Below are positions 1 through 64,000 of a stretch of DNA of 64,000 bases, in pieces (position 1 is the stretch's first letter; each line of letters begins with the position of its first letter). Source of the DNA: Candidatus Eiseniibacteriota bacterium (GTDB taxonomy: Bacteria > Eisenbacteria > RBG-16-71-46 > CAVPCR01); the NCBI GenBank assembly GCA_963823555.1, contig CAWGMA010000002.1, forward strand, positions 448,001 to 512,000, read 5' to 3'. Made by a program: the position numbers and the translations under genes. The notes under the pieces were generated by a model, which was given only the letters and a program-made list of their open reading frames with translations, was not told the DNA's origin and made no database searches.

Positions 1-415
1 GGAGTCGCTCGAGGTATGGTCGGATCCGGCGCGCTGGGGTCCGGCTCCCGACCGGGCTCTCCTCGGATACCTGCGCGCGATCACGCCGACCGACTTCTTC
101 GACCGTGAGAAGGGGCTCGCACAGGCGGCGCGGTGGGAGCTAGGCTGGTGTCACGCGCGAGTGGGCGAGGTTGCCGAGAAGACGATCTGGACCGATCTCG
201 ATCTCCGGCCGCGCCTCCGCGCCATCACCTGCCCGGTGCTCTTCGTCCATGGCTACCAGGACGTGGCCGGGGAGGCCAACATGCTCGCGGCCAGGGACTC
301 GATCGCGGACGCGACCCTGCGGTTCATCCACCGTGCCGGCCACTACCCGTGGCTCGATCAACCAGATGAAACCTGGAAGGCCGTCCTGCCGTTTCTGGCG
401 GAGTTGCCTCGGTGA
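1..415 (+). CDS. Alpha/beta hydrolase, C-terminal part (5' truncated by window)
   Basis: Frame 2 is open from the window start. 'ITCPVLFVHGYQD' and 'AGHYPWLDQP' match the acid and catalytic His motifs of alpha/beta hydrolases. Confidence 0.85.
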   Translation, partial: ESLEVWSDPARWGPAPDRALLGYLRAITPTDFFDREKGLAQAARWELGWCHARVGEVAEKTIWTDLDLRPRLRAITCPVLFVHGYQDVAGEANMLAARDSIADATLRFIHRAGHYPWLDQPDETWKAVLPFLAELPR

Positions 416-450
416 TTCGTGGCTCGTTCCCGCGAAGGAGGGCGTGCGCA

Positions 451-1008
451 ATGGTCAGAGGTGCGTCCCGGGTGGTTCCGGTTCTTCTCTTCGTGTCCCT
501 GATTCTCGCCGGCCCGGCTGGGGCCGGGCCCGAGGCCGGCAAGGCTCCCGAATCCGGCAAGGCCGGGATGCCGGCCCCCCCGCCGCCGCGCGCGATCCCG
601 GGCCTCACGGCCGAGGATCACTTTCCCCATGCCTGCGTGGACTGTCATCTCAACTACGCGGAGATGAACATGGACACGCGATTCAGCACCCTGCTGAAGC
701 AGTGGTCTGAGCAGGTGGATCCCAAGCTCCTGGCCGAGGCCAAGGCCAGCGCTCCTCAGGGGCTCACCGTCACCGGGAAGCATCCCGATGCCACCCAGGC
801 GCTCGCCGATATCCCGAATGCCTGCCTCCAGTGCCACGACAAGGCGGCGAACGCAGCGCCGCCCTTCTCCCGGATGATCCACCGCATCCACCTGACCGGC
901 GGCAAGGAGAACCCCTTCCTGACCGTCTTCCAGGGTGAGTGCACGCACTGCCACAAGCTAGACCAGTCGACCGGCGAGTGGTCCATTCCCAGCGGACCGG
1001 AGAAGTAG
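451..1008 (+). CDS. Periplasmic triheme cytochrome c
   Basis: AAGGAGG RBS before ATG 451; signal peptide; CVDCH, CLQCH, CTHCH. Confidence 0.85.
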   Translation: MVRGASRVVPVLLFVSLILAGPAGAGPEAGKAPESGKAGMPAPPPPRAIPGLTAEDHFPHACVDCHLNYAEMNMDTRFSTLLKQWSEQVDPKLLAEAKASAPQGLTVTGKHPDATQALADIPNACLQCHDKAANAAPPFSRMIHRIHLTGGKENPFLTVFQGECTHCHKLDQSTGEWSIPSGPEK

Positions 1009-1103
1009 AGAAGGCCGCAACGGATGGAGGTCCAGCGAACGAGGCCGGCGGCCCCGGTGGGGACTGCCGGCCTCGCGCCCGTTTCAGGTGCCGAGCTGTC
1101 GCG

Positions 1104-2879
1104 CTATCTCCCGATCACCACCTTCTGCTCGCTGGGCGGCGTCCCGGTGCCGGGCGCATCGAGGCGCACCCAGTAGATGCCGCCGGCCACCGCCTGGCCG
1201 CGATCGTTGCGGCCATCCCAGCGGAGGCGATGCGCGCCGGGATCGAAGGTGCGATCGGCGAGCGTGCGCACCGTGCGTCCCGCGACGTCGAGGATCGTGA
1301 GCCGCACGCTCGCATCGCGGCCCAGCTCGAAGGGGATCGTGGTTCCGGCGAACGCCGGGTTCGGGTAGACGAGCCCGAGACGCAACGTGGCCGCGCCGGG
1401 TGATTCACTGCCCGCGATGCCGGCCCCTCCGCCCGGGATCACGAACCCGTGCTGGTTCGTGTGCCAGTTGTCATGGAAGAGCGTTCCCCACTCGATGGCA
1501 TCGGCGTTGTAGACCGTCGCGAAGTCCCAGATCGCCACCGCCCCGGTGGAGCCGGTCATGGCCATGTCCAGATCACCATCCATGTCCACGTCACCGAGGG
1601 CCGGCGAGTTGGGCAGGCTCGCCGCGAGCTTGGGGAAGGGGAAATCCGCCGCGTTCGAGCCGTCCACGTTGTAGCCGTGGAACTGGCCCGGCGTGTAGTT
1701 GTCGCCGATCACGATCTCCATCTGGGCCTCGCCGTCGAAGTTGGCGACGATGGCCGAGCCCTCCATGTTGTCGAGCGGCAGCGGCCAGCCGGGGAGCACG
1801 GCCCCCATGTGGTCCCAGGCATAGAAGCTCGGGGCCGCGCTCACCTTGCCGGCGTTGAAGATCTCGAGATCCAGGTCACCGTCCACATCGCCGAGCACCG
1901 GACAGGAGTAGGTCTGCACGCTCGGATACGTGAGCGGGAAGTTGGGGAAGGCCGTCCCGTCGCCGCGATAGGCGTTGATGCGCGTGAAGTTCCCGAACGA
2001 GTAGCCGACGACGAGGACCTCGCGCGATCCGTCGTGGTCGAGATCCCCGATCGAGGGCGCGGCCCAGGAGCTCGAGAGGCCCGTCGCCTGCGGCCAGCCG
2101 GGAAGCACGGTGCCATCCGCGGCGAGGCCATGGAGCATGTTCGTGCTCGCCGTGACCGCGAAGATCTCGGGCCGCGAATCTCCGACCACGTCGCCCACGG
2201 CGAGGGTGCCGCTGACCGTGCCGCCGACGACCCGCGGCCAGCCGGTCACCGTGCTGCCATCGGCATGGTAGGCATAGACCGTCCCGCCGCCGCCGATCAG
2301 GACTTCCGGCACGCCATCGCCATCGAGGTTGGCCACGGTCGGGGCGATGAAGCCGAAGGTGCCGCCCCACGGCCGCGGCCATCCCGAAAGCGGGGTGCCG
2401 TCGTGATGAAGGATGTGGAGCTGGCCCGTCTTCACGGCGATCAGGATCTCGAGATCGCCGTTCCCGTCGAGGTCGGCGGCTGCGGCCTTCGACTGAATCT
2501 GCCCGCCGAGGGCCACGGGCCATCCGGAGAGCAGCGTGCCGTCGTGATTCCACACCCGCAACAGCCCATCGGTCGAGCCGGCGACCACCTCGAGATCGCC
2601 GTTGGCGTCGACATCGGCGAGAGTGACCCCGACCGGCGAGAAGTTGGGGGTCGTGCCCATCAACTGCGGCCAGCCGGACATGATGGGTGGTGGAACGAGT
2701 GCGGAAGGTGTCGCCGGGCCGGGGAGCACCGCGATCGCCTGCGCTTCTCCGGGTGCAAGCGCGGTGATGTCCCCGGTGGCGAGGGCCACGGCGGCGAGAG
2801 CGGGCGCGGGGAGGACGGCCGTGGCGAGGACGAGTGCGAGGACCAGAACCGGGGCATCGCCCCGCAGGGTGGAGCGCAT
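1104..2879 (-). CDS. Secreted FG-GAP/VCBS repeat protein with C-terminal FlgD-Ig (T9SS-like) domain
   Basis: Signal peptide; repeated DxDGDGxxE and 'GWP' units; C-terminal 'YPNP...DVAGRTVRTL...WDGRNDRG...GIYWVRL'. Confidence 0.85.
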   Translation of the reverse strand: MRSTLRGDAPVLVLALVLATAVLPAPALAAVALATGDITALAPGEAQAIAVLPGPATPSALVPPPIMSGWPQLMGTTPNFSPVGVTLADVDANGDLEVVAGSTDGLLRVWNHDGTLLSGWPVALGGQIQSKAAAADLDGNGDLEILIAVKTGQLHILHHDGTPLSGWPRPWGGTFGFIAPTVANLDGDGVPEVLIGGGGTVYAYHADGSTVTGWPRVVGGTVSGTLAVGDVVGDSRPEIFAVTASTNMLHGLAADGTVLPGWPQATGLSSSWAAPSIGDLDHDGSREVLVVGYSFGNFTRINAYRGDGTAFPNFPLTYPSVQTYSCPVLGDVDGDLDLEIFNAGKVSAAPSFYAWDHMGAVLPGWPLPLDNMEGSAIVANFDGEAQMEIVIGDNYTPGQFHGYNVDGSNAADFPFPKLAASLPNSPALGDVDMDGDLDMAMTGSTGAVAIWDFATVYNADAIEWGTLFHDNWHTNQHGFVIPGGGAGIAGSESPGAATLRLGLVYPNPAFAGTTIPFELGRDASVRLTILDVAGRTVRTLADRTFDPGAHRLRWDGRNDRGQAVAGGIYWVRLDAPGTGTPPSEQKVVIGR

Positions 2880-2987
2880 GGATGACCTCCTCAGTGGGGA
2901 TGGGGCTTGCGCGCAGGCCCGGGGATTCTATCATGATGGATGGCTCATCGGCAGCCGGACTGGATGAGCGATGAGGAGGAAAGACGG

Positions 2988-3620
2988 ATGAGTGCAAGCA
3001 AGATCGCAGGCGCCATGCTCACGGCCGGCGGGATCCTGATGCTCGTGATGTCCTCGGCCTCTGCCGCCGGTGAGACGGCAATGCCAGGCGCCGGTGAGCG
3101 CGAGATCGCAGTCGCTCGCGCCATCGCGGCGATGGACTCCCTGCAGGCGGGCCTTCTCCACCGGCTTCGCGCCGAGCTCGAACGCGGCGGCCCGCAGGCG
3201 GCAGTGGCTGTGTGCCGGGATTCGGCCGCGGTCATCACGGCGCGCATCGCTCGGGCCGAGGGTCTCGAGCTGGGACGGACGAGCCATCGCCTGCGCAATC
3301 CCGCCAATGCGCCGCGGGACTGGGCCCGCAGCACCGTCGCGGGCGCCGCCGGCAAGAAGGCGGCGGCGGAGAGCCTCCACGTCTTCGATCTGGGAGAGCG
3401 TCTTGGCGTGCTCCGGCCGATCGGGATCGCTTCTCCGTGCATGAACTGCCACGGGAGCCCGGAGATGGTGCAGCGAGCGATCGGTCCGGCTCTCGCCGCG
3501 ACCTATCCCGAAGATGCGGCCGTGGGATTCGCCCCGGGGGATCTCCGCGGTTTCATGTGGGCCGAGGTCCCGCCGGCGAGCCCACGGGCAGCGCCCGGCG
3601 AGAGCGAGCCGCGCCGCTGA
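2988..3620 (+). CDS. Tll0287/DUF3365-like c-type heme protein
   Basis: GAGGAGG RBS; signal peptide; 'RTSHRLRNPANAP', CMNCHG and 'GFAPGDLRG' are typical of this family. Confidence 0.8.
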   Translation: MSASKIAGAMLTAGGILMLVMSSASAAGETAMPGAGEREIAVARAIAAMDSLQAGLLHRLRAELERGGPQAAVAVCRDSAAVITARIARAEGLELGRTSHRLRNPANAPRDWARSTVAGAAGKKAAAESLHVFDLGERLGVLRPIGIASPCMNCHGSPEMVQRAIGPALAATYPEDAAVGFAPGDLRGFMWAEVPPASPRAAPGESEPRR

Positions 3621-3644
3621 TCGGCCGGCCGGCGCCCGCCGGCC

Positions 3645-4439
3645 TCAGGCCGCCGCGCCGCCGCGGGCGCGGGGCGCCCTTTGGCGGGCGAAGGCGGTGA
3701 CGATGTAGGAGCCGCTCTTCTGGTCCTTCTCGAGATCGACGATCTTGTGGGTCTCGGCGTCCTCCAGCAGCTCCGAGAACGTCACGTAATCGTAGTAGCC
3801 TTCATCGAACTGCGGTCGCTTGCGCTTGATCGTCTCCTTGATCATCGATGCCCACAGGATGTCCTTGTTCTCGCGCTTCAAGGAGACGATGGCTTCGAGG
3901 AGGAGGGCGAAGGCCTGCTGCTTCTTCTTCGGCAGAGTGGACTTGATGGCGGCGGTCTGCGCCTGCGGCGGGCGCACCAGGTCCTCGTAGAAGATGAACT
4001 CGTCGCAGTTGTCGATGAGGAGATCGGAGGTCGAGTTCTTGACGCCGACCCCGATCACGTGCTTGTCGTTCTCCTTGAGCTTCGACACGAGCGGTGAGAA
4101 GTCGCTGTCGCCCGAGGCGATGACGAAGGTGTCGATGTGTTCCTTGGCGTAGCAGAGATCGATGGCGTCGACGACGAGCTTGATGTCGGCCGAGTTCTTT
4201 CCGCTGTAGTGCTTCTGCGGGATGTCGATGAGCTCGATCGCGGCCTCGTGGAAGACACGCTTGTAGTCGCTGTAGCGCTCCCAGTCGGCGTAGGCGCGCT
4301 TGACGACGATCTTCCCCTTGTCGAGTAGGCGGCGGAGCACGAGGTGGACATCGAAGTCCTTGTACTGGGCGCGCTTCGCGCCCATGGCGATGTTCTCGAA
4401 GTCGATGAGGACGGCGATCTTGCTTTCCACTTCTGGCAT
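3645..4439 (-). CDS. NYN (LabA/DUF88, PIN-like) domain protein with C-terminal OST-HTH
   Basis: 'IDFEN', 'GKNSADIKLVVDA', 'SGDSDFSPLV'; C-terminal 'PQFDEGYY..TFSELL'. Confidence 0.9.
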   Translation of the reverse strand: MPEVESKIAVLIDFENIAMGAKRAQYKDFDVHLVLRRLLDKGKIVVKRAYADWERYSDYKRVFHEAAIELIDIPQKHYSGKNSADIKLVVDAIDLCYAKEHIDTFVIASGDSDFSPLVSKLKENDKHVIGVGVKNSTSDLLIDNCDEFIFYEDLVRPPQAQTAAIKSTLPKKKQQAFALLLEAIVSLKRENKDILWASMIKETIKRKRPQFDEGYYDYVTFSELLEDAETHKIVDLEKDQKSGSYIVTAFARQRAPRARGGAAA

Positions 4440-4798
4440 GAGGCCTCCAGGGACCGCGCCCGACGCGGGCGCGGCCTTTCCGGATGGCCATTCTAGCCCA
4501 GCACGGCGGGGGAAAGGGCTCGATCCTCCGCTTGGCGACGAGGCCGGGAAGTCTGGCCACCATGATCGGCCATGACATGATGTCCAGCCCTCGCAGGGAG
4601 CACTGCCCTTCTTTCCGGGAGGGTTTCGACCAGAGAGGGCCTGACTGCCATTCTGCCGGCCATCGTCCCTGCATAGGCCAACTTAGAGCCGTTCTTCGGG
4701 TGGTCGCTTTCTTGCTTGCTCTAACCCCATCGGGCCTGGCCTGTCCGACATGGACGATCCAACAGGCTCCCTGGAGCCGGTTCCACAGGAGGTACAAC

Positions 4799-5368
4799 GT
4801 GAGCACGCGCTGGACGATCATCGGCCTCGCCATCGCAGCCCTGGGCCTCGGCCTCTTGACCAGCTCGGTGACTCCCCGGGCCTGGTCCTTTCCTGACTTC
4901 TTCTCGAGTCGCTGTGCTTCCTGTCATACCGATGACACGCCCAGCTGTGTGGGTTGCCATCACCACCGGGGCACTCTCAACGCCACGACCGATCTCACGG
5001 AGTACCCGCCAGGTGCCGCCGTGACCGTGACCTTCACCGGCGGGACCCGTGGGGGCTGGATCCGCGCTCTCCTCTACGACCAGAACAACGTGGAGATCGA
5101 TCGCAAGACCGGCCCCACCGGGACCGGCGACGACGGTCAGCCCAATCCCGTGGTGTTCCCGGTGACGCTGACCGGTCAGGCGCCGGCCGAGGCCGGAACC
5201 TATACCTGGAGCGCCGCCTGGTTCGGCAACCTGAACGACGGCGGCGCGACGCACGGCGAGAACCTCCGTACCTTCACCGTCCGGGTGGTGGCGCCGACCT
5301 CGGTTCCCGATCAGGACTCGCCCACGGCTCCGAGCACCTGGGGCTGGATCAAGGGGCTCTTCGACTAG
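4799..5368 (+). CDS. Secreted diheme cytochrome c with Ig/Reeler-like domain and TWGxIK tail
   Basis: GGAGGT RBS before GTG 4799; signal peptide; CASCH and CVGCH; ends 'STWGWIKGLFD'. Confidence 0.75.
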   Translation: MSTRWTIIGLAIAALGLGLLTSSVTPRAWSFPDFFSSRCASCHTDDTPSCVGCHHHRGTLNATTDLTEYPPGAAVTVTFTGGTRGGWIRALLYDQNNVEIDRKTGPTGTGDDGQPNPVVFPVTLTGQAPAEAGTYTWSAAWFGNLNDGGATHGENLRTFTVRVVAPTSVPDQDSPTAPSTWGWIKGLFD

Positions 5369-5478
5369 GCAGAACGCCACGGGTGGATGCGCCCGCTGCT
5401 GTATAATAAAGGGCTTGGGGGGGCCGGCAAAAAGGCTGGCCCCCGCCCGGGCCGCGCGACATCGGAGGAATGTGCAGC

Positions 5479-6703
5479 ATGAGCCAACGCGCCCGCCCTG
5501 CCCTGGCCTCCTTCCTTGCCGCTCTTGTCGCCTGCGCCCTGTTCTCGGCACCGGCCGCCGCCTACCGCGCGCGTCACGCCATCATCGTCGTCGTCGACGG
5601 TGCCCGGCTGAGCGAGACCTTCGAGGATCCCGCCCACCAGTACGTCCCGCACACCTGGAACGAGCTCGTGCCCATCGGCACGCGCTTTACCGAGTTCCAC
5701 AACGACGGGCTCACCGAGACCGTGTCCGGTCACGCCAGCATCGTCACCGGGCACGTGGCAGGTGCTTCCCGATGATGGATCCGTCCGTCCGTCACAACCC
5801 ACGCTTTTCGAGTACTACCGGGCCCACACCGGCGCTCCCGAGCAACGCGCCTGGATCGTCGGCGGCAAGTACAAGCTCAACTCCTGCAGCTACAGCACGC
5901 ATCCCTTCTACGGCAGTGCGTATCGCGCCAGCACCGACAACTTCACGCGACCCGACGAATACACCTACAACGAGTTCAAGCAAGAGCTGGCGGATTACGC
6001 TCCCACGATCGCGCTCCTGAGCCTGTCGCAGACGGATTTCGAAGGCCACGACGGCAACTGGGATCGCTACACCGCGAGCATCGCCACCACCGATTCGATA
6101 CTCATCGACCTCTGGAACTGGCTCGAAGACCAGCCGGATTTCTCGGGGCAGACGGCACTCTTCCTCGTCAACGATCACGGGCGCCATCTCATCGACTGGA
6201 CGAATCACGGTGACACGTGTCTCGGATGTGTGCGCCTGAACTTCCTCGCCCTCGGCCCCGACTTCTTCCGGGGCACGGTGGTCGGCGACCTCGCCCAGCA
6301 GATCGACATCTGTCCCACCATCGCCGATCTCCTCGGCTTCCCGGCCCCCCTGGCCAGCGGCCGGAGCCTGCTGCGCCAGATCATCGGGATCGAGATGGAC
6401 CCCGCGTCGCCGCCGGCCGGCGGACCGGCGATCGAAGAGATCGCCCTGGCCCCGAACCCCTTCAACCCGCTCCTCCGCATCCAGGTGGATCTCCGCCGGA
6501 GCGCCCCGCTCGCGGTCGAGGTGTGCGATGTCGAGGGACGCAAGGTGCGCTCGCTGTGGCAAGGAGTCGCCGGTCCCGGTGCCCATGCCTTCACCTGGGA
6601 TGGCCGCGGCGAGGGCGGGCGTCCCCAGGCCGGCGGCTGGTACGCGATCGTCGTGCGCAGCGGGAACGAGGTCACGACGGAGAAGGCGGTCCTCGTCAAG
6701 TAA
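5479..6703 (+). CDS. Alkaline phosphatase/sulfatase-superfamily protein with FlgD-Ig CTD (one +1 frameshift at ~5750)
   Basis: ORFs 5470-5775 and 5762-6703 join if one G is removed from 'accgggcacg'. Motifs VVVDG, T.SGH, D..GH, NDHG; WDGR-type CTD. Confidence 0.8.
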
Positions 6704-7463
6704 CGAGCGCCGCGATCTCCTCCGCGAACCAGCGCGCCGCCTTCTCGCGCTTGGCCTCGAGATCGGCGCGATCCGTGATGAAGAACAGAGGGTGAAGCGC
6801 ATCGAGGGTCTCGCGGGGCAGGTCGTGGCTCAGGTAGTAGACGCCGAACGCGTGGCGGGACGGGCTGTGACGAATGCGCAGCACCTCGACGAGCGATCCC
6901 AGGACCGCGCGATGATAGAAGTCGATTGCCTCGAGATCCTGGCCGCGCGCGAGGTACTTGTCGAAGAAGGGCCAGAACATCTCGGCCCGGGCGCGTAGAC
7001 GCCGGCCGCGCTCGGCGAGCTTGAGGGCCAGAGCCGCCGGATCGACGTGAGGGATGGTGACGCGCCCATCCTTGTTGAAGTGGAACACCACCTCGCCATG
7101 GATCTCCGGCTCCAGGAACTTGTCGCTCGCACCATGCCGGACGACGGCCAGATCGATGAGCAGGTAGGGGCTCGTACCACGGAGAAGGAAGAAGCTCTGC
7201 ACGTACCCGCCGCCGGGAGGCGGCGGCATGTCGAGCCGGCGCGAGATCGGCGCGAGATCGGCCAGCGCCCGAGCAGCCACCTCGAGGGTCTCCTCGGCGC
7301 GATCATCGGCGACGTCGACGTAGAGATCGATGTCGGACCATTGGTCGAGGCGCCCGAAGGCGATGGCGCCCCCCTCCCACATCGCAAAGACATGATCGAG
7401 CGGCTCGAGAGCCGCGACCAGCTTGGCGACGATCGGCTCGCGCGCGAGCGACCTTCGAGTCAT
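6696..7463 (-). CDS. Nucleotidyltransferase domain protein (Pol-beta superfamily)
   Basis: 'GGAIAFGRLDQWSDIDL' GS..DxD-type motif; helical C-terminal domain. Confidence 0.75.
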   Translation of the reverse strand: MTRRSLAREPIVAKLVAALEPLDHVFAMWEGGAIAFGRLDQWSDIDLYVDVADDRAEETLEVAARALADLAPISRRLDMPPPPGGGYVQSFFLLRGTSPYLLIDLAVVRHGASDKFLEPEIHGEVVFHFNKDGRVTIPHVDPAALALKLAERGRRLRARAEMFWPFFDKYLARGQDLEAIDFYHRAVLGSLVEVLRIRHSPSRHAFGVYYLSHDLPRETLDALHPLFFITDRADLEAKREKAARWFAEEIAALVT

Positions 7464-7849
7464 CGCGAACCTTCGGGCTTCAACAGCACCTTGACCAGTA
7501 CCCGCTCGGCGGCGATGAAGGCGAGGCCGATCGCGAGCGGTGCGATGCCGCGGACGCTCGCGCGGGCGCCGTCCTCGACGCCGATCGCGATCATCGCGGC
7601 CACCCCGGCGAACAGGAGGGTCACGCCGAGGACCAGGAGCCAGGCCCGCGCCTTCCGCATGTCGCCGTTGGTTCGCGGCGGTGGCGCCAGGAGCTCGGGC
7701 GGGATCGGGAGCCCCTTCTCGGCGAGCAGCATGCGCTCGCGGTGCAGCCGATCTTGGGCCTTGAAGCGCAGGAACATGGAGACCAGAGCGATGATGAGGA
7801 TGACCGACAACATCACCATGGTCACGAGAACGGGTGCCAGAGATTCCAT
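7460..7849 (-). CDS. Small membrane protein, DUF6249-like
   Basis: GGAGG RBS; TM helix, 'ERMLLAEKGLPIP', then two more TM helices; divergent from the ECF sigma factor. Confidence 0.7.
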   Translation of the reverse strand: MESLAPVLVTMVMLSVILIIALVSMFLRFKAQDRLHRERMLLAEKGLPIPPELLAPPPRTNGDMRKARAWLLVLGVTLLFAGVAAMIAIGVEDGARASVRGIAPLAIGLAFIAAERVLVKVLLKPEGSR

Positions 7850-7933
7850 TTGAGCTACCTCCCCGGGGCCTGATCCAGGCTCGCCCTTCCGGTCTGGCGG
7901 CGAGATCGAGATCCTCCGGCCATCACTTGAATC

Positions 7934-7961
7934 AGACTCCGGCCCGGGGGCCATTGTTTCG
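7934..7961 (-). promoter_or_regulatory. Putative ECF sigma promoter (CGAAAC-N17-AGTCT) for the DUF6249-like operon
   Basis: Minus strand GAAACAAT...GTCT, matching the + strand copy at 7989-8016. Confidence 0.55.
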
Positions 7962-7988
7962 CCGCGTCTGGCCAGGCGGGGTGGGGCG

Positions 7989-8016
7989 TGAAACAATCGA
8001 TGTCCGGAGGCGTCTA
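7989..8016 (+). promoter_or_regulatory. Putative autoregulatory ECF promoter TGAAAC-N16-CGTCTA
   Basis: SigW/RpoE-type -35/-10 elements about 100 bp upstream of the ECF gene. Confidence 0.65.
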
Positions 8017-8118
8017 TCGCCTTGGATGGGCCCGCCCCGGCAGCCGGTCGGTGGCGGGCGAGCCGCGAGCCTGGCTGCCGGATGCCGGCGGCGGGTCGCA
8101 AGGGCGGGAAGGGGGCCG

Positions 8119-8727
8119 ATGGCGACGAGCCGCTCGCTCACCGCGCTGAGCGACGAGGAACTGGCGGCGCGCTGCCGGAGCGGCCGCGATGATCAGGCCT
8201 TCGCCGAGCTTGTCGACCGCCATCAGCGTGCCATCTGCCGCTACGTGCGGCAGATCGTCGGAGACGCCGACAGTGAGGATCTGGCGCAGGATGTCTTCCT
8301 CAGGGCCTACCAGGCTCTGCCTCGCTTCCGTGGCGAGGCGAGCTTTCGCACCTGGCTCTATCGCATCGCGCGCAACCGGTGCTTCACCGAGCTCCGGAGC
8401 CGAGGCCGCCGCGGTGAGGCGATCCCGTTCGGCGAGGAGGGTGGCGACATGATTCACTCCTTGTTGCCGGATGACGCTCCAGGGCTTGCCGAGGAGATCG
8501 CGCGCGAGGATCTCTCCGCCCGCGTGCGGGAGAAGGTGGCCGCGCTTCCCGTGCAGTACCGCCAGGTGCTCACGCTCTTCTATCTGGACGAGATGCGCTA
8601 CGAGGAGATCGCCTCGATCCTCGATGTGCCCATGGGAACCGTGAAGACCTGGATCCATCGCGCTCGGCTCCGCCTGCGCGACCTCATCGTCAGGGAGCCC
8701 GCGTTCGAGAAGGAGCGGCGGCCATGA
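8119..8727 (+). CDS. ECF RNA polymerase sigma-70 factor
   Basis: 'EDLAQDVFLRAY', 'FRTWLYRIARN', 'YEEIASILDVPMGTVKTWIHRAR'. Confidence 0.95.
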   Translation: MATSRSLTALSDEELAARCRSGRDDQAFAELVDRHQRAICRYVRQIVGDADSEDLAQDVFLRAYQALPRFRGEASFRTWLYRIARNRCFTELRSRGRRGEAIPFGEEGGDMIHSLLPDDAPGLAEEIAREDLSARVREKVAALPVQYRQVLTLFYLDEMRYEEIASILDVPMGTVKTWIHRARLRLRDLIVREPAFEKERRP

Positions 8728-9254
8728 CATGCCGGGACATCATCGAGATCATCGCCCGGGCCGAGGCCGGACTCCTCGATCCCGGTGTATCGGCGGCGTT
8801 CGACCGGCATCTGGCCGAATGCCCTCGCTGCCGGGCGGAGAGGGTGCTCGCGACCCGATTGACCGCGGCGCTCCGCGCGGATCCGGGGCCTGCGCCCGCG
8901 AGCGATTTCACGGCGCGTGTTCTCGATCGCGTCCGCACGGCCCACGCCGAGTCTCCCCAGCGCTGGTGGACGCCGATCATCCCGGCCATGGCGCTCGTGC
9001 TCTCGATTCTCGCGATCCGGCCCGTGCTCCCCGCCCTTCCGTTGCCAGGGATCGGGGAAGGGCTCCGTTCCCTTCTCCTGCCGGCGCTCGGCTGGATGGA
9101 GAACGGTCTCACCACTCTCGGCCTCGGTACCGCGCCCGGTGGATTCGCGGGCGCTCTTCCTCTCTACGCCCTGCCCGCGGTGGTGTTCACCGCCTGCGTG
9201 TCGGGGATCCTGGTGTGGGTCACACGTGAGGCTTATGCTTACCGGGTAGAGTGA
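8724..9254 (+). CDS. Zinc-finger (zf-HC2) membrane anti-sigma factor
   Basis: HLAECPRC (HxxxCxxC), TM helices, ATGA overlap with the sigma gene. Confidence 0.88.
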   Translation: MTCRDIIEIIARAEAGLLDPGVSAAFDRHLAECPRCRAERVLATRLTAALRADPGPAPASDFTARVLDRVRTAHAESPQRWWTPIIPAMALVLSILAIRPVLPALPLPGIGEGLRSLLLPALGWMENGLTTLGLGTAPGGFAGALPLYALPAVVFTACVSGILVWVTREAYAYRVE

Positions 9255-9310
9255 GTCCCGGAGGCACGCGGTATCCCGGAGGCGGTACCGGTTCTCAGGG
9301 AGGTGCTGTG

Positions 9311-10051
9311 ATGGTGCGTTTGAGCCTGTTGCTCGTGATCCTCGGGGCGGCGACCGCGCCGTCCCTTGCCGCGACGCCGGTCCTGTGGGACATCACGCAT
9401 GGTGTCTATAGCGGCTACGAGCCGGGAGTTCGGTACTCCGATCTCGCGGCATCGCTCGCCAGCCTCGGTTACACGATCGAGACCACGGATCAGGGCATCG
9501 ACAACGTCGATCTCGGAGCCTATGCCATTCTCGTCGTCGGCGCCGGGAGCTGCTATGACACGCCGTACACGGCGGCGGAAGCGGCGGCCGCCCAGGCCTA
9601 TGCTGCGGGAGGGGGCAGCATCCTCATCCTCGGGGACAATCCCGGGGTCTGGCCCGATCATCTGAATCCGCTTGCCCAGGCTCTGGGCACGACGACGGCG
9701 ACAGGCGGGGTGGATCCGGATGACCTTGTGGTCACCAGCTTCGCGGCTCATCCCATCTTCTCCGGCATCACGACGATCACGATGCGAGCCGCGGGGGAGC
9801 TCCAGGCCGATTCCTCGGTGCCGGTGGCCTGGGCGCCCACCGGGGAGATCGTGGCGACGGCCGGCGCCACCGAGAAGGTCGTCGTGCTCGGAGATCTCAA
9901 CCTCTTCGAGAACAACTATCTCGCCACGACCGACAATGCCGCCTTCGCCTCGAGTCTCTTCACCTGGCTCCACGAGCCCGCTCCGGTCGAGGGCGCGACC
10001 TGGGGAGCGATCAAGGCGATCTGGTCCGCTCGGCGCCAGGCAGGCTTGTAG
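9311..10051 (+). CDS. Secreted DUF4350/GATase-like fold protein with TWGxIK tail
   Basis: GGAGG RBS; signal peptide; 'WDITHG', 'GGSILILGD', 'KVVVLGD'; ends 'ATWGAIKAIW...'. Confidence 0.65.
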   Translation: MVRLSLLLVILGAATAPSLAATPVLWDITHGVYSGYEPGVRYSDLAASLASLGYTIETTDQGIDNVDLGAYAILVVGAGSCYDTPYTAAEAAAAQAYAAGGGSILILGDNPGVWPDHLNPLAQALGTTTATGGVDPDDLVVTSFAAHPIFSGITTITMRAAGELQADSSVPVAWAPTGEIVATAGATEKVVVLGDLNLFENNYLATTDNAAFASSLFTWLHEPAPVEGATWGAIKAIWSARRQAGL

Positions 10052-10077
10052 GCGGTGCCCCACAACGAACGGACCCG

Positions 10078-10689
10078 CTAATCATCGCGACCGGCCGTCG
10101 ATCGCGAAGCCGCCTGGATCCATACCAGGAAGAGACGGGCCATGGCGGACGCCGGCAAACCCTCTCCTGACAAGGAAAGCCAGGTGGAGAAGCGGACGGC
10201 AAGCCCGATGATCGCGGGGAGGTAGGAGGCAGCGGGTGGATTGGGTTGCCAGCGAACGAGGAGATCGTCGCGAACGCCGGCGAGGTAACCGTCGAAGGCG
10301 GCCATCGGGGCTTCGAGCGCAGGGACGCGGTCCCGGTCGCGATAGGCTGCCTTCCACATGCGCGCGGTGTGCTCGTAGTAGCCATAGAGGAGGCTCAGGG
10401 CCTCGACGGTCCGCGCCCCGGCCTCCGCTCGGTCGGCCCAGAGCGAGGGATCGGGCGGTGGGTTGAGCTCGATCCAGCGCGAGGTGCAGGCGGTGAAGAT
10501 GGCCGCTTCATCATGGAAGTGGCGATAGACAGTGAGCCTCTGCACGCCGGCCCTCTTCGCGATGGCGGTGACCGTCGTCTCTCGCGGGCCCAGCTCCTCG
10601 TGCAAGGCCATGGCTGCCTCCACGATCCGGTTTCGTGTCCGCAACTGATTGTCAGCGCGTTGCTTGAGGGTATATTTTCGCGTCTTCAT
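10078..10689 (-). CDS. TetR/AcrR family transcriptional regulator
   Basis: N-terminal HTH 'TTVTAIAKRAGVQRLTVYRHF'. Alternative start at 10701. Confidence 0.92.
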   Translation of the reverse strand: MKTRKYTLKQRADNQLRTRNRIVEAAMALHEELGPRETTVTAIAKRAGVQRLTVYRHFHDEAAIFTACTSRWIELNPPPDPSLWADRAEAGARTVEALSLLYGYYEHTARMWKAAYRDRDRVPALEAPMAAFDGYLAGVRDDLLVRWQPNPPAASYLPAIIGLAVRFSTWLSLSGEGLPASAMARLFLVWIQAASRSTAGRDD

Positions 10690-10694
10690 TTCAA

Positions 10695-10773
10695 TGATCA
10701 TACACGTTCATTTAATTCTTGACAAGTCGCCTTCACCCGGAGTAGTCTCGCTTTCGTTAAACACTATTGTTCA
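10695..10773. promoter_or_regulatory. Two imperfect TGAACA-N4-TGTTCA operators flanking a sigma70 promoter
   Basis: TGATCA-TACA-CGTTCA (10695-10710) and TAAACA-CTAT-TGTTCA (10758-10773); TTGACA 10719-10724 and TAGTCT 10743-10748. Confidence 0.6.
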
Positions 10774-10826
10774 CCTATATCAAAGGGTGGACTCTTGCAA
10801 CCGAGACGCTCGGAAGGAGAACGACG

Positions 10827-11630
10827 ATGAACGGTCCCGTGATGCTCCCCCCGCAGCAGGTGGCTCCCGACACGGTGGTGCTCCCGTCCTATTTCCCCAT
10901 CCCCGGACTCGGGGTCCTCCCCATCCATTCCTTCCTGATCCGTGGCGCCGAGCCGGTGCTCGTGGATACCGGTCTCGCGGCCCTCCGTACCGAGTACCTC
11001 GAGCAGCTGCGCTCCATGATCGATGTCGCCGATCTCCGCTGGATCTGGATCACTCACGCCGATGCCGATCACATCGGGAACCTCGCGCCCATCCTCGCCG
11101 AGGCGACACAGGCGCGGGTCGTCACCACCTTCCTCGGTCTCGGCAAGCTCGGCCTTCATCAGATCGCCGTGGAGAGTCCCTACCTCCTGAATCCCGGTCA
11201 GAGCCTCGATCTCGGTGACCGCAAGCTCGTGGCCATGCGTCCACCCACTTACGACGCTCCCGAGACGACCGGTTTCCTTGACACCGCGACCCGCATCCTA
11301 TTCACCGCCGACAGCTTTGGTGCGCTGCTCGAGGAGCCGGCCGAGACAGCCAGCGACATCGGCGACGGTCTCCGCTCGGGACTCGTGACCTGGGCCACGA
11401 TCGATGCCCCCTGGCTTGGCTCGATCACCGAGATCGCGCTGGCCGACTCGCTGCGCACTGTTCGCGACCTGGACCCGAGCGCGATCCTCTCGAGCCACCT
11501 GCCTCCGGCGCGCGGCATGAACGATCGATTGCTCTCGCTTCTAGGCAGTGCCGCCAAGGCGCCGGCTTTCGTCGGCCCCGATCAGGCCGCCCTCGAGTCG
11601 ATGACGACCGCCGCCGGCGCAAGCCGCTAG
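10827..11630 (+). CDS. MBL-fold metalloprotein (FprA N-terminal/ODP-like di-iron)
   Basis: AAGGAG RBS; 'VLVDTG', 'THADADHIG', 'LFTADSFG'. Confidence 0.85.
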   Translation: MNGPVMLPPQQVAPDTVVLPSYFPIPGLGVLPIHSFLIRGAEPVLVDTGLAALRTEYLEQLRSMIDVADLRWIWITHADADHIGNLAPILAEATQARVVTTFLGLGKLGLHQIAVESPYLLNPGQSLDLGDRKLVAMRPPTYDAPETTGFLDTATRILFTADSFGALLEEPAETASDIGDGLRSGLVTWATIDAPWLGSITEIALADSLRTVRDLDPSAILSSHLPPARGMNDRLLSLLGSAAKAPAFVGPDQAALESMTTAAGASR

Positions 11631-13966
11631 GCGTCGAGTGGCGGGCTCTCTTCCCGCTCACGCATCCTGACCGGCGAGGCGGCGAGCCGATCGAAGCGGA
11701 TCGCCTGTCCTCGCCGGTCCGCCTGGCCGAAGGCGAGGACACCGGTGGGGCAGCTCTGGATGCAGGCGGAGCAGCGGACGCACTCGGGGTCGGCCATCGG
11801 CTCGCCCTTGTTGGCGAAGTTCATGACATCGATGCCCTGGTGGCACACCGCAGTGCAGACATTGCAGGAGATGCACTTCTTCTTGTCGGCGAAGATGCGG
11901 AAGCGGGAAAAGCGGGCATAGACGTGCATGAGGGCGGCCAGGGGGCAGAGGAACCGGCACCAGAAGCGACCCGAGTACCAGAAGTAGACGCCATAGCCGA
12001 TGACGCCCGCGAGGAAGACATCGACACCCCACTTGTAGTCATGGAGGAGTCGGTCGAACGGGCGATCGAATGCGTTCCCCGGTGGCAGCGCCCAGCCGGC
12101 GATGCGCACGAAGAGGAGCAGCACGGCGATCGCGAGGATCACCTGTCCCGCCATGTTGAAGCGGTTCCAGCGCGGGCCGTGCGGCATCTTGTGGCGGTGG
12201 GTGTCGCCGAGCGTCTCGGCCAGGGCGCCACAGGAGCAGATCCACCCGCAATACACTCCCTTGCCGAAATGGTAGATGCCGAGCGGGATCAGGACGAGCG
12301 TCTGCACGGCCGCGATCGCGAGCCACCACCCAAGCGGCTGCGGAGTGAACACGTTGTAGACGTTGAGCGGCCAGGCGAGGACGAAGCCATAGGCGCGCCA
12401 GAACTCGCGCCCGTGTCCGTAGCCCACGATCGGGAAGAGCGGGTCGGCGATGCTGGCGGGGAGCAGCCCGTTGTGATGGAGCAGCGGGAGGATGATCTCC
12501 GGCAGGAGGAAGAGCGGCACCACCTGGATCGCCATCAGCGTGATCGTCTGGGCGGTGACGTAGGGCGTGCGCCGCCTGCGGATGCGGCGCACACCGAAGA
12601 TGATGACGAGGAGGCTGTAGGCGACCGTGTACCAGAAGGCCGGGCCGGCGGCACTCACGGCGAAGGTCCCGATGAGCGTGCGCGGATCGACGGCCGCGGA
12701 GGCGATCGAGCCCCCGGCTGCGGTGAGGAGCGCCGGCAGATTGAACGGGAACCAGTGGTTCTCGGCGAAGAGGGCCGCCATGCGGCCGCCCGACTTCCAG
12801 TTGTAGAGCCAGAGCGCGAACAGAAGGAAGAGCGCGAGGCCCCCCCAGAACCGCCAGCCCCGCTCACCCGTGATGCGCACGCCGGAGCGGCGGAAGAAGT
12901 CGAGCGGCGGTTCGCGCCCGATCATGGGGAAGACGACGTCGTTCGGAAGCGCCTCGGTCCCGCCGTCGCCAGCGGCAAGGATGACCTCGTGGGGGCGGAT
13001 CTCCCGGACCTCGGTGCCGAGGCGGAGATCGATCTTGCCGGTGACGGGGGCGGGGGCGACAAAGGGGCCCATCGCCGTCGTCACCCGTTCCGAGCTGGGA
13101 TGCTCGATCGTGACCGGCGCATGGGGTTCGGCGCGGAGCATCTCGAGCTTCTCGAGGTTATCCGCCTTGGGTCGCGACCACTCGGCGCGACGGTAGGACA
13201 GGGTGACCTCGCTCCCGCCCTCGGCGAGCGCGATCGCGGATTCGAGCGCCGAGTCGCCACCACCGACGACGAGAGTCTTCCGGCCGGCGAAGTCGCGCGG
13301 GTCGTGGAGGCGGTTGAAGACCTTGTCGAGGCGCTCGCCGGGAACTCCGAGGCGACGGAACTCGCCGCTCCGGCCGATGGCGACGAGCACGCGCCGCGCG
13401 CGCATCACCTCGCCGCCGGCGAGATGGATGACGAACCGATCATGCCCACGCTCCACCCGCTCGGCGCGGGCGTGCCGCGGCTCGATCCCGGCCGCTGCGA
13501 CCTGGGCCCGGAGCTCGGCCAGGAGCTCTTCCTTGACGGTGGCCGTCACCTGGAGCCCGCCGGCGGGGATCATCTCCCGGGGATAGGTGTAGATCGGCTT
13601 CCGCCGCGGGAAGTTGGCGATCGTCGAGAACGTCTCGCTCGACTCGAGGAGGGCGAAGTCGAGGCCCCGCTGCCGCGCTTCGACCGCCGCCGCCATACCG
13701 GCCACTCCGCCGCCGATGATGGCGAAATCGACGACATCGGGGTCGCGGTCACGATGCGCGCGGAGCTCATCGGCCACGCGCGCGGCCACCCGCGCCCCGC
13801 CGTCGAGGGCGAACTTGAGAAGCGGGATCCCGGAGAGATCCCCGGCTACGAAGAGGCCTGGAACGTTCGTCGATCCGTCGGGCCCGACCTCTGGCAGCCG
13901 CTCGATGGTGCCGGCCGGCCAGCGGGTGTGAAGCCAGCAGACGTACCGCCTGAGCCAGCCCATCAT
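11627..13966 (-). CDS. FAD/NAD(P)H oxidoreductase fused to a NapH/MauN-like membrane 2x[4Fe-4S] domain
   Basis: IIGGGVAG and VVGGGDSA; multiple TM helices; CGWICSCG, WCRFLCP, CISCNVCTAVCH, CVRCSACIQSCP. Confidence 0.85.
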   Translation of the reverse strand: MMGWLRRYVCWLHTRWPAGTIERLPEVGPDGSTNVPGLFVAGDLSGIPLLKFALDGGARVAARVADELRAHRDRDPDVVDFAIIGGGVAGMAAAVEARQRGLDFALLESSETFSTIANFPRRKPIYTYPREMIPAGGLQVTATVKEELLAELRAQVAAAGIEPRHARAERVERGHDRFVIHLAGGEVMRARRVLVAIGRSGEFRRLGVPGERLDKVFNRLHDPRDFAGRKTLVVGGGDSALESAIALAEGGSEVTLSYRRAEWSRPKADNLEKLEMLRAEPHAPVTIEHPSSERVTTAMGPFVAPAPVTGKIDLRLGTEVREIRPHEVILAAGDGGTEALPNDVVFPMIGREPPLDFFRRSGVRITGERGWRFWGGLALFLLFALWLYNWKSGGRMAALFAENHWFPFNLPALLTAAGGSIASAAVDPRTLIGTFAVSAAGPAFWYTVAYSLLVIIFGVRRIRRRRTPYVTAQTITLMAIQVVPLFLLPEIILPLLHHNGLLPASIADPLFPIVGYGHGREFWRAYGFVLAWPLNVYNVFTPQPLGWWLAIAAVQTLVLIPLGIYHFGKGVYCGWICSCGALAETLGDTHRHKMPHGPRWNRFNMAGQVILAIAVLLLFVRIAGWALPPGNAFDRPFDRLLHDYKWGVDVFLAGVIGYGVYFWYSGRFWCRFLCPLAALMHVYARFSRFRIFADKKKCISCNVCTAVCHQGIDVMNFANKGEPMADPECVRCSACIQSCPTGVLAFGQADRRGQAIRFDRLAASPVRMREREESPPLDA

Positions 13967-13994
13967 GCCGTGGTGTGCTCTGCCGGCCGGATTC

Positions 13995-14396
13995 TCACAG
14001 GAGCCCGACGTCCTCGGTCGCGGCGAGCACGACGAAGACGCGCTCGTTGTTCTCGTTGGGATCGGCGGGGACCAGGAAGAACCCGGTTCGTGTCGGCTCG
14101 TAGCCGGTCGTCGTCCCGATCATCGTCTCCCCGTCCTTGAACTTCACCTTGACCTTGCGGCCGGTGACCGGCTTTCCCGTCTCGAACTCGAGCTTGGGGT
14201 TGTAGGCGGGGTTTCCTGCCAGGTCCTTCACGAAGAACACCGCCTTCAGTTCCGCGATCACGATCTCGATGGTGTTGGCGTCCGCCGCGGCGTCCGTGGG
14301 AGAGAGGTGGAAGAGGGGTTTGGTGGGGCGGAAGTCGGCCGTGAAGCCCTTGAGCAACCGGCCATCCTGGTACCGGGCCACGATCTTGTTCTTCAT
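13995..14396 (-). CDS. Conserved hypothetical protein (DUF6982-like)
   Basis: 'KIVARYQDGRLLKG..DF', 'LKAVFFVKD', 'GFFLVPADP..NNER'; family recalled from memory. Confidence 0.7.
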   Translation of the reverse strand: MKNKIVARYQDGRLLKGFTADFRPTKPLFHLSPTDAAADANTIEIVIAELKAVFFVKDLAGNPAYNPKLEFETGKPVTGRKVKVKFKDGETMIGTTTGYEPTRTGFFLVPADPNENNERVFVVLAATEDVGLL

Positions 14397-14576
14397 CCTC
14401 GCCTCGTACCGGAGTCGCACTGAGCGGCCCCCGCCTGCTTCCCGATTCAAGGCCGATATCCCGGCGAAAGCTATCAGGAGGCCGCGGCTCCGTCAATTGC
14501 CGGCTCCCCTCATGTCTCAGGACACGCCCCTGCGTGGTAGGCTCCCGCGACAGGGCTGTCCGGCCCCGGAGGAGCG

Positions 14577-16097
14577 ATGAGCACGGTTTCCTTTCTCATC
14601 TCCTTTGCCGTCTACACGCTCGGCATCGTTGCCGTTGGTGTCTACTCGGCCCGGTATGCTCGCGAATCGGACGAGGACTTCTTTCTCGCCGGTCGCTCTC
14701 TCGGGGGCTGGATCGCTGCGCTGTCGGCTTCCGCCTCGAGCGAGTCCGGGTGGGTCACGCTGGGGCTCGTCGGCTGGGCCTTCACGTCGGGGGTGAGCGC
14801 CTACTGGATCATGCCGGGCTGCCTCCTCGGATTTCTGTTCAACTGGTTCGTCATTGCCGGTCGCCTGCATGATCGGTCGCGCGCGCTCGGCGCGCTGACG
14901 GTCCCCGACTTCTTCGCCCTGAGCTTCCGGGAACGAATCCCGATCCTGCGCTCGATCGCCGTCCTGGTGATCCTTGTCGCCATGATGCTCTACGTGGCCG
15001 CACAGCTCGCCGCGGCGGGGAAGGCCTTCTCTGCCAGCTTCGAGGCCATCGACTACCGGGTCGGCGTGCTGATCGGGGCCGCGGTCGTTCTCCTCTACAC
15101 CGTGCTCGGCGGGTTCCGCGCCGTGTGCTGGACCGATCTCCTGCAGGCGCTCCTGATGGTGGGAGCGCTCGTCGTGTTTCCGCTCTATCTGCTGGCGACG
15201 ACCGACGGCGGGTTCGGTGCGATCCGCTCCCAGCTCCGGGCCGTGGATCCGGAGCTCTTGCGTTTCGTGCCCGAGAAGGGTGGGGCCGCGCTCCTCGGCT
15301 TCTTCCTGGGGTCCGGGGCTCTCGGCATCAACTTCGGCTATCCCGGCCAGCCGCATGTGCTCGTGCGCTTCATGGCGCTCAAGAGCAGGCGCGAGGCTCT
15401 GGTCGGCGGGGTCGTGGCCTTCTTGTGGGGGGCGCTCGTCTACTGGGGCGCGGTGACCGTGGGGATCATGGCCCGAGCGTTGACCGAGGGCGGTGCGGCG
15501 TGGGGCCGGCTCATGCTCGACAACCCGGAGATCTACGGTGAGCTCGGACTCGTGCTGGCCGCCGGCAACCTCCTGCCCGGGGTGCTCGGGGGGCTCGTGC
15601 TGGCCGCCGTGCTGGCCGCCATCTGCTCGACCGCCGACAGCCAGCTCGTGGTGGCCGCCAGTGCCGCCGCCAACGATCTCGGCCGGCGTATCCTCGGCCG
15701 CGGCCGGGAAGGGAATGCGGCGAGGCCCGGCGGCATCTCCCATCTGCTCTTGAACCGCGGCGTCGTGCTCGCGCTCGGACTCGGGGCCGTGGCGCTCGTC
15801 ATCGATCGCGACGTGCGTGTCTACCAGTACGTACTGACCTATGGCTGGGCGATCCTCGGCGCCTCTTTCGGGCCGCAGGTGATCCTCCTCCTCCTGTGGC
15901 CGCGGGCATCCTATGCGGGGTGCATTGCCGGGATGCTCACCGGGTTCGCCGTCGCCATCGGCTGGCAGCTCACCTACGATGCCAGCCGCACCGGCATCGA
16001 GATCTACAACCTGCCTCTGGCCTTCGTCGCCGCCTTTCTCGTCAACGTCGTTGTGAGCCTGGCGCGCCCGGATCGCGAGCCGCCACGGTCGGTCTGA
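14577..16097 (+). CDS. putP: Sodium/proline symporter (SSS family)
   Basis: 'DFFLAGRSLG', 'ALSASASSESGW', 'GGFRAVCWTD', 'GYPGQPHVLVRFMA'; about 13 TM helices. Confidence 0.9.
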   Translation: MSTVSFLISFAVYTLGIVAVGVYSARYARESDEDFFLAGRSLGGWIAALSASASSESGWVTLGLVGWAFTSGVSAYWIMPGCLLGFLFNWFVIAGRLHDRSRALGALTVPDFFALSFRERIPILRSIAVLVILVAMMLYVAAQLAAAGKAFSASFEAIDYRVGVLIGAAVVLLYTVLGGFRAVCWTDLLQALLMVGALVVFPLYLLATTDGGFGAIRSQLRAVDPELLRFVPEKGGAALLGFFLGSGALGINFGYPGQPHVLVRFMALKSRREALVGGVVAFLWGALVYWGAVTVGIMARALTEGGAAWGRLMLDNPEIYGELGLVLAAGNLLPGVLGGLVLAAVLAAICSTADSQLVVAASAAANDLGRRILGRGREGNAARPGGISHLLLNRGVVLALGLGAVALVIDRDVRVYQYVLTYGWAILGASFGPQVILLLLWPRASYAGCIAGMLTGFAVAIGWQLTYDASRTGIEIYNLPLAFVAAFLVNVVVSLARPDREPPRSV

Positions 16098-16128
16098 CGT
16101 CCGACGCTCGATTCAGCGACCAATGGCC

Positions 16129-19100
16129 CTATCGCACGAGAATCAGCTTTCGCGTGGCCGTGCCGCTCGCGGCTTCGAGGCGGTAGAAGTAGACGCCCGC
16201 CGCCTGGTCGCGGCCGCGCCCATCACGGCCGTCCCAGGCCACCCGGTGCCGCCCCGCCGCTTCATGACCCGCGATGAGGGTTCGCACCAGGCGGCCGTCG
16301 GCCGAGTAGATCGCGAGCCGCACGCGGCCGGCAGCGGGAAGGGCATAGCCGATCGCGGTCGGGGGTCGGAAGGGATTGGGGCTGTTCTGTTCGAGAAGGA
16401 GCGCGGGCGCGGCCGGCACCGGGGTGTCGTCGAGTCCCACCTCGACCGGGGTCGTGTAGTTGGAGGTGTGGCGCGGGTCGTGGGCGAACTGGGTCCAGGC
16501 CAGAGCCGCGGCCGAGTAGGCGCTCCCGATCGCGAATACGTGTACCTCGCCGTCGTTCGTGCGCACCACGAGGTCGAACCGCCCGTCGCGGTCGATGTCG
16601 GTGGCGACCGGCGTCGCCTCGACCTCTCCCGAGAACAGGAGCGGCCAGCCCGGCTCCTCGGTACAGGTGCCGAGTAACGGATCCGCTTCGAACAGGAAGA
16701 GGCCGAATGTGCTCGACCCAGCTCCGATCTCGAGACCGGGATCCCCGTCCAGATTGGCGATGATCGGCTGCGCGTTCACGTTCTGCTGGCTCACGTTGGT
16801 CATGTTGAGTCCGGGGAGCGGGATCGTGTCGCGGCAATCGAGCGCGTAGCCGGAGGCGTTGTCGTGCTGGAAGACCAGGATGGTGGCAGCACCGAGCACC
16901 GGGGTCGAGGGCGGCGGCAGCGTGATCCCCGAGGTACCGATCAGGATCTCGAGATCTCCGTCGCCGTCGAGGTCGGCAAGGCTCGGCGGATGGATGTAAT
17001 TGCCTGGGCTGTAGAGATTCCCCGGGATGGCGAGATCCCCGACCCAGCTCCGTTCGATGGAGCCGGTCGCGGAGATGATGAAGATCGAGTTGGCTGCCGG
17101 TCCGGTGGAGGCATTGCCCTGTGCGACCACGACCTCGAGCATCCCATCCTGATCCACGTCCCCGATGGCGGGGTTGGACAGCGGCCGATTCGCTCCCACG
17201 TCGCGCGTCCAGAGCAGCGTGCCGTCTCCGCTCCAGGCGTAGACCTCCCCGCGGAAGGTGGGGAAGATCACCTCGGCCGTGAGTTCGTTGCCGTCGATGT
17301 CGGCAAGACCCGGGGTCGCGTAGTTGATGATCGAGCCGTTGGGGAGCGCAGCGAACGCGCCGCCGGGGAAGGCCGGGTTCACGGCGGTCCCGTCGTGGTG
17401 CCAGGCATAGAGGGTGTCCATGTCCGAACCCACGACGATCTCGTAGTCCCCGTCGCCATCGAGATCGCCGATCGCGGGCGAGGAGTACTTGGGAACGCAG
17501 CGGCGGCCGAAACGAAGATCTCCGGTCAGCGCGTCGACGACCCACAGCGAATCGTCCCAGGCGCTGATCGCGATCTCCACCCGGCCGTCGCCGTCGAGAT
17601 CGGCGGCGGCCGGCGAGCTGAAGAAGGCGCCCGTGGCGCCCTGCGTCATCTCATCGAGCGTGCGCCGCGGCCGGAAGATGGTGCCGTCCGGGTTCCCCGG
17701 GATGACCGGCGTGCCATCGGCATGCCAGCCGTAAAGGGCGTTACCGAGGGCGAAGATCTCGGGCCTCTGATCGCCATCGACATCCAGGACCAGGGGCGAG
17801 GATGGAGTGCCGGCATCCAGTGCCCGCGGCCAACCCGGGAGCTCGGGAATCCACGTGTCGGTGGTGGTGAATCCCGACCACGCGCTCTCGTTACCCGAGC
17901 TGTCGCGTGCAGCGACGGCGAAGACCCAGGTCGTGTCCGCGGCCAGGCCCGTATCCTGGAAGCTCCGGGTCGAGTCGCGGCCCGCGGCGGCGATCAGGGT
18001 GAACTCGGGCGCAGCGAGGAGACGCCGGTAGATGTTGTAGCCGGCCAGATCGGGGGCGCAGGCGGGCGCTGTCCAGCTGAGACGGATGCTGCCGCCGTGT
18101 ACCGCCTCGGCCTCGAGCCCGGTGGGCGGGCAGGGGCGCATGAGGTCGAGCGACGACTGCTCCCAGGTGCGGACCGAGCCATCGGGGAACTGGTTCGTCA
18201 AGGCCACGGTGAACCGCGCGGTCGTGGTATCGGTGCCGACGACGGCAAATGAATCCGCCGGAACACCGGTCTCCGAATTTCCCGCAAGGACGCCGAAAGT
18301 CACGACCGAGTCGGTGACGCTGCCGGTTCCGGACACGAGACGGAGCCTGGCCCCGGCCGCGCCGGCCACACCGCTCCCCGTGTTGCGGACCACGGGGCCG
18401 ATCGAACCCGCGCCGGCGATGATCGCGGCCTCTTGCCGCGCGTAGGTGAGGACGGGTGCGGCCGCCGGGAAGGAGAAGCTCGAGCGCCCGATCGGCGCAC
18501 TGGCTCCATCACGGATCTGCATCTCGAGACGTGGCTCGTGGCGATCGGGAATCTCCGCGGTGAAGCCCAGGACGAAGCGCGCCTCGGCCGTGGCTCCAGG
18601 CGCCATGTTGCCGAGGGCGGCCGTTGCGGCCGGAACGAGGGTCCAGGCTCCTTCCGCCGCGGTGAATTCCAGGCTGTCGACATCGCCGGCAACCTGGGCC
18701 GTGAAGGCGAAGGCCACCGAGTCGCGCCCGACGGTCACCCACTGGTCGCCGGGTTCGAGACCGCCGCCGGTTGCCGACGCGAAAGCACCGGGAATCTTGC
18801 AGCCGCCCGCAATGGTCATCCCCGGCGGCGCCGGCGCCGCCGGACCGCGCACGATCAGATGCCAGCGGTTGCCATCGCGCCAGATGAAGCCCCCGGCCTC
18901 GTTCGTGGTGATGAGGGCCTGTGGGCGGCCGTTCGGGCTCACGCCATGGAACTCATCCTCAGGGAAGCGGAACGTGCAGCCGTCACCGCCCGGCGGGTGT
19001 CCGTCGAACGCCCCGGCGAAGAGACGTTCGGGCGCGCACTGGCCATCGACCTCGGCACTGAGCGACACCGCGCCGACCACCTGGAGCTCGGCAGCGGCCC

Positions 19101-21594
19101 CGGTGGCGGGGGCCGTCCCCGAGTTGACGGTGGTCACCGCGAGCTTGAGCACCTCCCCGGCATCGGCGATGCCGTTCGCGTTGGCCACACCCGCCGAGTC
19201 GTCGTGGGCGACATGGCTCTGGTAGACGACATGCGGCGTGGCGCTCAGTCCCGGCGTGATGGTGGTCGTGGCCGGAGCGTGGGTGGGTGCCGTGGCGGTG
19301 ACGAGGACCGCGGACGGCCCGGGCAGGACGAGCGCGAAGCGAGCGATGCCATCCCCGTCCGTGGTCGCGAAGGCATAGGCCCGGTCTGCCTGGAGCAGGG
19401 CCACCCGGGCTCCGGGAATCACGCCCTGCGTGTCGAGATCGCGCACCGTGACGGCCACCGCGAGCTCCCCGGGAGTGAAGACCGGTGGCGTCACCTCGAG
19501 GAGCATGGTGCGCGGGGCGGTGGTCCATGGCTTGAGCTCCGGATCGCCGAGCAGTCCGAACGAGGAGACCGCGGACGCCGGGGCCGTCGAGACGCTCTGG
19601 GTCGCCATGCCCATCGCCTGCCCGATCGTCATCTCGGCGAGGAAGATGTTCTGGAAGGTGAGCGTGTCCACCTCCCCGGTGGTGTTGGAGATCGAACCGC
19701 TGCGCGTCTTGCCGATGTAGGCGGCGGCTCCCCCCGTAGGATTGAGCACCCAGTGCTCGGACACCGATTCGTAGTCGAAGGCATTGACGCCGGCGCCGGT
19801 CGAGTAGACGACCGACCAGTTGGGGCCGTTCCCGAGCAGATCGATGTACTCGCGCCCGAGCGCGCCGCCCGTGGTCGCCGCGCAGCCGAAGTTGCTGCTG
19901 GCTCCCCCCTCCTCGTAGGGGTTCGAGTGCTCGAAGTGCTGGACGAAGCCGACTCCGGCATCGAGCGCCGAGAACGCTGCGGTCGTGGTCCATTGCGTTT
20001 GCAGCGAGTCGGTGGTCTCGATGTAGGTCTGGTGGTAGGCGCAGGTCGGGCTGGGATTCAGCAAGCGCTGGTACAGGCGCGTGAATGCCATGTGCGGTGG
20101 GAGGATGCGGCGGATGATGGTCTCGCCGACGTAGAGGCCGTTGCAGCCCAGGCCCCAGGTCGGGCAGTTGGCGAGGCCATCCATGAGGAGCACTCGGTCG
20201 TAGTAGCCGGGGTCGAGACCGGTGAGATCGGCTCCTGGAGCTCGCTCGTACTCGAGCGTGCGCTCGACGAAGATATCCGCTTCCTCGCGGTTTTCCACCG
20301 GAGCCCGTCCAACCCAGATATCCCAGTAGGGATCGCTTGCCTCGGCATCGTCGAAGGGCTCGCCATAGACTCCGTCGCGATCCAGATCCCAGCTCGAATC
20401 GAGTCCGCCATAGTAGACATCGGACGGCGGGTGGCCGGCGCCGAGGGCGAGGCCGTTGAAGCGCCGCCCAGGGATGATGCGGAGATCGCCGCCGAGGAGT
20501 GCGTAGTCGGTTCCCCACTTCTGGAACGCGTCGATGAGGAAGGCGCGAATGCGGGATGCATCATCGTGCCCCGGGTAGTGGGCGCGGATCCAGCTCACGG
20601 TGCGGACCGCGGCCGGCGTTCCCTTCTGCGTCTTCCAGTCGGCCAGGCGCTGGAAGGCCTGGACGAGGTCGCCCACCGGACGACCGTCGACGGCGACCGA
20701 ATCGGTCACGATCACGTACTCCACGGGCGGCCCATCCACCGATGGGAACTCCGTGGGGGCGAACCCGGCATAGGGCCGAGGGGGATCGGATCCGGCCTTT
20801 CCCGCCGCGCGGGGGCCATAGAAGCGGGGAAGATCCTCCGGATTGGCGACGTGGCGCAGAAGCCACTCCGTCTCCTCCCCTCGAGCGGTGTCGAGCGAGC
20901 GTGCCGGATCGCGTTCCCGCGTTTCGCCCGGGCGAGCCGCCGGGGCATAGGCGAGGCGGATCTCGATCTCGCGGTGGAGACGCAGCTCACCCGCCGCGGC
21001 GACATACTGCACGGGGAAGACCAGCGCGCTGGCCATCACGATGCCGCGCATCGCGCCGGTCTCGCCGGCAAGGACGGTGACCTCGGGGAAGGGAGTGGTG
21101 GCGGAGTAGAGAATGGGATCGGGGGTCCCCGCTTCCGGACTGGAGGAGGCAGGATCATCGCCCGGCGGCGCGCCGAGCGGGTAGGGGAGGTGAAACCCCG
21201 GGAAGACGATGGGGGCTCCGCTCGTCACCGCCTCGACGGCGGCGAGCGACATCCCTGGCGGCAAGACGACCGACACCCGCCGCGCGGGCAGCGCGGGAGC
21301 GCCCGCTGCGAGGGGGTTCGACCGGTTCGATCCCGATCTCGCGCCGGCGGCAAGGGGATCGGCGACGAGCGGTGTCATGGCACCGCGGAGGGCGATCCGG
21401 TGGAATCCATCCTCCTCGGCGATCGCCACGTCAGCGGCCGAGAACTCGAGACGAACGACGATCTCGCCGGCCGGAGCCGCCGCCCGGGCGGTCCCCACCC
21501 CGAGCACCGCGAGCACGGCGCCGGTCGCGATGATGAGCTCCGGTCGTAGAGCGGGGGCGACGCGAACGCGAGGATGGCGCGGAGAGTGACTCAT
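16129..21594 (-). CDS. Large secreted C25 (gingipain/PorU-like) protein with propeptide, FN3, FG-GAP repeats and FlgD-Ig CTD
   Basis: 'LADWKTQKG', 'YALLGGD', 'SDVYY', 'VGRAPV', 'LLGDP'; FN3 'AGYNIYR..AARDSSGNES'; DxDGDG repeats; CTD. Confidence 0.85.
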   Translation of the reverse strand: MSHSPRHPRVRVAPALRPELIIATGAVLAVLGVGTARAAAPAGEIVVRLEFSAADVAIAEEDGFHRIALRGAMTPLVADPLAAGARSGSNRSNPLAAGAPALPARRVSVVLPPGMSLAAVEAVTSGAPIVFPGFHLPYPLGAPPGDDPASSSPEAGTPDPILYSATTPFPEVTVLAGETGAMRGIVMASALVFPVQYVAAAGELRLHREIEIRLAYAPAARPGETRERDPARSLDTARGEETEWLLRHVANPEDLPRFYGPRAAGKAGSDPPRPYAGFAPTEFPSVDGPPVEYVIVTDSVAVDGRPVGDLVQAFQRLADWKTQKGTPAAVRTVSWIRAHYPGHDDASRIRAFLIDAFQKWGTDYALLGGDLRIIPGRRFNGLALGAGHPPSDVYYGGLDSSWDLDRDGVYGEPFDDAEASDPYWDIWVGRAPVENREEADIFVERTLEYERAPGADLTGLDPGYYDRVLLMDGLANCPTWGLGCNGLYVGETIIRRILPPHMAFTRLYQRLLNPSPTCAYHQTYIETTDSLQTQWTTTAAFSALDAGVGFVQHFEHSNPYEEGGASSNFGCAATTGGALGREYIDLLGNGPNWSVVYSTGAGVNAFDYESVSEHWVLNPTGGAAAYIGKTRSGSISNTTGEVDTLTFQNIFLAEMTIGQAMGMATQSVSTAPASAVSSFGLLGDPELKPWTTAPRTMLLEVTPPVFTPGELAVAVTVRDLDTQGVIPGARVALLQADRAYAFATTDGDGIARFALVLPGPSAVLVTATAPTHAPATTTITPGLSATPHVVYQSHVAHDDSAGVANANGIADAGEVLKLAVTTVNSGTAPATGAAAELQVVGAVSLSAEVDGQCAPERLFAGAFDGHPPGGDGCTFRFPEDEFHGVSPNGRPQALITTNEAGGFIWRDGNRWHLIVRGPAAPAPPGMTIAGGCKIPGAFASATGGGLEPGDQWVTVGRDSVAFAFTAQVAGDVDSLEFTAAEGAWTLVPAATAALGNMAPGATAEARFVLGFTAEIPDRHEPRLEMQIRDGASAPIGRSSFSFPAAAPVLTYARQEAAIIAGAGSIGPVVRNTGSGVAGAAGARLRLVSGTGSVTDSVVTFGVLAGNSETGVPADSFAVVGTDTTTARFTVALTNQFPDGSVRTWEQSSLDLMRPCPPTGLEAEAVHGGSIRLSWTAPACAPDLAGYNIYRRLLAAPEFTLIAAAGRDSTRSFQDTGLAADTTWVFAVAARDSSGNESAWSGFTTTDTWIPELPGWPRALDAGTPSSPLVLDVDGDQRPEIFALGNALYGWHADGTPVIPGNPDGTIFRPRRTLDEMTQGATGAFFSSPAAADLDGDGRVEIAISAWDDSLWVVDALTGDLRFGRRCVPKYSSPAIGDLDGDGDYEIVVGSDMDTLYAWHHDGTAVNPAFPGGAFAALPNGSIINYATPGLADIDGNELTAEVIFPTFRGEVYAWSGDGTLLWTRDVGANRPLSNPAIGDVDQDGMLEVVVAQGNASTGPAANSIFIISATGSIERSWVGDLAIPGNLYSPGNYIHPPSLADLDGDGDLEILIGTSGITLPPPSTPVLGAATILVFQHDNASGYALDCRDTIPLPGLNMTNVSQQNVNAQPIIANLDGDPGLEIGAGSSTFGLFLFEADPLLGTCTEEPGWPLLFSGEVEATPVATDIDRDGRFDLVVRTNDGEVHVFAIGSAYSAAALAWTQFAHDPRHTSNYTTPVEVGLDDTPVPAAPALLLEQNSPNPFRPPTAIGYALPAAGRVRLAIYSADGRLVRTLIAGHEAAGRHRVAWDGRDGRGRDQAAGVYFYRLEAASGTATRKLILVR

Positions 21595-21973
21595 GGATGC
21601 TCGCTGGAAAGTCGGTGGGAGAGGCAAGGGGGACTCGGAAGCGGCACTCGTTCATTCTACGTCGGAGGGGCCAGCAAGGCAAGTCGCACTCCCATCCAAT
21701 GGCCGCAGTGACAAGCGATTGCATGCTGCGTCCCGTTTCGGTCCAGGGCCGCGTCGCGGCCGCCCGATCCGGCGGGGTGGTTTCCCCCTGGTGGTTTCCG
21801 CGCTGGCGGCCGGATGGCACCAGGATTTACAATCACACGCTGTGGGCCGGGTCGGCTTCGCCCCCGCTGGGCCGGCTCCGGATCCCCGATCGACGCGCCC
21901 TCAGTCGGGCGCCGCTTCGATTGCGCAACCCGGGCCGCCATCCCTTAGGTTCATCCACCGAGACAGGATCCCC

Positions 21974-23446
21974 ATGCCACGAACGCGGACCCATCGGCTG
22001 CTCCGTGCGCCGGGTGCCGTCATCATCCTGGCTGCAGCGCTGATCCAGCTTGGAGCGGCCGACCTCCTCCGGGCCGACGTCGAGGTGCTGGTCCACGGCG
22101 GGGTGCGAACCATTCTCGCCCGCGGCGGTGATCCGCTCCAGGGCGGCGGCACGCTGCGGGACAGGTTCGACAAGGTCTACTGGGTGCCGGGAGTCTTCAA
22201 CGACCAGGGCTACCTCTTCCTGAACCACGAGATCGCCACTCCCGGTGGCGGGCTCAGCCGGCTGTCCTATGGCAACGGCACTATCTACCAGCGCATCAAC
22301 TGGGTGACGGGGACTCACTTCAACTGCTCGGGGATCTTCACCCCCTGGCGTACGATCCTGTCGTGCGAGGAGCACCCGCCCGACACGACGCTCACGGTGG
22401 GGCACGTCCTCGAGGTGAGCATCACCCAGCCCGAGGTCTACTGGCGGCGGGAGGCGCTCGGGCGCTTCTCGCATGAGGGCGTCATCGAGGATCCGGTAAC
22501 GGGTGACATCTACATGACGGATGACTCCTACTATGGGGTCTTCTTCAAGTTCGTGCCGGTCGAGCGCGGGGATCTGAGCGCGGGGGAGCTGTATGCGCTC
22601 CGCGAACCGACGCGGGACTGGGTGCTCGTGACCGACATGGTGCACACCGAGCAGCAGGCGCTCGCGCTGGGGGCGACCTATCATCCGCGGCCGGAGGACC
22701 TGGTCTACAACCCGGTCGACGATGCCATCTACATCACGGTCACCGGGAACTACAACAATCCCGACCAGCGGCTCGGCTACATCCTGCGTTTCGACCCTCG
22801 GGTCAACTACATGGAACGCTGGCTCGAGTGCGACGGCGACGTGCTCGCCAATCCCGACAACCTCGAGGTCGACTCCTACGGGAATCTCCTCGTCCACGAG
22901 GATCAGTATCCGGGCAACGTGGCGGCGTACGGGCCCAACGAGCTCCTCCTCGTGCGTCCCGATCTGGAGATCGTGCCGGTTCTCCGTGGCCTCGATCCCT
23001 ACGGCGAGGTCACCGGCATGGACTGGGGCGACACGGAGTGGCGCTTCTTCATCAACTGGATGAGTGGCGCCAATGGCAGCGAACTCCTGCAGATCGACTG
23101 CCCGGCCGGCTGGAACCGCCCGGTGGGTGTGGAGCCGGCGTCGCTCCCGCCGGTGACCGAGCTCAGGCTGGCGGTCGAGCCCAATCCGTTCATGGATCGG
23201 GCCCGGCTCCATGCCGAGCTGCCCGGTCCCATGCACACCGCCGGCGATCGCGTCAGCCTCCGGATCTACGACGTGCGCGGCGTTCTCTGGCGGACGCTCC
23301 TCGATGGGCCGCTGAGCGGGAGTCGCATCGATGCGGTCTGGGACGGCCGGGACGCCGGATCGCGCCCCGCCCCGCGCGGTACGTACTTCGCCCGCCTCTC
23401 GACGCCGGAACGCACGATCGCCGAGAAGCTGCTCCTTCTCAGGTAG
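21974..23446 (+). CDS. PhoX-like (DUF839) phosphatase with FlgD-Ig CTD
   Basis: 'NCSG..TPW.T.LSCEE', 'GRFSHE', 'RPED', 'NPDNL', 'EVTG'; CTD. Confidence 0.85.
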   Translation: MPRTRTHRLLRAPGAVIILAAALIQLGAADLLRADVEVLVHGGVRTILARGGDPLQGGGTLRDRFDKVYWVPGVFNDQGYLFLNHEIATPGGGLSRLSYGNGTIYQRINWVTGTHFNCSGIFTPWRTILSCEEHPPDTTLTVGHVLEVSITQPEVYWRREALGRFSHEGVIEDPVTGDIYMTDDSYYGVFFKFVPVERGDLSAGELYALREPTRDWVLVTDMVHTEQQALALGATYHPRPEDLVYNPVDDAIYITVTGNYNNPDQRLGYILRFDPRVNYMERWLECDGDVLANPDNLEVDSYGNLLVHEDQYPGNVAAYGPNELLLVRPDLEIVPVLRGLDPYGEVTGMDWGDTEWRFFINWMSGANGSELLQIDCPAGWNRPVGVEPASLPPVTELRLAVEPNPFMDRARLHAELPGPMHTAGDRVSLRIYDVRGVLWRTLLDGPLSGSRIDAVWDGRDAGSRPAPRGTYFARLSTPERTIAEKLLLLR

Positions 23447-23482
23447 TCGCGCTCGGGACCGCGTCCGGAGATCGGCGGCCCT

Positions 23483-24709
23483 TCACGCGCGCCCGGAGGC
23501 CGCCGCGGTCCGCGCGATGACCTCGAGCAGGCGATCCCCGATCCGATCCCACGAGTAGCGCTGCCGCGCCCACTCGCCCCCCGCCGCGCCGAGATCCCGG
23601 CGTCGAGCCGGATCGCGGAGGAGCTCGATCACCGCTCGGGCGAACTCGACATCGCCGTCCGCGATCACGAGATGCTTTCCGGATTCCGCGCCGAGCCCGG
23701 CCGCCCCGGCCGATGTCGCCACCACCGCACGGCGCCAGCTGAGCGCCTCGAGGATCTTGATGCGTGTTCCGCCGCCGAAGCGAATGGGAACGACGAGCAT
23801 GGCGGCCGATTGGAACCAGGGGGCCACTTCGGGGACGAAGCCGGTGACGGTGACGCCCGGCCGTCGACCGAGGGCGAGAACTTCCGCTCCCGGGTGGTTG
23901 CCGACGATCGCAACCTCGACCTCCGGCACCTGCTCCCTGATCCGGGGCAGGATCAGGTCACAGAAGTGGAGCGCGGAATCGGCGTTCGGCAGATAGCCCA
24001 TGTCGCCGAGGAGGAGCAGCCGCGACGGCACTTCCGCCGCTCGCGGCGCGTCATCCACGGCGAACTGGACTCCGTTCGGTAGCGCATGGATGCGCTCGCG
24101 CGCGGTGGGGGGAAAGTGAACGCGATCCTCCTCGGCGGCCACGAACGCGGCGGTTGCGCCCCGGGCGATCCAGTTCTCCCAGCCGTGGAGCTTCCTGCTC
24201 TCCACCCGATCGAGGAACGCGGTGAGGCGGCCCACCGTGTGCGAGCTCTGGGCGGCGAACTTGACATGCTCGACATCATCGAAGTCGACGAGGATCGGGC
24301 GCTCACCGGCGATCCGGGCGACGAGCGGATAGAGATAGGTCCGGAAGCAGAAGGCCAGGTCGAAGGGATTTCCAGCCAGCTCGGCCACCGCGCGCTCGAC
24401 CTCGGGGGTCGAGTGGATGCGCACGAGGTTGGGCCGGCTCGAGAGGACCTTGATCGCGGCGTGGGCCAGGTCCTCGGCAACCCCGGTGCGGCGCGTGGGA
24501 TCCCAGACCTGAAGCGGTGGCGGCAGGCGCGTGAGCCGGGCGCCCGCGGCCTCGAGCTCCGGGCAGTCGACGGGATCCTCGCTCTGCGCCATCGCCGCCA
24601 GGTGGACCTCGTGCTCACGCGCGAGCTGGCGCACGATGTTGAAGAGCCGGATCTTGATGCCCTTGATCAGCGGATAGGGAAAGACGGGCGACACGACGAG
24701 AATGCGCAT
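23483..24709 (-). CDS. Glycosyltransferase family 4 (GT-B)
   Basis: 'VVPIRFGGGTRIKILEA', 'YSWD'. Confidence 0.9.
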   Translation of the reverse strand: MRILVVSPVFPYPLIKGIKIRLFNIVRQLAREHEVHLAAMAQSEDPVDCPELEAAGARLTRLPPPLQVWDPTRRTGVAEDLAHAAIKVLSSRPNLVRIHSTPEVERAVAELAGNPFDLAFCFRTYLYPLVARIAGERPILVDFDDVEHVKFAAQSSHTVGRLTAFLDRVESRKLHGWENWIARGATAAFVAAEEDRVHFPPTARERIHALPNGVQFAVDDAPRAAEVPSRLLLLGDMGYLPNADSALHFCDLILPRIREQVPEVEVAIVGNHPGAEVLALGRRPGVTVTGFVPEVAPWFQSAAMLVVPIRFGGGTRIKILEALSWRRAVVATSAGAAGLGAESGKHLVIADGDVEFARAVIELLRDPARRRDLGAAGGEWARQRYSWDRIGDRLLEVIARTAAASGRA

Positions 24710-24764
24710 CACCCGGGAGGATCGACCCTTTCGGGTCTCTTGACAAGTCCTCCCCGCGGGCCGC

Positions 24765-26126
24765 TCAGGCTCCGGAGACGATCATCCTCGCGATCTTGAT
24801 CGTGGGCGAGCGCACCGCGCCCCAGCCGTGGTGGATGTCGTTCCCGACCATGGTCACCCCGCGCAGCATGTCCTCGATGTTGCCGGCGACGGTGATCTCG
24901 GCGACCGGGCGGGCGAGCTTGCCGTTCTCGATCCACAACCCGGCCGCGCCGCGCGAGTAGTCGCCCTTCACCAGGTTGATCCCGAACCCCATCATGCTCG
25001 TGACATAGAGGCCGTCGGGGACCGAGGCGATGATCTCCTCGGGATCGTGGGAGCCCGGTTCGAGGAAGAGATTGCTCGGCCCCACGCGGGGCTCCGAGCT
25101 CGTACCGCGCGCGGCGTTGCCCGTCGTCGGCAGCCCGAGGCGGCGGGCGGAGTAGGTGGAGGTGAGGAACCGGCGGAGGACACCGCGCTCGACGACGATG
25201 TTCCGCCGCGAGCGGACTCCCTCGCCATCGAAGGGGCGGGAGCCGAGCTCGCCGGGGCGCAGCGGATCGTCGATGAGGGTCACCAGCTCCGAGCCGATGG
25301 TGTCACCGATGCGGTCGGCCAGGAAGGTCTGCCGGCGCCACACCATGTCGCCGCTCATCGCCATGAAGCAGGTGCGCACCAGGCCGGCGGCCATCAACGG
25401 ATCGAAGACCACCGGGACCTCGCGAGTGGCCGGCTTGTCGGGATCGAGGCGGAGGAGCGTGCGGCGTGCGGCCTCGCGGCCGACCGCGGCGGGATCGGCG
25501 AGATCCGTGGCGCGGCGGCCGACCGAGAACCAGTAGTCGGTCTGCTTCTTGTCCCCGGCGTCGACCACGGGCGAGACCGAGAGGCTGACCGTGGACTCCC
25601 GGTAGGAGCCGCTGAAGCCGAGCGAGTTGGCCAGCACCCGGGTGTTGATCGAGCTCGAGTACTCCGCTCCCGAGGAGTTGGTGATGCGCGCATCGTAATC
25701 GAACGCCGCCTGCTCGGCCGCGCGGGCCATCGCCACCCGCTCCTCGGTGGGGGTGGCCTCGATCGCCGGGTCGTAGAGCCCGAGATCGGGTGCCGCGGCG
25801 GGATCGGCCAGGTCCTCGGCGCCCGGCAGCCCGCTCGCCTCGTCGTCTCCCGTGATCGCGGCCATCTCGAGTGATTCCTTGACGAAGCGATCCACGGCAT
25901 CCAGGTCGAAGTCCGAGGTGTAGGACAGGAACTTCTTCTGCCCCTTGAAGACGCGGATGCCCATCGCCTTCGATGTGGCCTCGGTCAGGGTCTCGATCTC
26001 GCCCAGGCGCACGGTGGCGCTGAAGTCGCTGCCGCTTGCGATCAGAGCCTCGGCATGATCCGCGCCGCGCTTCTTCGCCATGCGGACCACCTCGGCCGCG
26101 AAGTCCTCGTAGTGCTTCTCGTCCAT
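24765..26126 (-). CDS. pmbA: TldE/PmbA metalloprotease subunit
   Basis: 'RPFDGEG', 'GDYSRGAAG.WIENG', 'EITVAGN'; no HExxxH motif. Confidence 0.9.
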   Translation of the reverse strand: MDEKHYEDFAAEVVRMAKKRGADHAEALIASGSDFSATVRLGEIETLTEATSKAMGIRVFKGQKKFLSYTSDFDLDAVDRFVKESLEMAAITGDDEASGLPGAEDLADPAAAPDLGLYDPAIEATPTEERVAMARAAEQAAFDYDARITNSSGAEYSSSINTRVLANSLGFSGSYRESTVSLSVSPVVDAGDKKQTDYWFSVGRRATDLADPAAVGREAARRTLLRLDPDKPATREVPVVFDPLMAAGLVRTCFMAMSGDMVWRRQTFLADRIGDTIGSELVTLIDDPLRPGELGSRPFDGEGVRSRRNIVVERGVLRRFLTSTYSARRLGLPTTGNAARGTSSEPRVGPSNLFLEPGSHDPEEIIASVPDGLYVTSMMGFGINLVKGDYSRGAAGLWIENGKLARPVAEITVAGNIEDMLRGVTMVGNDIHHGWGAVRSPTIKIARMIVSGA

Positions 26127-26159
26127 CTTTGAGCTCCTGCCGCCTTCCAGCACCCGGCG

Positions 26160-27731
<1,572 letters not shown>

Positions 27732-27911
27732 GGAATCTCCTCCCGGGTCGGACGGCTCGGCAGAGGGCGAGTCGTTCTGGTGAGCCGGGCGCGCCCGGCT
27801 CGGCGGCGAATGGCAGGGGGCTGGGGACGCGAAAGCTGGGGGGGTCGTCGGATTATAGGAAATCAGGGCCGGCAGCCCAAGGGAAAGGTCGGGGGGGCGG
27901 GTCTTGTGACG

Positions 27912-27953
27912 AAAAAGGCGAGGGCGGGGCCTCCGTTGCCGGATGCCCCGCCC
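27912..27953 (-). terminator. Rho-independent terminator
   Basis: GGGCGGGGC...GCCCCGCCC stem followed by TCGCC-TTTTT on the minus strand. Confidence 0.7.
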
Positions 27954-27960
27954 TGTTGCT

Positions 27961-28053
27961 CTAGACCGCGCTTCCTGGCGAGCGCGCTCTCGCCGCCGCG
28001 GTGATGCGGACGACGACGATCCGGCGCGGGATCCCGGGACTCACCGGTGTCAT
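27961..28053 (-). CDS. Possible 30-aa peptide MTPVSPGIPRRIVVVRITAAARARSPGSAV
   Basis: ATG with weak GGAGA upstream; stop lies just before the terminator. Confidence 0.25.
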   Translation of the reverse strand: MTPVSPGIPRRIVVVRITAAARARSPGSAV

Positions 28054-28212
28054 GGCCGGTTCGAGTCTCCGGTCGGGGACGCGCCGGGACCGGCGTCTTA
28101 TCGCCCTGGACGTGACGCCTTCGCGCCTGGCCCCGAGCCAGAGGCTGCGAGCGTCACGCCCGTATTCGGGTGGGTTCGAATCGTCGGCAGGACCGCTTCT
28201 CGATGGCCCGGG

Positions 28213-28272
28213 CTACCGCCAGAGCCACCAGAAGATGTCCGCAAGGAGCCCGAGGAGGACGAGGCCTTTCAT
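28213..28272 (-). CDS. Putative 19-aa hydrophobic peptide MKGLVLLGLLADIFWWLWR
   Basis: Strong GGAGGGAGGG RBS; GC3-rich codons; below the ORF-track length cutoff. Confidence 0.5.
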   Translation of the reverse strand: MKGLVLLGLLADIFWWLWR

Positions 28273-28648
28273 AAGCCCTCCCTCCGTCGCTCGGCATGGC
28301 GGTCGAGCCCTTTGGACCCGCCCGTTGCCCCGAGAGGCGGTCTTGTCTGGCGCCCTCGTCCGCGCGTCCGCGGATCCAGGCGTCGCCTCTAGTCAGGACG
28401 TCCTGGGCTTTGAACCCTTCCCTTCCACCCCATGTCTGCAAACGGCATGACCGGCGCCGTTCGTTAGGGCTTTCTCGCATGCCCCGTGCCCTTCCGCGCG
28501 AACACCGGTCGCAATCTGCAAGTGCTGGTTTGACGGCCAAATAGACGGTGCACAGGGGGGCGGGACGAGGATCGGGGGGTGGTCCGGAGGTGGGAAACGG
28601 CAGCTTTTCGCGCGGGGAGGGCATTCTGCGGGCACCCCACCCGGGGGG

Positions 28649-31213
28649 TCAGCGGGCGCGGGCGATGATGAGGGTCGTGTCGTCCATGCTCATGTCGCCG
28701 GCGAGGTCGATGAGCCGGGCCAGGGTCAGCTCACGCAGGCGAGTGGCCGACTCGTTGCGATGCGCGATCAGGAAGGAGATCAGATCCTCCTCGCCGAATC
28801 CCGACACGATCTCCGCCGGCTCGACGAGCCCATCGGTGAAGAGGATGAGCGTGTCGCCGGAGGCGAGGGTCACCTTGCCCTGGTCGAAGCTCGCGCCCGG
28901 CACCACGCCGAGCACCGGTCCGCCGCGTGACAGGCGTTCGACCTTGCCCGTGGCGCGGATCAGGATCGGCGGATCGAGCCCGGCGTTGGCATAGGTGATC
29001 TGGTGGCTCGCGAGGTCGAGGAGCCCGTAGAAGAAGCAGACGAAGCGATCGTATTCGCCGAGGGCGTAGATCCGGTGGTTGAGCGCGGCGAGGACGCCGG
29101 CCGGCGAGGCGCCGCGCTCGGCCTCCATGCGGAACGAGGACTGGAGCCCGGCCATGAGCAGGGCCGCCGGGATTCCCTTGCCCGAGACGTCGCCGATGGC
29201 GAGGCCGAGCTGCCGGCCGTCGAGGGGCACGTAATCGTAGAAATCGCCGCCGATCTCGTGGCTGGGAGTCGTCGAGCCGGCAAAGTCGATGGCATCACAC
29301 TCGGGCTCCGCTCTCGGCACCAGGTGGGTCTGGATATCACGAGCGACCGCAAGTTCCTGCGCCATGCGCTCACGTTCGAGGGCGGTGCGATGGAGAAGGG
29401 CGTTCTCGAGGGCGACCGACGCCTGCTCGCCCAGGGTCTCGAGGAGGTCCAGGTCTTCCTGGTTGGACCAGCCGCCGCTCAGCGGGGCGCCGAGGAGCAG
29501 GGCTCCGAGGAGGCGCTCGCGGCCCCAGAGCGGCACGGCAACCGCCGGCCGGTAGGCCTGGAGGGAACGACGATCGTCGTAGAGGAGCAGCTCGAGCGCC
29601 GTCTCGGAGCCGGGCCCGGCCAGGCGGACGGCGAGGCTCCGCGTGCCGTCCTCGCTCCGGGACCACCCGTGGTCATTGCGGTTCTCCCGGTCGCCGTGCG
29701 TTCCGGCAGCGAAGAGGTGGGTGATGTGCGCGGAGAGCGCTGGCATGCCGTCCTCGGCTGGCGGCGCCACGTGCAAGGGTTCGAACGGGGCGCCGGGAGT
29801 GCGGGCCAGGAGGAGGGCCGCCGTCTCGAGCTCGAGCACCTGCATCACGCGCTCGACGAGCAGGGTGGCGATGCCGCCCAGCTCGAGCATGCGTGCCAGG
29901 TCATGGGAGAAGCGGCGGAGAGTGAGCCGCGCATCGTAGCGCTCGCGGAAGAAGACCCGTTCGATGAGCTGCTGCAGCTTCTCCCGTGCCGGCGCTGCCA
30001 CGAAGGCGATGACGACGATCGAGACGATGGCGAGGAAAGGGTTCCGGGTCCCGGTCACACGATGAAGGAGTCCGCCGAGCCCGAGCACGACGCCGAAGTA
30101 GAGCGCGAGCACGAGGCCGGTCAGCCCCGAGTAGAGGACGCTGCGTTTGACCAGCACCTCGAGATCGAAGACCTGGTAGCGGAACGCGGCATAGGCGAAG
30201 GAGAAGGGGATCAAGAGCAGCGCGAAGATCGAGTAGCGGAGCCCCGGAAGATCGGAGGCCGGAAACAGGTTGGCGAGCGTCGTGGCCAGGAGGAGCGGCG
30301 CCATGCCGAGTGCGGTGCCCCACACCGCGACCCGGAGCGGGGCTCGCTGGCGCGGGTCGCGGGTCCGGTGAAACGAACGGACGAAGAGAACGACGGCGAT
30401 CGCCGCGCTGGAGATGAAATAGAGCGTCGTCACCAGGAGCTGGATCGAGGCGCGGCGCACGGAGAGGGTGGCGTCGGTCGTGGGCCAGGAGTTCATGACC
30501 AGGGTGAGGAGCGCGATCGCGATCGGTGGCACATAGATCAGGCGCTCGAGAACGTGTCGTCGGGGCGATGGCGGGCGCGCCGGGAAGAGCAGGAAGAAAT
30601 GGATGAAGAAGGCCGGCAGCAAGAGCTCGAAGAGGATATAGAGCATCTCGTGGGCCCGGTCGAGCGCCGGGGATGCGAAGATGGGCTGCTCGCGCAGGAA
30701 GAAGCCGATGGCGAAGCAGATGCCGAAGAAGACGAGGGTGAGCTTCTCGGGGCGCTGGTAGGCCAGGAAGAAGCCGACGGCGAGCGCGCAGAGCCCGGCG
30801 GCGGCGAAGGTGAAGCGCCAGGCGACCTCGTTCCACGGTGGCGCCGCGCCCTGGATCACGACCAGGCGGGTGCCGGCAGGATCCGGGCCCGGCGTCCGAT
30901 CCCGCTTCGCGGCGATGAGCAAGGTCGCTGATTGACCGACGCGCAGGCCCCGCAGTCGTTGCGCGCATTCGCTCGTCGCCGCGGCCGAGATGCCGTCGAC
31001 AGCCAGGATGCGGTCGCCGGTGACGAGCCCGGCCGAGTCGGCGGGCCCCCCCGGAGTCACCTGGGCCACCGTCAGGTTGCGCTGGCTCATTCCGAGGTAG
31101 GCGCGCGTGAAGATGTGACCCGAGCTCACCAGGCCGGACGCGCCCAGGAGAACGGTGGGGACGAGGACCAGGATACGGGGGAGAAGAGGCGCTCTTTGTG
31201 CGGTGCTCGGCAT
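28649..31213 (-). CDS. Membrane sensor PP2C/SpoIIE (RsbU-like) phosphatase with PDZ and GAF-like domains
   Basis: PDZ 'GGPADSAGLVTGDRILAVDG'; multiple TM helices; 'IGGDFYD', 'GDVSGKGIPAAL', 'FTDGLVE', 'DDTT'. Confidence 0.92.
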   Translation of the reverse strand: MPSTAQRAPLLPRILVLVPTVLLGASGLVSSGHIFTRAYLGMSQRNLTVAQVTPGGPADSAGLVTGDRILAVDGISAAATSECAQRLRGLRVGQSATLLIAAKRDRTPGPDPAGTRLVVIQGAAPPWNEVAWRFTFAAAGLCALAVGFFLAYQRPEKLTLVFFGICFAIGFFLREQPIFASPALDRAHEMLYILFELLLPAFFIHFFLLFPARPPSPRRHVLERLIYVPPIAIALLTLVMNSWPTTDATLSVRRASIQLLVTTLYFISSAAIAVVLFVRSFHRTRDPRQRAPLRVAVWGTALGMAPLLLATTLANLFPASDLPGLRYSIFALLLIPFSFAYAAFRYQVFDLEVLVKRSVLYSGLTGLVLALYFGVVLGLGGLLHRVTGTRNPFLAIVSIVVIAFVAAPAREKLQQLIERVFFRERYDARLTLRRFSHDLARMLELGGIATLLVERVMQVLELETAALLLARTPGAPFEPLHVAPPAEDGMPALSAHITHLFAAGTHGDRENRNDHGWSRSEDGTRSLAVRLAGPGSETALELLLYDDRRSLQAYRPAVAVPLWGRERLLGALLLGAPLSGGWSNQEDLDLLETLGEQASVALENALLHRTALERERMAQELAVARDIQTHLVPRAEPECDAIDFAGSTTPSHEIGGDFYDYVPLDGRQLGLAIGDVSGKGIPAALLMAGLQSSFRMEAERGASPAGVLAALNHRIYALGEYDRFVCFFYGLLDLASHQITYANAGLDPPILIRATGKVERLSRGGPVLGVVPGASFDQGKVTLASGDTLILFTDGLVEPAEIVSGFGEEDLISFLIAHRNESATRLRELTLARLIDLAGDMSMDDTTLIIARAR

Positions 31214-31331
31214 CCATGCCTCCGCTCCCTTTATAGTCTATGATCCACCGAGATAGCAACCCAGGGCAGCCGGTGGAGCCAGGTCGAGAGGGTCCGTCGA
31301 CTCCGGGAACAAGCAACAGAAGGGAGGTCAC

Positions 31332-33908
31332 GTGGCCCATCACTCCGGTTCCGAGACGGTGCCCCTCCAGGGTGCGGATGTCCTGAGGCGCGACGAGGCG
31401 CGCGAGCGGGCCGCAACCGTGGCCGACCCGGCCTACGCGATCGCGCTTGATCTCGATTCCGGTGATGAGACCTTCGGCTGCGAGGCCACGGTCCGCTTTC
31501 GCGGTCTCAAGCCCGGCGCGGCGACCTTCATCGACTTCAGGGCGGCCGAGATCCTGGCGATCGAGCTCAACGGGCGGCCTCTTGGGCTCGAGGCGGCAGC
31601 CGGCGGGCGCATCGCCCTCGCCCCGCTCGCTCTGGAGAACACGCTCCGCATCTCGGCCCGCTGCGCCTACTCGCGGAGCGGCAGTGGAATGTACTGGTTC
31701 CGGGATCCCGCTGACGGCCATGTCTACCTCTATACCGACTTCGAACCGCGGGAGGCCCATCGGGTCTACCCTTGCTTCGATCAGCCCGACTTGAAGGGCA
31801 CCTTCGAGTTCACGGTCAACGCGCGGCCAGGGTGGCAGGTCATCGCCAACACCGCGGCGGTCGAATCGCCGCCCGCGGGCCAGGGCGGGCGCTTCCGCTT
31901 CGCGCGGACGCGCATCCTCCCCACGTACGTCACGGCCGTCTGCGCTGGTCCCTATCATGGCGTCCACGCGCGCCATCGCGAGCTTGATCTCGGCGTCTAT
32001 TGCCGGCAGTCGCTCGCACCGTACCTCGACGCCGAGGAGATCATCGATGTCACGCGGCGCGGCTTCGACTTCTTCGAGGAGCTGTTCGCCTACCCTTACG
32101 CCTTCGGCAAGTACGACCAGATATTCGTCCCCGAGTACAACTCCGGGGCCATGGAGAATGCCGGCTGCATCACCCACAACGAATACATGATCTTCCGTTC
32201 CAAGGTGACCGACGCGGCGCGCGAGGATCGCGCGTTGACCATCTTGCACGAGCTCGCGCACATGTGGTTCGGGGATCTGGTCACGATGCGCTGGTGGGAC
32301 GATCTCTGGCTCAATGAGAGCTTCGCCACCTACATGGGCCAGCTCGCGCTCGTCCGGGCGACGCGCTTCCAGCAAGCATGGAGCACCTTCGCCCGGATGA
32401 TGAAGCCCTGGGCCTATCGTCAGGACCAGCTGCCGACGACGCACCCCATCGTTGCCGACGCTCCGGACACCGAGGCCGCGCGCACCAACTTCGATGGCAT
32501 CTCGTATGCCAAGGGGGCCTCGGTCCTGAAGCAGCTCGTGGCGTGGGTCGGGGAGGAGGCGTTCATCGCCGGCGTACGCCAGTACTTCCGGCGCCACGAG
32601 TTCAAGAACGCCGACCTCACGGCCTTCCTCGGCGCCGTGGCCGAGGCCTCGGGGCGTGAACTCGAGCTCTGGGCGAAGGACTGGCTCGAGAAGCCCGGGG
32701 TGAACACCCTGGCCGCCGAGATCGATGCGGGAGGCGACGGCTCGACCGTGGCCGCCTTCTCGGTCACCCAGACCGCGCCTCAGGAGTGGCCGACCCTGCG
32801 CTCGCACCGGGTGGCGATCGGTCTCTACGACCGTGACGGCGAGACACTCGTGCGCCGCCGGCAGATCGAGGTCGATGTCGCCGGAGCGCGGACGCCGGTG
32901 CCTGCCCTCCGGGGCGAGCGTTTGCCGGCCCTCGTGATCGTCAACGACGAGGACCTGACTTTCGCCAAGATGCGCCTCGACCCTCATTCGCGGCGCACCC
33001 TGCGGGAGGGTCTCAAGCGGCTCGCAGATCCCCTGGCCCGGGCCCTGTGCTGGAGCGCGGCCTACGAGGAAGTGCGCGATGCCGTGATGCCGGCCCGCGA
33101 CTACCTGCGCCTCGTCCTCGACCATATCGCGGGCGAGGAGGAGATCGGTCTCGTGCAGTCGCTGATCGCCAACTGCTCCGCGGCCTTCAGCGTCTATGGC
33201 GATCCTACCCGGGCCGAGCGGGCCCGGCTCGACTTCGCCACGGCGGCGCGCCGGGCCCTGGAGCGCGCCGCGCCGGGGAGCGACTTCCAGCTCGCCTGGG
33301 CTCAGGCGTTCATCGCGACGGCGCGGAGCCCGGAGCACGTGGCGGCGCTGGAAGCTCTCCTCGATGGGGGGACGCCGGTACCGGGGCTCGCTATCGACAC
33401 CGATCTCCGGTGGCAGATCGTTCACTCCCTCGCGGCCGGCGGCTCGCTCGGGGATGAGCGGATCGCCGCCGAGCTCGAGCGCGACTCGACCGACTCCGGC
33501 CAGCGTCGCGCCGCTGCGGCGCGAGCGGCCATTCCCACGGCAGAGGCCAAGGCGGCGGCATGGCAGGTCATCATGAGCGACGGCGATCTCCCGCTCGCCA
33601 TGCGCAAGGCCTGGATGGGCGGGTTCATGCGCCACGACCAGGCGGTGCTCCTCGCCCCGTACGGAGGCAAGTACTTCGCCGCGCTCCCCGCGGTATGGAC
33701 CGAGCATGACGTCGAGGTGGCGATGAGCTTTGCCCGCGCCATGTATCCCACGCCCTGGATGGGCCAGGAGCTCTTGAAGATGACCGACCAGTTCCTGGTT
33801 GCTGCGCAGCCGCCGCCTGCGGTGCGGCGGTACCTTCTCGAAGGGGCCGACGATGTGCGCCGGGCCCTCCGGGCGCGGGCGCTGGACGCCGGGGCGGGGA
33901 GCGCTTAG
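31332..33908 (+). CDS. pepN: Aminopeptidase N (M1)
   Basis: GAMEN, HELAHMWFG, WLNESFA, ISYAKGAS. Confidence 0.95.
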   Translation: MAHHSGSETVPLQGADVLRRDEARERAATVADPAYAIALDLDSGDETFGCEATVRFRGLKPGAATFIDFRAAEILAIELNGRPLGLEAAAGGRIALAPLALENTLRISARCAYSRSGSGMYWFRDPADGHVYLYTDFEPREAHRVYPCFDQPDLKGTFEFTVNARPGWQVIANTAAVESPPAGQGGRFRFARTRILPTYVTAVCAGPYHGVHARHRELDLGVYCRQSLAPYLDAEEIIDVTRRGFDFFEELFAYPYAFGKYDQIFVPEYNSGAMENAGCITHNEYMIFRSKVTDAAREDRALTILHELAHMWFGDLVTMRWWDDLWLNESFATYMGQLALVRATRFQQAWSTFARMMKPWAYRQDQLPTTHPIVADAPDTEAARTNFDGISYAKGASVLKQLVAWVGEEAFIAGVRQYFRRHEFKNADLTAFLGAVAEASGRELELWAKDWLEKPGVNTLAAEIDAGGDGSTVAAFSVTQTAPQEWPTLRSHRVAIGLYDRDGETLVRRRQIEVDVAGARTPVPALRGERLPALVIVNDEDLTFAKMRLDPHSRRTLREGLKRLADPLARALCWSAAYEEVRDAVMPARDYLRLVLDHIAGEEEIGLVQSLIANCSAAFSVYGDPTRAERARLDFATAARRALERAAPGSDFQLAWAQAFIATARSPEHVAALEALLDGGTPVPGLAIDTDLRWQIVHSLAAGGSLGDERIAAELERDSTDSGQRRAAAARAAIPTAEAKAAAWQVIMSDGDLPLAMRKAWMGGFMRHDQAVLLAPYGGKYFAALPAVWTEHDVEVAMSFARAMYPTPWMGQELLKMTDQFLVAAQPPPAVRRYLLEGADDVRRALRARALDAGAGSA

Positions 33909-35522
33909 GTGCGGTCATCGCGGGCATGGCTGGTCGCGATGGCGGCGCTGACGATCACGACAACGCCTCCGGCATCGGCGGCGGCATCCGGTCCCCGGGT
34001 CGTCGAGGCGCCCGACCTCGAGGTCGTCCGCCATGAGCTCACCAACGGGCTCACGCTTCTCGTCCACGAACGCTCGACCGCGCCCATCGTCTCGGCCTAC
34101 GTGCGGTTCCGGGTCGGCTCGGCCGACGAACGCCAGGGCGTGATCGGCGCGGCCCACTTCGTCGAGCACATGCTCTTCAAGGGCACGACCACGATCGGAA
34201 CCCGCGATGCTGGAGCGGAGGCGGAGCTCATCGCGGCCGAGGATCGCGTCTTCGAGGATCTTCGCCGGCAGCGCTTCGCCGCCGCCCGCGAGGAGAGGCG
34301 GGGGCGGGTGGTGCCGGACTCGCTCCGCGCCCGCATCGCCGCTCTGGAGGGTGAGTTCGCGACTCTCGAGAAGCAGCTCTCGGCCCTCGCCGAGGGCGAG
34401 CCCATCGAACGCCTCTATCAGCTCAACGGTGGGGTCCAGCTCAACGCATCGACCGGCTATGACGGCACGCAGTACTTCGTGAGCCTGCCCGCCAATCGTC
34501 TCGAGCTGTGGGCGCGCATCACCGCCGACCAGATGCAGAACCCGGTCTTTCGCGAGTTCTTCGCCGAGCGCGACGTGGTCCTGGAGGAGCGCCGGCTCAA
34601 GGTCGACAATCAGCCGGAGCTCAAGCTCTACGAGCAGGTGATCGGCACCGCTTACCTGGCTCACCCTTATCAGATCTTCTGGGAGTGGGCGTCCGAGGTC
34701 GAGAACCTGACCCGACCCGAGCTCCGCGAGTTCTACCAGCGATATTACGCGCCCAACCAGGCCGTGATCGCCATCGTCGGCGATGTGCGGGCCCAGGAGG
34801 TCATCGCTCTCATCGAGCGCTATTTCGGCTCCATCCCCCGGCAACCCGAGCCCGAGCCCGTCGTCGTGGTCGAGCCCGAGCAGCGCGGCGAGCGCCGCCT
34901 CGCCGTGGATTTCGACGCCGAACCGCAGATCATGATGGCATGGCACAAACCGGCCTCGGGCCATCCCGACGATGTCGTCTTCACGGTCATCGATCAGGTT
35001 CTCTCCCGCGGGCGCACCTCCCGCTTCTACTTGAACCTGGTCGAGGGTCAGCAGGTGGCGCTGGGAGTCGGCGTCGATCAGTATCCGGGCTCGGGGCTCC
35101 TCGGCTCGGTCGATCCTGGTCTGTTCCTCGTCAGCGCCACGCCACGGGATCCGCATTCCCCGGCGGATGTCGAGGCGGCGATCCTGGCCGAGATCGAGCG
35201 CTTGAAGACCGCGCCGGTGGATGAGCGGGATCTCGAGCGGGTCAAGACCAACATCGAGGCCGACCTGATCCGCGGGCTGCGCTCGAATCTCGGGCTCGCC
35301 TCGAGCCTCGCCTCCTGGGAGGCGGTGGCCGGCGACTGGCACGGCCTGATCGAGGCCCCGGCGCGGGTGCGCGCCGTGACCCCGGACGACATCCAGCGCG
35401 TGGCGCGCCAGTACCTCGGGGCCGAGAATCGCACCGTGGCCTGGCTCATGCGTGGCGCGGAGAGCGTCGGAGAGCGGGCGGAACCCGACCGGGGCGCGCC
35501 CGGCGAGGAGGCCGGCAAATGA
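33909..35522 (+). CDS. M16 (pitrilysin) zinc peptidase, catalytic subunit
   Basis: Signal peptide; 'LTNGL', HFVEH (HxxEH), 'NAST', 'VLEERR'. Confidence 0.92.
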   Translation: MRSSRAWLVAMAALTITTTPPASAAASGPRVVEAPDLEVVRHELTNGLTLLVHERSTAPIVSAYVRFRVGSADERQGVIGAAHFVEHMLFKGTTTIGTRDAGAEAELIAAEDRVFEDLRRQRFAAAREERRGRVVPDSLRARIAALEGEFATLEKQLSALAEGEPIERLYQLNGGVQLNASTGYDGTQYFVSLPANRLELWARITADQMQNPVFREFFAERDVVLEERRLKVDNQPELKLYEQVIGTAYLAHPYQIFWEWASEVENLTRPELREFYQRYYAPNQAVIAIVGDVRAQEVIALIERYFGSIPRQPEPEPVVVVEPEQRGERRLAVDFDAEPQIMMAWHKPASGHPDDVVFTVIDQVLSRGRTSRFYLNLVEGQQVALGVGVDQYPGSGLLGSVDPGLFLVSATPRDPHSPADVEAAILAEIERLKTAPVDERDLERVKTNIEADLIRGLRSNLGLASSLASWEAVAGDWHGLIEAPARVRAVTPDDIQRVARQYLGAENRTVAWLMRGAESVGERAEPDRGAPGEEAGK

Positions 35523-36963
35523 CCCGCGCCGCGCTTCTCCGCAGTGGGACGCTCGCCGCGGCGCTCGCCATCGGGCTCATGGCGGCCCGGCCGGCGCCCG
35601 CCTTGCCCCCGGACGCCCCGCTCCCGGGCGAGATGACGTTTCCCGATCTCGAGTTCACGCCGCCCCGGCCCGTGCGCTTCGAGCTGGACAACGGACTCGT
35701 GGTCCACTTCCTCGAGGACCAGAGCCTGCCCCTGGTCGAGGTGACCGCGCTCATCCAGGGCGGAGCGGTCCACGAGTCGGCCACGAAGACCGGGCTCGCC
35801 GGGCTCACGGCGACCGTCATGCGCACCGGAGGCACCGCGACCCGCAACCCCGTCGAGCTCAACGTCGAGCTCGAGGACATGGCCTCGTTCGTCGAGATCG
35901 GAATCGGCGAGGAAGGGGCCAATGCCTCGGCGTGGAGCCTCGCCCGCCATTTCCCTCAAACCGCGGCCATCCTTGCCGACGTGCTCCGGAACCCCGCGCT
36001 GGCGCCCGAGAAGCTCGAGATCGCGCGCGCCCGGGCGATCGAAGGCGTGAGGCGACAGAACGACGATCCCCTCGGGATCGCCGATCGCGAGATCACGAAG
36101 CTCTGCTATCCCGAGCATCCCTATGGTCGGTTCTCCACCGTGGCCTCCCTCGAGGCCATCACGCGCGACGATCTGCGCGCCTTTCATGCCCTCCTCTTCC
36201 ATCCCGATCGCACGCTGCTCGCCGTCTCGGGCGCGATCACCGAGGCCGAGCTGCGCTCGATCCTCGCCGGCGCCTTCGCCGACTGGCCCCGTTCTTCCGA
36301 GGTGCTGCCGCCGACCCCCGCGGTCACGCCGCCCCGGGCCGCGCGCGTGACGTTCATCCCCAAGGACGTGAACCAGTCGGTGATCCGGATGGGGCATCTC
36401 GGCATCGATGTCAACAACCCCGACCGGACCGCCATCTCCGTCATGAACTACATCCTCGGGCGCAGCGGTTCGACATCGCGGCTCGCGAAGAAGGTGCGGG
36501 TGGAGGCGGGCATCGCCTACTCGGTGGGCTCGACCTTCACCATGCCGCGTTCGACCGGTCTCTTCCTCGCCGATACGGAGACCGCTCCGGAGACCACCGC
36601 CCAGGCGATCGAGCTCATGCTCGCGGAGATCGAACGCATGCGTGCCGATGGGATCACTCCGGTCGAGCTCGAGGCGGCGCGCAGCGCCATCCTCAATCGC
36701 GACATCTTCCAGTACGCGACGGCGCATCGCATTGCGGTGCGAGCCGCCGAGCTCGAGTTCGATGGCTTTCCTCCCGATCAGCACGAGCGGGACTGGAGGA
36801 CTATCGCCGGATGACCGTCGAGCAGGTGAATGCGGCGGCGCGTGATTATCTGCACCCGGAGAAGCTCCGCATCCTCGTCGTCGGCAACGGGGCCGCCTTC
36901 GATCGGCCGCTTTCCACCTTCGGCGAGGTCGAGGAGATCCAGCTGCCGGCGGCGCCGGAGTGA
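35519..36963 (+). CDS. M16 peptidase non-catalytic subunit (frameshift at ~36790)
   Basis: 'LDNGL..EDQSLPLV'; lacks HxxEH. The C-terminus 'LEDYRRMTVEQVNAAARDYL' is in another frame ending at 36963. Confidence 0.85.
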
Positions 36964-36973
36964 GGGAGGGGCG

Positions 36974-37921
36974 ATGAAACGGCACATGGGCGCACAGCTC
37001 GCCCTGGCGTTGCTGGTGGCGATCTCGCTCCCGGAGGCCACGATGAGCCAGCAGGATGTTCGAGGCGGCGAAGCGGGGTCCGGGATGTCGGGCGATCTTC
37101 GTGATCTGATCGCCGCCGAGCGCGCGTTCGCCCGTCTGTCGGTCGAGCGCGGGACGCGGGCGGCGTTTCTCGAGTACCTGGCGGCGGATGCTCTCATCTT
37201 CCGGCCGCGACCCGAGCCGGGGCGCGCGCACTGGGAAGGGCGCCCCGAGCCCACGACCGTTCTCTCCTGGGAGCCGGCGTTCGCGTGCGTTGCGGCGAGC
37301 GGGGATCTCGGCTACTCGACCGGTCCCTGGGCGCTCCACGACCGCGCCGAGGGCAAGAGACCGCCGTCCCATGGCCAGTTCGTCTCGATCTGGAGGCGGG
37401 AGCCGGCGGGCTGGCGTGTCGTCGTCGACCTCGGCATCGTGCACACCAAGCCCGACTCGGGTGCGGTGACCCTCTCCCATCCCGCGCCGAAGCCGTCACC
37501 GGGCGAGCCCGATACGCTGGTCGCGGGAAAGGACCTCGCGGCTCTGGCCCACGACATCCAGGCCGCCGACGAGGCCCTGGCCACGGCCATCACGCGGTCG
37601 GGGCTCGCCGCCCTCGACACGCTGGCCACCGCCGACATCCGCGTGCTCCGCATGGGTCGGCTCCCCGGTGTGGGGCGGAAGGATGCCTCGAGACTCCTGG
37701 CCGGGAAGCCGGGGGAGGTCCGCTTCACACCCGCGGCAGCGGCCGCCGCCCGCTCCGCGGACCTCGGATATTCATATGGAACCGCAGAATATCGCGGCAG
37801 CGACGGCCTCCTGCGCGAGGTCATGAGCTACGTGCACGTCTGGCGGCGAGATCCCGGTGAGTCATGGCGCCTGGCCCTCGATATCGCGCTCACGCTGCCC
37901 AGAGACAGCTCGAGTCAGTGA
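36974..37921 (+). CDS. Tandem NTF2/DUF4440 (SnoaL-like) domain protein
   Basis: Two repeats: 'SGDLGYSTG..W' and 'SADLGYSYG..Y.HVWRR..W'. Confidence 0.8.
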   Translation: MKRHMGAQLALALLVAISLPEATMSQQDVRGGEAGSGMSGDLRDLIAAERAFARLSVERGTRAAFLEYLAADALIFRPRPEPGRAHWEGRPEPTTVLSWEPAFACVAASGDLGYSTGPWALHDRAEGKRPPSHGQFVSIWRREPAGWRVVVDLGIVHTKPDSGAVTLSHPAPKPSPGEPDTLVAGKDLAALAHDIQAADEALATAITRSGLAALDTLATADIRVLRMGRLPGVGRKDASRLLAGKPGEVRFTPAAAAAARSADLGYSYGTAEYRGSDGLLREVMSYVHVWRRDPGESWRLALDIALTLPRDSSSQ

Positions 37922-38005
37922 TTCAGGGCCCCGCTCGCCGCGCCCTTGGCCTGAACGCGATTCTGTGCGATCATTGCATCACGATCTGCTGATCGAATAC
38001 CAACC

Positions 38006-38485
38006 ATGCGCAACCACAAGAAAGAAAGCGCTGGCCTCCTGATGTACCGTCTCCGGGACGGACAGGTCGAGGTCTTCATCGTGCATCCTGGGGGCCCGTA
38101 TTTCTCCCGCAAGGATGCCGGGGTCTGGGGCATTCCCAAGGGGGTGGTGGGGGAGAGCGAGGACAAGCTCGCGGCCGCCATCCGCGAGTTCGCCGAGGAG
38201 ACCGGGATCCAGGCCGACGCCGAGTTCGTCCCTCTCGGCAGCATCGTGCAGAGAAGCGGCAAGATCGTGCATGCCTGGGCCTTTGCCGGCGACTGGGACG
38301 ACACCCAGCCGATCCGGAGCAACCGCTTCCCGCTCGAATGGCCGCCCGGGTCGGGCAAGACCCGGGAGTTTCCCGAGGTCGATCGCGCCGTCTTCCTGGC
38401 CGTGGATGCGGCTCGCAAGAAGATGATCCCCGCCCAGGCCGCTCTTCTCGATCGCCTCCTCGAGCACCTCGCCGCCGCGGACTAG
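38006..38485 (+). CDS. NUDIX hydrolase
   Basis: 'WGIPKG...AAIREFAEETG' Nudix box; 'HPGGP', 'EWPPGSG', 'FPEVDR'. Confidence 0.92.
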   Translation: MRNHKKESAGLLMYRLRDGQVEVFIVHPGGPYFSRKDAGVWGIPKGVVGESEDKLAAAIREFAEETGIQADAEFVPLGSIVQRSGKIVHAWAFAGDWDDTQPIRSNRFPLEWPPGSGKTREFPEVDRAVFLAVDAARKKMIPAQAALLDRLLEHLAAAD

Positions 38486-38502
38486 GCGCCGGCTCTCTCC
38501 TC

Positions 38503-39747
38503 TCAGCGCCGGCGCCGGCGCCGCCCCACTCGGTTCTCGCGCCGGCGGAGCTCGGAAGTGCTGCGGTAGGCCTCGGCCGTGACGTAGGCCACGACCAGAC
38601 GGCGGAACGTTCCGGGAACGAAGGCGATCGGCCCGCGTGGATCCTCGTCGGCCCGATCCATCGCCTTCCTGAAGATACGCTTGATGCCTGCGGCCATCTC
38701 CTCGACGGTCATCGGCGGCCGCTGAAAGCTCGACCAGAACTCGTCGAGGTCGGAGGGCGTGAGGAGCTCCATTCCCTCTTCGTGGTCGAGGGCGTCGGCC
38801 AGCGAGCGCGGGGAGAGAATGATGAACTCGTTCACGTTGCGGATGCGCGCCAGCTTCTGCTCGAGGCGCTCGGGATACGTGGTCTGCGTCACCTGGATGC
38901 GCGCTCCACGGCGGCGGTTCAGATCGGGAACGTGCACGCGGAGGTCCGTCTTCTCGACGAAGTCCTCGACCAGCGGCGCGCGGCGCGCGATCGCCTCGTG
39001 CTCGTTCAGGATGTCGAGCATCAGCTGCTCGAAGCGGCGACCCAGGATATCGGGGACGATGTGGATGCTGTCGCCCGCGGCCTCCGCCGCGGGCCGGCGC
39101 TCGAGCCAGCGTTCGATGTCCTCGAGCCCGCGCAGGTCCATGGCCACGCGGTGAATGGCCAGGTGGACGAGGAGGGTCGCGACCGCATCGGCGACCAGAG
39201 GGTCCTCGAACTCGAGACCGATCCCCCAGGCGCGGGCGGCGATGGCCTGGTCGATACGGAGCAGGGTCTCGCCCTCCGGCCCCTCGGCCCTGATGAGCTT
39301 GACCCGGCCGGGTGCCAGGGAAGGGAGCTCCCACCACTCCACATCGGGATCGATCTCCGGATCGGCGGCGCCAGGCGGTGCGCTGGACTCGGGCTCTCCG
39401 GTGTCGATATCGATGGCCGCCGCCGCGGCGGGCGGCGTGGCGTCGCTCGCCGGAAAGTCCCGCCGCGGTTCGAGAAGGAGCTCCTTCACGGGCTCGAGGA
39501 GCGCGTGAATGGAGTTGCGACGAAAAGCCGTGGCGCGCGGATCGCGGCGCTTCAGGAGCCGGCGATAGCTGGCCAGGATCTCGCCCCCGAGCACTGCTCC
39601 GTGTTCCGGATCGTCGAGCGCGCTGACCAGATCGCCCTCTTCCCACGCCGCCTCGAGCGCGATGATGGCCGCCTTCAGGCGCCGGTAGTACTCCGGCAGC
39701 TCCCACGCGCTCACCGCCGGTAGCCTGATCGGTGCGGGCTCGGTCAT
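38503..39747 (-). CDS. Hypothetical protein, possible PD-(D/E)xK-like C-terminal domain
   Basis: 414-aa ORF with coding-like bias; 'GRRFEQ...ED..EKTDL...IQVT'. Confidence 0.6.
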   Translation of the reverse strand: MTEPAPIRLPAVSAWELPEYYRRLKAAIIALEAAWEEGDLVSALDDPEHGAVLGGEILASYRRLLKRRDPRATAFRRNSIHALLEPVKELLLEPRRDFPASDATPPAAAAAIDIDTGEPESSAPPGAADPEIDPDVEWWELPSLAPGRVKLIRAEGPEGETLLRIDQAIAARAWGIGLEFEDPLVADAVATLLVHLAIHRVAMDLRGLEDIERWLERRPAAEAAGDSIHIVPDILGRRFEQLMLDILNEHEAIARRAPLVEDFVEKTDLRVHVPDLNRRRGARIQVTQTTYPERLEQKLARIRNVNEFIILSPRSLADALDHEEGMELLTPSDLDEFWSSFQRPPMTVEEMAAGIKRIFRKAMDRADEDPRGPIAFVPGTFRRLVVAYVTAEAYRSTSELRRRENRVGRRRRRR

Positions 39748-39778
39748 GGCTGCCGCTTCCTGGGTGCGGCCCGCGAAC

Positions 39779-40276
39779 TCACAGCTCGAGCTCCATGCAC
39801 AGCGCTCCCGCCACCGGGTTCGCCGTGTAGGGCGGGATCGGCCTGAAGCCGAGTGCGCGATAGAGCGCCACGGCCTCCGCCATCTGTGCCGGGATGGTGT
39901 CGAGTCGCATGCGCGCATACCCCGCGCCGCGCGCGGCGGTGATGGCGGCCGTGGCGAGGAGGCGCCCGAGGCCGCGGCCGCGAAAGGCGGGGCGCACATA
40001 GAGGCGCTTCATCTCGCAGCCGTCATCCCCGAGCGCTCGGAGCGCCACGCACCCGGCGAGATCGGTGGCCGGCGGCGGCACGGCGACGAGAATACAGCCA
40101 CCCGGTAGCGCATAGTCGCCGGGGAGCCCGGCGAGTTCCTGATCGAAGCCCTGGAAGCAGAGACTGAAGCCGAGCGAGCGGGCGTATTCGAGAAAGAGCT
40201 CGCGCACGGCGTCGATCTGATCGGCTGTGGCTTCGGACACTCTCGTCGGCACTCGATTGCCTGCTTCGACGGTCAC
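39779..40276 (-). CDS. GNAT family N-acetyltransferase
   Basis: 'LCFQGFDQELAGLPG', 'EMKRLYVRPAFRGRGLG'; GTGA overlap with the upstream gene. Confidence 0.9.
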   Translation of the reverse strand: MTVEAGNRVPTRVSEATADQIDAVRELFLEYARSLGFSLCFQGFDQELAGLPGDYALPGGCILVAVPPPATDLAGCVALRALGDDGCEMKRLYVRPAFRGRGLGRLLATAAITAARGAGYARMRLDTIPAQMAEAVALYRALGFRPIPPYTANPVAGALCMELEL

Positions 40277-41829
40277 GGGATCTTCACCAGCGGGATCGCA
40301 TCCGCATGGCGTCCGCCACGGGGGATCGCGTAGTAGATACCGGCGGGCACCCGGGTTCCGCGCTCGTTGCGCCCATCCCAGACCGCGCTCCTCTGGCCGC
40401 CGGCGCCGGGCCGCGCTTCGAGGCGACGCACGCTCCGGCCTTGCACATCCACGATATCCACGCAGCTCGGCCCGAGCGCCGGCCCGGCCACGATCGTCGT
40501 CGATTCCCGCATCGGGTTCGGTGTCGCGCGGAGGACCGCCGCGCCCGGCGCCGCCGGTTCCTCCTCGCCGATCGCCGTCGTGCCGGCCGGCAGGTGGATC
40601 CGGGTCCGGTAGATGCGTCCCAGGCCGGAGCGCGAACCCGCGCACCACACATCGACCGAGTCCGGGGATACCCGTGCCCAGTCGATTCCCTTCATCTCAC
40701 AGCCCGTGTCGATGTCGAGTTCCCAGGTCGTGCCGCCGTCGGTGGTGCTCCAGATGCCGCCCGACGCCGCGAAGTAGTTGCCGCCGACGGCGAAGCCGAG
40801 GGATTCGTTGAAGAAGAGGAGCGAGCGGATCGGGTAGGGTGGATTGAGGATGCGGCCGCTCCAGGTCTGGCCGCCATCGGTCGTCCGGTGGACCCAGCCC
40901 TGGACCGGTGCCGAGATCTGCCCGCCCCCGGTCCAGCCGTGCTGGGTGTCGGGGAAGCTGACTCCACCGTCGAAGACGGGGTCGATGCTCGGGCGGCAGG
41001 AGTAGCTGGCGCCGCCGTCCGTCGACTCGCAGAAGCTGATGCCGGTCAGGTAGACCTGGAGGTCCGGCCGGAAGGTGAAGTTCCCGGCGAACCAGCCTTG
41101 ACCCGGATCGGCAAGAACCTGCGTCCAGTCGCCGGGATTGGCGCCGCCATTCACGGTATTGAACGTGATACCGCCGCCGATGCGGGTGGTGACGCCATGG
41201 CTGCGGTCCGCGAACTGATTGATCGTGAGCCAGCCTCCGGGATCGATGACGAGATCGGCGGTCCAGGTGGCGCCTCCGTCGGAGGACCAGCGGGCGATGC
41301 CCTCTCCGGTCTGGTTCTGGAACCCCGTGATGAAGACCGTATCCGGGCTCATGGCGTGCACCCCGTACCAGTACCGCGGGAACCCGAGATTCAGGACGGG
41401 CTGCCAGGTGGCGCCGTCGGCCGTCTTGTAGACGCGCCCGAGCTCGGCGGCGGCGAAGCCGTGCGTGGCGTCCGCCATCGAGAGATCGACGAAGACGGCG
41501 TCGCTCTGATGCTGGAGCACCCACCCGTTCCGGGCAGGGACGGGGTCGGGCGGGCGCGAGGCGGGAGCGGCCCCCGCGGCGGCCTCGCGGGCGGGACCCG
41601 CCGGGACCCCGGCGAGCCACCGCGGGCCACTCCGCGGGATGAGCTCGATCACCGGGCCCCGATCGCCGGCGGTGACGGCCTGAACCCGGGTCGCGGGGAG
41701 CGAAGGCTCGGTGGGGCCCGACTCGAGGGCGGGGAGGGTGCTCGGTAGGATCCCGGTCAGGATGGCCAGGGTCGAGGCGAGGATGGTGGCGGGAGACCGG
41801 ATGGGGCGACTCAAGAGGGGGCGCGGCAT
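40273..41829 (-). CDS. Secreted YCF48/BNR (Asp-box) beta-propeller with FlgD-Ig CTD
   Basis: Repeated T/S-x-DGG-x-TW; CTD 'PNPMR...WDGRNERG'. Confidence 0.85.
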   Translation of the reverse strand: MPRPLLSRPIRSPATILASTLAILTGILPSTLPALESGPTEPSLPATRVQAVTAGDRGPVIELIPRSGPRWLAGVPAGPAREAAAGAAPASRPPDPVPARNGWVLQHQSDAVFVDLSMADATHGFAAAELGRVYKTADGATWQPVLNLGFPRYWYGVHAMSPDTVFITGFQNQTGEGIARWSSDGGATWTADLVIDPGGWLTINQFADRSHGVTTRIGGGITFNTVNGGANPGDWTQVLADPGQGWFAGNFTFRPDLQVYLTGISFCESTDGGASYSCRPSIDPVFDGGVSFPDTQHGWTGGGQISAPVQGWVHRTTDGGQTWSGRILNPPYPIRSLLFFNESLGFAVGGNYFAASGGIWSTTDGGTTWELDIDTGCEMKGIDWARVSPDSVDVWCAGSRSGLGRIYRTRIHLPAGTTAIGEEEPAAPGAAVLRATPNPMRESTTIVAGPALGPSCVDIVDVQGRSVRRLEARPGAGGQRSAVWDGRNERGTRVPAGIYYAIPRGGRHADAIPLVKIP

Positions 41830-42153
41830 GTTCTTTCCTCCCATCGACAGGTCCGGGATACCTGCCGCATCCATGGCATTTTACCCGGCCGCGCCGGGGA
41901 CGGGCCTGCGCTTTTTCGCGGTCCCCGATCCGGCCGCTCCCCCCACCGATCTCTGTCGAATCTTCGCCTTGGAAAGCCATATCCGAAAGAAGATGATGCA
42001 GGAGCCGAACGAACCGCACCTGGCGGGAATGCGCGGCCGGACTGGCCGCCAAGGCTGCGGCAGCCCATCGGATCCGTGCTCGAGGGAGCCGTTTCCGCTT
42101 CATGCGCTGATAACCTGACGTCACAACCCAACCATCGGTGAGGACAAGGAGAA

Positions 42154-42753
42154 ATGGCGAATATCGTTGGTCAGAAGGCACCTGAGTTCGAAACCACGGC
42201 TGTTGTCAACGGCGAGTTCAAGCCCTTCAAGCTGTCGGATCACAAGGGCAAGTGGGTCCTCCTCTTCTACTATCCGCTCGATTTTACCTTCGTCTGTCCG
42301 ACCGAGTTGCTCGCGCTCTCGCAGCACTACGATGAGTTCAAGAAGCTGGGTGTCGAGATCGTCGGCTGCTCGGTGGATTCCAAGTTCTCGCACCTGAACT
42401 GGACGCGGCAGGAGATCGCTGAAGGCGGGATCAAGGGGCTCCGCTACCCGCTCATCGAGGACCTCGGCGGCAAGATCGCCGAGATGTACAACGTGTTGCA
42501 CGGGCCGGTGGCGCTCCGCGCCATGTTCCTCATCGATCCCAACGGGGTCGTCCAGCACTCGACGATCAACAACCTGTCGGTGGGTCGTTCGGTCCAGGAA
42601 ACGCTGCGCGTCATCCAGGCCTTCCAGTTCGTCGCCGCCCATGGCGATCAGGTCTGTCCGATGGACTGGACGCCCGGTGCGGCGACCATGGGTGCCAGCG
42701 ACAAGGGCAAGAAGGAGTACTTCTCCAAGTACGAGAAGGTCGGCGCCCGCTAG
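42154..42753 (+). CDS. ahpC: 2-Cys peroxiredoxin (AhpC/Prx1)
   Basis: 'YPLDFTFVCPTE', 'GRSVQE', 'VCP.DW'. Confidence 0.95.
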   Translation: MANIVGQKAPEFETTAVVNGEFKPFKLSDHKGKWVLLFYYPLDFTFVCPTELLALSQHYDEFKKLGVEIVGCSVDSKFSHLNWTRQEIAEGGIKGLRYPLIEDLGGKIAEMYNVLHGPVALRAMFLIDPNGVVQHSTINNLSVGRSVQETLRVIQAFQFVAAHGDQVCPMDWTPGAATMGASDKGKKEYFSKYEKVGAR

Positions 42754-42790
42754 GCCCGATCAAGAGGAGCGATCAGCAGGAGCGAAAGCA

Positions 42791-42826
42791 GGAGCCGGCA
42801 GCCCGGGAGGGTCGCCGGCTCCTTCG
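42791..42826. terminator. Stem-loop between convergent genes (likely terminator)
   Basis: GGAGCCGGC...GCCGGCTCC inverted repeat. Confidence 0.6.
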
Positions 42827-42841
42827 TGCTCTCGCTGCAGC

Positions 42842-44938
42842 TCAAGGGCCTTCGGTCCGGTCCAGGAGCGCCGTGACCCGCTGATTTCGGGGGTTGAGCT
42901 CGCGGGCCTGGAAGAGGAGTGCTCGGGCGTCCGCCACTCGATCCTGCTCGAGCCGCACGCGGGCGAGATCGAAGAGGAGGGTCTCGTCATACGGTCGCAG
43001 GGCGAGTCCGGCTGTGAACTGCGCCTCCGCTTCATCCAGCCTTCCTGCCTGAAGCAGCCAGCGACCGTAGTTGCGCCGCGCCTCCGGAATCTCGGGAGCG
43101 AGCGCCACGGCCCGAGCGAAACCGGTGCCGGCCTCCATATCGCGTCCCAGCTTCATGAAGGCGATCGCCCGGTTCATGTGCCCCATGGGCTCGCGCGGCG
43201 CGATCGTGAGCATTCTCTGATAGTGCTCGAGCGCGTTCGCCGCATCTCCACGGTCCAGGTACTCGCCAGCCGTCTCATCCTCATGGCGAACGGCTCGCTT
43301 GCGGATCGCTTCGCCGCCGGTGGCGGCGAGAAGCAGGACAACCGCGGCGATCAAGACTCGCCGCGCTCTCGGGCTCAGCGCCATCTCCTTGAACTCGAGC
43401 GCGACGAGCCACGCCGGAACGAGTACATAGGGCGCGATCTTGAGCGCATGCAGCATCGGGGTGGCGAGCAGCAGAGGATCGTCGTACTCCGGTAGGAGGA
43501 AGGCGATGGCCGTGGCCCCGGCCATCCCGGCGGCCGCCAGACGGTGCCGCCGGGCGAGGAGTGGCAACAGCATGAGCTGGACTATCGCGTAGTAGCTGAA
43601 CCAAGTCTGGACCAGCCAGCCGGTCGCGGCCAGGAGGAGAAGCGCCCGGCGAGGCAATGCCGTCGCGAAATCAGTGTCGCTGCGTTGCAGGAAGAGCAGA
43701 GCCAGGAAGAACAAGGCCGCAGCTGGCAGCAAGACGAGCAGGGGAGAGCTGTAGATGCCGGCGATCATCAACAGCTGACTGAGACTCACGCTGTTGAGCA
43801 GGTAACCTTTGGTCTGGAACTGGGCGAAGATCTTCTCGGAGAATTCGAGCCACGACCTTCCGCTGAGGAGGGCGAGACTTGCGAGAACAACGACACCTAG
43901 CCCGCACCAGACAAGAAGACGGCACGACCAGCGGGCGGCGGGTGATTCGCCCGGCCTGCGCTTCCGCACCCATGCAGTTCGCAGCAGCCGGCAGCCAGCG
44001 GGGAGGGCGAGGATGAATGGAAAGAGCTTGATGAGCCCGGCCCAGGCGATGGCGACCCCGGCGGCCGGCGCGTGCCGCCGCCGCATGGCGAGCAAGGCCA
44101 TCGCCACCGGCAGCCACATCCCGGCAAAGATGAGCCCGGGCAACGCCCAGCCGACGAAGTCCCACGAGGCAAAGAGCAGGGCGGAGATGGCCAGGCGCCC
44201 GTTCGTGTCCAGACCTAGAGCGAGCCCCGTTGCCCAGGCCATGACAAGCGCCGCGAGGATCTGCCAGCCCAGGTTTAGCCATGCCGTCTCGCGGCCGAAA
44301 GGTCGATGCAGGGTGGGGTCGATCCGGCGCACGAGCGCGTAGAGCGGGGAGCCGTTGAAGCCGTAGTCCCAGGTGATGTTGCGGCCTTCGGCCCTGATGT
44401 TCTCCTCTGCCCTCTCTATGATCAGTGCTCGGTGCACATCACCGCGAAACTCATCGATCTGATCGGCGCGTAGGTTCTCGCGCAGGATTCGCTCGGCCTC
44501 ATCGCGCAGGGCTCCGCTCTCGTCGGCGCGCCGTCTCAACTCCGCCAGCGGAGCGAGCGGGTCGAAATCGCCGCCTCGATCGCGCAGGAGGCCGATGTAG
44601 TAGGCACGCTGAGCACGCGGATCCTCGCGCACGACCGCCGGCGGGTGGTCGAGATCCCGCATCCCGACTTGGGGACGCTCCAGTGAAGCGTTGATCAACT
44701 GGTAGAGACTGCTATACGGGAACGAGTACTTGGCGCCGAGGTAGTAGTGAACGACGTTGATATTGACCAGATTCCTCGGCATGAGGCTGATGGCGAGCGC
44801 GTTGGCGAGGCCGAGGACGAGCAGCGCAAGCCAGGCCAGGCGCGCCAGGCGGGGCCTGGGCCGGAGGGCCAGGAGAGCCCCGCCCGCGGCCATGAGCGCC
44901 GCGCAGACGGCACGGTCATCGAGCGACCAGGCAAGCAT
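42842..44938 (-). CDS. Multi-TM protein, GT-C/GT87-like, with C-terminal TPRs
   Basis: About 10 or more TM helices, 'AGLIKLFP' motif, about 4 TPRs; starts 31 bp after the 42-heme gene. Confidence 0.65.
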   Translation of the reverse strand: MLAWSLDDRAVCAALMAAGGALLALRPRPRLARLAWLALLVLGLANALAISLMPRNLVNINVVHYYLGAKYSFPYSSLYQLINASLERPQVGMRDLDHPPAVVREDPRAQRAYYIGLLRDRGGDFDPLAPLAELRRRADESGALRDEAERILRENLRADQIDEFRGDVHRALIIERAEENIRAEGRNITWDYGFNGSPLYALVRRIDPTLHRPFGRETAWLNLGWQILAALVMAWATGLALGLDTNGRLAISALLFASWDFVGWALPGLIFAGMWLPVAMALLAMRRRHAPAAGVAIAWAGLIKLFPFILALPAGCRLLRTAWVRKRRPGESPAARWSCRLLVWCGLGVVVLASLALLSGRSWLEFSEKIFAQFQTKGYLLNSVSLSQLLMIAGIYSSPLLVLLPAAALFFLALLFLQRSDTDFATALPRRALLLLAATGWLVQTWFSYYAIVQLMLLPLLARRHRLAAAGMAGATAIAFLLPEYDDPLLLATPMLHALKIAPYVLVPAWLVALEFKEMALSPRARRVLIAAVVLLLAATGGEAIRKRAVRHEDETAGEYLDRGDAANALEHYQRMLTIAPREPMGHMNRAIAFMKLGRDMEAGTGFARAVALAPEIPEARRNYGRWLLQAGRLDEAEAQFTAGLALRPYDETLLFDLARVRLEQDRVADARALLFQARELNPRNQRVTALLDRTEGP

Positions 44939-44968
44939 GTTCGAACCCCCGCGGCGCGGGGCCGGCCG

Positions 44969-47900
44969 TTACTGCGTCCCTCCGGGCTTCGCCGGCGCCT
45001 GGGTCGCGGTCGGCTTGACCTCGGGCGGCTGGGTCAGCGCCTTCCGCGGCTTCTTGACCTCCATGTCGGGTCCGGTGTGGCACTGCACGCAGAGCGTCCG
45101 GGCCTTGCCGTGGGTCAAGAGCTGCGGGATGTCGCCCGAATGCGGGTTGTGACAGGACGAACAGGTGATCGGGTCTCCCGTCCGCGGGTCGAGGTCAGGA
45201 CCCGTGAAGGGATGCGAGTGCTTCTCCGCCGGGTTGTGGCAGGTCGAGCACAGGTTCTCCTGCGAGTCGACGAGGATCCCCTTGGTCTCGCTCCCGTGCG
45301 GGTTGTGGCAGTTGAGGCACTCCGTCATGCCTGGATGCTGCACCTTGCCCGTGAAGAGCTTCCGGTCGTGACAGGAGAGACATGTCTGCTGAACGTCCTC
45401 GCCCGAGAGGAGCTTGGCCGTTCGCGCCACGTGCGGTGAATGGCACGAAACGCACGCCTCCTGGGTCTTGAGCGGGGCATGAACGACCGCCTTCTCGGCG
45501 TCCTTGGCGTGGTCGTCGTGGCAGGCGGCGCAGAGGGCGATGCCCTCGGCCACGAGCCCGGTCTTCCCGGCGTGGCACGACTCGCAGCTCCCTTCGGCGT
45601 AGGGGGCATGCGCGTTGGCGAGCATGAGCCCCTTCTTCCCGGAGCCGTGCGGATCGTGGCACGAGGTGCAGTCGCCGGATCCGGCCTGGTAGCCGCGATG
45701 GGCCGTCGTGAAGGCTGAGGTCTTCGTGTCGTGGCACTTGGCGCAGCCCTCGCGGATCGAGGTGGCGAGGAGCCCCTTCACCGCGCCGACATGGGGTTCG
45801 TGGCAGGTCGTGCACTCGCCCGCGCGCGCCGGCTGATGGGCGTTGGCGCCACTGGCGCGCTCGGTGACATCCTTGTGGCAGTCGGCGCACAGGCCGGGAA
45901 CCGCCTTGGCGAGGAGGCCGGGCATGATGCCGTCGTGCCCGCCATGGCAGGTGCGACACTCGCCATCGCGCACGGGAGAGTGCACGAGATCGGGCTCGGC
46001 GGTCGCCACTTGCGTCACGACATCGCCATGGCAGCCGGCGCAGAGCCCCGGAGTCGCCTCCTTCAGGAGCTTCTCGGTGCCCGTGGCGTGAGCGTTGTGA
46101 CAGCTCGAGCATTCGCCCATCTCGACCGGGGCGTGCAGCGTGCGCCCCGCCGGCTTCTCGATCGCCCCATGGCAGGAGCCGCAGAGCTCCGCCTCGACGG
46201 AGACGAGCTGCGGCTTCATGCCGGCGACCGCTGGCTTGTGGCAGGTCGAGCAATCCCCTTCGGCGAAGGGTGCGTGCTCGGCGAACTGGATGAGGCCGCG
46301 CTTGTCGCTGCGGTGCGGGTCGTGACACCCGGTGCAGGAACCGTCCTCGACCACGAACTCGCGGTGTGCCTTCTTGAGCTCGCCCGAGCTCGGATCGTGG
46401 CAGGAAGAGCACGCCGCCGCGAGGCGGATCTTGCCGTCCGCGTCCTTGGTCTTGTGGCCGTCGTGGCAGGTCAGGCACTGGCCTTGCTTCACCGGTTCAT
46501 GGACCACGCCGACCGCGACGCTGTCGCGCATCGCCGTGTGGCAGGAGAAGCAGAGGTCGGAGCCCGTCTTTTGCAGCAGGCCTTTCGCGCTCTCCGACGC
46601 GTGCGGGCTGTGGCAGGAGCTGCACTGGCCGGCGGCGAGAGGTTCGTGCATCTCCGCCGTGGTCACGTTGGCGGCGACATCGCCATGACAGCTTCCACAG
46701 AGCTCACCTTGATTCGCCGTCAGGAGCTGCTTCTCGGTTCCGGCGTGCGGCAGGTGGCACGTCGCACAGCCCTCGGTGAAGGGTGGATGTTGAGCGGCGA
46801 GCTGTCGCTCATCGAGCTGCGCCGGGTGGCATCCGATGCACATCCGGAGCTCGGTGGTGCGGAGAAGACCGGCGTTGGCCGCCCCGTGGGCGTCGTGGCA
46901 CATGTTGCACTGCCCCGCATAGAAGGGCAGGTGGACGACCGGTTGCTCGAGCTGGGTTGCGACCTCGCCGTGACAGGTGCCGCAGGTCTCATCGAGCGTC
47001 GCCTTCATGAGGAAGGGCTCGCTGCTCGCATGGGCGCCGTGGCAGGCGTCGCAGTCGCCCTCCATGGGCGGGTGCTTGACTGCAGCAGCCGCGACCGCAT
47101 CGGTGACACCGGTGTGGCAGGACCGGCAAAGGGCCTCGACCGGCTGCCGGAGCATGGCTGCGCCACCACCATGGGCGCCGTGGCACTGGTCGCACCGGAA
47201 CTCCTTGAGCGGCGCGTGCACGGAGGTCTGCGCCAGCTGATCCCGGATCCCGCCGTGACAGGCGAGACAGAGCTCCTCGCCGCTCCCGCGCAGGAGCCCT
47301 GGCCGCTCCGCGTTGTGCGGCGAGTGGCACTGGAGGCATTCACCGGCGGCCGCCGGCGGATGCCCTCCCGCCGCCATCGCCACGTCCTTCACGTCCGAGT
47401 GACAGGTGAGGCAGAGCTCCTCGCGTGAAGCGACGAGCGCCTCCGGGTTCGCCGGGAGCCCCGAGTGACAGGTCGCGCACTCGCCCTGGGCGTAGGGCGC
47501 GTGGACATAGGAGCTGCCTTCCTCCGCACTGCCGGCGTGCGGATCGTGGCAGGATGAGCAGGATGCGCCCGCCACTTCAGGTCGAGCATGGAGTTCCGGC
47601 AGCTCCGTCGCTTGACCGTGGCAGCGGGCGCAAATCTCCTTCTCGGGGGCGAGAAGCAGCTTCGGCGGCCGGGGCGTCATGGGGCGCATGGCAGGCGGCG
47701 CAGTTTCCCTCGGCGAAGGGCGGGTGCTGCTTCTCGGCCTTGAGCGCGGCACCGATCTTGGTGTGGCAGGCGGCGCAGGCCTCCGCGGTGCTCGCTCCCC
47801 GCATCAGCCCCTTCACGTCCGAGGCATGCGAGTCGTGGCAGGAGGCGCAGCTCACCCCCTCGATCTCGAGATGCTGGGAGACGGCTCCCGGCGTGGCCAC

Positions 47901-48188
47901 CACGTCGCCATGACAATCGGTGCAGAGCTGGGGGAAGTCCTTCTGCAACGTGAGCTTCTGCTCGAATCCGTGACGCTTGTGGCAGGACTCGCAGTCCTCC
48001 TTCTTCACCGGGTCGTGCACGATCTTCTTGTTGTAGGCCTCGCGGGCATCCTTGTGGCATTCGTAGCAGGGCCGCCCGGCCGCCTGTGCGTCCCGATCCC
48101 CAACCATCAAGAGGAGACCGGCGGCGACGAGTGCCCACAGAATGCACGCGGCTCCGGAACCCACGACGCCACGGGCGCGCGCGATCAT
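44969..48188 (-). CDS. Giant multiheme cytochrome c, 42 CxxCH (paired-CxxCH type; frameshift at ~47672)
   Basis: Signal peptide plus 6 CxxCH in ORF 47577-48509 (ATG 48188) and 36 CxxCH in ORF 44969-47752; repeating 'H-x-P...CxxCHxxH...CxxCH' units. Confidence 0.92.
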
Positions 48189-48742
48189 CACTTTTCCTCC
48201 TTCGTGACAGTGGGGGGCACGGAGGGGGAGTCCGCCTTGTAACCGTTCACCTCCTTGAGCTGGAAGCTCCAGAAGGAATTCGGGGAGAAGTGGGGCGGGA
48301 AGTTCTGGAATGCCCAGGTCGAATCCACCGCCCCCGAGTCCCCATAGACATAGATGTGTACGGCCGGGTTGTTGAGCGCGCTCGAGGCGCTCAGGAACTG
48401 GCCTTGATCGATGATGAAATCGGGAAGGAAGCGCGTGACCCTGGCGCTGAACTCGGTATCTCCGATGTAGAAGGTCTCGTTCAGGTGAACCCGGTTCTCC
48501 TCGCGCCACTCGGGATAGAGCCGGCTGCCGGTCACGATCGAGAACGTGACGCTCGTATCGACCTCACCCCCGGCCGCGCGCACGGCGTCGGGAGCGGGGA
48601 CCATCGTCGAGTCGGCGAGGATGGCTGTCTCCTCCGCGGCCGGGGCGACCGGTCCGGGAAGCGAGTGGGGTGGGGTTTGCGCTCGCCCGGCCCAGCCCCA
48701 GAGGACGAGGAGCAAGCTCGCGCCGAGGGTCCAGGTCTTCAT
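48188..48742 (-). CDS. Periplasmic hypothetical protein (DUF2155-like)
   Basis: Signal peptide; 'FLPDF...S.S...NPAV.I.V...W.F.NFP'; stop overlaps the next start codon. Confidence 0.65.
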   Translation of the reverse strand: MKTWTLGASLLLVLWGWAGRAQTPPHSLPGPVAPAAEETAILADSTMVPAPDAVRAAGGEVDTSVTFSIVTGSRLYPEWREENRVHLNETFYIGDTEFSARVTRFLPDFIIDQGQFLSASSALNNPAVHIYVYGDSGAVDSTWAFQNFPPHFSPNSFWSFQLKEVNGYKADSPSVPPTVTKEEK

Positions 48743-48746
48743 GCCT

Positions 48747-49387
48747 TCACTCCGTGCTTCCTGTGGTCTGGGGGGTGGCGCCACGTCCGGCCCCCCCGGT
48801 GGTGGGGAAGGTCTCGAGCATCTCCTGCACGGCGATCGTCGCCATCTGCTCGAGGCTCTGCACGCGGCCGAAACCGAAGACCGACTCGCCATCGCCCCCG
48901 TCACGGCTGTGCACCGCGCTCCACAGCACGCGCCCGCCTGGGGTCTCGAGCAAGCGGAGCGAGAGCGAGATCTGGGGGATCATCTCCCCCTCGAACTGCC
49001 GGGTCGTGTAGCCGGTCAGCGATCCCACCATGATCGCGTTGGCGCCGAGCTCCTGCCCGACCGAGTCCACGAGGTCGGGGAGGCGATCGAGCATGAGCCA
49101 TGGCTCCTTGGCGAGCGCGGCCTGTCCACCTCGCCCTGATCCACGATCTGAACCCCCGGCTTCTGCGCCAGCTCGACCGTCAGGATCGGCAGCACGCGAT
49201 CGGCGGCATCGCGGTTCGAGGTGTAGTTGGCGAGGGGCAGGATGGCGATGCGCCAGGTTCCGGCCAGCGGCTGGGCGATGTAGACCTGTGGTTTGGGCCC
49301 GCATCCCGCCAGCGAGGCGAGAAGGCGAGCTGCGACCACCGCCAGGGCGGCAAGCGAAACTCGATGCGACCGATCGTGCGCTCTCAT
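48747..49387 (-). CDS. Lipoprotein, CsgG/TolB-N/GNA1162-like (frameshift at ~49125)
   Basis: Lipobox LAGC; 'IAILPLAN'; 'LSLRLLETPGGRVLW'; split between ORFs 49016-49933 and 48747-49304. Confidence 0.75.
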
Positions 49388-49388
49388 G

Positions 49389-50000
49389 TCACTGTCCCTG
49401 CGGCAAGGTTGACAGGATATCCCGCGACATGTCCGCGGTGAGCTCGCCCATGGTGTGCACCTCGCCGAAACCGAAGATGGGGAAGCCCGGTCCGCCACGC
49501 CGGGTCCGGCTCCCGGTCCACACGATGCGACCGGATGCGGTGTCCACCAGCCGCACCTCGAGCGAGAGCAGGGGGTAGCTGTCGCGTCCCACTCGCTCCA
49601 TCGTGTAGTCCCGCACCGCGCCCATGAAGACGCCCTGGACTCCCATCTCCTCGCCGAGCCGCGCGAGCTCCTCGCTCGACCAGGGGTTCGTGACCGGAGT
49701 GCCGCCCCGCAGCGCGAACATGGAGGCGACGAGCTGACCCGGTTCGACGACCTGGGCGAACCCCCTGCGCAGGAGCTCCGTGAAGAAGACGTCCGCGACC
49801 TTCTGCCCGGCGAGCTGATCCTGGGCCAGGGAGTTGAACGGGGCAACGGCCACCCGCTCGTAGTAACCGAGATCGGCCTCTTCATCCACGAAGTGGGCGG
49901 GCCCCGCACAGGCGGAGACGAGAAGGGCCACACAGAATACGGCGCCTATCCCCCTCAGCGACTCCACCCGGCGAGCTCTGTCTGTCCTCTTTGTCTTCAT
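49389..50000 (-). CDS. Lipoprotein, CsgG/TolB-N/GNA1162-like
   Basis: Lipobox VSAC; 'VAVAPFN'; 'LEVRLVDTASGRIVW'; paralog of the next gene. Confidence 0.8.
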   Translation of the reverse strand: MKTKRTDRARRVESLRGIGAVFCVALLVSACAGPAHFVDEEADLGYYERVAVAPFNSLAQDQLAGQKVADVFFTELLRRGFAQVVEPGQLVASMFALRGGTPVTNPWSSEELARLGEEMGVQGVFMGAVRDYTMERVGRDSYPLLSLEVRLVDTASGRIVWTGSRTRRGGPGFPIFGFGEVHTMGELTADMSRDILSTLPQGQ

Positions 50001-50030
50001 ACGTTTCTCGCTTCGTTCGCCCGTTCGAAC

Positions 50031-51685
50031 TCAGAAGTCCTTCTGCAAGTTGGCGGAGTAGTAGCGGCTCCGCGGCCCGTTCTGCTGCTCCACCTGCTGC
50101 GTGCTCAGGAGCACGCGGAACTCACGGGGCAGCCAGAAACCCAGATCGAAACCAAAGAGTCTCTCCTCGCTCTCGAAGGACCGCAAGCGGGAACGCCGGC
50201 GCTCCCAGTTCGCCGCCAGCGTGACCTCGCGCGTGGCGGTCCATGAGGCGTTGAGGCTGGTGACGTTGTCCACGCGGATGACGAGCCCCTCGGCCGTATC
50301 GCGCCGGTGGGACGCCACGAAGCTGAAGTTCTGCGTCGGGTTGTAGCCGAGCAGGAGGTCCCACTGCCGCGTGCCCTGGCGCAGCCCGGCGAAGTCGGGC
50401 TGGGAGAGACGCGTCCAGGTGATGTCGAAGCGCGTCGTGGGTACCGGTACCGTGCGCAGCTGGAGGAGCTGGCGCGACTGATCGCGGCGGATATCGGTGC
50501 TGCTGTCCCGCTGGTAGCTCGCCTCGGCCCGACCGGCCATGCCGCGGAGGATGGGTCCGTCCAGCATGGCATAGACCGAGTTGGTCGGGATCCCGGCTCG
50601 GTTCTCCGAGCTGTCCTTGATCCGCTCCGTCCTCCGGAAGCCGGCCAGGAGCTCGACGCGCCGCCAGACCTGGTCACGGAATGTCGTCTCGAAGCGCAGG
50701 TAGTCGGCGATCAGGCGCCCTTGCACCTCGTTCGTCTGCCGGTAGTCGCGGGCCAGCTGGAAGGTGAGCGGCACGATCGGCTGGTACTGGACGCCGGCGC
50801 TCAGGAAGGTCTCATCGGTATCGATGGGCAGGGGGAAGGCGTTGTCATCGGTGGACTGCCAGCGCTGGAGGGCGGTTCCGAAGAGGGAGACCGAGCGCGC
50901 GGGACGCCAGTTGAGGGCCGCATTGATGCGATGGGCCTCGAGATCGCGGCGTCGCTCGCGGGCGCTGAAGTCGCTCAAGAGGACATCGTAGTCGGCGCTC
51001 AGACTCACTCGCCTGATCGTCGGTCCGGCCCCGGACTCCGGCGCGCAGCTCCTCGGTGACCTGATCGACGCCGTTGGGCCGCCGGTCATCCGCGTCGATG
51101 CGCCGGAGGCCCACGAATCCGCCCACGTCGTCGGTGCCATAGGAGAGTTCCGCGCGACGGTCGTCGTTGGCCGAGGGGCCGAGGCCGATCTCGCGCTCGC
51201 GGTGCTGCCATTCGGCAAAGAGGTTGGGAAGATTGCGGGGCGTGACCCGGACATTGATGTAACCGAAACGCTCCTTGGCCGGGTCGGGGCCCGGCGACAC
51301 CTCTTGCCACGGTGTGAACTGACCTTCGAGGCGCCAGGTCTGGGCGATCAGCTCCCCCTGGAATCGGTAGCGGAAGACATCGCCGTCACTCACTCCCAGC
51401 TCGCTCAGGTAGCGCAGGAACGCGCGCAGCCTGAGGTCGAGCCCGGCCGGGGGTCGTGCCCCGCGTCCACATGTCGAGCTGATGCTGCATGGTGTCGATG
51501 GTCTGATCGCCGAAGATCGTCGTGCCCGTGAGATCGTTGCGTGTGATGGACCCGATGTAGCGACCGTCGATCTCCATCCCCCTGGCGGGCAGCGCGACCA
51601 TCGCGACCAGCGAGGAGCAGGCGCAGATCACGAGCGGGATCGCGATCTTCCTTCCCGGTGCGCTCCATCGCCGGCCTGGCATCAT
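50031..51685 (-). CDS. Outer-membrane beta-barrel (frameshifts at ~51450 and ~51020)
   Basis: Signal peptide; alternating amphipathic strands; C-terminal 'YYSANLQKDF' beta-signal; pieces in ORFs 51386-51928, 50845-51393 and 50031-51254. Confidence 0.75.
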
Positions 51686-51689
51686 GGGA

Positions 51690-52871
51690 TCAGTACCCGA
51701 TCTCGATCCCGCCCGGTTCACCCGAGGCCGGCCGGTGGACGTTGAACCCGGTGGCGCTCGAATAGTCGCGGCCGTGGCAGTCGTGGCAGCCCTGGGTCGC
51801 CGAGGCTCTGTGTGCGCCTCCTGGTCCGAGATCGCGTTCATGACGATGCCCTCGACCGTCTCCGAGTCCCGGGATGCCGTCCGCCGGGATGTGGCAGCCG
51901 AAGCAGAAGCGGCGGTTCTGCTCGGCATCGCCAGGGTGTCGGTGAGGCCGCTCCAGCCGACGACGCTGATCGCTGATCAGGAAGGCGTTGGGCTGCGACC
52001 CGATTGTTGCCCTTCGGAACCGTGCGGGTTGTGGCAGTCGTAGCAGGGCAGCTTGTCGCCGACCTGGATGTGCGGCCGGCCAGGAGAGGGCGACGTTGGA
52101 GTTGCGACGGATCTGGTGGCCGGCCGACGCTCGCCGTTCAGCCCGCTGTCGTAGTAGTCCTCGATGTAGCGGTTCTCGGTGATCCATCCCGGACGGACCG
52201 TCGGCGCCGTGGCAGGAGAAGCAGAGGCCGTAGCTCGCCGGTGGCGCCCGATCCCGGCGTGGCCGCTGATCCCGCCATAGAGGGCGACCAGGATGTCGCG
52301 CGGGTTCTCGGTGCCGTGCGGGTCGTGGCAGTTGAGGCAGAGGCCCTGCCCGGCCGCGTCCTGGCGCGGCATGTCGGGATCGTGTGGCGTGCGGGGAGAT
52401 CGTAGTGGCCGGCGGCGGTGACCCGCGGGTCGGTGTAGACGACCTCTCCCGGCCAGCGTCCCCGGAACTCGACGCCCGCGCGCCGGATGCCGCCCGCGTT
52501 GGCCTCGAAGTAGCCGGCATCGGGCTCGGTGTCCGGCATGCGGTCGATCTCGCCGAGCGGGTAGTTCGTGGGCCGGGACTGGTGACAGGGGCGGGCGCCG
52601 TCGGCCCAGAAGGCCAGGCGGTTGGTCGTTCTCGGTGAAGAGGTTGCTGGCCGAGGGGGACGCGCCGGCATCAGCCTCGTGGAACGCGTGGCACTGCGTG
52701 CACTCGCCGCGCGTGGGCGATTCGGTCACCTCGCGGAGGACACCGGTGGCGGGATCCCCGTGCGGATCATGGAGGAGTTCCTGTGCCAGTGACCCAGGCG
52801 GTCAATCCCAGGACCGCCGTGAGGACCATGCCGGAAGTGGTCTCACCGGTCGCTTTCATCGGCCGAAGCAT
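51690..52871 (-). CDS. Multiheme cytochrome c, 6 CxxCH plus one atypical site (multiply frameshifted)
   Basis: Across frames: CTQCH, ..ARPCH, CLNCH, CFSCH, CYDCH, CFGCH, CHDCH. Start uncertain. Confidence 0.75.
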
Positions 52872-52977
52872 GTCCCTCGTGGATGTCCTCGGCGACTGCG
52901 ACGATCGCAGGAATGCCACGAGATCAGGTCCGGGCGCCGACCATGGCCGGAGTGTCGGCGCCCGGTCCGAGGACGGG

Positions 52978-53004
52978 GAGCCCGGAGCGCTACCGCCCGG
53001 GCTC
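52978..53004. other. Intercistronic stem-loop after the OmcS-like gene
   Basis: GAGCCCGG...CCGGGCTC inverted repeat. Confidence 0.45.
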
Positions 53005-53021
53005 GTCGACGTCAGGCCGAT

Positions 53022-54130
53022 CTACCAGGGATCGCGGTCGCCACCCTGGCGGTGGCACTGGCGGCAGCTGTTGCGAGCGTCGAGCGCCGTCGTCGCCCTG
53101 CTCCGTCACCGTTCCGGTCCCGACCATGTAGATCAGGCCGAACGCGTTCTGGTTGCCGTGCGACTTGTGGCACGACATGCAGGACGGGGTGAGCTCGGTG
53201 TCGGTGCCGTCGTAGCCGGTGGCCGAGCCGTAGGGCTTCGGCTTCTGGCCGGTCGGCGACATCACCTGAACCTGGTTGCCCTTGGCCGACGAGCGGTGGC
53301 GAGCGAGGAGTGCCCGCCGCCAGCGGCGCCGATGTTGACACCACCGGACGGGTGACGGACGAACTCCTCCGCCGGAGCGCCGATGCCGCCGATCTCGGGA
53401 CCGCCCACGTCACCGTGGAAGTTGGTGTGGCAGTTCTTGCAGCACGTTGGCGTAGGCCGACTTGCTCTGGTCAGGCTCGTTGAACGTGATGGCCCCGACG
53501 CCGTAGTGGTTGGCGTTGGTGCCACCCGAGACGTCCTCGTAGACCCAGGCGCCGAGGTCGTTCGCAGCCTCGACGTCACCGCGGGTGTAGCTGATGCTGG
53601 TGGACGTCCCGCCATCCACGAACAGGTTCCGGTAGCCGCCCTGGGCCGCATGGCTCCGGTCGAGCCGCGGCGTCCGACCGTGAACGGAGTGGCAGTTGGC
53701 GCAGTTCAGGCCATCCGGGTTGGCGAAGGTGCCGCCGGGAGCGATCGTCCGTCGAGCCGAGCGTGTGCCCGGTGGGCGGCGGATACAGGCCGTTCCCGCC
53801 GACCTCGTTCAAGGCGCCCGCCTGCCGGACGTAGCCGTTGCTGTGCGCTTCGAAGACGTCCGGAGCGAACGCCTGCCCGTCGTGACAGCCGAGGCAGAGA
53901 TCGTTGATGTCGTTCCGGAGCAGGTAGTGGTACGGGCCGTCGGCGCAATGGGACCATAGTTGCCCGTGCCGTTCGGGTTGTAGCCGTGCGACTGGCTGTA
54001 GTGCATGACATGGCAGTCCTGAGCAGATCAGGCCGACCCCGAAATGGTAGTCGCCGGCGAAGCCGACGGCGGCGAATGCCACCATGGCCAGCCCGACTCC
54101 CATCGCGGTCAAGAGACGCTTTAGGTTCAC
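53022..54130 (-). CDS. omcS: OmcS-like hexaheme cytochrome c (about 6 frameshifts)
   Basis: GGAGGT RBS, GTG, signal peptide. Reconstructed: DYHFG..CSDCHVMH, CLGCH, GHTL..APGGT..LNCANCHSVHG, GGYRNL, CKNCHTNFH, RHP, CMSCHKSHG, CRQCH. Symbol indicates homology only. Confidence 0.78.
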
Positions 54131-54165
54131 GTGAACACCTCCTGGTGGAGAAACCCGTCCCACCC

Positions 54166-55225
54166 TCAGGGCTCGGCCGTCGCCGAGTCCTCCGGATTGG
54201 ACGGAAGGCCAGAGAGTTCCAGGTTGATGACCTGACAGCGGGCACCAGCCCGTTCCAGGACCACCAGCTGGTCCTCGGCCAGAAATGCGCAAGCGGCCGG
54301 GTAGTAGAACTCGCCGGGTCCCTCGCCATAGCCCCCGATGCGCCCGCGATACCCGCCCCGGGAATCGAAGATGCTGATCGAGTGCCGGATCGTATCGGTG
54401 ACCCAGAGGGTGCTCTCCGGGCCATAGACGGCGTGGACCGCCATCGAGAACGTGCCGTCGCCGTCGCCGTGCTCTCCGAACTGGGCGAGGAGCGAGCCAC
54501 CGATCGTGTAGACCGAGATCTGGTACTTGGCCTTGGGGTCGGTGATCGCGATCTCGGTTTCGTCCGGGTTCACGGCAATGGCGATGGGGCCGATCCAGGC
54601 GCCGGTGTCCGTCTCGGGGAAGCCGAGCTGCCCCACGAAACTTCCATCGTGCTCCAGGATCATGACGCCCGAGCGAGCGCCCGAGCAAAGGAGGTAGATG
54701 CGACCGCTCCTGCCGATCGCGATGGCCGAGGGCCTGGTCTGGCCCTCGAGCTCGGCAGGAAGAGCGGGGTGCAGGATGCCGAGATGCGAGCCGCGGGGGC
54801 TCAGGACCTCGACATCGGCATTGGTGGCATCGACGACGAACATGCGGCCGCGGCGATCCAGGGCGAAGGAGGCGGGGTCGACGATGCCGCCCGACGCGTC
54901 CCATGGGGTCGTAGCGCACGGCGCCGCGCGAGCGCCCCGTCTCGTCGAAGGTGACGATGCGGCTGTTTCCGGTGTCGGAGACGAGGAAGACCCCCCGCGC
55001 CGAGTCGGCGGCGATGCCGCGGGGCCGGCGGAAGACGTCCAGGGCCGAGGGGCCGTAGAAGATGGTCTCGACGGAGCGGATGGAGGGGGCAGCAGAAGAA
55101 GCCTCATCGCCAAGCGCGCCATGCGCGGGGGCGGTGAGGCTCAAGATCGCGAGGAGGGCTCCCAGCGGGAGAAGGAGGCTCTTCGACGCGCGGTGACCCA
55201 AGTCTGCGTTTCCCCTGCCAATCAA
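54166..55225 (-). CDS. NHL-repeat beta-propeller (frameshift at ~54910)
   Basis: Signal-like N-terminus; 'F.RPRGIA.D', 'VSDTGNSRI', 'FGEHGDGDGTF', 'GGYGEGPGEFYYP'. Start uncertain. Confidence 0.85.
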
Positions 55226-55307
55226 AGGTGCAAAGCTCGTTCAACGCAGGAGGCGGGATAGGGAGATACCTGCCTGCATGGCGGCCGAGCGTCTGGAGGG
55301 GGGGCAG

Positions 55308-55323
55308 AGCAACTGCCGGGCCA
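55308..55323 (-). promoter_or_regulatory. Sigma54 (-24/-12) promoter TGGCCCGGCAGTTGCT
   Basis: GG-N10-GC, close to TGGCACG-N4-TTGCW, pointing into the cytochrome operon. Confidence 0.7.
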
Positions 55324-55348
55324 TTCGCCATTTCTGCAAAATCCGATA

Positions 55349-55361
55349 TATCAATCATTTA
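55349..55361. promoter_or_regulatory. IHF binding site
   Basis: TATCAATCATTTA is an exact match to WATCAANNNNTTR, within an AT-rich island. Confidence 0.65.
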
Positions 55362-55752
55362 TGGATTCAATGTGGAGGCTGACCGGACTACTTCTGGACA
55401 CCTTCGACCGCCATGAGAGATTTCCCTGACAAGTTGACAGCCTGTCTACGAGCAATCGCGTGCCCGGGCCTGCTGAACATTTGGACCAGTCCAATCGGAC
55501 AGATGCGCGCCCGGGAGGGATCGGAGCCGCCAGATCGTCAGCTCAAATGCCCGTGCTAGGGGATCTTCAGGAGTGGCCAGACCCCGGGGGCGGCGTGTTT
55601 CCGGGGATTGCTGGCCCTCGCTTTCCGTACCTTCTCAGAGAGAGGACCCGCCAGGCCCGGCCGGAAATCGAGTGGGACCCGCCTCTCCTCGCCCGCGTAT
55701 ACTCGAAGCCGTCCTCGCCCACAGCCCTCACCGCCCTTGAGGAAGCAAGATC

Positions 55753-58591
55753 ATGAAGCCCTCCTCCTTCCGGGTTTCCGTCCTCCTTCTCTTCGCGTTC
55801 TTCCTGACCGCCGCTCCCACCCCGGCGCAGATGCACCAGGGCGGGCACATCCTCGGGCTTGTCGCCGATGACAGCGGCCGGCCGATCGCCGGAGCGCGGG
55901 TCGCGGCGAGTTACGGCCGCCCCGATATGCCGCCCATGCCGCCCCGACTCCGGGTTGGTTGTGACCCGGACCGACCGGGATGGCCGCTATGACCTCGATC
56001 TTCCTTTCCCTGGCTGCTACCTGGTGCACGCCGGTGCCGAGGGTGTGCAGGGTCTCTTCTATCCCGGCGTGCCCGATCCGTGGAGTGCCATCTGTATTCC
56101 GCTCGAGGGGGGAGCCGTGGTGCGGGGGATCGACTTCCGGCTCGGTCCGGCCGGCGCGATCGCCGGCCGCGTCACGGACGAGCGGAGCGGAGCGCCGATC
56201 GCCGGGGCCGTCGTCGCGGCGTGGCCGGCCTTCGATGATTCCACCGGTGGCGGCACCGTGCCTCCGCCCGGTGGCGGCGGGCAGACCCCACCTGGTGGTG
56301 GCGGCGGCTATCCCGAGTTCTCCGGCGGCCGGGCGATCACGGCTCGTGACGGCACCTACCTGATCGAGGGACTTCCCGCCGGCGACTACTTCGTTCGCGC
56401 CGAGGCCGAGGGCCACATCGCAGAATTCTACGATGATGCGCTATTTCCTGATGAGGCGACTCCGGTTGCCGTGACCGCGCCCGGCACGACGAGCGGCATC
56501 GATTTCGCTCTCGGGCGCGGCGGATGCATTCTCGGGCGTGTCGTCGACGCCGCGACCCGCGAGCCGATCGCCGGGGCGGTCGTGGCCCTGGATGGCATGG
56601 TCTGGCCGGAGCCACCGCCCGGGCCCGAACCGCCGCCCGGGCCCGAACCGCCGCCCGGCCCGGAGCCGCCGCCGCCCGGGCCCGAACCGCCGCCGCCCGG
56701 CCCGGAACCTCCGCCCTTGCCGCCGACCGAGCCAGAGCCGGGCGAAGGCGGTGTCGTGTATCCGGAGCAGGTGCACGCGATCACGGGGCCCGACGGCACC
56801 TACGAGCTATGCGGCCTCGCCCCCGGCGATTACTTCCTCCACGCGCGGGCACGCGGCTACCTCGTCGAGTTCTACAACGAGGCTGCTTGCCGCCGCGATG
56901 CGGATCCGATCTCGGTGCCTCGCGACGGCGATGTGACGGGCGTCGACTTCACGCTCGATCGCGGCGGGCGCATCGAGGGCACCATCTTCGCCGATCGCGG
57001 ATTCGCGCCCGGGGCCTGGGTGCATGCCTATCCGGCGCGGACGGACTCCACCTTCCCCGAGCCCTTGCCGCCCGAGCCGTGGCCGCCGCTCGAGTGCGGT
57101 CCAGTTCACGGCGGCCGCGCGATCGCCGATTCGTCCGGCCACTACGTGATCGCTGGGCTCGCCTCGGGGGACTATCTCGTCCTGGCCGAGCTCCCCGGCT
57201 ACCTGCCGACGTTCCACGGCGGGGGGCAGGATCCGGGCGCGGCGACACCGGTCACCGTGACGGCGCCGGATGCCACGACCGGTATCGACATCCAGCTCGA
57301 ACGCGGTGGCGTCCTCTCCGGTGTCGTCCGCGACCAGGAAAACGGAGCGCCGATCGCCCGCGCGTGGGTCGAGCTCTATTTGCCCACCATGGGGCCCGGC
57401 TATCCCGGCGGCCCCACCTACCCGAGCGATCCGCCTTACCCCGGTGACCCATCGCTGCCCGGCGACCCCGATCATCCCGACTGGCCGCCATGGGGCGGTC
57501 CGCTCCCCGGTCCCTTCGCCGCGCCGACCGACGAGCGCGGCGCCTACCGCATCGAGGGGATTCCGAGCGGCGAGTACATCGTCTTCGCCTCAGCCTTCGA
57601 GCAAGGCTATGAGCCCGAGTTCTTCCGCGAGGCGCGCTCGCCCGAGACGGCGACCCCGGTCGCGGTCCGTGCCCCGGGCGAGACGCCGGACATCGATTTC
57701 ACGCTCTCCCGCACCCGGCCCGGGGAGGGTGGACTCGGCGGACGAGTCGTCGCTGCGGAGAGCGGTGAGCCGCTCGCGAGCGCGGTCGTGGTCGCGATCT
57801 CGCTCGCCGGTCAGGCCGGCTTCGGGGTCAGCGATTCGACCGGGTTCTACTGGATCCCGGCGCTCGGCGCCGGCGAGTACTTCGTGCTCGCTGCAGCCCC
57901 CGGACGCCTGGGCGAGTTCTACGACGGCGTCACGAGCTGGGAGTACGCCACCCCCGTCTTCGTACGGGAGCCGGTCTCGGGGATCGACTTCTCGCTCGAT
58001 CTCCTCGTCGCCGGACCCGGCGTCATCACCGGCCGGGTGGTCGATGCGGGCGGCGGCGGTGTGGCTCAGGCCTGGGTCTACGCCGAGCCGATCGACCAAG
58101 GATCACCCGGGTTCACCACCAGCGGGTCCGACGGCCGTTACACGCTCGCCGGGCTCGCGGCCGGCACCTACTTCGTGCGCGCGACACGACCCGGCATGAG
58201 CGACGGCTATCACACGAACATGCCGGACCAGCCGGCGGCGATTGCAGTGGCGGGGACCCCGCTCTCGGGAGTCGACATCGTCCTCGGCCAGGGCGTGCCG
58301 CCCGCCGGCGGTTCGGTTCGTCTCGAGCCGAGCGTGCCCAATCCGTTCCGCGACGAGACCGCGATCCGGGTCACGGTCGAGAGCGGCGGCGTGCCGCTCA
58401 GCGTCGACATCGTTGACGTCACCGGCCGGCTCGTCAGGCGCTACCAGGTAGCGCAGGCGACGATGGGCACGAACTCAGTCGTCTGGGACGGCAAGGACTC
58501 GGCGGGCCGGCTGGCCCCGAGCGGGGTGTACGTCTGCCGCGCCACGGCAAACGGCAAGGTGGTGACCGGGCGCCTCGTGCTGCTCCGGTGA
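55753..58591 (+). CDS. Secreted protein with tandem carboxypeptidase-regulatory-like (Cna-B-like) repeats and FlgD-Ig CTD (frameshift at ~55940)
   Basis: Signal peptide in ORF 55753-55992; about 7 repeats of 'G.I.GRV.D..G.PIAGA.V...GxY...EFY...GIDF.L'; CTD. Confidence 0.85.
56606..56717 (+). repeat. In-frame 18/21-bp tandem repeat encoding (PEPPPG)3(PEPPPPG)2PEPPP
   Basis: Read directly from the sequence. Confidence 0.85.
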
Positions 58592-58634
58592 TTCCCCGGG
58601 TGGCTCCGGTTCCCGACTGCGCTATGATGGGGCG

Positions 58635-59840
58635 GTGGACCCATCGACCATGAAGCCACCGCCCCATCTCGTTGCCCCGCCGCGCGACGACGCCGAGCTC
58701 TCGGCCCTCCTCGACGTGCTCGCGCGAGTCTTCAACTTTCCGCGCGAGTACGCCAATCATTACGTCGAGCACCTCGGTCGTGAGAACATGCGCGTGCTCC
58801 GCGCTGATGGTGTCGTGGCCGGTGGGCTGGCGCAGCTCCCCATGGCGCAGTACTACGGCGGACGGAGCGTCCCGATGGCGGGGATCGCCGTCGTCGGCGT
58901 GTCGCCGGCGGCACGGAGCTCGGGCGGGGCCACCGCCCTCATGCGTGCCACCCTCGAGGACCTGCGCGCGCGCCGGATCGCCCTCTCGGTCCTCTATCCG
59001 GCCACCGTGCCGCTCTACCGGCGGGTGGGTTACGAGTTCGCGGGGAGCCGCTACGAGATTCGCCTCATCCTCCGCCAGCTCCATCTCCGCGATCGCGGCC
59101 ATGCGATCCGACCCATCACCGACGCTGATGCGGCAGCGGTCGAGGCCATCTACGAGAAGCATGCGCGGAACACCGCTGGCTTCATCGATCGCTCGGCCTT
59201 CATCTGGCGGCGCGTGCGCGCGCCGCGCTGGGAACCGGCCGAAGGCTATCTCGCCGTGAATCCGGCGACCGGCGAGGCCGAGGGCTACGTCTACTATCAG
59301 CGCAAGGAGAGCCCGGAAGCCGCATACCTGCTCCAGCTCTCGGACATCGTTGCACTCACGCCCGCTGCCGGCCGGCGCCTCCTGAGCTTCCTCGCCGACC
59401 ACCGCTCGATGGCCGATCTCGCGATCTACGCCGGGAGCGCCTGCAATCCCCTCATCCGCCTCCTGCCGGATCGCGCGTCCCCGGTGCGGCTCTTCGATCA
59501 CTGGATGCTTCGCCTCGTCGATCTCGAGCGCGCGCTCGAGGAACGCGGCTATCCGGCGGGCCTGGCGGCCGAGATCCATCTCGAGGTCGCCGATGACGTG
59601 CTCGCAGCGAACAGCGGGCGGATGGTGCTCACGGTAACGGACGGGCGGGGGAGCGTGCGCGAGGGTGGCCGGGGCGAGATCCGCGTCGATATCCGCGGCC
59701 TCGCCGCGCTCTACACCGGGCATGCGACACCCTGGGAGGTCGCAGCCGCGGGCCAGCTCACGGCAATCGCCGAGGCTCCGCTCGCCCTTCTCGCTGCCGC
59801 CTTCGCCGGCCCGGCGCCCGCGATGCCCGACTTCTTCTAG
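58635..59840 (+). CDS. Eis-like GNAT acetyltransferase with SCP2-like C-terminus
   Basis: 'GIAVVGVSPAAR', 'SVLYPATVPLYRRVGYE'; C-terminal 'PDFF'. Confidence 0.88.
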   Translation: MDPSTMKPPPHLVAPPRDDAELSALLDVLARVFNFPREYANHYVEHLGRENMRVLRADGVVAGGLAQLPMAQYYGGRSVPMAGIAVVGVSPAARSSGGATALMRATLEDLRARRIALSVLYPATVPLYRRVGYEFAGSRYEIRLILRQLHLRDRGHAIRPITDADAAAVEAIYEKHARNTAGFIDRSAFIWRRVRAPRWEPAEGYLAVNPATGEAEGYVYYQRKESPEAAYLLQLSDIVALTPAAGRRLLSFLADHRSMADLAIYAGSACNPLIRLLPDRASPVRLFDHWMLRLVDLERALEERGYPAGLAAEIHLEVADDVLAANSGRMVLTVTDGRGSVREGGRGEIRVDIRGLAALYTGHATPWEVAAAGQLTAIAEAPLALLAAAFAGPAPAMPDFF

Positions 59841-59929
59841 CAGGCGGTGCTCGCCCACGCCCGATTTCGCGGGCCTCGCGCGGCGTTCTTTCCTGGTCCA
59901 GCCGGCCGGCCGCGCCTATAATGCGCCCC

Positions 59930-60814
59930 ATGCTTGGCTCCCGGTCCCGCCGAGTCGTCATGATCCTCGTCCTCCTCCTCGCCACCTGCTCCGTGGCGTG
60001 GGCGGAGGGGGATGCGGCCGACGAACCAGCCGTCCCGGAAACCCGCTGGTTCGCCACCGAGCGGCTCAACATCTTCATCCCCTTCGTCATCTTCACCGGG
60101 CTCGTGGGTTCCTTCATCGCGCTCGCCCGACGCGGCTCCCAGCTCTTCGTGCGCCGCATCGCCGGGCTCGACGCCATCGACGAGGCCATCGGCCGCGCCA
60201 CCGAGATGGGTCGTCCCATCCTCTACTCACCCGGCCTCGACGAGATGGATCAGCCGGGCACCGTGGCCTCGATCAATATCCTGGGCCAGGTCGCCGAGAA
60301 GGCGGCCACGTATGACTCGCGTGTCACCGTGCTCAACCGCGACCCGATCGTGATGAGTGTCGCCCAGGACGTGGTCAGGAGCGGCTACCTGCGCGCCGGA
60401 CGCCCCGACCTCTTCCGTGAGGAGGATGTCTTCTACGTCACCTATAGCCAGTTCGGGTATGCAGCGGGGGTGGCCGGCTTCATGGTGCGCGAGCGGCCCG
60501 CAGCCAACTTCTTCCTCGGCCGTTTCTATGCCGAGTCGCTGGTGATGGCCGAGACCGGACAGACCACGGGCGCCATCCAGATCGCGGGCACCGACTCCGA
60601 TGCCCAGCTCCCCTTCTTCATCACCGCCTGTGACTACACGCTGATCGGGGAGGAGCTCTACGCCGCCTCGGTCTATCTGGCGCGGGAACCGCTGCTCCTC
60701 GGGAGCCTGAAGGCCCAGGACATGGCCAAGCTCCTGATCATCGTCTTCATCGTGCTGGGTGTGGTCGGCGGGTTCCTGGGCGTGTCCCTCGACTTCTGGA
60801 CGGCCGCCGGATAG
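59930..60814 (+). CDS. DUF6754-like membrane protein
   Basis: 'RRIAGLDAIDEAIGRATEMGRP', 'FYAESL', 'QLPFF...CDYTLIGEELYAAS.YL'. Start may be 59921. Confidence 0.8.
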   Translation: MLGSRSRRVVMILVLLLATCSVAWAEGDAADEPAVPETRWFATERLNIFIPFVIFTGLVGSFIALARRGSQLFVRRIAGLDAIDEAIGRATEMGRPILYSPGLDEMDQPGTVASINILGQVAEKAATYDSRVTVLNRDPIVMSVAQDVVRSGYLRAGRPDLFREEDVFYVTYSQFGYAAGVAGFMVRERPAANFFLGRFYAESLVMAETGQTTGAIQIAGTDSDAQLPFFITACDYTLIGEELYAASVYLAREPLLLGSLKAQDMAKLLIIVFIVLGVVGGFLGVSLDFWTAAG

Positions 60815-60830
60815 GGGAGGGCGAGGACGC

Positions 60831-61490
60831 ATGCTCCAGCGCACCGGACCCCTGGTCTTCGCCATCGTCTTCGGCGTCTTCATGGCGCTCCAGTACTTCA
60901 TCCCGCACCCCGCGATCGTCCGCTTCTACAACCTGGTCCTCGACTGGAAGCAGGTCGTCTTCGGCTGCACGCTCACCCTCGGCATCTTCAGCCTCCTCCG
61001 CTTCCATGGCCGCAAGGTGGCGCGCCGGGACCGCGGCGCCTTCTTCAGCGGGGTCGCCCTGGTGTCGTGCCTGGCCACGGTCGCCTGCGGCATCTTCTTC
61101 GGCATCGAGACCGGACCCTATCGCTGGCTCTTCGATCGCGTGCAGGCCCCGATGCAGGCGACCCTGTTCTCGATGCTCGCCTTCTTCGTCGCCTCCGCTT
61201 CCTATCGGGCCTTTCGCGCCCGCTCGGTCCACGCCACGCTGCTCCTCGTGGCCGGCTGCATCGTGATGCTGGGACGGGTGCCGACGGGTGATCTCATCGG
61301 CTTCGACGTGGGCGGGGCGCGCTACTCGCTCGCCGGGCTCGCGAGCTGGCTCCTCGACATTCCGAATCTTGCGGCAAAGCGCGGAATCCTGATCGGGGTC
61401 GGCCTCGGCATGATCTCGACCTCGCTCCGCATCATCCTCGGCATCGAGCGCGCGTACCTCGGACAGTCGCGCCAGCAAGGTGGATCATGA
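60831..61490 (+). CDS. Uncharacterised multi-TM protein
   Basis: About 6 TM helices; 'LAFFVASASYRAFRAR', 'AAKRGILIG', 'LRIILGIER'. Confidence 0.8.
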   Translation: MLQRTGPLVFAIVFGVFMALQYFIPHPAIVRFYNLVLDWKQVVFGCTLTLGIFSLLRFHGRKVARRDRGAFFSGVALVSCLATVACGIFFGIETGPYRWLFDRVQAPMQATLFSMLAFFVASASYRAFRARSVHATLLLVAGCIVMLGRVPTGDLIGFDVGGARYSLAGLASWLLDIPNLAAKRGILIGVGLGMISTSLRIILGIERAYLGQSRQQGGS

Positions 61491-62377
61491 ACGGCGGCGG
61501 CAGAGAGCACGGCTGGGTCGAGCGCCTGGTGGCCTTCGATCGCCGCTGGATCTATCTCTTGATGGCGATCGCGGTCGCCTTGCCCATGCTCTTGCCGCTC
61601 AAGCTCCCGATCGTGGTCTCGAAGGAGGTCGCGGCCTTTCATCGCGAGATCGAGGCCTTGCAGCCTGGGGACGAGGCGTTGCTCTCGATCGACTATGAGC
61701 CCGATGTCATGGCCGAGCTCGATCCCATGACCGAAGCCGTTCTCGACCGCCTGTTCGCCAAGGGCGTCAAGGTCATCTGCATGACCAACTACGCGGGTGG
61801 AGTCGGGGTCGCCCAGCGCCAGCTCGAGGCGGCGGCCACACGTTATGGCAAGGTCGACGGCACCGATTATGTCTTCCTCGGTTACAACCCGGACTGGTCG
61901 GGCACCATGCTCCGTCTGGGGGAGAGCATCCGCGCCACCTTTCCGGTCGATCAGTTCGGGCACCCGACCAAGGACCTTCCGGTGCTGGCGGCGTGCAATG
62001 CCTACAAGGACATCGAGCTCCTGGTCTCGATCTCGGGGAGCGCGCTCTCCGAATACTGGGCGGCCTACGCCGGGGCGCGCTACGGGCAGCGCATGGTGTC
62101 GGGGAACACGGCGATCCAGGCCATCTTCATCTATCCCTTCTTCCAGTCCGGACAGATCAAGGGTTTCCTCGGCGGGCTCAAGGGGGCGGCGGAGTACGAG
62201 ACCTTGATCGAGCGCCCGGCCTTCGGTGTCCGCGGCATGGGCTCGCAGTCGGCGGGGCACATCCTCATCGTCGCCGCCGTCATCCTCGGCAATGTCGGCT
62301 ACTTCGCCATGCGGAAGCGGGGCACCGCGACGAGCGGCAACCGTCTCAAGAGCCTCGATCCGGAGGGCCGCTCATGA
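61487..62377 (+). CDS. Uncharacterised membrane-anchored protein
   Basis: N- and C-terminal TM helices; 'YVFLGY', 'YPFFQSGQI.G.LGGLKGAAEYE'; ATGA overlap. Confidence 0.8.
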   Translation: MNGGGREHGWVERLVAFDRRWIYLLMAIAVALPMLLPLKLPIVVSKEVAAFHREIEALQPGDEALLSIDYEPDVMAELDPMTEAVLDRLFAKGVKVICMTNYAGGVGVAQRQLEAAATRYGKVDGTDYVFLGYNPDWSGTMLRLGESIRATFPVDQFGHPTKDLPVLAACNAYKDIELLVSISGSALSEYWAAYAGARYGQRMVSGNTAIQAIFIYPFFQSGQIKGFLGGLKGAAEYETLIERPAFGVRGMGSQSAGHILIVAAVILGNVGYFAMRKRGTATSGNRLKSLDPEGRS

Positions 62378-63003
62378 GCGCCGACGTGAGCATCTGGATC
62401 ACCGCTCTCCTCACGCTCGCCATCTTCTCCTTTCTCTACAAGGAGAACCCCGTCTTCCGCTTCGCCGAGCATCTCCTCGTCGGCGTGTCAGCCGGGTACT
62501 ACGTCGTCCAGTACTTCTACTCGGGCGTGATCAAGAAGCTCGTGGTCCCGGTGGGGCAGGACTTCGGCGCCAACTGGCCGCTCATCTTCGGCGGTGTCCT
62601 CGGCGTTCTCATGTTCACGCGTCTGTCGCGCCGCTTCGGCTGGGCGGCGCGTTACCCGATCGCCTTCTACGTCGCCGCGGGTGCCGGCTACTTCATCCCC
62701 TCGATTCTCGATGCCAACATCCTGAAGCAGGTGGGGGGTACGCTGACCGCCCCCGCGGCGGCGACGAGCCCGTGGGCCATGGTCTCGGCCTTCATCCTGG
62801 TGGCCGGCGTGATCTCGAGCCTCATCTACTTCTACTTCTCGGTCGAGCACCGGGGCCCCGTGGGCACGGCATCGCGGATCGGCATCCTGTTCCTGATGCT
62901 CGGCTTCGGTGCCAGCTTCGGCTACACGGTGATGGGGCGTATCACGCTCCTGATCGGCCGCTTCCAGTTCCTGTTCCACGACTGGCTGGGGTTGATCCAG
63001 TAG
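62374..63003 (+). CDS. Uncharacterised multi-TM protein
   Basis: 'TLAIFSFLYKENP.FR.AEHLLVG', 'FGASFGYTVMGR'; ATGA overlap. Confidence 0.8.
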   Translation: MSADVSIWITALLTLAIFSFLYKENPVFRFAEHLLVGVSAGYYVVQYFYSGVIKKLVVPVGQDFGANWPLIFGGVLGVLMFTRLSRRFGWAARYPIAFYVAAGAGYFIPSILDANILKQVGGTLTAPAAATSPWAMVSAFILVAGVISSLIYFYFSVEHRGPVGTASRIGILFLMLGFGASFGYTVMGRITLLIGRFQFLFHDWLGLIQ

Positions 63004-63013
63004 GCGCCGCGCC

Positions 63014-63896
63014 ATGAGCCTAGCCCAGAAGATCCGAGTCGCCCGCGAGCTCTTCGCCTACCACCGTTCGCGCTCCGCCGCCTTCGCCGAGCACGATTAC
63101 CACGATGTCTATGGGGCCACCCGCGAGCGTCTGGAGCGCGCGCTCGGCAGGCCGGTCGCGGGGATGCGTGTTCTCGATATCGGCTGCGGGCAGCGCACCC
63201 CGGCGAGCCTCCTCTTCGCCGCCGCCGGGAACACGGTTGCCGGCATCGACACCGAGCTCATCACGCCCGGCCCGGGACCGATCTCCTTCCTGCGCGTGTG
63301 GCGGGCGAACGGCCTCGAGCGCGCGGCGAAGACCCTGGTGCGGCAGATCCTCTTCGATCCCGCCTATGATCGCCGTCTCTCCGAGCTCGCCGGCAAGCGC
63401 CTCTCGCGCCGCGCGCTCGATCTACGCTGCCTCTCGGTCGCCGCTCTGCCCTTCGATGACGCCAGCTTCGATGTCGTGATCTCGAACGCGGTCTTCGAGC
63501 ATCTGCCGGACGTGCCGGCGGCACTCGCCCAGGTCGCGCGCGTGCTCAAGCCGGGCGGGGTCTGCCACATCGGGATCCACCTCTTCCCGAGCCTCTCCGG
63601 CGGTCACCACATGGCGTGGGCCTTTCCCGACGAATCGGTGCCGGAGGGGATCCCGCCCTGGGATCACCTGCGCGAGAACCGCTTTCCCGCGCATGTCTAT
63701 CTCAACCGGCTCAGGGAGAGCGACTACCAGGCGGCGTTCGCCGCCGCGCCCGCGCTCGAGCTCCTCGAGTGGGTGACGGCGCGCACCGAGGGCGAGTCGC
63801 TCCTGACGCCCGAGATCGAGCGCGAGCTCGCCGAGTCGCTACACGCGGGAGGATCTCCTCAAGCGCTCGGTGATCGCGATCGCCCGCCGGCGGTAG
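63014..63896 (+). CDS. Class I SAM-dependent methyltransferase (frameshift at ~63836; absent from the ORF track)
   Basis: 'RVLDIGCG', 'LPFDDASFDVV', 'VFEHL', 'RVLKPGG'. The likely true end 'YTREDLLKRSVIAIARRR*' is in a shifted frame. Confidence 0.85.
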
Positions 63897-64000
63897 GGGG
63901 TGCGCCACTATTCTGGTGCAGTCGCACGGGGCGATTGCCCGATCGCTCGTCATCGTCTATGCTTCCGCTGAATGCCTCGCCCGACCAGCTTTCGGTCCGC

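Follow-up and report, generated by a model that had tools for sequence, protein, structure and literature searches.

A frameshifted hexaheme cytochrome gene from Eisenbacteria belongs to a compact OmcS-type family and marks a candidate nanowire locus

OmcS of Geobacter sulfurreducens (GSU2504; PDB 6EF8/6NEF) is a filament-forming hexaheme cytochrome with 12 His heme ligands, one of which, the ligand of heme 505, is donated by the neighboring subunit (PMC6584659, in the part available). PMC13194489 carries the proposal that an osc (omcS-companion) operon is responsible for the folding and secretion of OmcS wires. Among the four OmcS-like hexahemes of G. sulfurreducens, section 6 of PMC12977616 describes a wire for OmcS only. 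In the accessible text of that source, two of the other three (OmcT, GSU2501, also called OscC, and OmcJ) are located in the omcS operon, their functions are given as unknown, and OmcS models are said not to have enough resolution to identify true wires in other genera. According to PMC13712944, the clusters of a second nanowire cytochrome, OmcE, also combine a large barrel with multiheme cytochromes and propeller lipoproteins. OmcS homologues outside Geobacter are already in print (passages of PMC10954620, PMC12307469 and PMC12954529), as are an OmcS annotation in a Krumholzibacteria genome (10.1101/2020.09.22.307553, in part) and iron-cycling genes in Eisenbacteria genomes (PMC8478452, in part). 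Our literature search found no published description of the compact clade or gene cluster reported below; Shen et al. 2025 and its supplements, which lay outside that search, may list these phyla.

The locus resides in a stretch of 64,000 nucleotides (the window) from an assembly, G000, whose closest relatives carry the label Candidatus Eisenbacteria. The gene order, which is the same in the window and in a genome of the same genus (G001), is NHL propeller, hexaheme, second cytochrome, probable barrel, two lipoproteins, small protein and 42-heme cytochrome. The features are as follows.

54166..55216, minus strand: NHL beta-propeller gene upstream of the hexaheme, homologous to the NHL gene in front of canonical omcS; it has a single frameshift near 54886.
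54138..54143, minus strand: Shine-Dalgarno-like AGGAGG, 7 nt 5' of the GTG at 54130, read from the sequence.
53022..54130, minus strand: compact OmcS-type hexaheme cytochrome gene, about 368 aa including the signal peptide, six single-base frameshifts.
54053..54130, minus strand: Sec-type signal-peptide-like stretch with a basic N-terminus, a hydrophobic core and the end ...GFAG before DYH, assigned by eye.
52978..53004, minus strand: GC-rich hairpin just past the hexaheme stop, with no U run; possible transcript end or stabiliser.
51690..52855, minus strand: second multiheme cytochrome with six CxxCH and 14-16 frameshifts; profile similarity to the hexaheme family.
50031..51668, minus strand: probable outer-membrane beta-barrel, about 540 aa, C-terminal Phe, two frameshifts.
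49389..50000, minus strand: lipoprotein A, DUF4136/CsgG-like; canonical omcS clusters have a homologue.
48747..49342, minus strand: lipoprotein B, LpoB/CsgG-like, single-domain; homologous to the two-domain lipoprotein of canonical clusters.
48188..48658, minus strand: p197, a small conserved secreted protein that belongs to no known family; its start is approximate.
44969..48188, minus strand: 42-heme paired-CxxCH cytochrome, one frameshift near 47663, start approximate.

The hexaheme gene runs from the GTG at 54130 to a TAG stop at 53022-53024, with its pieces spread over three frames of the minus strand. A DNA search of 41 genomes finds a copy with 74% identity in G001, where the frame is open (L002:1666-2766) and encodes 366 aa with six CxxCH. 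Frameshift-aware alignment of window positions 53025-54121 (minus strand) to this orthologue yields 357 aligned codons at 70% identity with zero in-frame stops. It places frameshifts at about 54019, 53945, 53746, 53442, 53293 and 53085, all within 3 nt of the positions proposed in an earlier note made from the letters of this DNA. The seven pieces total about 368 residues, close to the 370 that the same note had claimed, and contain its six CxxCH, the first of which forms only across the 54019 break. The heme-motif contexts quoted there are all present in the window gene, and the OmcS counterparts given alongside them all appear in the alignment with 6EF8. Kyte-Doolittle windows reach 2.3 in the N-terminal stretch. 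The copy also carries an in-frame 18-nt insertion at about 53216-53233 (minus strand) that is missing in six of six aligned relatives.

Single-sequence PDB searches with the longest window piece, and likewise with the intact orthologue, missed OmcS, and profiles were needed. The family profile matches OmcS 6EF8 over residues 1-405 of 407 (E 7e-25). This match and a structure model of a compact hexaheme both give the OmcS fold. Judged by profile and model, the predicted product is a secreted bis-His hexaheme of this fold. OmcE (PDB 7TFS and 9YUQ) shows weak similarity, with E values of 5e-6 and 2e-5, that spans heme motifs 1 to 3.

A joint alignment and FastTree tree with a midpoint root, built from 67 canonical sequences and 60 of the 118 compact-type ones, roughly half of that set, separates the two types into distinct clades with support of 0.91 and 1.0. 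All 67 canonical-type hexahemes form one clade apart from the compact family, and identity between compact and canonical proteins is 22-28%. In this tree of 60 + 67 sequences, the window gene therefore sits in a sister clade and is not an ortholog of OmcS proper. Homology nevertheless reaches beyond the CxxCH motifs, as had been proposed: 19 columns other than Cys and His are conserved in both clades, in addition to the fold match. The 12 His columns are conserved at 97-100% in both clades, as are the 12 Cys columns, with the qualification that the canonical set was fetched by a motif holding two of the 12 His, whose conservation is thus partly by construction. All 12 His occur in the window gene, the number needed for bis-His ligation of six hemes, and every distal His is retained.

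The compact proteins share with OmcS six CxxCH in identical order and register, the 12 His, the N-terminal H-x6-CxxCHxxH, the GH(N/T), PGG, R-x-L and HP motifs, the overall fold, and an NHL propeller gene upstream. They differ in a mature span of about 333 residues rather than 414 (some 80 shorter) and in a linker between motifs 5 and 6 of 39 residues rather than 71. They also have a clade-specific H22 (87% versus 0%) and a more frequent H216 (93% versus 64%), and they do without two His that are common in canonical proteins (84% and 69%). A filament has been demonstrated for OmcS only. OmcT, GSU2501 (OscC) and OmcJ are likewise OmcS-like hexahemes, a likeness drawn here from their descriptions.

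The gene clusters can be compared in the same manner. Canonical omcS-type loci (L122, L143, L149, L152, L167, L176 and L186) were taken from metagenomes, with one protein confirmed against 6EF8 (E 2e-171). Their order is NHL, hexaheme(s), YVTN propeller, a barrel-like protein of about 740 aa, two lipoproteins, a SurA-like PPIase and a large cytochrome. The window matches this plan in its NHL gene and hexaheme and, further along, in its barrel, two lipoproteins and very large paired-CxxCH cytochrome. The NHL proteins (E 1e-16 to 1e-32), the lipoproteins and the large cytochromes are clearly homologous between cluster types, and the barrels distantly so. A barrel fold for the window protein is probable from its sequence; it has zero Pfam or PDB matches, and hhalign aligns it with the canonical barrel-like protein over 211 columns (probability 94.5, E 8e-8).

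In other respects the two arrangements diverge. The second multiheme cytochrome stands in place of the YVTN propeller of about 480 aa, and p197, for which no match was found among the canonical loci, stands in place of the SurA-like PPIase. The barrel has 540 aa rather than 740, the second lipoprotein has one domain, and a single 42-heme protein, with 126/126 motif residues kept, replaces a 26+16 pair. The canonical loci displayed contain the YVTN propeller in 7/7 cases and a PPIase-sized gene in all six that reach that far. Both genes are missing from the window cluster, have only short weak matches elsewhere in G000, and occur in 2 and 3, respectively, of 79 related loci. Across these 79 loci, many of which are cut by contig ends, we find the NHL gene in 72, the second cytochrome in 47, the lipoproteins in 60 and 60, the small protein in 49, the large cytochrome in 60, and the barrel, a divergent protein sought with a single sequence, in 15.

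Four loci labelled Acidobacteriota, Nitrospinota and Planctomycetota (L050, L080, L088 and L106) combine compact hexahemes with split large cytochromes and with YVTN-propeller genes, SurA-like genes or both. They are possible intermediates between the cluster types. At L050, L080 and L088 the 42 hemes are encoded as a 26+16-heme pair in two genes. In Geobacter, GSU2494 presumably carries 16 hemes. For GSU2495, the accessible part of PMC12977616 gives 26.

The second cytochrome matches the hexaheme family profile with an E value of 1.5e-12 that shared heme motifs may inflate, and it has 5-9 CxxCH in most relatives and 12 in a few. Its position between the subunit and barrel genes suggests that it could be a cap or anchor. 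Such a component has been discussed for OmcE, and PMC13712944 notes that an anchor of this kind has been proposed for cytochrome nanowires, with none convincingly identified. At its second heme site, many relatives have an extended C-x7-9-CH, and the window, G001 and several close relatives lack the first Cys (LAFW...CH). Other lineages have 9- or 12-heme versions.

Does the sequence of the hexaheme reveal whether it polymerizes? We take His16 of OmcS to be the trans ligand between subunits, a point for which our literature search found no confirmation. The earlier note had observed that the His of CxxCHxMH is retained and had suggested that the protein could therefore polymerize. The residue is indeed kept, with the OmcS-aligned His after motif 1 present in 114/118 family members, but its value as a sign of polymerization was overstated. 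CxxCHxxH follows motif 1 in 225/229 six-motif family members, and it also occurs after motifs 3 and 5 in 229/229, at 20/42 motifs of the neighboring 42-heme protein, and, in 49/51 loci, at motif 1 of the partner cytochrome. The M of the motif is itself variable (111 M and 98 A among 229). Because CxxCHxxH is so common elsewhere, it is by itself no proof of polymerization. The N-terminal H-x6-CxxCHxxH register is kept, with the six-residue spacing found in 177/181 sequences. The shorter linker between motifs 5 and 6 means that the surface near the OmcS interface hemes is probably different, and the extra His at H22 or H216 could satisfy heme 5 within one chain.

Our preferred reading, to which we assign a probability of roughly 0.55, is that the OmcS-fold hexaheme is exported and assembles at the barrel as a stacked heme wire outside the cell, with the 42-heme cytochrome feeding it. 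We infer the location of the product, its polymerization and the direction of electron flow along the following lines. The hexaheme would be exported by Sec and receive its hemes from a ResB/CcsA system, for which G000 has ResB and Cytochrom_C_asm (CcsA-type) genes over cut-off. It would then pass through, or be anchored at, the adjacent outer-membrane barrel with the aid of the NHL propeller and the two lipoproteins. Subunits would stack head to tail, such that the His after the first CxxCH of one completes the heme-5 site of the next. The 42-heme protein, presumably periplasmic, would supply the wire with electrons, and the second cytochrome would serve as the link. The separate clade with its 22-28% identity to canonical proteins weighs against this wire.

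The main rival is that an intact OmcS-fold protein acts as a monomer or short oligomer, namely as the outer or periplasmic cytochrome in a porin-cytochrome conduit, much as OmcT, GSU2501 (OscC) or OmcJ might. We regard this as a real possibility, although we doubt it. The nonspecific CxxCHxxH, the clade-specific extra His and shortened linker, the missing YVTN propeller and SurA-like genes, and the fact that three of the four Geobacter paralogues have no filament shown (PMC12977616) all speak for a conduit member, and the last three count directly against the wire. Set against the conduit is the finding that G000 yielded no full-length OmcS-type gene other than the window hexaheme. This gene also follows the NHL gene immediately, which is the place of omcS at canonical loci, and retains the N-terminal register.

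A weak tendency to form a hairpin downstream, as expected of a product made in excess, likewise speaks against a conduit role. The window hairpin has a z of -1.9, with 9/200 shuffles equally stable, and z falls below -2 downstream of the hexaheme in 41% of 75 family loci versus 0-19% for other cluster genes. Codon bias is higher for the hexaheme than for the NHL gene in 54/72 loci and than for lipoprotein A in 31/60, and thus does not single it out consistently.

A bolder version of the wire reading is that these loci encode a second type of OmcS-fold nanowire, a compact one whose subunit interface differs and whose export set is minimal. The adjacent cytochrome, which begins with a CxxCHxxH module of its own, would then be a cap or anchor that supplies the final His and connects the filament with the barrel. 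We consider this speculative and rather unlikely. It would extend, equally speculatively, to Eisenbacteria, Krumholzibacteria, Latescibacterota, Zixibacteria and some Gemmatimonadota and Ignavibacteria.

All of these readings presume that the gene is intact in the organism. If so, then why is it broken in six places in the window? DNA alignment with six relatives indicates that the extra or missing bases at all six breaks are unique to the window copy. They are almost certainly an assembly artefact, superimposed on a gene cluster that is a variant of a known system. Very probably, the living organism carries an intact gene and the breaks are consensus errors of the assembly. The earlier note had presented the gene as cryptic. 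As biology this does not stand, since the copy has no stops, keeps 18/18 heme-motif residues and shows no rate acceleration, and many other genomes have it as a normally called gene. Comparison with five outgroups gives 0.68-0.72 for the window hexaheme and 0.66-0.69 for the intact G001 gene, and thus the two are equally close.

Local errors of this kind are found elsewhere in G000. Its rpoB is in 10 pieces with 19 frameshifts (18 insertions), and five shifts, all insertions, fall in the part of rpoC that was scored; both lie in an error hot spot at G000:C3:543300-548800, and most genes elsewhere are intact. Among control genes in the assembly, 77/95 are intact, with 0.19 shifts per kb. The cytochrome cluster is thus a local hot spot, and a uniform genome-wide error rate is ruled out because the errors are clustered. 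Homopolymer or GATC-methylation context was also rejected as the cause: they apply to 6 and 7 of 69 break sites, at or below background (for homopolymers of at least 4, 0.058). There is no more than a hint that the consensus wrote out both alleles where strains were mixed: 11/18 rpoB insertions allow two synonymous readings, compared with 0.36 in simulation (p about 0.03). Counting gaps against G001 at the DNA level is too noisy at 70-75% identity, and G001 is an imperfect reference, as its rpoB is broken too.

Short-read contigs from relatives provide an independent comparison (32 of 388 records listed, 24 overlapping the gene and 20 wholly inside it). Among those 20 in the records listed, 13/13 contigs crossing a break show the length difference that restores the frame, and 7/7 that span no break show a length difference of zero. 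Of the listed contigs that reach beyond the gene, 3/4 fit and 1/4 does not. RNA-library contigs of relatives from three studies also match the hexaheme gene; these runs were selected by this gene, and their contigs, mostly less than 90% alike, cannot rank expression or name a habitat.

Because the errors are local, a simple appeal to a noisy genome is weakened, and we keep a small probability that the cluster has genuinely, and very recently, become a pseudogene in this lineage. The concentration of frameshifts in two neighboring cytochrome genes (6 in one, 14-16 in the other) against mostly intact controls, the patchy presence of the family in the phylum, and a search that found no reads of the same strain (best share 0.15) are compatible with such decay. 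Yet about 20 frameshifts coexist in these two genes with 0 stops, 36/36 motif residues, an unaccelerated rate, and pN/pS values of 0.48 and 0.35 that fall in the range of neighboring genes. Furthermore, the essential rpoB and rpoC have a similar hot spot. Bacterial pseudogenes are usually biased towards deletions, and here insertions outnumber them. A recent pseudogene is therefore very unlikely. Programmed frameshifting or slippage-type phase variation that permits expression, for which only the intact protein-level signal speaks, can be set aside because the six sites all differ, their contexts are non-repetitive, and 0/6 aligned relatives share any break.

The hexaheme family comprises 1007 homologous proteins among 8000 scored candidates. 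Within the phylum, compact hexahemes are matched in 64/206 genomes (E<=1e-20; a few are weak paralogue matches) and in 43/121 when only good-quality genomes are searched. Internal stops appear in a single row among the 206 genomes, that of G000, and the gene is therefore an ordinary one in its phylum. The window copy adds little beyond the intact copies in other genomes. It does indicate that, even in a 4-contig assembly with 92% completeness, local error hot spots can conceal entire genes, among them rpoB. If the compact family polymerizes, then about a third of the sampled Eisenbacteria (64/206) and several uncultured phyla become candidate nanowire producers, with a bearing on iron cycling and interspecies electron transfer. 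Under the same condition, the smaller gene set would be a useful minimal system for establishing which osc genes export and assembly need.

Several other observations concern these genomes. Seven-heme paralogues lie beside or near the six-heme gene at L045, L049, L086, L096, L099, L101 and L103. A second multiheme region of G000, beside resB/ccsA (G000:C4:286000-302000), encodes cytochromes with 4, 14, 9, 5 and 11 motifs and a barrel-like gene between them. In the window, divergent from the cluster, positions 55859-58591 (plus strand) encode a secreted protein in which CarboxypepD_reg repeats and a PEPPPG repeat occur together with a FlgD-Ig domain at the C-terminus. Positions 59921-63003 (plus strand) hold a run of membrane-protein genes, the first of which is DUF6754, in an order conserved in G001.
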